Positions 1 to 31,906 of a stretch of DNA of 31,906 nt are shown here, one piece after another (position 1 is the first letter of the stretch; each line of letters opens with the position of its first letter). The translations under genes and the position numbers were made by a program. This DNA is from an uncultured Ignavibacteria bacterium (GTDB lineage Bacteria > Bacteroidota > Ignavibacteria > Kapaibacteriales > UBA2268), in the NCBI GenBank assembly GCA_903911805.1, contig CAIWET010000612.1, positions 1-31,906 of the forward strand. The letters run 5' to 3'. The notes under the pieces are model-generated. The model made no database searches. It worked only from the letters and a program-made list of their open reading frames with translations, and was not told where the DNA came from.

Positions 1-3
1 AAT

Positions 4-535
4 GTAGAGACAGGTCTTAGACCTGTCTTTTTTATATATTTCGAATGTCATGCCGCACTTGATGCGGCATCTTCGTTTATAAAAACGCCCACCACACGCC
101 CCACCCTAAATCCCTCCCCTTGAAGGGAGGGACTTAAAGAAAAGAGAAAAATTATGTCACTTTATGGTTTATCAAATCTATCTTAAATAAATGATTTTAC
201 AATACTTACTTCCCCTCCTTCTGTAAGGAGGGGTGCCTGAATTCTTATTCAGGTGGGGTGGTTATTTCTTTTATTAATAAAACGCTCTCATCAAACCTCT
301 CCCTGTCCTTCGACAAGCTCAGGAACCGTTCCTCTCCAAAGGAGATAGACTTAAAGAAAAGAATCTTTTCTTCCCCCTCTATCAAGAGGTGGTTAGGGGG
401 TGTGTTTTTAAAGAAATTAAGATGACCACCCCGTCAAAACGTGCATGAATACACGTTTTGCCACCCCTCCTTATAAAAGGAGGGGAAAATCGATAGTGGA
501 ATTAATATTAGTAGAGACAGGTCTTAGACCTGTCT
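4..535. repeat. Mosaic REP-like cluster 1: GTAG hairpin A (4-28, 511-535), TGTC hairpin B (46-72), C (97-135), D variants (210-262 reverse, 423-517 forward), E (371-404 reverse)
   Basis: A = GTAG+AGACAGGTCT-T-AGACCTGTCT; B = TGTC+ATGCCGCA-CTTGA-TGCGGCAT; C = CCCCACCCTAAA+TCCCTCCC-CTTGAA-GGGAGGGA; D = CCACCCCGTCA-hairpin-TGCCACCCCTC-hairpin. Each recurs elsewhere in the window. Confidence 0.9.
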
Positions 536-542
536 TTTTTTA

Positions 543-2246
543 TATTACGATTACAATAATATTGGGGCTGTTTCGCAAATTTCTTCATTTAGAGATATGA
601 ATGATACCAATTTTGTCGAAAAATTTTCGTATAATAGTGATGGTAGAATTAAGCAATATGTAAAAAGATTTTTTGGTGAGCTTTTGAATACTTGTGGTGA
701 AATAGAGCCTACTTCTTATGATGTTTATTCTTTGGACAATTCCGAAGATTGGCGTTATCGCTATTCCCCACTTGGCGGAAGAGAACAAAAGCGGCTCTAC
801 TATTCCCCTCAGGGTGACGGAAAATGTTATCCTTTCTCAAATTATCATCCTTGGACTTATTATGTTTTGGGTGCTAATGGTGAGCAAACTGCAGTTTATA
901 AGGGTGTGCAAACTAGCGATTAGGACACTTGCAATAATCAAACAAGAAGAGTTTATATGTATGCACATTCGTTTATTAATGCGGGTGGAATGCTTGTAAA
1001 TCTTGCTAATATGGGCAAACAATATAATTTTTTGGATAATCTTGGTTCGGTCAGGGTTACGATTGATGCTGAAGGTATTCACGGCTACGACTATAAGCCT
1101 TTTGGTGATACATTAATGGCTGATGGTGAAAATAGAATTGGATTTGCAGCACAGGAGCGAGACGAAGAATCGAGATATTTTGCTATGGGAGCAAGGCAGT
1201 ACGATTGTTTATCTGGTAGATTTCTTTCTTTAGACCCTCTTATGGATAAATTCCCTGAGCAGAGCCCTTATTCTTATGCCAACAACAACCCAATTTCTTT
1301 CAAAGACCCAACGGGATTAGAGCCAGAGGGCGAAAAAGGAAAAGATGAAGTGCAGACTCAAGTAGGAATAACAGAAGAACAATATTATGGTGCATATTTA
1401 GCATTTAGATCATTTAATGATGAAATAAATTCATATCGTAAAATGTAAGAAGATGTGATGGGAATAGACGATCAAGATGGATTTGATAATTTCTATAAAT
1501 ATAAAAAATTCAATTTTGGAGCTGGAGGTGGCAGTTCTGAAGGAACTAGAATAGGTATAAATTCTTCAAATGGAACTTATAACATAAAATCAAGTATGGA
1601 ATTTGATGATTATGGTAATTATTCATATACAAGTAAAATATTTAATGAAAATGGCGCATATGAGGTAACTCAATGTGGTACTGTTTCAGAAGAAGGAGAA
1701 TATATACCTGAATATACTTCAACTGAACTTATTGTTAATGATGGAGTTGACGCAAATGAATGGATTTCTGGAGCAATGGGTGCATTATCTGAAATTGGTG
1801 GCCTTGCTTTAGATGGAGTAGGAATGGTACCTGGACCGGTTGGTGTAGCAGCAAATATATTAAGTGCAGGATTGTCTGTATATAAAGGCGATTATGCTCA
1901 AGCAGGACTTGGATTATTGGGAGCTGCTTTGGGAGGGGTTCCTATTGCTAAAGTAATATCAAGAGCTCTAAAATCAGAGTGGACGGTCTATAAAGGAGTA
2001 GAAGCAGGCACAGATCTAATTAAATATGTAGGAATTACTTCAAGAGATGTTAATATTAGGTTTATAGAACATCTTCGAAAAGGCGGAGAATGGTCTTTAC
2101 TGAATTATGAAGCAATTTCAAAAACTTCTTATTTTGGAGCAAGAAAACTGGAGCAAAAAATAATTAATGAGTATGGTATTAATAATTTATTAAATAAAAG
2201 AAATAGTATAAGAAGGATTTTTTGGAGTAGTTATGGAATTGAATAA
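543..2246 (+). pseudogene. 5'-truncated Rhs/YD-repeat polymorphic toxin with two in-frame stops (TAG 921-923, TAA 1446-1448): Rhs core end, DPTGL junction, PT-TG-like segment, GIY-YIG-like C-terminal nuclease
   Basis: ORFs 597-923, 957-1448 and 1455-2246 share one frame. YD-like text (YYDYNNIG, FSYNSDGRIK) extends upstream of ATG 597 to about 543. The Rhs core signature (LGSVR...YDYKPFG...GARQYD...GRFLSLDP...SPYSYANNNPISFKDPTGL) is present. Confidence 0.85.
1455..2246 (+). CDS. Rhs C-terminal toxin portion (PT-TG-like hydrophobic segment plus GIY-YIG-like nuclease); open after the second stop
   Basis: ALDGVGMVPGPVGVAANILSAGLSVYKGDY resembles pre-toxin TG segments. TVYKG...YVGITSRDVNIRFIEH...EQKIINEYG...LLNKRNSI resembles the GIY-YIG motifs. 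Confidence 0.65.
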   Translation: MMGIDDQDGFDNFYKYKKFNFGAGGGSSEGTRIGINSSNGTYNIKSSMEFDDYGNYSYTSKIFNENGAYEVTQCGTVSEEGEYIPEYTSTELIVNDGVDANEWISGAMGALSEIGGLALDGVGMVPGPVGVAANILSAGLSVYKGDYAQAGLGLLGAALGGVPIAKVISRALKSEWTVYKGVEAGTDLIKYVGITSRDVNIRFIEHLRKGGEWSLLNYEAISKTSYFGARKLEQKIINEYGINNLLNKRNSIRRIFWSSYGIE

Positions 2247-2715
2247 AAAACGTATACAAAGAAAAACGGGTGATATTTATAAATTTAATAGTAAATATCT
2301 AGAAAATGAATATTTTCAATTTATTTTTGAGGATAAAGAATATTTAGGAGGTGATTTAATTAGAGGATTTGTAAATGAGCAAAAGAATGAACTTGAAATT
2401 AAAGAAATTTTAGACTTACCAATAAAATATTATACTTATACATGCATTATTCCTGGTTATAAATTTGATTATTGGGATAAAATTGGAAATATTTCAATTG
2501 AAGAAGATTTTATAGCACCACCTTTTAAATGTTTATTGGGTGATTTGAAAAATGATCAATTGCATTATTATTGGTACTTACATCAACCAGGCATAAGAGA
2601 AGATATATTTATTGGTGATTATAATAATATTTTAGATGAATATTTTAAGGCTTCTGTACGTATGCCTGTTCCGCTAATAAATTGGATTCAGATTGGTTGT
2701 GATAAAAACAGTTAG
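2233..2715 (+). CDS. Cognate immunity protein, Imm26-like
   Basis: Overlaps the toxin end by 14 bp. N-terminal KRIQRKTGDIY, GDLIRGF and WDKIGN resemble the Imm26 pattern as recalled. Confidence 0.6.
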   Translation: MELNKKRIQRKTGDIYKFNSKYLENEYFQFIFEDKEYLGGDLIRGFVNEQKNELEIKEILDLPIKYYTYTCIIPGYKFDYWDKIGNISIEEDFIAPPFKCLLGDLKNDQLHYYWYLHQPGIREDIFIGDYNNILDEYFKASVRMPVPLINWIQIGCDKNS

Positions 2716-2844
2716 CCATATATGAAAACTGAAATAATAAATTTAGTAGGAATTTTTATTTGAAATATAAATAAAAATGAGATTTAGATTATATAAATAT
2801 GAGTACAGAAAGCCAAAATAGTATAAAATTTATTGACAAAATAA

Positions 2845-3411
2845 ATGAACAAAGAGATTATGACAATATTGAATTTAAATAAGAATATTATTAAAATCAC
2901 TTCCCCTTTCCCAGTGCAGCCGCAGCAATACGACTGCACTATTGGGCATAATTCCCCTCTTGAGGGGTGGCAGACGAAGTCTGACGGGGTGGAATCTTCA
3001 AAGAAAAATCAATTGCCCTTATTTAAATATTTTTCGCTTCCAAAAAACAAAAATTTAATAGAAAAAGCTAAAGAACTTAGGAAAGCAGGAAATTTATCTG
3101 AAGTTATTTTTTGGAAAACATTTAAAAATAAAGAGTTATTGGGCTGGGATATAGATAGGCAAGTAATTATTGGAAATTATATTGTAGATTTTATCATAAA
3201 TGAATTAGGACTTGTTTTTGAAATTGATGGTTATAGCCATAATTTAAAAGGTGAATATGATTTAGAAAGAGAATCATATTTGGAATCACTCAATTTAGAA
3301 ATAATTCACTTTAGAGATATTGAAATCAAAAAAGATATTGAAAATGTAAAGAAAAGTGTTAAATTTGCTATCGAGAAAAGGATAAATGATTTGAGGAAAG
3401 CTGATGATTAA
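2845..3411 (+). CDS. DUF559 / Vsr-like (PD-(D/E)XK-type) endonuclease; the true start may be downstream (e.g. TTG 3013)
   Basis: KAKELRKAGNLSEVIFWK...DRQVIIGNYIVDF...LVFEIDGYSH...YDLERESYLESLNLEIIHF is the typical DUF559 motif series. The N-terminal about 50 codons read through the left repeat. Confidence 0.85.
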   Translation: MNKEIMTILNLNKNIIKITSPFPVQPQQYDCTIGHNSPLEGWQTKSDGVESSKKNQLPLFKYFSLPKNKNLIEKAKELRKAGNLSEVIFWKTFKNKELLGWDIDRQVIIGNYIVDFIINELGLVFEIDGYSHNLKGEYDLERESYLESLNLEIIHFRDIEIKKDIENVKKSVKFAIEKRINDLRKADD

Positions 3412-3476
3412 AGATTCCACCCCGTCATTGCATCGCATCAAGATGCTTCGCAATGCCACCCCTCAAGAGGGGAATT
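2950..3476. mobile_element. Putative REP-bounded DUF559 element with inverted terminal D repeats (2950-2998 and 3411-3476)
   Basis: Both ends read AAGATTCCACCCCGTCA-[hairpin]-TGCCACCCCTCAAGAGGGGAATT in opposite orientation. The 17-bp and 23-bp arms are perfectly inverted; the central hairpins differ (9 vs 26 nt). Mobility is inferred. Confidence 0.6.
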
Positions 3477-3481
3477 TTCTC

Positions 3482-3544
3482 TATGCAAACAACAACCCAA
3501 TTTCTTTCAAAGACCCAACAGGTCTTGAGCTAGAAGGCGAGAAA
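3482..3544 (+). pseudogene. 63-bp remnant of a second Rhs core/toxin junction (YANNNPISFKDPTGLELEGEK)
   Basis: 55/63 nt and 20/21 aa identical to 1275-1337. Confidence 0.85.
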
Positions 3545-3552
3545 CAACACCT

Positions 3553-3919
3553 AGATGCCGCATCAGGTGCGGCATGACATACAGAATAATTGACGAGATT
3601 CTTCGCTTTGCTTCAGTATAACCGCACACATTTGAATGCTTCGCATTCACTCATTCAGGGATGAATGAGCTACTATTTTCTACTCTTCAAGTCCCTCCCT
3701 TCAAGGGGAGGGAGTTAGGGTGGGGTTGGACGAAGGCGCCATTTTTAAACGTAGATGCCGCATCAGGTGCGGCATGACATTACGAAAAGGTTAACTCGAT
3801 CCTTCACTTCGTTCAGGATGACGGAATTGAAGAAAGACAGGTCTAAGACCTGTCTCTACAAATTTCATTTCATTTTCTTCAAGTCCCTCCATTAAAGGGG
3901 AGGGATTTAGGGTGGGGCG
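3553..3919. repeat. Mosaic REP-like cluster 2: B (3553-3579, 3753-3779), CGTC-like hairpins (3596-3622, 3798-3823), second GTAG hairpin (3650-3673), C (3689-3725, 3881-3919), A (3835-3859); all reverse orientation
   Basis: Direct sequence matches to cluster 1 units; lies between the convergent DUF559 and pccB genes. Confidence 0.9.
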
Positions 3920-3958
3920 TCTTTTTCTTAAAGTCCCACCCTTAACAGGAGGCGAATT

Positions 3959-5524
3959 TTACAATGGAATACATCCGTGTTTTTTATGTGGATTGCTGTC
4001 CACTTTGTTTTCTAATAAAGCAAAAGCATCAGCTAATCTTGCTCTAGTGAACTTTGGTTCAAATACTTCATCTATAAATCCATAAGAAGCTGCTACATAA
4101 GGATTTGCGAATTTATCTGTAAATTCATTTGTCAATTCAATTTCTTTTTCTGCAGGATTTTCAGCAGCTTCAATTTCACGTTTAAAGATAATTTCTACTG
4201 CACCTTTTGCACCCATTACTGCTAATTCAGCTGTGGGCCAAGCAAAATTGAAATCTCCGCGAATATGCTTTGAATTCATCACATCGTAAGCTCCGCCATA
4301 AGCTTTGCGCGTGATTACTGTGATTTTTGGTACTGTTGCCTCGCAATATGCATAAAGCAATTTTGCACCATTAGTGATGATTCCTTCCCATTCCTGATGT
4401 GCGCCAGGCATAAATCCTGGTACGTCTTCTAATGTCAAGATTGGAATATTGAATGCATCGCAAAAGCGAATAAATCTTGCAGCTTTTCTTGATGAATTGA
4501 TATCCAAAACTCCTGCCATAATCATTGGTTGATTTGCAATCACTCCGATTGATCTACCGGCAATTCTGATAAATCCAACAATAATATTTTCTGCATAATC
4601 TTTATGAACTTCCAAAAATTCGCCTTTATCAGCCAATTTTTTAATCACTTCTTTCATATCATAAGGTTGATTTGGATTAGCAGGAACAATGTAATTCAAT
4701 TCATCAATAATGCGGTTTCCTGGATCATTCATTTCCTTGAAAGGTGCATCTTCAGCGTTATTCGAAGGGATATATGACATAATTTGCTTTGCTATTTCCA
4801 TTGCGTGAATATCATTTTCGGCAACAAAATGTGCCACACCGCTTTTGCTCGCGTGAACTTCAGCGCCACCGAGTTCCTCGGAAGTCAAATCTTCGTGAGT
4901 TACTGTTTTTACAACTTTTGGACCTGTAACGAACATATAAGAGGTATTTTTTACCATAATGATAAAGTCTGTGATAGCCGGAGAATAAACTGCTCCACCA
5001 GCGCAAGGACCCATTATTACAGAAATTTGAGGCACTACTCCAGAAGCAAGTGTATTCCTAAGGAAAATATCGGCATAAGCGCCAAGCGAGGTAACTCCCT
5101 CTTGCACACGGGCACCACCGGAATCATTCAATCCGATAACAGGGCAACCAGTTTTGATAGCCATATCCATAATTTTGCAGATTTTTTTACCGTGCTCAGC
5201 AGCAAGAGAACCGCCAAGAACTGTGAAATCTTGGGAATAAACAAATGTTTTTACTCCATTTACTGTTCCATAGCCAGTTATTACGCCATCGCCAAGAAAT
5301 ACGTCTTTATCAAGACCAAATTCGCTTGAATGATGATGGACAAGAGCATCAATTTCTCTGAAAGAGCCACTATCTAATAGAATTTCAATTCTTTCACGAG
5401 CTGTTAATTTTCCTTTTGCATATTGAGATTCGATTCTTTTTTTGCCACCACCTTGTTTAGATTTGGCAATCAGTTCATACATTTTTTTGATTTTAGCATC
5501 AATAATTTCGTTATTATTCATCAT
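3959..5524 (-). CDS. pccB: Acyl-CoA (propionyl-CoA/methylmalonyl-CoA) carboxylase carboxyltransferase beta subunit
   Basis: [57 protein letters not shown] and KKHGCIPL motifs; 521 aa. Confidence 0.93.
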
Positions 5525-5658
5525 AAATTCCGTATTAAATCTTAACTTTTTTCAAAAATACGTAAATAGTCAAAAATAAAGGGTATTAAATTTTAGGAAG
5601 AAGAATAAATATGTTCTATCTCATAATAATAAATTAATTTATAAAACGTTTAAAAAAT

Positions 5659-6051
5659 ATGAATAAACTTGAACATATTGCTTATTGGTTAGAAAGTGCT
5701 GAGTATGATATTCAAGCATCAGAAAGTATGTTTCAGAGTGGATATTATGTTTGGGCGTTGTTTATTGGCCATTTGGTACTCGAAAAAACAATGAAAGCAA
5801 TATATGTTCAAAACTCTGAGAATATTGTCCCCCAAAAAATTCATAATTTGATTAAATTAGCTAATATTTCAAATATTCAATTAAATACAAGTCAGATTGA
5901 TATTTTTGAAGACATTAATACATTCCATATAGAAGGAAGGTATTCTGAATTCAAAAATGAACTTTACAAAATATGCACAAAAGAGTTTTCTTTAAATCAT
6001 TTGAATAACATTAAAGAGCAATTTTTATGGCTAAAGTCCCAGATAAAATAA
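5659..6051 (+). CDS. HEPN domain protein (putative toxin of HEPN-MNT pair)
   Basis: YWLESAEYD...WALFIGHLVLEKTMKA...KIHNLIKLA...EGRY pattern; overlaps the MNT gene by 25 bp. Confidence 0.85.
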   Translation: MNKLEHIAYWLESAEYDIQASESMFQSGYYVWALFIGHLVLEKTMKAIYVQNSENIVPQKIHNLIKLANISNIQLNTSQIDIFEDINTFHIEGRYSEFKNELYKICTKEFSLNHLNNIKEQFLWLKSQIK

Positions 6052-6341
6052 TCGAGTTGATAAAACAATTTATCGAAGAGGCTCACAAAGACAATATCAA
6101 TATCTCAAGAACAGTTTTGTTTGGAAGTTATGCAAAAGGAACTTTTAATGAGTTTAGTGATATTGATATTGCTGTTGTTTCAGAGGATTTTGAAGGTAAT
6201 CGCTTTTATGATAATAGAAAAATTAGAAATTCCAAGTTAAAAACAAGTATCGATTTAGAACCACATACTTATCGCCCAGAACAATTTACAATTGACAATC
6301 CATTTGTAAGGGAAGTTTTAGAATATGGAATAGTAATATAG
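6027..6341 (+). CDS. Minimal nucleotidyltransferase (MNT, putative antitoxin)
   Basis: LFGSYAKG...SDIDIAVVS signature; 104 aa. Confidence 0.88.
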   Translation: MAKVPDKIIELIKQFIEEAHKDNINISRTVLFGSYAKGTFNEFSDIDIAVVSEDFEGNRFYDNRKIRNSKLKTSIDLEPHTYRPEQFTIDNPFVREVLEYGIVI

Positions 6342-6513
6342 TTTTAAAAAAAATTAAGTTTACTTCAAAATATCTTCAGAATTTACTAATTTTAAGTGTT
6401 CTTATTCTTCCATTGAGTTGAGCCCTAATCGTATCGATATAAAAACAAATAGAAAAATCCCGAAGAGAAACCCCCTTGTCCCTATTGAAAAATATTAGAA
6501 AAAAGAAAAAGAT

Positions 6514-6620
6514 GGATTCCTCGCTATGCTCAGAATGACATCACGAAAATGTTTAACCAGATCCTTAGCTTTGCTTGAGAATGACGGCATAAAAAAAGAC
6601 AGGCTTTAAGACCTGTCTCT
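6514..6620. repeat. Mosaic REP-like cluster 3: two TGTC/CGTC hairpins (6514-6540, 6559-6586) and a degenerate A hairpin (6597-6618)
   Basis: Reverse complements TGTCATTCTGAGCATAGCGAGGAATCC and CGTCATTCTCAAGCAAAGCTAAGGATCT. The linker TCACGAAAATGTTTAA is shared with cluster 5. Lies between convergent genes. Confidence 0.85.
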
Positions 6621-6653
6621 TTTTAAAGAATTTTAAAATTCAATTATTTTAAT

Positions 6654-7682
6654 TTAATTAAATTTAAAGCTTGCTACACTCTTTTCGAAAATTGGTTTGT
6701 ATGAAGCTTCTTCATCTTTAGACCAATTGATTGTAACTCTGTAAAGTTTTCCATTTTTTAAAGCTAATGACATTCTGCCTTTTACGCCAGCTACTGGATT
6801 ATAATCAAATTGGAATGCTTTTTCGCCACTTAATGTTGTAGCTTTGGCTGCACCACCAAGTTTACCAGCTAAAGTGTTTGCAATTTTTTCTAAGTTTGCG
6901 TCTTTGCCGTCTAATACTTCAACCATAATGTTGCAATCAGCTCTGCGGTCGCCCATATAATCAGTTGCTGAAAGTACACCAGCTGCTTTTCTTGCACCTC
7001 TGTTCAATTCGAAGTTATCAGGAATTCCGATTGAATATCCGTCGCCATTCATTTTAGTTAAATTAGCTGATGGTGGGTCTGCTTCAACTTTTACAACTTG
7101 CGGCTGACCTTCAGTTTTTGTAGGCATAACAGCTAATTTTGTTGCTTTTAATGACTGGTCAATATATGAACGGAAGTTACTTAAAGTTCCGCCAAATGCT
7201 TCAAATATCATAATTGAAAGGAAGGAGCCATCTTTTGTACCATAATAGATTTCGCCTTCAAACATACCATCTTTTAAATCGTATTTGTAGGTTTGTTTAT
7301 TTAATTCAACTCCATCAACCATAAATTTTTCAGGTGATGTGTAAATACTTGCATCAAAAATCTTTTGTTCTTTCATTACAGTTTCTACTACATCACCAGC
7401 ATTTAATTTAATTGCTTTGAATGAGAACATTGCTCCAAAATCGCCTTCTGGGTCAGTTTTAGAAAATCTTAATTTTCCTGCTTCACTTGAAAAAGCGACA
7501 ACTGCTTCGTTTTGTTTAATCGATTTTATCCAGTTTTCTGGATATGAAAATGCAAAAACACCGTCTTTATATTCAGCTAATTTGGTGATTTCTGCTGGCT
7601 TTGATTTTTTGCTTTCGCCACAACTTGTAATGATTGCAAATGATGCTAAAGCCATTAATAAAAACAAAAATACTTTCTTCAT
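6654..7682 (-). CDS. Lipoprotein with two tandem PsbP/DcrB-like domains
   Basis: Signal peptide II (MKKVFLFLLMALASFAIITS-C). The two halves begin FAFSYPENW and YSIGIPDNF and end in similar helix motifs. Confidence 0.6.
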   Translation of the reverse strand: MKKVFLFLLMALASFAIITSCGESKKSKPAEITKLAEYKDGVFAFSYPENWIKSIKQNEAVVAFSSEAGKLRFSKTDPEGDFGAMFSFKAIKLNAGDVVETVMKEQKIFDASIYTSPEKFMVDGVELNKQTYKYDLKDGMFEGEIYYGTKDGSFLSIMIFEAFGGTLSNFRSYIDQSLKATKLAVMPTKTEGQPQVVKVEADPPSANLTKMNGDGYSIGIPDNFELNRGARKAAGVLSATDYMGDRRADCNIMVEVLDGKDANLEKIANTLAGKLGGAAKATTLSGEKAFQFDYNPVAGVKGRMSLALKNGKLYRVTINWSKDEEASYKPIFEKSVASFKFN

Positions 7683-7804
7683 AAAATAACTCCAAAAATA
7701 ATAAATAATTCATATTTTTTTCATAAAACAAAATTAATTATAAATTACTTATTTACAACGATATTTTTTATTTTTTTCAGACTAAACACCAAAAAAAATT
7801 CATT

Positions 7805-8071
7805 TTAATAATAATGTTTTTTTACTAATTGCTCCGAAACTGTTAATTCTCTTGCTATTTGCTTGATACTCTTGCTTTTATTGGACTTTACATATCTGGC
7901 AATAAAACTGCCCAATCTTGATATTTTGGGGATATAAATATTTATCCCGCTCAAATTATCAATTAAATTTCTTACGTTTTCCAATCCAATAAGCTCGGCT
8001 ATTAATCTCAGATCGGGAGTTAGATCTTCGATTTCGATTTCATTAATCACTTTGTTCATTCTTTCCTCCAT
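7805..8071 (-). CDS. Mor/C-family transcription activator (phage Mu-like)
   Basis: LIAELIGLENVRNLIDNLSGINIYIPK core plus C-terminal HTH SIKQIARELTVSEQLV. Confidence 0.75.
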   Translation of the reverse strand: MEERMNKVINEIEIEDLTPDLRLIAELIGLENVRNLIDNLSGINIYIPKISRLGSFIARYVKSNKSKSIKQIARELTVSEQLVKKHYY

Positions 8072-8128
8072 TTTTTCTTTGGTTTATATCTTTTTTTTAC
8101 TTAATTTTACATTATTAATTAAAATAAA

Positions 8129-8182
8129 AGTATATTTTACTAAATACAGTAATTTATACTGCAAAAATAAGTAATATTTACT
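8129..8182. promoter_or_regulatory. Three palindromic operator-like sites AGTA-N5-TACT (8129-8141, 8148-8160, 8170-8182)
   Basis: AGTA-TATTT-TACT, (C)AGTA-ATTTA-TACT(G) and AGTA-ATATT-TACT in the 115-bp divergent gap. Confidence 0.7.
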
Positions 8183-8193
8183 AAATATGCAAA
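8162..8193 (-). promoter_or_regulatory. Bacteroidota-type sigma70 promoter (TTTG-N20-TAnnTTTG) facing the Mor-like gene
   Basis: Minus strand: TTTG at 8193-8190, a 20-nt spacer, then TATTTTTG at 8169-8162. Confidence 0.65.
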
Positions 8194-8609
8194 TGAAAAG
8201 TGAACAAAAAGATATTGGAAATCGCCTTAAAGAGATAAGAAAAATCTTCAATAATGGATATAAGTGTTCATTGGAGCAGTTTTCCGAGCTTTTGGGGGAA
8301 TCTAAATTTAATATTGCTAATTACGAACAGGGCAAGGCAAATATACCAAATCGAACAATTAATGCTTTATACGCAATTGGGATTAATCCAATTTATATTA
8401 TTTCTGGAGAAGGCGATAAATTTGCTCCAAATTTAAAAGGCAAAGACTTAAAAGAAAAATGCTCTAAAGTGCAGGATATTTCAATTGAAGTTTTTGAACT
8501 TGATGATTTCGAAAATATGACTAACGAAGAATTAATTGATACAGCTAATAAATATCAGAGCGTAGCAGGAAATATTATTAAAATGTTATCTGAGAGAAAA
8601 AGCAAATAA
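8187..8609 (+). CDS. XRE/Cro-CI-family helix-turn-helix repressor
   Basis: IGNRLKEIRK...SLEQFSELLGESKFNIANYEQGKANIP...GINPIYIISGEG. Confidence 0.85.
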   Translation: MQMKSEQKDIGNRLKEIRKIFNNGYKCSLEQFSELLGESKFNIANYEQGKANIPNRTINALYAIGINPIYIISGEGDKFAPNLKGKDLKEKCSKVQDISIEVFELDDFENMTNEELIDTANKYQSVAGNIIKMLSERKSK

Positions 8610-9188
8610 ATGGAAATCAATTTTTATCACGACTTGAGAGTTCTCCCTGATTTGGCATTGATTGAATTGGCTGCTAAGTGCTTTAAATTAATAGATAATG
8701 GGATTTATGAAATTGAGGACTATTTTAAATTAATTTCGCAAGAACTGAACTCAAGAGATGAGAATTTTATTGATTTGGCTCACAAAAAATCTTTGGATTT
8801 GGATTATCATTGGAATCAAAATGCAATTATTGACAAATTAAGCAATGTTAAATTCTCAAATTCATTAGAAAAATATTCTGATGATTATTTCAATTATAAC
8901 GAGAAGCCCAGCTTTGCTTTTATCCGCGTTGTTGGCAATTCGATGATTTTTTCCAATATTTATGAAAATGATATATTATTAGTTTTGATTACTGAAGAAG
9001 TAAATAGTGGCGATATTATCGTTGTGAATATTGAAAATATCCAATTTGTAAAAAGATATGAAATCAGAGATGATAGAAAGTTCCTGGTTTCCAGCAATCC
9101 TGATTATCCTGAATTTGAGCTTACGGATCAAATCAAATATAAAATTACTGGAAAAGTAATAAAGAGTATAAGGAAATTATATGAATAA
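8610..9188 (+). CDS. S24-family (LexA/UmuD/CI-type) peptidase domain protein
   Basis: FIRVVGNSM (Ser), GDIIVV and FVKRY (Lys), SSNPDYP; the N-terminal half is not recognised. Confidence 0.85.
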   Translation: MEINFYHDLRVLPDLALIELAAKCFKLIDNGIYEIEDYFKLISQELNSRDENFIDLAHKKSLDLDYHWNQNAIIDKLSNVKFSNSLEKYSDDYFNYNEKPSFAFIRVVGNSMIFSNIYENDILLVLITEEVNSGDIIVVNIENIQFVKRYEIRDDRKFLVSSNPDYPEFELTDQIKYKITGKVIKSIRKLYE

Positions 9189-10224
9189 TGAACAGAGATT
9201 AACTGCAATATTTGACACATTGCCAATAGGAGCTGCTGTTATCACTCCAGATTTAGAAATTCTTGATATAAATAAGCAGTTTAAAAAATTTATTAAAGAA
9301 ATCAACTCAAAATCGGTTATTCCAAAAAATTTCAATGATGAGATTTTATTAAATAATAATTTACTTTTATCAGTTATCAAGCTTCAGGCAAAAAGTGTAA
9401 TAGAAACATCAATAGCTATTGAAGATGTTGAAATACATTTAATGAATAATGAAAAAAAGAGCATTTGGTTTTCGGTTTCAGTTAGTCCCTTTTGTTCTGA
9501 TTTAAATTGCGTAATTGCAATTGTATCCGAAATTTCATATAAAAAGCAGATTGAGCAAGATATAAAAAACACAAATAATCAATTAAGAAAAGTCTCTGAT
9601 TATATCGAATTTGTAAGGGAAGAAGAACGCAAGAAAATTGCTTTATGGATTCACGACGATATTGGGCAAGTATTTACAGGCTTAAAAATGGATTTGACTT
9701 CTTTGGAGATGAAATTAGACCAATTGATTGATCAAGATGCCAAAAAGAGATTTGATACTATGCAGCGTGAACTTGACGGAAGCATTATTAGAATCAGAAA
9801 GATAGCATACAATCTAAGACCTCCATTCCTTGATCACTTTGGGATTTGCAATGCATTGGAATTTCAATTGAATGATTTGTCTGAAAGAAGTGGATTTAAA
9901 GTATTTGTCACAAAAAATGTCAAAGAAATCGAATTGACAGATGAAAGAAAAACTACTCTATTTAGATTAATGCAGGAATTATTTATTAATATTATAAGAC
10001 ATTCTAAAGCTAATGAAGTAGAATTAGAAATCAAAAAAGTTGGAACCGACTTGCTTATATATTTGCACGATAATGGTATTGGAATATCCAAAAGTACTCT
10101 TAATAGCCCAAAATCATTTGGGTTAATGGCGATAAAAGAAAGAATACGTGCCCTCAAAGGAACAATCAATTATTTAATAAATGAAGGCGAAGGAACAAAA
10201 ATCAACATCAAAGTCCCAATTTAA
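9181..10224 (+). CDS. PAS-domain sensor histidine kinase, HisKA_3 (NarX/UhpB-like)
   Basis: N-terminal PAS (FDTLPIGAAVI); EERKKIALWIHDDIGQ H-box; LRPPFLD; QELFINIIRHSKA; DNGIG; FGLMAIKERI. Confidence 0.9.
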   Translation: MNNEQRLTAIFDTLPIGAAVITPDLEILDINKQFKKFIKEINSKSVIPKNFNDEILLNNNLLLSVIKLQAKSVIETSIAIEDVEIHLMNNEKKSIWFSVSVSPFCSDLNCVIAIVSEISYKKQIEQDIKNTNNQLRKVSDYIEFVREEERKKIALWIHDDIGQVFTGLKMDLTSLEMKLDQLIDQDAKKRFDTMQRELDGSIIRIRKIAYNLRPPFLDHFGICNALEFQLNDLSERSGFKVFVTKNVKEIELTDERKTTLFRLMQELFINIIRHSKANEVELEIKKVGTDLLIYLHDNGIGISKSTLNSPKSFGLMAIKERIRALKGTINYLINEGEGTKINIKVPI

Positions 10225-11891
10225 TTCTTTAAAAAACTATAAGTTTTATCATTAAGTTTTATGAGATAAATTCCTTTTGGCAATGATGAAACATCTATTC
10301 TCAAACTTTCATTTTCTAAAACAAAAGGAGATTTAATCTTTTCTCCTAATTGATTATAGATTTCCAAATTGTAGCCTTCAATATTTGAAGTAATTTGATT
10401 ATCAAGTTTTATATTAATAAAATCGCTTGTGGGATTTGGATAAATCTCAGCTGTTTGGTCCAATTCTTCAATACCAACTGGATTTTTCATGATAAAAATT
10501 CCTGATTTACCATATTCCATATCGGTATCATTATTGAATAATGCCCTTAAAACAGCAGTTTTTGTGTCAGTATTTGGTACTTTCCAATCGTAATATCCGT
10601 TAATTGCATTAACAGAATATGCAATATTAATCCAGCTTTTTCCACCATCAATACTATATTCTAGGTCAAAGTCAGAAAGATTTACAAATGTCCATCTAAC
10701 GCGATAAGTTTTATTCACTAAAATTGTTTCATTGAGAATTGGATTTTTGAAAGTTAAATTTCCCTGAAGAATTTTAAATGTACCTGATTGGCAAATTTCT
10801 TTTCCAGTTTCAAAATCAATCATTCTAACCAAAGCAGATTTAGTGGTTACGCTTGGAATTTTCCAGGTTAATTCGCCAACTGAAGCAATTACAGGTGAAG
10901 CAATCAACGTCCACGAACTTCCACCGTTAGTAGAAACATCAAATTTGAGTTTATTAAATCCTTGGCAAGTCCATTGAAGTACATCAGATTTGCCTCCATA
11001 ATAAAGAGCATCGCCAGAAGAAGGTCTCAAGAAATATGAAAATCCAGGAAATACTGAAAATTCTGGTGTTTGAGACAAAACAGCTTTTGAAGCACTATCA
11101 ATTAATCTTATTGAACAATGCTGAGAATTTGCTAATGGAATTGTCCAGGTATAAGATAATTTTGAGGACATAATAGGTTTTGGTTCAAGATAAACCCAAT
11201 CATTGCCATCAGTTGTAAATTGAATATAAATTGGATAATTAGCTGTTGATGTCCATTTTATATCAGTTTTTCTGTCGGGATAAAATGATTCACCACCAAC
11301 AGGTGAAACCAATTTAGCAGAATAAAGCAAGAATTCTTTAAAATCTGATCTGGTTGTTAATATATTAATATTAGTATTATTTATAGTTCTGATAATTGTG
11401 CTTGTATGCCAACTGAAAACAAATGAAGTATTTACATTTAAAATCTTGAATCTTAATGTGCCAAGATATGTTTTAGTTTTTGGAACAATTAACCCTGGCA
11501 ATTGAGGCTTAGCCGTAGTGTCATAATTGATTTCAATAGTTTGGTAATCTAATTTGATTGAATCAGGAGGATAACTGGTGATTGCTTTATATCCTTTTGG
11601 CAATTTATTATTAAAAATAATTGATGTATCAGTAAGCAAAGATTCAAATTTAAGCTTAGTTTTGTCATAATTGAAAGCAAAAGTACTTCGCCCAAGATAA
11701 AAATCATCACCATCGCTCTGAATATAAGTTTTCAAATCAATGTAATTACCATTAATTATTGGTTCAGCAATAAGATTACAACTTATCAGCTTAGGAGACG
11801 CCAGGTCTTTAGACAAAGTATTTAATGATAATGATAAAAAAATCAAAATCAGAAAACAAGCTCTATTTATTAAATTTATATACATATTCAA
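10221..11891 (-). CDS. T9SS-secreted protein: signal peptide, cohesin-like domain, three Ig-like PxGGE...I.W repeats, type-A CTD
   Basis: CTD IYPNPTSDFINI...IYNQLG...IDVSSLPKGIYLIK; three similar domains of about 90 aa. Confidence 0.8.
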   Translation of the reverse strand: MNMYINLINRACFLILIFLSLSLNTLSKDLASPKLISCNLIAEPIINGNYIDLKTYIQSDGDDFYLGRSTFAFNYDKTKLKFESLLTDTSIIFNNKLPKGYKAITSYPPDSIKLDYQTIEINYDTTAKPQLPGLIVPKTKTYLGTLRFKILNVNTSFVFSWHTSTIIRTINNTNINILTTRSDFKEFLLYSAKLVSPVGGESFYPDRKTDIKWTSTANYPIYIQFTTDGNDWVYLEPKPIMSSKLSYTWTIPLANSQHCSIRLIDSASKAVLSQTPEFSVFPGFSYFLRPSSGDALYYGGKSDVLQWTCQGFNKLKFDVSTNGGSSWTLIASPVIASVGELTWKIPSVTTKSALVRMIDFETGKEICQSGTFKILQGNLTFKNPILNETILVNKTYRVRWTFVNLSDFDLEYSIDGGKSWINIAYSVNAINGYYDWKVPNTDTKTAVLRALFNNDTDMEYGKSGIFIMKNPVGIEELDQTAEIYPNPTSDFINIKLDNQITSNIEGYNLEIYNQLGEKIKSPFVLENESLRIDVSSLPKGIYLIKLNDKTYSFLKN

Positions 11892-11951
11892 TCAATCATT
11901 TTTTAATTAATGACACTTCACCATCAAATATATTTACAATTAATATGCCAA

Positions 11952-12215
11952 TCAATCAATTTCTGCAATTTTTGCTAAAAGATTTTGTAAAATCTCAAAA
12001 CATTCATCGTTATTCATAATCTTTTCTGAAATTCTTGATATAAAACTATTATAATCTTCGAAATTCTCATCACTTATTTCTTTACTATAATTGTTATAAT
12101 AAACCAATTCAACATTGGTTCTAATTTTTTTAAACAAATGGAGATTTTTCTCCAATTCTGGCTTCGCTATAAGTTCATCAATCATCATTAATGTTGCTTT
12201 TAATATTTCTTTCAA
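11952..12215 (-). CDS. Hypothetical protein (87 aa)
   Basis: ORF co-oriented with the downstream T9SS gene; no recognised motif. Confidence 0.5.
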   Translation of the reverse strand: MKEILKATLMMIDELIAKPELEKNLHLFKKIRTNVELVYYNNYSKEISDENFEDYNSFISRISEKIMNNDECFEILQNLLAKIAEID

Positions 12216-12367
12216 TGTCTCTCCAAAAATATTCTAAATTATCGAAAAGAAAATATATAGTTTAAATTGCTATATTTATATGATTTTAATATGGTAATGA
12301 TACATTTTTTATAATGCTGTGTTATTAATTTTTATAGAAGAAATTTAATATTTATGGAGATTATAGA

Positions 12368-14878
12368 ATGAAAATGTGGAAATTTACCAGTCTTTTAATT
12401 GCACTATTTATGGTGTTAGCAGGAACTGATGCATTATCTCAAATGCAGCCACCAAAACCTGTATTAAAATTTGCAGCTAATTCTACCAATGGTTCTAATG
12501 GTGAAGTTACTTCAACTCTTTATTGGTATGCTGATGGCACATCCAATCCGGCAGCTAATAGTTTTTATATTTATTATTCAGAAAAATCCAGCGATAAATT
12601 GAGTGATTTTACTAAATTAACAGAAGTAAAAGCAGACGCCAATAACAATGGATTATATAATTATACATTGACATTAAGGTCCTCCGGTGGTTGCTTTGCA
12701 ATTACAGCTGTTGCTTATGCAAATGGAGTAGTTGCAGAAAGTACCCCTGTTTATTCTTGCTTAAATTCAGATAATAAAACATATATTTCTTTTGGCAATC
12801 AACCTTTGTATAAAGGAACCATTAATCAAGAATATTATTATTATCCAAAAGCATATTCAAACTCAACTGCAACTATTAAATATGAAATGACAGCAGACAA
12901 TGGTCAAAAATACACATTAAATGCTCAATCTGGCGAATTCAGATGGACTCCAACTGTAGCTGGAACTTATACTTTTGAATTAAAAGCTTACTTTGCTGAT
13001 AATTCAGCTTCGTCAGTTCAAAAATGGAGTGTATATGTTTGCGATCCAAATGCACCATATATCAAAATCACATCTACTCCAGCAGTTTATGCCGCTCCTG
13101 GAAAAGAATATGTTTATCAATTAGTTACAGAATCTAACGTTAAATGTGCTGTAAATTATAGCTTTATTGGAACTTTGCCTGATAACGCGTCATTCGACAA
13201 AACAACCGGCACATTGAAATGGACTCCTACTCAATTACAAGTTATCACTGGAGCTTTTAAAGCAGAACTTTCTTGCGATAATAAAGTATATACTATTCAA
13301 CAGTTCGCTATTAAAGGTTACTCCACTGACAATTCTGACTTATGCGCTACTATTACAGGAGTTGCAACTCTTGACAATGGTACAATCCCAACTGAAGGCA
13401 AAGTAGTTGCCTGGAGAATTTCTCCAGACTCTAAAGTAAACCCAATGTATGGCTCTTATATTGAAAAAGGAACATTTTCAATTAAAGTGCCTGAAGGTGA
13501 CTATGTTTTAGAATTTTACGGTACCGAATTTGAACACTCTTGGTTTGAAAATGCAAGTACTTTTGAAAAAGCTAAAAGATTTGCATTGAAATGCAACGAA
13601 AGCGTTACTATAAGAGTTGCTTTAAAATCAGCTGTTAAAGCAAACTACCATACAGTAACAGGAAATGTATCTGATGCTTCTAATAATCCTGTATTTGCTT
13701 ATATTGAATTTTTACCAATTCAAAAAACAAACGACTTAAATAAAGCAAATACTCAATTTATTACTAAAACTGATTCTCAAGGAAATTACTCAATTTCATT
13801 GCCTGATAATTTAGATTATAAAGCACACGCAACTCCATTTGATGATACAAATTATGGCGATATGTATTATAATCAGGTTACTTCGCTTTTCGAAGCCGAT
13901 ATTATTATCGTAAATAAAGATTTATCAGGTATTAATTTTGTAGTAACAACTAGAGAAAAACTTGTTAATGGCTTTGCCGGCAGAGTTATTGATGAGAATC
14001 TTGCTGGTATTAAATCAATTGTTTATGCCACAAGATTAAGCACAACTAATCCTTCAACTAAAGCAGTTCAATTTGCTGCACAAACAGATGACAAAGGAAA
14101 TTATTCATTCAAAAGTCTCCCTTATGGTGATTATGTTCTAATGTCTGTGCCACTCGAGAGAACTTATATTCCTGGATATTACAAAGCTGGCGATTTTGCC
14201 ACAACATCTTGGAAAGAAGCAACAAAAATCAAAGTTACTGACGTAATGAACGATATGATTGTAGAAATCAAACATAAACTAAGACCAGCAATTAAAGGAA
14301 TTATCCAAATTGATGGGACAGTAAACAAATTGAATTCATTAACTATTAAAGGTGATTTGCCACAGAGCGAAAAGTCTCCTTTGGCTGGTGCATTTGTCTA
14401 TGTAATTGATTCAGAAGGAACTTTAAGTGACTTTGGCTTTACTGACGAAAACGGAAACTTCTCATTAACACAACTAGGTCAGGGACAGGGAACACTCTAT
14501 GCTGATGCTCCTGGATATAATTTAATGAAAGTAACTATTCAGGCAGATTATCAGAAGAATTATAAATTAAGCGGATACAATTTTGATATGAATACTTCAT
14601 TGATATCAACAGTAACTGAAACAATTGATGGATTCAATGTTTATCCTAGTTTGACAACTAATAGCATTACAATTAATTTCAATTCTGATGAAAGTAATGC
14701 GATTATTGAAATTATTGATATAACCGGAAATCTTGTATATAGCGAAAATAACAATTTAGCCAATATTGGCGAAAATACGTTAAAAGTTAATCTTAATGGA
14801 TTAGCTAATGGCACTTATTTTGTAAATGTTAAATCCGGAAATAAATCAGCTACAAGCTCAATAAAAATTGTAAAGTAA
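12368..14878 (+). CDS. T9SS-secreted protein with putative Ig/cadherin-like and carboxypeptidase-regulatory-like domains, type-A CTD
   Basis: Signal peptide; GEFRWTP and GTLKWTP repeats; several TDxxGNYS/F domains; CTD VYPSLTTNSITI...IIDITG...LNGLANGTYFVNV. Confidence 0.8.
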   Translation: MKMWKFTSLLIALFMVLAGTDALSQMQPPKPVLKFAANSTNGSNGEVTSTLYWYADGTSNPAANSFYIYYSEKSSDKLSDFTKLTEVKADANNNGLYNYTLTLRSSGGCFAITAVAYANGVVAESTPVYSCLNSDNKTYISFGNQPLYKGTINQEYYYYPKAYSNSTATIKYEMTADNGQKYTLNAQSGEFRWTPTVAGTYTFELKAYFADNSASSVQKWSVYVCDPNAPYIKITSTPAVYAAPGKEYVYQLVTESNVKCAVNYSFIGTLPDNASFDKTTGTLKWTPTQLQVITGAFKAELSCDNKVYTIQQFAIKGYSTDNSDLCATITGVATLDNGTIPTEGKVVAWRISPDSKVNPMYGSYIEKGTFSIKVPEGDYVLEFYGTEFEHSWFENASTFEKAKRFALKCNESVTIRVALKSAVKANYHTVTGNVSDASNNPVFAYIEFLPIQKTNDLNKANTQFITKTDSQGNYSISLPDNLDYKAHATPFDDTNYGDMYYNQVTSLFEADIIIVNKDLSGINFVVTTREKLVNGFAGRVIDENLAGIKSIVYATRLSTTNPSTKAVQFAAQTDDKGNYSFKSLPYGDYVLMSVPLERTYIPGYYKAGDFATTSWKEATKIKVTDVMNDMIVEIKHKLRPAIKGIIQIDGTVNKLNSLTIKGDLPQSEKSPLAGAFVYVIDSEGTLSDFGFTDENGNFSLTQLGQGQGTLYADAPGYNLMKVTIQADYQKNYKLSGYNFDMNTSLISTVTETIDGFNVYPSLTTNSITINFNSDESNAIIEIIDITGNLVYSENNNLANIGENTLKVNLNGLANGTYFVNVKSGNKSATSSIKIVK

Positions 14879-14896
14879 AATTTAACTTTACATTCT

Positions 14897-14939
14897 ACAA
14901 AAGCCGCAATTACCCCTATTTGCGGCTTTTGTGTTTTTT
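14897..14939 (+). terminator. Rho-independent terminator
   Basis: 13-bp stem ACAAAAGCCGCAA / TTGCGGCTTTTGT with a 10-nt loop, followed by a T run, 18 bp after the stop. Confidence 0.85.
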
Positions 14940-15056
14940 AAATTAATTTAAATAAAAAACAATGAATGAGTAGATCAAGAACTAACTCAATTACACCCTG
15001 TTCATAACTTTAGCCATTGTGGAAAAATTTAAGCTTTAAAATTAAACTTACTTAGT

Positions 15057-15064
15057 TATTTTTG
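15057..15064 (+). promoter_or_regulatory. Putative -7 promoter element (TAnnTTTG) of smc
   Basis: TATTTTTG 41 bp upstream of the ATG; the -33 element is only approximate. Confidence 0.4.
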
Positions 15065-15105
15065 CAATTCGCTAAATTTATGAAAATAAAATTATTTAAT
15101 ATAGA

Positions 15106-18100
15106 ATGTATTTATCAAAATTAGATATTGTCGGCTTTAAGTCTTTTGCTCAGAAAACTGAATTCAAGTTTAATGATGGATTGACAGCAATTGTTGGTCC
15201 TAATGGCTGCGGCAAGACAAATATTGTTGATGCTCTCAGATGGTGTTTGGGCGAGCAAAAATCCGCTATTTTGCGTTCTGACCATATGGAAAATGTAATT
15301 TTTAATGGTTCAAAAAATCGTAAACCATTAGGAATGGCTGAAGTATCTCTTACTTTAGACAATAACAAAGGAATTTTACCAACTGAGTTTTCAGAAGTCG
15401 TTGTAACTCGCAGATTGTTTCGCGATGGAGACAGTCAGTATTTATTGAATAACACACAATGTCGATTGCGCGATATCGTTGATTTATTTATGGATACCGG
15501 TATGGGTGCCGATTCCTACTCTGTAATCGAGTTGAAAATGGTTGAAGCAATTCTTAGCGGTAAACCCGAAGAACGTCGCCATTTGCTCGAAGAAGCAGCT
15601 GGAGTGAATAAATATAAAGCCAGAAAAAAAGAAGCCTCCAAAAAATTATCTACTGTTCAAAATGATCTACTCAGAATAAGCGATTTATTCCAGGAAATTG
15701 AAAAGCAAGTAAGCGTTCTTTCTCGCCAGGCAGCAAAAACTAAAAGATATAATAAATTGATGGAAGAATTCCGCGAATTAGACCTTAATTTATTAAAACG
15801 TGATTATCTTAAATATTCTGCTGAAATTGATAAATTAAAATCTGAAATTGCTACTTTAACAGAATCGAGAACAACTCTTGATGAGCAGAATATTACGGCA
15901 GAAGAAAATATAAAAGCTCTTGAAATCAAGCTGATTGAACTTGAAACTAAAAAGAACTTATTATTAGAAAAAGATAATTTATTTAAATCTCAAATTTCTA
16001 CAAAAAAGCAAGATATTGCAATTAATGAAGAAAAAATCACTGCTTTAAATGCAAATCAATTAAGAAATAATAGCGAAATTGATGAATCTGCAGACAAAAT
16101 AGTTTCCATTGATAACCAAATTGCTCTAAATATTGAGCAAAAAAGCAAGTTTGAAATTGAAAATGAAGATTTGGCAAAATCTTTAAATGAACAAAATGAA
16201 ATTGTTAAACAAAATAAAAATGAGCTTTCTGATTTTCGTCAAGATGCACAATTAATTAATGAAGAGATTTTAAATCTTCAAAACCAGATTAATAACTTCA
16301 GAAATTCTTTAATTAGAAATAATGCCAAAATCAAAAGCAATAATGACAGAATTCAGAAATTAAATGACGAACTTTCAAATCTCAATCAAAGCATTTCTAA
16401 TCAAGAAGTAGAAAAGCAAAGAACCGAAGATAAAAAAGCATCATTGAGAGAATTTGTTGAATTGGCTCATCAAAAATTGATTGGTGGACAAGAGCGACAA
16501 AAAACTCTTAATGCTGAAATTGAGAAATTATCAACCGAAATTAACAAAAGCAAGACTTCTCTATCATCCAAAAAAACAGAATTGGACTTCCTTTCAAGTT
16601 TAATGGATGTGGACGATACTTCAAAATTCATTTTAAAAAATGAAGCTTGGAAGAATCTTGGCAAACCTACAGTTTTAATTGAAGATATTGATGCAGCTGC
16701 AGAATATCGTGTGGCTATCGAATCTGCTTTAGGCGACTATGCCCATATTTTCCTGATTGATGATGAATCTCAAGCACATTCTGCATTCAATTATCTCAAG
16801 AAAAACGAAAAGGGAAAAGTTTCTTTTATTTGCAAATCAAATATTAAAGAAATGCCAGCTCCAAAAGATATTACTCAAGAAAATGATGTAATTGGCTGGT
16901 TAAGCGAATTAGTAAATGTGGACGATAAGCTCCGATCAATGCTAAGAAAAATCCTTAATGGATGCGTTTTAGTTAAAGATTTTGATGCAGCAAAAAGTGC
17001 TATTAATTCTGGTAAATGCTCAACTGCTGTTACTTTAGCTGGTGAAATCATAAAGAATGATGGCTTTATCAAAGGTGGTGGAATTTCCAAAAAAGAAGGT
17101 CTATCTGTTGGTAAGAATGAAAGAATTAATAAATTAAAAATTGAAATTTCTAATATCGAATCTTTATTAAAAGAAAACGAAGAAATTTTGAAAGAATTGA
17201 AATCAGAAGTTTCTGAAATTAATATTTATAATCTTTCAAATGAAATGAGAAAAGCTGAAGCTGAAGAGAATAAAAATCTACAACTAATTTCTCAATTCGA
17301 TTATAAAATTGATTCGCTCAATAAAAATTTCGAAATGATTGAGCAAAATCTGAAAGGAATTTCAAATGAAAATCTTGAACAAGAACAAGAAATAGAATCA
17401 ATCAATCAGAATTTTGAAGAATATTCAAATCAATTATATATCAAAAAAGAAGAATTTACAGTATTCCAAAGTTCTTTGAGTACCTCAGAGAAAAATGTAT
17501 CAGAAGCCGAGAAAAAAGCTAAAGATATTGAGATGAATATTATCAGGATTAATGCTGAAATCCATAGTTTAATTACTGATAATCAAAAACTTGAAGTCCA
17601 GAAGTCAGAAATTAAATTCAAAGCGGAAAGATTAAAATCTGAAATTGAATCAAACATTATTGAAATTGCAAATCTTAAAAATAAAATTGCTATAACTGCT
17701 GAAGAATTGGAATCACTCAATCAAGAAGCAACATTAGTGCAGAATGACAAGGACTTTGTAACCGCAGAGATACATTCAATTGAACAACAAATCCAACAGT
17801 ATTCCAACGATTTATCTGCAATGCGTAAAAATCACGACAGATTGACCGAATCGATTCACCATAAAGAACTTAGCTTTACTGAGATTAATTCGAGTATCAA
17901 AACTTATCGTGATAAAGCGCAAGAAAACTACGAAGTTTTTATTGATAATTATGAAATTGATTTAGAGCAAGAATTCAATTACAACGAAGCGAGAATGCAA
18001 TTAACTGCTTTAAAAGAACGCCTATCCTCAATTGGAAACGTCAATTTTATGGCTCTTAAGGAATTCGAAGAAGCAACAGAAAGATATGATTTTTACGATA

Positions 18101-18636
18101 AACAATTGAAAGATTTGCACGAATCCGAAAAATTATTAGTTGAAACAATCGAAGAAATTGATAAAAATGCTTTAGCAAGATTTTTGGATACATTCACAAA
18201 AGTTCAGCAAAATTTTGTATTTCTATTCACTAAATTATTTGGTCCTGAAGGATTTGCGGAATTAAAATTAAGCTCAGATGACGCACTAGAAGCAGATATC
18301 GAAATAATTGCACGCCCTCCAGGCAAAAAACCTCATTCAATCGAAATGCTTTCAGGTGGTGAAAAAACATTAACAGCAATTTCTCTTTTATTTGCAATTT
18401 ATCTTGTAAAGCCAAGTCCATTTTGTATTTTAGATGAGGTTGATGCTCCATTAGATGATGCAAATATTGATAAATTTTTACAAATCATCAGAGAATTCAG
18501 CAAAGAAACTCAATTCTTGATTGTAAGTCATAACAAGAGAACAATGGAATTAAGCGACACACTTTATGGCATCACTATGGCTGAAGAAGGTGTTTCAAAA
18601 GTAGTTTCTGTTAGATTATCACAAGAAGCGATATAA
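15106..18636 (+). CDS. smc: Chromosome segregation protein SMC
   Basis: GFKSFA, Walker A GPNGCGKTN, long coiled coils, hinge (GEII...GFIKGG), LSGGEKTL signature, Walker B CILDEVDAPLD; 1176 aa. Confidence 0.97.
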   Translation: MYLSKLDIVGFKSFAQKTEFKFNDGLTAIVGPNGCGKTNIVDALRWCLGEQKSAILRSDHMENVIFNGSKNRKPLGMAEVSLTLDNNKGILPTEFSEVVVTRRLFRDGDSQYLLNNTQCRLRDIVDLFMDTGMGADSYSVIELKMVEAILSGKPEERRHLLEEAAGVNKYKARKKEASKKLSTVQNDLLRISDLFQEIEKQVSVLSRQAAKTKRYNKLMEEFRELDLNLLKRDYLKYSAEIDKLKSEIATLTESRTTLDEQNITAEENIKALEIKLIELETKKNLLLEKDNLFKSQISTKKQDIAINEEKITALNANQLRNNSEIDESADKIVSIDNQIALNIEQKSKFEIENEDLAKSLNEQNEIVKQNKNELSDFRQDAQLINEEILNLQNQINNFRNSLIRNNAKIKSNNDRIQKLNDELSNLNQSISNQEVEKQRTEDKKASLREFVELAHQKLIGGQERQKTLNAEIEKLSTEINKSKTSLSSKKTELDFLSSLMDVDDTSKFILKNEAWKNLGKPTVLIEDIDAAAEYRVAIESALGDYAHIFLIDDESQAHSAFNYLKKNEKGKVSFICKSNIKEMPAPKDITQENDVIGWLSELVNVDDKLRSMLRKILNGCVLVKDFDAAKSAINSGKCSTAVTLAGEIIKNDGFIKGGGISKKEGLSVGKNERINKLKIEISNIESLLKENEEILKELKSEVSEINIYNLSNEMRKAEAEENKNLQLISQFDYKIDSLNKNFEMIEQNLKGISNENLEQEQEIESINQNFEEYSNQLYIKKEEFTVFQSSLSTSEKNVSEAEKKAKDIEMNIIRINAEIHSLITDNQKLEVQKSEIKFKAERLKSEIESNIIEIANLKNKIAITAEELESLNQEATLVQNDKDFVTAEIHSIEQQIQQYSNDLSAMRKNHDRLTESIHHKELSFTEINSSIKTYRDKAQENYEVFIDNYEIDLEQEFNYNEARMQLTALKERLSSIGNVNFMALKEFEEATERYDFYDKQLKDLHESEKLLVETIEEIDKNALARFLDTFTKVQQNFVFLFTKLFGPEGFAELKLSSDDALEADIEIIARPPGKKPHSIEMLSGGEKTLTAISLLFAIYLVKPSPFCILDEVDAPLDDANIDKFLQIIREFSKETQFLIVSHNKRTMELSDTLYGITMAEEGVSKVVSVRLSQEAI

Positions 18637-18654
18637 GATCACGATCTCGTATTA

Positions 18655-19066
18655 CCCCTCCCTAAATCCCTCTCCAAAAGAGAGGGACTGGAAGAAAAGG
18701 AATAATCTTTGTAGAGACAGGTCTAAAGACCTGTCTTTTTTATTTTTTTTGCAAGGTGTCATGCCGCACTTCGGTGTGGCATCTACGTCTAGAAAATCGA
18801 CAACCACTCGCCCCACCCTAAATCCCTCCCCTTGAAGGGAGGGACTGGAAGAAAGAGAACTATTTATCTCTTAACTAAATGATTCTACTATATTTACTTC
18901 CCATCCTTCAGTATGGAGGGGTGGCAAAACGTGTATTCATGAATGTTTTGACGGGGTGGTCACTTTTCTTTCTTAAGAGAAACACACCCCCTGTCCCCCT
19001 CTTGATAGAGGGGGGAAAAGACATTTATTTCTTCAAATCCCTGCCCTCGCAAGCAGGGACTTGAAG
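18655..19066. repeat. Mosaic REP-like cluster 4: C variant (18655-18689), A (18711-18736), B (18757-18784), C (18809-18846), D reverse (18901-18963), E (18982-19017), hairpin 19031-19066
   Basis: The A-B-C block and its linkers parallel 4-135; lies between the convergent smc and OmpA genes. Confidence 0.9.
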
Positions 19067-19105
19067 AAATGGGAAAAGCAATGTCTTTCTTAGCGAACTA
19101 AATTC

Positions 19106-21247
19106 TTATTTTACAGGAGTTTCTATTATAATCTTTACTGTTCTTGAATAACTTCTACCTTCAGGTAAATCATTATTATAAAGTAATTCATCAGATCCAA
19201 CAGGATTGATTGTCAAATTTGCTTCATTAACTTCCAAAAACTTTTGAACTTCGCGGCAACGCTTTTCTGCTAATGCTTTGTTATATTCACTCTCGCCAGT
19301 TCTATCGGTATATCCAGAAATAATAACTTTTGAATTTGGTTTAATTCTAGTTTTTATTTGTTCCATTATAACTGATTGACTTTTTGTAAGATTAGCTTTG
19401 TCAAAATCAAAAACGATTAATGAGAATTTCTCGACAATTTTATCATCTTTAATTTCTTCGCGTTTCTTTTTAATTGTCTTTTGGTGTATTGTCAAATCTT
19501 GGTATGCAGTAACCTTCTTGCTATATTCATTGATAGCTGACAATGTAATCGTAACAGGAGTTTCAACTGCAGGAATTGGCTTGTCTTCAACTTTCCATTG
19601 CAAAACACTTGGAACATCTTTGCCACTAAATTCTCTTAATAATCTGTTGTCTTGAGTAATATCAACTCTCCAAGATTTTAATTCGGCTTCTGAGAAAACT
19701 GTTGGGTTAATCTCAACCAAAGGCGGATTAGATGTTCTAGTAATTTGGCGCAAAGTTACTGGTTTAAGAATTTCAGGACTTGTTGATGATAATTCAACTC
19801 TTTGATTTTCCTGTAAACCGTCTTCAATCTTGACGTTTGAAGGAGCTAATGGCAAGTTTCTTGATTCAGTTTTAATCCTTTTTGCGTCAATTCCCCAAAC
19901 TGTAGTCAAATAAGTTTTGATTTTTTCAGCTCTAGCCTTAGATAATTCAATATTATTCTTTTCTTCGGCTGTATTGTTATTGCAACCGGTTATTGTAATC
20001 GTAGCTTTTGGATTTTCGTTCAATCTTGAGCCAACAATATTCAGGAAATTAGAATAAATATCTAATGTATTCCATTTTAAGCTATCCTCAGAGAACTTGA
20101 AAGATTGATCGGCAGTTATCATTTTTTGCTGAATTTGTCCAATTTCGCTTTTTCCTTTTTCAAAGAAGATTTGAGGTAATAATGGGAATAATTCCGATTC
20201 TTCTAATTCTTCGATTACTATCTCAGGATTTTCTTTTCTTGTTCCATCTTTTGTAACGCCTGTGGCTGTTAGGGCAAGCTTTAGATCAGCTTCTCTTGGG
20301 ACACTTCTTTCGTAATGCTCTTTAATAATTTGGCGTTCCATTATCGTATCAGTTTTTGTGATTTTGTATGCTTCAGAATCATCTGTGCCGATTAATGTAA
20401 TAATTTCTTTAGGCAATCCCATCACTATTTTAGAGATTGTATCTCTTTGAATTGTGGTATCTCTATAATATTGAATTTTTGGTGATTCGTAAATCGGAAG
20501 ATTCAAGCTTGCTCCAAAAGATAAGCTCATAACTTTCCAATTAACTGAAGAAATATTAGTAAAAGGGAAATAATATTTAATTTCTGGAGTTAGATAAGTG
20601 TTTTTGCCAATTTCTAATCTATATCCTGCACCAATAGAAGCGTGTACTTGTAATGCTTCTTTATCTGGCAATGGTTCATTTTGAATGTCATTATTTCTGG
20701 TTACTTTGCCATCAAGAAAAACAACATTTTCTGGACTTGTCAATCGCTCTTCTTGAGAATAATTTCCAGAAAACATATAACCAAATTTCAAACCACCAGT
20801 AAAGAATAAATCTTGGACAGGATAATAGCTGATAACTGGCTCAAAGTCCATCTGATATAGACTTGCCGACAAAGTATGATCAACTGTTACACTTGCGATG
20901 TATTCTTTCCCTTGAGTATTTCTGACTGTATAATTGCCAATGTTTTCCTGCTCAGTGATTTCGCCATTGAGAGAAGAAATACCAGCTCTTAATCCAAGTT
21001 TGAATTTATTATATACGTCAAAATCAAATAGTATTCCTAACGAAAATCCAGCTCCTGTGCCAGTATTATAATAATGTGGGCAACAACTTGGCACATTTGG
21101 CAATTTTGTAAAATCAGGCAAATGGAAATTATGGAGATAACTTCCATAAACGCCAGTATGGAATAATAATTCTCTCTCAGCGGAGATTGAAGTATAGGAG
21201 ATAATAATTGCTATAAATACTAATATTATTTTTTTCATAAATTTCAT
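19106..21247 (-). CDS. OmpA-family protein: N-terminal outer-membrane beta-barrel plus two OmpA-like peptidoglycan-binding domains
   Basis: Signal peptide; alternating beta-strand pattern; LSKARAEKIKTYL...QENQRVE and FDFDKANL...SGYTDRTGESEYNKALAEKR...RTVKI. Confidence 0.85.
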   Translation of the reverse strand: MKFMKKIILVFIAIIISYTSISAERELLFHTGVYGSYLHNFHLPDFTKLPNVPSCCPHYYNTGTGAGFSLGILFDFDVYNKFKLGLRAGISSLNGEITEQENIGNYTVRNTQGKEYIASVTVDHTLSASLYQMDFEPVISYYPVQDLFFTGGLKFGYMFSGNYSQEERLTSPENVVFLDGKVTRNNDIQNEPLPDKEALQVHASIGAGYRLEIGKNTYLTPEIKYYFPFTNISSVNWKVMSLSFGASLNLPIYESPKIQYYRDTTIQRDTISKIVMGLPKEIITLIGTDDSEAYKITKTDTIMERQIIKEHYERSVPREADLKLALTATGVTKDGTRKENPEIVIEELEESELFPLLPQIFFEKGKSEIGQIQQKMITADQSFKFSEDSLKWNTLDIYSNFLNIVGSRLNENPKATITITGCNNNTAEEKNNIELSKARAEKIKTYLTTVWGIDAKRIKTESRNLPLAPSNVKIEDGLQENQRVELSSTSPEILKPVTLRQITRTSNPPLVEINPTVFSEAELKSWRVDITQDNRLLREFSGKDVPSVLQWKVEDKPIPAVETPVTITLSAINEYSKKVTAYQDLTIHQKTIKKKREEIKDDKIVEKFSLIVFDFDKANLTKSQSVIMEQIKTRIKPNSKVIISGYTDRTGESEYNKALAEKRCREVQKFLEVNEANLTINPVGSDELLYNNDLPEGRSYSRTVKIIIETPVK

Positions 21248-21278
21248 TCTAATTTATTCTATTTATATTTTTTCAAAA

Positions 21279-24200
21279 TTAATCAATAATTACCAAAGGC
21301 AATGTAACAATTCCTGATGGACTTGTCATTTTTAAATAATAAATTCCATTTGAAATATTGCTCAAAGTAAATCTGAAATTATAGTTCTTATCTTTGCTTA
21401 AGCTATGGCTCCATTTGTTCAAATTAATGCAACCACCCTGTAAATCAAATAAATCAAGTTTATAATCTCCGACTGCAAGCACATTGATATCAACTAATAA
21501 TTCACTATTTTTATAAGAAGAAATCATTTTTTGAGGGCTTGTGTCTTTAATTAATCTAACTCCACCTTCTTCGCAAATTGTAATTTCAAGTGAACCGTTT
21601 AGCTCCTTATCGGATACTACTAATGATGGGTCTGCAAAATACAAATAATCCCATTTAATATCAGTTTTAATTGTGTCACCTAATAATGCAGCACCTTTAA
21701 GGTTGAAAATCAGAGAATCTGTTTTATTTATTTCATAATTTTCAACTGAAAAGCCAATAAATCTTCTATTTAAATATATTGAATCTTTCAAAATCGAAAT
21801 ATCGCCATCAGCATAAGGGGTAAATAATGTTTTTCTGAAATTTATTCCTGCAAACATTTTCATATTTTTCAAAGTATCTCTATTATCCGAAAGTGTAGCA
21901 TAAACAGGAATCGATAAATCTCTATTTAATGGGGAAGAAATTACTGAATCAATTCTAATTGACATTCTTTTTATAGGTAAAGCTCCACCACTTAAATAGA
22001 AAGTAAATTCCTGACTGCACAATCCATCTGAAATTTGAATTTTTAATGAATCTTTATAATCCAAAGTGTCTTTGGGTGTATATGAAAATTCTATACTATC
22101 AGTTTGAGCAGTAACAAAAATCATAGCTGGTAGATTAGTTATCAATTTAAAAACTGTTCCAGTTAATGGTTGAGTAATAATATTTGTAAGAGGTTTTTTA
22201 CTCCTGTTTTCAAACCATAATTTAATGTTTTTAGTAGAATTGACAGCAATTTTTCCAAAATCTCCATAAGCCTGACCAGAATTAACAACGCCTTCAGATT
22301 TGTACATAATTCTTGACATCGTGGCGTAAATCATTATGGAATCTATTGGATTTGTACATTGCGATATATAAACATAGTATTTTTTAATGAAGACTGTATC
22401 ACTAAATAATACATTATAGCTTTTAAATTCGACATCTATAGTTGCAAATCCAGCTGGTGGAATTGCATCGCTACCGTTAATAGTCATATCATAACCCTGA
22501 TGCGCAGAGCTTTCTAATCTTAGGTTTACTACTTGTTTGCCGGTGTTATAAACTCTAAAAGCAGATTTAATTTTATCGCCCCAACAAATATCTCCAACAT
22601 AAAGTGATTTTGGAAGAGTAATATCATATTTTTTTGTGTTTAAAGTATCTCTAGTTTCAACAGAAGGAATATCAATAGAAATATTAATTCCAATAGCCCA
22701 AGGCTGATGATTTGCAAATTTATCATTATGTGGAATAAATAAAGTATCTGAAAATGTAATTGATTTTGGAGATTTAAACCATAAAGTTACGGTAATAGAA
22801 TCATCAGGTGAAATTCTATCAATCATATTATAAATACCAAAATATTTAAAAATATTTGTGTCTTTTCCATAAGATTTAAAAATATCCATAAACAACATTG
22901 CATCACCTTTGTTATATAAAGTGATTGTCTTGAATATCATTTCATTTGGACAAGCATTGATTAAATATGTAATGGTAGAATCACCGGAAATAATCGGTGA
23001 TTTTATTTTTCTTAAAACATTGCAACTCGCCTGAGAAAGAATATGCTGAGGAATATAAGAATAATCATTATCCCAAATCCCACTTTCTGATTGATAACTA
23101 GACAAATAAATCAATGTATCTTTTGTTCTTATATCAAAATCTAAAGACCATTTATTTCCATTAATTTTTAATTTTTTAGTAACATCAATCCAATCTGTAC
23201 TTTCCCATTTCAAAAGAACGTGAGGCTGAGTATTATTGCTAAAAGTTCCAGTTACTTGAGAAATTCTCTCGATAAAATTACTTGTATCAGATGTTGGTCC
23301 AAAGTAAGGAGTAGCAGCTACAGGATTAAAAACTCCAGTCATATTTGGGTTATTATATCTCAATCTTCCATAGCCAGCTCTTACTCCAGGCTTAACATTT
23401 AAAATATTATTATTATCTGCTAATTTAGAATTTAAATCAATAAAACCACCAGAACCGCCACCACCTTTGTCGCCACCACCACCACCACCATCTTTGCCAT
23501 TAGCATTGAATGTGATTGATCTGACTAAATTTGCAGAAATTCTGATTGCTCCTCCAGCTCCTCCACCTTCGCCAGAACATCCACCAAAAGTATATTGAGG
23601 ATTGCCACTTGCACCACCAGATCCTCCAGCTAATGGAATTCCCATTGGATTGCCGTGAGCTTTCCCACCATTCTTTGCGTTAACATCATAGCCAAATCCA
23701 TCAGAGCCATAACCACCAGATCCTCCGACTTGATTTTGGCCAGAGCCACCACCAGCACCAAATTCGCCTGGGTTGGTATTGCAGTCTGTGTTAGGGTCGC
23801 AATCTTTTGCTGATTTTCCAAATGGATGGCCTGTTCCGCCACCTGCTGACTCATATATTCCACTTGTTGAGCGACCACCCAAAACTCCATTGAGCGAAGT
23901 TCCGCCAACAATTTTTCTTCCTTTATCATCTAAAGTTGTAGGCTGTTTACCCGTTCCATTTCCAATATTTCTACGATAACTCAATGAGTTATTGAATAAA
24001 TTTGTTCCACCAGGACCGCCACCTGTAAAACCATCTCCACCACCACTTGAAGAATTAAGATCGCAATATTTTCCACCACCGCCGCCGCCGCCAGGACCGC
24101 CGTGAGCAGAATTGCCGTTCATTCCACCATCTACAGAAATAATAGTTGCAGTTCCACCAATAATGTTTCCTTTAGCTAATAAAACAAAAGGTAAATAAGC

Positions 24201-24773
24201 CTGATTACCATCGGCAATCAAATCGCAATCTTTTATTGAAACTGTATAAGTTCCATTTCCTAAAATCAATGAATCTACAATCATTGCTCCACGTTTGGAT
24301 CGAATGCCAAGAGTACCTTCGCCTAAAATTCGTTCAGGTTTTCCAGCAACGTTACCCATTTGGAAAGGTTGAACTATGAAAAAAGTATCGATATTTGATA
24401 AATTGCCATTTATATATACTCCAATTGGAATTCGGTATTGAGGATTTAATAAATTCCAATTTGAAGAATTTGGATTTTCATTTGGATTAATAAAAGCTTG
24501 AGAGGAAACCATTCTTCCATCCCAAGAAACAACAAGAGGACCAAATGTTAGCCTTTTTTTATCAAGAACGTTTATGGCTTCTAATCTAATTGAGCTGAAA
24601 GGTCCATTATCAAAATAACCATCTGTACCAAAATTTCCTTTTTTGTCGTTAGGACCAATTACTTCAACATAAACGCCCATTCCAGGGGCACCAATGTCTG
24701 GCAAAATATAAGAAATTTCCTGAGAAAAAAGAGCTCCAATTTGTAAAAATAACAATATCAATAATTTTTTCAT
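21279..24773 (-). CDS. Large T9SS-secreted protein with a Gly-rich domain, several Ig-like (choice-of-anchor D-like) domains, a cohesin-like domain and a type-A CTD
   Basis: Start chosen at MKKLLILLFLQ (24773) because it gives a signal peptide. Shows a GGGGGG-rich block, LYNKGDA/VYNTGKQ/FENRSKK Ig-like motifs and CTD LFDLQG...LSNISNGIYYLKM. Confidence 0.75.
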   Translation of the reverse strand: MKKLLILLFLQIGALFSQEISYILPDIGAPGMGVYVEVIGPNDKKGNFGTDGYFDNGPFSSIRLEAINVLDKKRLTFGPLVVSWDGRMVSSQAFINPNENPNSSNWNLLNPQYRIPIGVYINGNLSNIDTFFIVQPFQMGNVAGKPERILGEGTLGIRSKRGAMIVDSLILGNGTYTVSIKDCDLIADGNQAYLPFVLLAKGNIIGGTATIISVDGGMNGNSAHGGPGGGGGGGKYCDLNSSSGGGDGFTGGGPGGTNLFNNSLSYRRNIGNGTGKQPTTLDDKGRKIVGGTSLNGVLGGRSTSGIYESAGGGTGHPFGKSAKDCDPNTDCNTNPGEFGAGGGSGQNQVGGSGGYGSDGFGYDVNAKNGGKAHGNPMGIPLAGGSGGASGNPQYTFGGCSGEGGGAGGAIRISANLVRSITFNANGKDGGGGGGDKGGGGSGGFIDLNSKLADNNNILNVKPGVRAGYGRLRYNNPNMTGVFNPVAATPYFGPTSDTSNFIERISQVTGTFSNNTQPHVLLKWESTDWIDVTKKLKINGNKWSLDFDIRTKDTLIYLSSYQSESGIWDNDYSYIPQHILSQASCNVLRKIKSPIISGDSTITYLINACPNEMIFKTITLYNKGDAMLFMDIFKSYGKDTNIFKYFGIYNMIDRISPDDSITVTLWFKSPKSITFSDTLFIPHNDKFANHQPWAIGINISIDIPSVETRDTLNTKKYDITLPKSLYVGDICWGDKIKSAFRVYNTGKQVVNLRLESSAHQGYDMTINGSDAIPPAGFATIDVEFKSYNVLFSDTVFIKKYYVYISQCTNPIDSIMIYATMSRIMYKSEGVVNSGQAYGDFGKIAVNSTKNIKLWFENRSKKPLTNIITQPLTGTVFKLITNLPAMIFVTAQTDSIEFSYTPKDTLDYKDSLKIQISDGLCSQEFTFYLSGGALPIKRMSIRIDSVISSPLNRDLSIPVYATLSDNRDTLKNMKMFAGINFRKTLFTPYADGDISILKDSIYLNRRFIGFSVENYEINKTDSLIFNLKGAALLGDTIKTDIKWDYLYFADPSLVVSDKELNGSLEITICEEGGVRLIKDTSPQKMISSYKNSELLVDINVLAVGDYKLDLFDLQGGCINLNKWSHSLSKDKNYNFRFTLSNISNGIYYLKMTSPSGIVTLPLVIID

Positions 24774-24903
24774 ACTAACAATATCACCCAAGTGATTAAT
24801 TAAAAATTTTAATAGTATAATAGACACAAAAACGAAAAAATATTATTTTTTTTAAGAAAAAAATCATAGTTTTGATTTTAGTTGAATTTAAAATTAGCAA
24901 AAA

Positions 24904-25440
24904 ATGAAAAATGTAATTAATTGGCAAGAAATTATGTCCGATAGCTCACGCAAATGTATTGAGCACGCAAGCAGAATTTTAATAAAAAATCCCAAAGAAG
25001 TAACTAATTTAATAGAGCTTGGTTTTTCTGGTGTCCCACGATATTCGGGACGAGCAGTTAGAGCGATTTACTATGCATTGCAAGTTGATAATACATTATT
25101 CAAAAAAGAGCTTTCAAACTTAGTTTGGCGATACAAAGATTGCCCTGACGAATCGGTAGAATTTCATTTTATGGGGATATTCTATATGGCTGAATTACCA
25201 AAGAAGCAAAAAGAATTAGCAGAGCTAACTAATATTTGCTTTGCTGCTTTCGATAAAACTGTCCAAAGAATTGCAATCAAAGTTTATGCTGCAGAAACAT
25301 TATTCAAAATTGCAAATAAATTCCCTGCAATGAAAAATGAGGTTATTAGTATATTGATGGCTCAATCCGAAGACGAACACGCTTCGCTAAAAATTACCTC
25401 TAAGCGAATTATAAAAGAACTAATGAAATCAAAGAAATAG
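24904..25440 (+). CDS. Conserved hypothetical alpha-helical (HEAT-like) protein
   Basis: Helical pattern including IAIKVYAAETLFKIA; TAGTTTTG promoter-like motif upstream. Confidence 0.6.
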   Translation: MKNVINWQEIMSDSSRKCIEHASRILIKNPKEVTNLIELGFSGVPRYSGRAVRAIYYALQVDNTLFKKELSNLVWRYKDCPDESVEFHFMGIFYMAELPKKQKELAELTNICFAAFDKTVQRIAIKVYAAETLFKIANKFPAMKNEVISILMAQSEDEHASLKITSKRIIKELMKSKK

Positions 25441-25503
25441 ACTATTTTAAATTTTCAAACGTTAAAATATGAATAATATTTTTATTATAAAAAGGAAAAA
25501 AAT

Positions 25504-26016
25504 ATGATCAAGAAAGTAATGGAAGATGCTATTAATGCTCAAGTAGCTAGAGAATTATATAGCTCAAATTTATATTTATCAATGGCAGGTTTTTACCATT
25601 CATTAAATTTAACTGGATTTGCAAACTGGATGAGAGTTCAGGCACAAGAAGAAATGGCTCACGCAATCAAATTATTTGATTATTTACTCGATAGAGGCGG
25701 TCACGCAATAATCAATGAAATTCCTGCTCCACCATCAGTTTGGGATAATCCATTAGCAGCTTTTGAAACTGCTTATGAACACGAACAAATGGTTACATCT
25801 TGGATAAACAACTTAGCCGATTTAGCAGTTAAAGAAGGCGACCACGCTACACATATTCTTTTAAATTGGTTTATTACCGAACAAGTAGAAGAAGAAGCAT
25901 CAACTGGTGAAAAAGTTGAAAGAATTCGTATGGTTGAGGGTTCAAAAGCTGGATTATTTATGATTGACAATGAATTAAAAACCAGAATTTATACTCCACC
26001 ACCACCAAACAAATAA
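25504..26016 (+). CDS. ftnA: Non-heme ferritin
   Basis: AINAQVARELYSSNLYLSM...QAQEEMAHA...AYEHEQMVT...WFITEQVEEE ferroxidase motifs. Confidence 0.92.
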   Translation: MIKKVMEDAINAQVARELYSSNLYLSMAGFYHSLNLTGFANWMRVQAQEEMAHAIKLFDYLLDRGGHAIINEIPAPPSVWDNPLAAFETAYEHEQMVTSWINNLADLAVKEGDHATHILLNWFITEQVEEEASTGEKVERIRMVEGSKAGLFMIDNELKTRIYTPPPPNK

Positions 26017-26360
26017 TGGAGAATTTATTTAATTATTTTGATTCGTTAGAAGAAGCAATAACTGTCGCGGATAAGGATGCTATTATTCTTTATATGAATA
26101 AAAAGTCTATTGCAACTTTTGAAAATGATGGCGGAGTTGAATTAATTGGCAAATCACTTTATGACTGCCATAATGAAAATTCTTGCCAAATTATCAGAGA
26201 TATATTGAGTACAGGCAAATCCAATAGCTATACTATTGAGAAAAAGGGGAAGAAGAAGTTTATTCATCAAACTCCCTGGTACAAAAACAATGAAATTGCA
26301 GGAGTAATTGAGTTTTCTATAGTAATTCCATTTGAGATGCCACATTTCAAAAGGGATTAG
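26016..26360 (+). CDS. Stand-alone PAS-domain protein
   Basis: AITVADKDAIILYMN...LIGKSLYDCH...AGVIE; overlaps the ferritin stop (TAATG). Confidence 0.75.
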   Translation: MENLFNYFDSLEEAITVADKDAIILYMNKKSIATFENDGGVELIGKSLYDCHNENSCQIIRDILSTGKSNSYTIEKKGKKKFIHQTPWYKNNEIAGVIEFSIVIPFEMPHFKRD

Positions 26361-26527
26361 TGATTTGTTTGGACTTTGCAATTGATGTGGAATCTAAGCT
26401 CTGAAACAAAGACACCATTACACCCAAACCTCCTTGAAGATAAATAAAAAAAAGAGCCATAAATCATGAACAACACCCTAAAAGTAAGACAAAAAACTTT
26501 TGGGGTGTTTTTTTATGTCGTCTTTTT

Positions 26528-26710
26528 TTATCTTTTCCTTGTACCAAATGTTATTACAACTAACCCACCCAACGATAGAGTATATCCGATAATACTTAAT
26601 ATTGACTTATACTCAAGGAAATTTGGAATAATCAATTTAACAATCATTATTCCTATTATTGAAGTACTAACTCCAATAATCCAAAACTTTTTATCTTTAA
26701 AGAAGTTCAT
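26528..26710 (-). CDS. Small two-TM membrane protein
   Basis: 60 aa with two hydrophobic stretches; starts 5 bp after the trhO stop on the same strand. Confidence 0.5.
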   Translation of the reverse strand: MNFFKDKKFWIIGVSTSIIGIMIVKLIIPNFLEYKSILSIIGYTLSLGGLVVITFGTRKR

Positions 26711-26715
26711 ATTTT

Positions 26716-27801
26716 TTAATCACCTTTTTTGAATCTTCTTTTAACTGGTACTTTAAATTTAAATTCAATATTTTTAGTAGCAGCCAAAATTTCTTTTCTA
26801 ATTTTTTCTTTTATCATTTCCTCGAGTGCCGGATTTTGCTTAATCGAGCCTCGAAGGAGTTTATAATTATTTTTATCGAAATCTGCATTTCTGATTAATA
26901 GATCTTCGATTGCTTTGTCCCTGCATTGCTCGGAGCAAAATCCATAGTGTTTTTTATATTCATCTGGCTTTGCTGTAAAATGAGATTGGCAATCAGCATA
27001 ACGGCAGTTAAAATAGTCTTCTGCAGGCAAATCTGAATAATATGATTTACTGATTACTGTATGAGTATTTTCACTTCCAACATAAGTTGAGATTCTGTCA
27101 TCGAATGTATAAAGATTTCCTAACCAATTTCCATCGTCAAATGTATTCACATATTTTATTACTCCACCATCGAGTTGCCTAACTCCTTTTAATCCAGAAT
27201 TTTCGAGCAATGCGCCAAGTTTTTCGCAGCGAATTCCGCCAGTGCAGTACATTATCACTTCTTTTTCAGCAAACTCCGCTTTATAATCTTTCAATTTGTC
27301 CATTACTTCTTTAAAAGTATCAGTTGCAGCAGGAATAGCAGTTTTAAAATGTCCAAGTTCATATTCGTAATCGTTTCGCATATCGAGTATTACATAATCA
27401 TCTGGATTGGAATCCATCACTTCTTTAAATTCGTCAATTGACATTTTGAAGGTTGATTTTGCAATTTCAGATGACTTATATATTTCACCCATTGCGACAA
27501 TTTCATTGCGGTATTTTACAATCATTTTTGGAAATTTATGACATTCAATTGGAGTTGCTTTTGTATCAATATCTTGAATATTTTTAAAATGCTCTGAAGC
27601 ATCTAAAAACAATCTATAAGCTTTTTCTTGACCAGTATTGCAGGATATCTGTGCATTAATGCCTTCTTCCCCAATATAAATTCTACCTTTCATTCCAATA
27701 TCGCTGCAAAATTGCTTATGATCTTTCACTACATCGATTGGATTAGCTATATCTACAAATTTATAAAATGTTATTAATCTATATTCAGTTTCTTTTATCA
27801 T
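26716..27801 (-). CDS. trhO: Rhodanese-domain tRNA uridine(34) hydroxylase (UPF0176/YceA family)
   Basis: FYKF...KGRIYIGEEGINAQ; LDMRNDYEYELGHF; MYCTGGIRCEK; QLDGGVIKY; GNLYTFDDR. Confidence 0.88.
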   Translation of the reverse strand: MIKETEYRLITFYKFVDIANPIDVVKDHKQFCSDIGMKGRIYIGEEGINAQISCNTGQEKAYRLFLDASEHFKNIQDIDTKATPIECHKFPKMIVKYRNEIVAMGEIYKSSEIAKSTFKMSIDEFKEVMDSNPDDYVILDMRNDYEYELGHFKTAIPAATDTFKEVMDKLKDYKAEFAEKEVIMYCTGGIRCEKLGALLENSGLKGVRQLDGGVIKYVNTFDDGNWLGNLYTFDDRISTYVGSENTHTVISKSYYSDLPAEDYFNCRYADCQSHFTAKPDEYKKHYGFCSEQCRDKAIEDLLIRNADFDKNNYKLLRGSIKQNPALEEMIKEKIRKEILAATKNIEFKFKVPVKRRFKKGD

Positions 27802-27831
27802 TCTTCTTTAATAATTTTTTTCAATATAAAT

Positions 27832-28446
27832 CTATTTTTTTACCCAATAATTATAAGTTTCATCTAATACTTCTGGACTTAGTTGAGGTGTGTCATAAAG
27901 CCCTGCAAGAGTTCTCTGACGCATTGCTTCATAAGCTGAAACAGCACAAGCCACAGAGATATTCAAGCTTTGAGTCATTCCCACCTGAGGAATAATAAAA
28001 TTTCCATCTGACAAGCTAAGAGCTTCTTCGGTCAATCCTTTGTGTTCATTTCCAAAGACTAATGCAACTGGTTGAGTCAAATCCAAATCATAGAGTGATT
28101 TGCTTTCAGTTCCCAAATGTGTTGTAAAAATCTTTTTCCCTTCTGATTTTAATTTCTCATAGCAAGATTCAATAGAATCAAATAAAAGATAATTTACCCA
28201 TTTTCTTGCATTTCCTGAGCTTTTTTTCCCCATCTTTTTTGGGAATTCCTGTCCACTATGATAAACAAGGCAAACCTTAAAAATGCCTACACAATCAGCA
28301 GTTCTTAAAACAGCAGCAACATTATGTGGGTCATGAACATTTTCGAGTACTAATGTTAAATTTGGTTGTCTTTTTTCGAGTACATTCCTTACTTTAAGCT
28401 TTCTTCTGTCTGTGCGTTCGTATTCTTTTAAAAATTCTTTAATCAT
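27832..28446 (-). CDS. trmH: tRNA (guanosine-18)-2'-O-methyltransferase, SpoU family
   Basis: LENVHDPHNVAAVLRTAD; VFGNEHKG; IPQVGMTQSLNISVA; YEAMRQR. Confidence 0.88.
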   Translation of the reverse strand: MIKEFLKEYERTDRRKLKVRNVLEKRQPNLTLVLENVHDPHNVAAVLRTADCVGIFKVCLVYHSGQEFPKKMGKKSSGNARKWVNYLLFDSIESCYEKLKSEGKKIFTTHLGTESKSLYDLDLTQPVALVFGNEHKGLTEEALSLSDGNFIIPQVGMTQSLNISVACAVSAYEAMRQRTLAGLYDTPQLSPEVLDETYNYWVKK

Positions 28447-28628
28447 AAATAATAAAAAGACACGAAAATGGCTTATTAATTTTATTTTTGGAGAGATATT
28501 TCATCCTTTAGATTAATTGATATTTATAATTAGTTCAAGTAAAGATTTTATTTTATTGTAAGGTACTTTTCATAATAGATTAATTGTCAATATAAAAAAT
28601 AATATATTCTTTAAAACGTAATTTTATT

Positions 28629-28713
28629 ATGACTAATGATGAACATATTGAATATTGGCTTAAATCATTTCAGTAAAATAAAGGAATTATATAAATGGTT
28701 AATATCCCAAATA
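28629..28713 (+). pseudogene. HEPN gene remnant (N- and C-termini joined by an out-of-frame internal deletion)
   Basis: 28629-28676 MTNDEHIEYWLKSFQ* matches MNKLEHIAYWLES of 5659. The +1 frame from 28675 reads KIKELYKWLISQI, matching NIKEQFLWLKSQI. Confidence 0.75.
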
Positions 28714-29012
28714 GCGTCATTGAAAAAATTAATAGATTTCTCGAACTATTAAAGGAAAACCATATTTCTATTCAGAAGTCATATCTTTATGGATCTTATG
28801 CTAATGGCACCTATAATGAATGGAGCGATATTGATTTAGCGATTATATCAGATGATTTTTCTGGAAATTCTTTTTTAGATAAGGTAAATTTAATTGATAT
28901 TATTTTTCAATCTGGCAAAGATATTTCTCCAATGCCTTTCAAGTCTGAAGATTTTGAAAATAGTCCTTTTGCTAGAGACGAAATCTTAAAAAAAGGTATC
29001 AAAATTTCCTAA
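28695..29012 (+). CDS. Minimal nucleotidyltransferase (MNT), paralog of 6027-6341
   Basis: LYGSYANG...SDIDLAIIS signature; colinear with the first MNT. Confidence 0.88.
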   Translation: MVNIPNSVIEKINRFLELLKENHISIQKSYLYGSYANGTYNEWSDIDLAIISDDFSGNSFLDKVNLIDIIFQSGKDISPMPFKSEDFENSPFARDEILKKGIKIS

Positions 29013-29117
29013 ACCCTTACTTTTGTAATCTTAAATATTTATTTATCCTTTATCTTATAACAAATCTCCACTTATATTCGTAATACTTTTTTAATAAATT
29101 TGTATTTATGATAGATT

Positions 29118-30347
29118 ATGAAGATTTTAGTATTTATTATTGCACTTTTTGCTTATAGCTCTCTTTATTCATTGGAATATACTGACAAAACTCCCAATTT
29201 ATTTATTGATTGCAATGGTTGCGATGAAAATTTCTTTAGAGAAAAAATAAAATTCGTAAATTTTGTTAGAGATAGAGCGGATGCTGATATCTATGTAATG
29301 TTGAATTATCAGATGACTGGCTCTGGAGGGAAGAAGTATTTCCTGGACTTTGTTGGTTATAATCAATTTAATGGATTAAACGATACTATTGTTTATACAA
29401 TTCCTAATAGCACAACAGAAGACTTCAGAAGAAATAAAATTACAGAAAAAATCAATCTTGGATTAGTACGATATTTAATGAAAACACAATTCGCCGACAG
29501 TTTAAATCTTAACTTTGCAACCAATACAACTGAGTCCGAAAAGAAAAAAGAAATCAATGACCCTTGGGATTATTGGGTATTTAGTGCAGACTTGAACTCA
29601 TACTTTAGTGGTGAAAAAACTAGTAACTCACTTTCTGCTTATAGCTCACTTTCTGCCGACAGAGTAACAGACGATTGGAAGTTCTCATTAGGATTGAATT
29701 TCAACTATAGCGAAAGCAATTATTTATATGATGATATTAATTACCTTACTTTAACTAAATCAAGGTCTGCAGATGCTTCAGCAATAAAATCCTTGGGAAA
29801 TAATTTTTCTGCTGGAGTTTGGTCATCATATAGCCAAAGTACTTACTCAAATATTCTAAATTCGATTAACGCTAGTGTTGGTGGAGAATACAGCATTCTT
29901 CCATATTCCGAATCAAATAGAGCAGCTATTAAATTGCAATACAAAGTTAGCAATAGATATTATCAATATGAAGAAGAAACAATTTATTTAAAATCAAGTG
30001 AATATGTTCTTAGTAATAATTTGAGTTTTTTATCTAATTTCAAACAAAACTGGGGAAATATATACGCTTCTGTTTCTTGGAGTAATTTTCTAAATGATTT
30101 CGATAAAAATCGCTTTGATGCCTATACCAATTTTTCAGTAAATTTATTCAAAGGATTTAATCTTAATTTCAATTTGTATTATTCTTCTATCCACGACCAA
30201 ATTTCATTGCGCAGAGCCGGCACAAGCGTTGAAGATCTTTTATTGAAACGCAAGCAATTGGGAACTCAATATTCTTATGGTGGAAGTTTTGGAGTAAGCT
30301 ATTCATTCGGCTCAATGTACAGTAATTTTGTGAACACGAGATTTTAA
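29118..30347 (+). CDS. Outer-membrane beta-barrel protein, function unknown
   Basis: Signal peptide, amphipathic aromatic-rich beta strands, C-terminal Phe. Confidence 0.65.
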   Translation: MKILVFIIALFAYSSLYSLEYTDKTPNLFIDCNGCDENFFREKIKFVNFVRDRADADIYVMLNYQMTGSGGKKYFLDFVGYNQFNGLNDTIVYTIPNSTTEDFRRNKITEKINLGLVRYLMKTQFADSLNLNFATNTTESEKKKEINDPWDYWVFSADLNSYFSGEKTSNSLSAYSSLSADRVTDDWKFSLGLNFNYSESNYLYDDINYLTLTKSRSADASAIKSLGNNFSAGVWSSYSQSTYSNILNSINASVGGEYSILPYSESNRAAIKLQYKVSNRYYQYEEETIYLKSSEYVLSNNLSFLSNFKQNWGNIYASVSWSNFLNDFDKNRFDAYTNFSVNLFKGFNLNFNLYYSSIHDQISLRRAGTSVEDLLLKRKQLGTQYSYGGSFGVSYSFGSMYSNFVNTRF

Positions 30348-30351
30348 AAAA

Positions 30352-30484
30352 AGAGGTTGTCTCAAAAGTCAAGATAAAACTTGCTTCGTCATTCTGAGCG
30401 TAGCGAAGAATCCAGTAAATCAACGACTTACGAAATTCCTGGATTTCTCACTTCGTTCGAAATGACACTTTTGAGACAACCTCT
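30352..30484. mobile_element. 133-bp MITE-like unit with perfect 18-bp terminal inverted repeats enclosing two inverted CGTC/TGTC hairpins
   Basis: AGAGGTTGTCTCAAAAGT (30352-30369) / ACTTTTGAGACAACCTCT (30467-30484); internal hairpins at 30387-30413 and 30441-30467. No target-site duplication seen. Confidence 0.55.
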
Positions 30485-30911
30485 CTACTAATATCAATTC
30501 TACCATCAATTTTCCCCTCCTTTTATAAGGAGGGGTGGCAAAACGTGTATTCATACACGTTTTGACGGGGTGGTCACTTTTAATACCAATATTTTCAAAC
30601 GTAGATTCCTGCTTTCGCAGGAATGACAAAATTTAAAAGACACACCCCCTGACCCCCCTCTTGATAGAGGGGGAATTAAGAGAGATGCCGCATCAAGTGC
30701 GGCATGACATACCAATTAATTCTTCACTTCGACATTAATTATTCAATATTCGTTAGTCGATAATTTCTTCTCTTTAAGTCCCTCCATTAATGGGGAGGGA
30801 TTTTGGGTGGGGTGTGACCTGGGCGTTTTTTTCAAACGTAGATGAAGCATCAAGTGCGGCATGACTTCACGAAAATGTTTAATGCGATTCTTCGCTTTGA
30901 TCAGAATGACG
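30352..30911. repeat. Mosaic REP-like cluster 5: TIR unit, D reverse (30482-30576), TGTC hairpin (30603-30628), E (30640-30675), B (30683-30709, 30840-30865), C (30776-30814), CGTC hairpin (30886-30911)
   Basis: The 95-bp block 30482-30576 is the reverse complement of 423-517 with 5 mismatches; lies between convergent genes. Confidence 0.9.
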
Positions 30912-30931
30912 GCAAAAAAAATACATTTTCT

Positions 30932-31906
30932 TTATTTCTTTTTTGGCTTTCCATTTCTATCTAATCCCTGTTTGTCGTATCCTTGGCGGTCATAACCTTT
31001 TGCGTCATAGCCTGTTCTATCGTAACCACTTCTATCGTATCCTTGCTTATTATATCCCTGTTTATCGTATCCGTTTTTATCAAAACCTTGTTTATTATAT
31101 CCTAATTTGTCGTAATCATCACGGTCATATCCTTCGCGGTCATAACCCATTTTATCGAAGCCGTGGCGATTTATTCCATATTTATTGAAGCCTTCGCGGT
31201 CGAATCCACCTTCATTGAATCCAAATCGATTGAAGCCGAAGAAATCATAACCATAGTGATTGAAATAAGTGCTAGTTCCTTTGAAAATATGCGCATTATT
31301 CCATCCGAATTTATCAAATCCAGCTGCATCATAGCCGTACTTGTCATATCCTTCTAAATTATATCCACTTCTATCAAAGCCATATTTATTGAAGCCTAAA
31401 GTATTATATCCATCTTTGCCATAACCACTTCTATCAAAGCCATATTGATTAAATCCTTCGCGGTCAAATCCTGTTTTGTCAAATCCATCGGTATTGAAAC
31501 CGTCCTTTCCATAGCCAGTTTTATCATATCCATAGGAATTAAAACCAGTAATATCATATCCATCAGGATTAAATTTGGTTTTGGTGGTTTTATTGATTTT
31601 TTCTTTATTCCAGCCTATCTGATTGAACCCTTCAGAATCATAACCATAAAAATCAAATCCTTCGGAGTTAAGTTTTGTCTGGGTGAATTTATTTATACCA
31701 GATTGGTTCCATCCCTGCTTGTTGTATCCTTCCAAATCATAGCCAAATTTGTCATAACCATATTTATTATAACCTTTTTGGTTATATCCTTCGATGTCAT
31801 AGCCTTCTTGGTCAAATCTGGAATTTGTAACAGAGTGCATTCCGTCTGAATAAAATCCTCTTGTATTTATGGATTTACAGGATGCGACAATTAAGCCAAT
31901 AAGCAT
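30932..31906 (-). CDS. Pentapeptide-repeat (G-[YF]-[DN]-x-x) putative lipoprotein; the 5' end may lie beyond the window
   Basis: Lipobox-like LIVAS-C; 46 pentapeptides in four blocks separated by GWNxxxIxxxTxTxxNxx-type spacers. Confidence 0.8.
   Translation of the reverse strand: MLIGLIVASCKSINTRGFYSDGMHSVTNSRFDQEGYDIEGYNQKGYNKYGYDKFGYDLEGYNKQGWNQSGINKFTQTKLNSEGFDFYGYDSEGFNQIGWNKEKINKTTKTKFNPDGYDITGFNSYGYDKTGYGKDGFNTDGFDKTGFDREGFNQYGFDRSGYGKDGYNTLGFNKYGFDRSGYNLEGYDKYGYDAAGFDKFGWNNAHIFKGTSTYFNHYGYDFFGFNRFGFNEGGFDREGFNKYGINRHGFDKMGYDREGYDRDDYDKLGYNKQGFDKNGYDKQGYNKQGYDRSGYDRTGYDAKGYDRQGYDKQGLDRNGKPKKK

Follow-up and report, generated by a model that had tools for sequence, protein, structure and literature searches.

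DUF559 nuclease genes with inverted triplex-type repeats at both ends: a probable insertion cassette that can be translated within host genes

In a stretch of 31,906 nucleotides from an uncultured Ignavibacteria bacterium (contig CAIWET010000612.1, the whole of which is referred to as the window), a gene for a small DUF559 nuclease lies between two inverted copies of a structured repeat. Our analysis indicates that this arrangement is very probably a discrete unit with triplex-type ends, a cassette, which is inserted as a whole and can persist as translated sequence within host genes. The nuclease and its two ends travel together across phyla, and nuclease lineage and repeat family go together both within this genome and across phyla.

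The window is part of a MAG with 30% G+C and 654 contigs; one of its housekeeping genes is most similar to those of Ignavibacteria MAGs (78-79%), in line with a probable Ignavibacteria-like bacterium of the Bacteroidota. The outer arms of the cassette (2950-2972 and 3454-3476; 23 nt) are inverted and 100% complementary, and the inner arms (2982-3001 and 3408-3427; 20 nt) are 95% complementary with a perfect core of 17 nt, which agrees with the inverted arms of 17 and 23 bp described in the initial annotation. Likewise, the right copy was correctly said to begin at the last base of the stop codon (stop 3409-3411, right repeat from 3411). The cassette and its immediate flanks comprise the following features:

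2845..3411, + strand: open frame of 188 aa, leading from an Rhs-like fragment through the left repeat into the DUF559 nuclease
2908..2949, + strand: left host flank, a coding remnant of an Rhs core that reads ..VQPQQYDCTIG, in frame with the cassette
2950..2998, + strand: left end, a D1 triplex-type repeat (motif finder; DNA folding gives two hairpins and a free G-box), with a Y-arm at 2954-2959, an R-arm at 2962-2967, a linker hairpin at about 2971-2983 and a mirror G-box at 2986-2991
3411..3476, - strand: right end, a D1 repeat in inverted orientation, whose linker hairpin is longer (26 nt vs 9)
3477..3547, + strand: right host flank, an orphan Rhs fragment that reads ..YANNNPISFKDPTGLELEGEK (ORF 3404-3577)

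The frame that opens at ATG 2845 crosses the Rhs remnant and the left repeat, which is translated in the same frame as the nuclease, and contains the Pfam match to DUF559 at nt 3055-3366. An alternative nuclease start is TTG 3013; after the left repeat, there is no in-frame ATG. On the other side, ORF 3404-3577 reads the second box of the right repeat and the Rhs flank in one frame. As the frame of the cassette is open from its left end, the cassette can sit translated in host genes. This in-frame habit and the mirror-symmetric (triplex-type) nature of the repeat were not mentioned in the initial annotation.

The orphan Rhs fragment on the right side of the window cassette reads YANNNPISFKDPTGLE. 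In a paralogous orphan module on contig C232, the same left stretch is followed directly by RFLSLDP..YANNNP, with the cassette absent and both Rhs pieces connected by the normal 19 codons. Since this paralog joins the Rhs pieces without a cassette, the window cassette too sits within coding sequence. Other local copies of the cassette were found on C241 (frameshifted) and on C357 and C30 (both cut by contig ends). All four local copies have common Rhs flanks extending past the repeats; they are segmental copies or strain variants in Rhs arrays, not independent insertions or transposition products.

Neighbouring genes in the window comprise Rhs fragments, a toxin/immunity-like pair and an acyl-CoA carboxylase subunit; a methylase is absent. 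The orphan Rhs module itself spans 597-2715 and contains an Rhs core end in two pieces (597-923 and 957-1448) with a PxxxxDPxGL-type motif, a 263-aa C-terminal domain (1455-2246) without a Pfam match and an overlapping 160-aa ORF (2233-2715). By position alone, the ORFs 1455-2246 and 2233-2715 read as a toxin/immunity-like pair. Contigs from four freshwater/lake runs include a joint from 2947 to 3482 that bypasses the cassette, with sides of just 24-30 nt and the intervening letters not seen; we rejected excision as its cause and read it as cassette-less Rhs paralogs like the one on C232. Contigs of runs X2 and X4 join ~3002-3006 to ~3328-3337 with 3 or 24 other letters between sides of 26-30 nt. 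These latter joints (3002/3006 to 3328/3337) could possibly be cassette derivatives from other populations that lack most of the nuclease ORF, which is too thin a basis for a claim.

DUF559 is a very large protein family, and we know of no role assigned to it. The nuclease of the window comprises ~130 aa with DUF559 as its sole domain; its ORF matches the Pfam family (PF04480) with E=3.4e-23 and 82 bits (cut-off 20.6), and a whole-genome scan finds the same place. The catalytic D, E-x-D, H and D residues are invariant across 17 homologs. For the structure model, which is confident (pLDDT 86.8), the best solved fold is the DUF559 structure 3HRL (Foldseek TM 0.87 by target, rmsd 1.6; phmmer E=3.7e-9), followed by the I-Bth0305I homing endonuclease catalytic domain (3R3P; TM 0.79 by target, E=8e-4), while Vsr (1CW0) is distant at rank 12 (TM 0.42). 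Based on the model, the nuclease is predicted to adopt an EDxHD/Vsr-type PD-(D/E)xK fold. The homing use of the EDxHD enzyme I-Bth0305I (PDB 3R3P; PMC3239194) documents a selfish role for the Vsr-type fold. With respect to the Vsr mismatch endonuclease itself, the fold is distant and the window neighbours include no C5 cytosine methylase partner.

Each D repeat consists of a short C-rich/G-rich hairpin, a variable second hairpin and a G-box that stays unpaired in DNA folding. This G-box is complementary to nothing; its sequence is that of the purine arm in mirror order, with T in place of A. The layout points to a class II purine-motif intrastrand triplex of the BoxC/PIT/TM kind as defined by Holder et al. 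2015 (PMC4666352), in which a pyrimidine arm and a purine arm precede a reverse-Hoogsteen arm; the latter is a mirror image of the purine arm and places T or A opposite A. With a D1 stem of only 6 nt, the assignment as triplex type is known here from sequence layout and computed folds; actual triplex formation has been demonstrated solely for TMECO (PMC4666352). Further features in common with the BoxC/PIT/TM and TMECO repeats are the richness in G and C, the intergenic location, the occasional inverted pairs and, in family E, even a TTA-type second loop. In contrast, the D1 stem is short, its second loop holds a whole additional hairpin and its sequence is unlike the TMECO consensus. A finder for the mirror rule detected 356 motifs in the genome and 19 in its reversed version. 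The rule applies to each major family (E/H, J, D1, D2/D3 and F/G), with T opposite A in all, and the D scaffold occurs 49 times genome-wide vs 0 for the pattern read backwards.

Next, we considered the repeats together with the DUF559 genes of the same genome. There are eight DUF559 matches, and inverted copies of triplex-type repeats bracket every locus with visible flanks. The flank family follows the lineage, with four families in four DUF559 lineages: D1 at the window locus (C612) and its three near copies, E at C635, H at C387, and F and G at C47 and C39, respectively. Identity amounts to 57% between C635 and C387 and to 62% between C47 and C39, and each of these pairs has sister repeat variants. 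Typically, the G-boxes point toward the gene; at C635, they point outward. A tight inverted pair of the same family was present at both ends of all complete DUF559 loci (4/4), whereas, among ~2750 other gene proxies, not one had inverted repeats of a single family no farther than 150 nt from each end. On C114, an ordinary gene is enclosed by a looser D2 pair, 104-170 nt away. The pairing of DUF559 and repeat is thus far beyond chance.

The restriction of tight pairs to DUF559 is difficult to reconcile with a passenger role of the gene, which we regard as rather unlikely. In this case, the repeats would multiply via host replication or repair or by means of another enzyme, repeat pairs would mobilise their contents, and DUF559 would be a frequent cargo with an unrelated task, for example repair or a defence connected with restriction-modification (RM). 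The genome does offer other enzymes, with five PF01797 Y1 transposase genes (on C141, C110, C31, C203 and C511), and triplex motifs mark rearrangement-prone loci in E. coli for which no enzyme is known (PMC4666352). However, none of the Y1 genes is at a cassette, and the RAYT-like gene on C110 has its own, different inverted flanks. As the Y1 genes carry other flanks, RAYT as driver of the D, E and F families was rejected.

Tight inverted flanks of their own were also seen at other genes: besides the Y1 transposase just mentioned (C110:14419-14757; RAYT-like, Pfam), these are small multi-copy-type genes at C547:688-1128 and C628:1323-1766. Read from their translations, they include a GxxExxY-like ORF, which looks like another PD-(D/E)xK family, and a four-helix-bundle ORF of the 23S-IVS-protein type.

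The association extends to other genomes. Among DUF559 loci from relatives and other phyla, 29/38 reached a flank inverted-repeat score of at least 15, compared to 2/135 shifted controls, and 26/39 carried a strict triplex motif on both sides; 90/122 motifs in those loci are no more than 220 nt away from a DUF559 end. The proteins closest to that of the window (55-66% aa) come from Brocadiaceae, another Planctomycetota MAG, Gracilibacteria and a MAG labelled Hyphomicrobiales. Their genes too are flanked by the D1 repeat, which matches that of the window at 40/42 nt, with the two differences forming a compensatory pair in the linker hairpin. That the ends follow the nuclease lineage and were kept at 95% while the genes drifted to 64-69% nucleotide identity further argues against DUF559 as mere cargo.

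On the other hand, gene and repeat do not strictly accompany each other. Four Brocadiaceae genomes hold D1 just as the two cassette ends, with no solo D copy. The related genomes G027 (16 near-identical D copies, located in intergenic mosaics) and G004 (4 copies) have no D-flanked DUF559 gene, and the window's own assembly contains no cognate gene for families J and D2/D3 (~75 copies, to which all solo D copies of the window belong). In a phylum sample of 121 genomes, with the criterion fixed beforehand, DUF559 occurred in 15/19 genomes with a CCCYCCC-type motif vs 55/102 without (79% of motif-bearing genomes vs a base rate of 54%; p=0.047, with related genomes not independent). Five phylum genomes have at least five hits, and one of these, the complete genome G109 (~8 motifs), has no DUF559. 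Together, the solo-free Brocadiaceae, the D copies of G027 and G004, the orphan families J and D2/D3 and the motifs of G109 are counter-examples to a strict association; repeats without a cognate gene (as in G027, G004 and G109 and in families J, D2 and D3) and genes without solo repeats are points in favour of the passenger role.

The cassette as a discrete unit is most clearly seen where filled and empty sites can be compared. In Brocadiaceae, hsdS carries the cassette in frame within its central conserved region, in one orientation in all genomes seen, and Pfam reads Methylase_S - DUF559 - Methylase_S in a single frame, with a repeat on each side of DUF559. Filled hsdS genes read ..CGCTTCCCC, cassette, GAAATGCAGG.., and empty ones in other genomes of the same family read ..CGCTTCCCC, 12 nt, GAAATGCAGG... 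Since hsdS homology ends at CGCTTCCCC and restarts at GAAATGCAGG, the borders of the cassette are the outer ends of its repeats. Its termini, ATTCCCCTC ... GAGGGGAAT, are identical on the window copy. The earlier proposal of an autonomous unit is supported in that the nuclease and its cognate inverted ends form a unit that looks autonomous. Empty sites in related genomes were found for hsdS in Brocadiaceae, but none for the window's own locus, where a strain-level empty site was sought and the exact neighbour protein has no record. The use of one orthologous hsdS site across several genera indicates that the insertion is old and stable there.

Elsewhere, cassettes of the same clade are located in frame in a type ISP restriction enzyme and upstream of thioredoxin in Gracilibacteria, and between unrelated genes in L031; an HsdM and a MmeI/Eco57I-like methylase contain more distant cassettes, again in frame. 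Recurrence in hsdS, type ISP, near thioredoxin and in the Rhs fragment identifies the cassette as a discrete insertion unit. That the in-frame hosts are often RM genes also suits a passenger with a defence-related job. In-frame RM hosts were recorded at L003 (G027), L001 (G020), L041 (Gracilibacteria) and L033/L037/L038, and comprise HsdM, MmeI/Eco57I-like methylase, type ISP and HsdS. A shared target motif, TTCCC .. GAAATG, was considered for the hsdS and Rhs sites; it is present in empty sites, and was dropped since the window copy lost that stretch.

The fixed orientation in hsdS also bears on the question of whether the inverted repeats flip the gene as an invertible switch, or pair in the transcript as an RNA-level regulatory or terminator structure. 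We consider this very improbable. The term 'DUF559 domain-containing protein' is indeed enriched among predicted programmed-inversion targets, with an odds ratio of 14 (PMC9881135), a list in which the joint presence of DUF559 and RM genes may be explained by in-frame residence in RM genes, and the repeats do fold into stable hairpins. However, the in-frame hsdS copies stand in a single orientation, and contigs of the four runs show no opposite-strand joint at 2950/3476, a weak point as it is based on contigs only. Moreover, the third, mirror-symmetric box does not pair in the Watson-Crick manner, and its conservation is that of a DNA-type triplex feature, and a Rfam search of positions 1-4200 matched no family, including intron families.

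For the spread of the cassette, we propose that its own nuclease acts on the cassette ends and drives a putative homing-like conversion, to which we assign a nearly even chance with a slight lean to doubt. The nuclease would recognise its own ends, either folded or as duplex, and cut there or at the target; host recombination repair would then copy the cassette, which amounts to homing-like gene conversion. Solo repeats would be non-autonomous relatives or by-products that multiply in some genomes only. The similarity to EDxHD homing endonucleases comprises the catalytic fold with its E, D, H and D residues and the presence of a selfish nuclease gene inside host genes, and the filled/empty hsdS pair looks like a homing product. 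Unlike these enzymes, the DUF559 cassette has no N-terminal NUMOD/HTH DNA-binding region and no intron or intein, its insert remains unspliced in the host protein (the hsdS frame reads through), and its ends are structured inverted repeats, a feature absent from homing endonuclease genes. Against a homing-like cassette stands the fact that a nuclease of 130 aa is unable to join DNA alone, as do the loose coupling of repeat and gene, the phylum sample with only 79% vs 54%, the single old hsdS site, the flanks shared by the four local copies and the one-sided motif at E. coli ycjD.

Solo copies of the repeat families in the window are located as follows:

100-132, - strand: family E copy
212..263, + strand: solo D2-like copy, the 'looser variant' (motif finder)
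424..485, - strand: solo D2 copy within an intergenic mosaic that combines several repeat types (fold z = -7.0)
3692..3724, + strand: solo family E copy, E being the flank family of the DUF559 paralog on C635
3884-3915, + strand: family E copy
18812-18844, - strand: family E copy
18901..18963, + strand: solo D2 variant with an imperfect first hairpin (motif finder)
30514..30575, + strand: solo D2 copy (motif finder)

The four D copies listed had been taken as gene-free copies of the same scaffold, which the nuclease would recognise, nick or spread. They are indeed present, but all belong to subfamily D2, which has a different first hairpin, whereas the cassette flanks are D1. Solo copies of D1, D3 and E/H, among other families, are found in frame within a single loop of the T9SS C-terminal sorting domain, flanked by ..IFNIFGEK and IDISNL.., where their stems co-vary and the frame is kept. 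A repeat is present in at least 40 of 119 T9SS tail-peptide matches, and other tails lack one; roughly 75 of the 119 matches are of the highly similar IDISNL type (..IDISNLPxGVYFIKIGDKFEKFVKM). D2 copies occur in intergenic mosaics alongside other repeat types. Overall, the placement of solo copies fits recombination copying between similar sequences better than cut-and-paste.

These observations speak against the nuclease as the agent that spread the scattered D copies: the window copies are of a subfamily without a cognate gene in the assembly, the D1 and D3 solo copies are parts of the T9SS C-terminal domain tail, itself a larger repeated unit, the four local cassettes share flanks beyond the repeats, cassettes persist in Brocadiaceae without solo D, and G027 and G004 have D copies without a D-flanked gene. 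We therefore find it rather doubtful that the nuclease also drives the solo copies in the manner of RAYT. Examples of T9SS tails with the repeat are found at C19:2215, C71:1733-2200 and C512:10657, and a repeat-free tail at window position 10298; on C71, three stop-ended tails follow each other in tandem, as if tail plus repeat were the copied unit itself. Rickettsia palindromic elements are also selfish structured repeats tolerated in frame in protein-coding genes. They resemble the T9SS-loop and hsdS repeats in this habit and differ in sequence and structure; we know of no nuclease gene associated with them.

The initial annotation had described the arrangement as RAYT-analogous. This comparison stands for the layout: as in REP/REPIN-RAYT systems (REPtrons), there is one small nuclease-type gene, inverted copies of a structured repeat around it and many solo copies, and separate paralogs each have their own cognate repeat family. 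It is not supported for the spread of solo repeats by the nuclease. In addition, the fold is PD-(D/E)xK (Vsr/EDxHD) instead of an HUH Y1 transposase (PF01797), the repeat is mirror-symmetric (triplex type) instead of a GTAG-headed palindrome, and DUF559 cassettes can exist without solo copies and are often translated in host genes.

A second precedent for this layout is provided by the Ssn nucleases (Chenal et al. 2025, PMC11893778). These cleave ssDNA at the NTS/SRM repeat, as was shown experimentally, and modulate transformation; the repeat reaches hundreds of copies in some genomes (PMC11893778). As with DUF559, a small nuclease gene has its own hairpin repeat on its 5' and 3' sides, the repeat is dispersed and the association extends across phyla. 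In contrast, the GIY-YIG fold and the NTS/SRM repeat are unrelated to the PD-(D/E)xK fold and the triplex repeat, and DUF559 is known here from sequence and model. DUF559 could thus be a site- or structure-specific nuclease or binder for a single-stranded triplex-type repeat in an Ssn-like partnership without mobilisation, acting for example during uptake, replication or conjugation and modulating recombination or transformation, while the flanks autoregulate or mark the gene and the repeats spread otherwise. We think this unlikely. It is in line with the Ssn genes flanked on both sides by their own repeat (PMC11893778), with purine-motif triplexes being a feature of DNA and not of RNA (PMC4666352) and with solo copies that are plentiful in certain genomes and missing in others. 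By itself, however, it leaves unexplained the block insertion with borders at the repeat ends, in frame in unrelated genes, and the Brocadiaceae retain the cassette though there is no other repeat copy to act on.

BoxC/PIT/TM triplex repeats have been known since the 1990s. The literature on them describes no partner protein (PMC4666352), and our literature search found no description of a DUF559/triplex-repeat cassette, the nearest systems being REP/RAYT, Ssn/NTS and EDxHD homing endonucleases. A link between DUF559 and REP was not found either, only the table row of predicted inversions (PMC9881135). The cassette therefore gives both the DUF559 family and the orphan class of triplex repeats a testable partner, and since its ends are defined, its sites are known both filled and empty, and nucleases pair with cognate repeats, both puzzles become open to bench experiments. 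Speculatively, DUF559 and the G/C-rich intrastrand-triplex repeats might constitute a third independent class of selfish nuclease-plus-repeat systems after RAYT/REP and Ssn/NTS. The protein would read folded, mirror-symmetric DNA at the ends of its own gene, spread in a homing-like manner and survive as a tolerated translated insert, doing the job of an intein without splicing. We lean against this wider reading but keep it in view. If true, it would explain the orphan BoxC/PIT/TM repeats too, and a nuclease that reads a DNA triplex or hairpin would represent a new recognition mode of practical interest like that of the Ssn enzymes. For genome annotation, HsdS, HsdM, type ISP and Rhs genes with the insert are easily mistaken for fusions, pseudogenes or phase-variable loci.

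Further repeats accompany the triplex type. A GTAG-headed, terminator-like hairpin repeat (1-40, 505-540, 3835-3862) and a hairpin repeat of the GTCATGCCGCA..TGCGGCATC type (45-75, 3548-3578, 3750-3780) are both dispersed; with the triplex repeats they form BIME-like mosaics, which also stand in inverted order around ordinary genes at 1.7-1.9 kb (C447, C647, C130 and C556). An E pair on C353 with a gap of 342 nt was rejected as a gene cassette, as it encloses no ORF, just other repeats. In the relatives G018 (C23, C24, C42, C75, C77 and C81) and G005 (C14, C31 and C445), triplex repeats form tight inverted doublets 20-200 nt apart, which is REPIN-like. One DUF559 gene of G018 (L004) has a doublet on either side; in G005 (81% complete), doublets are present and DUF559 was not found.

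Finally, E. coli K-12 ycjD (L047, NC_000913 1351407-1351760) is followed at ~190 nt by a TMECO type A repeat, its stop codon falls in a half-motif, and its upstream side has no more than an ordinary hairpin. With a clear motif on one side only, support is partial, and ycjD was set aside as an example of a clean cassette. The 3' end of ycjD is duplicated ~60 nt downstream.
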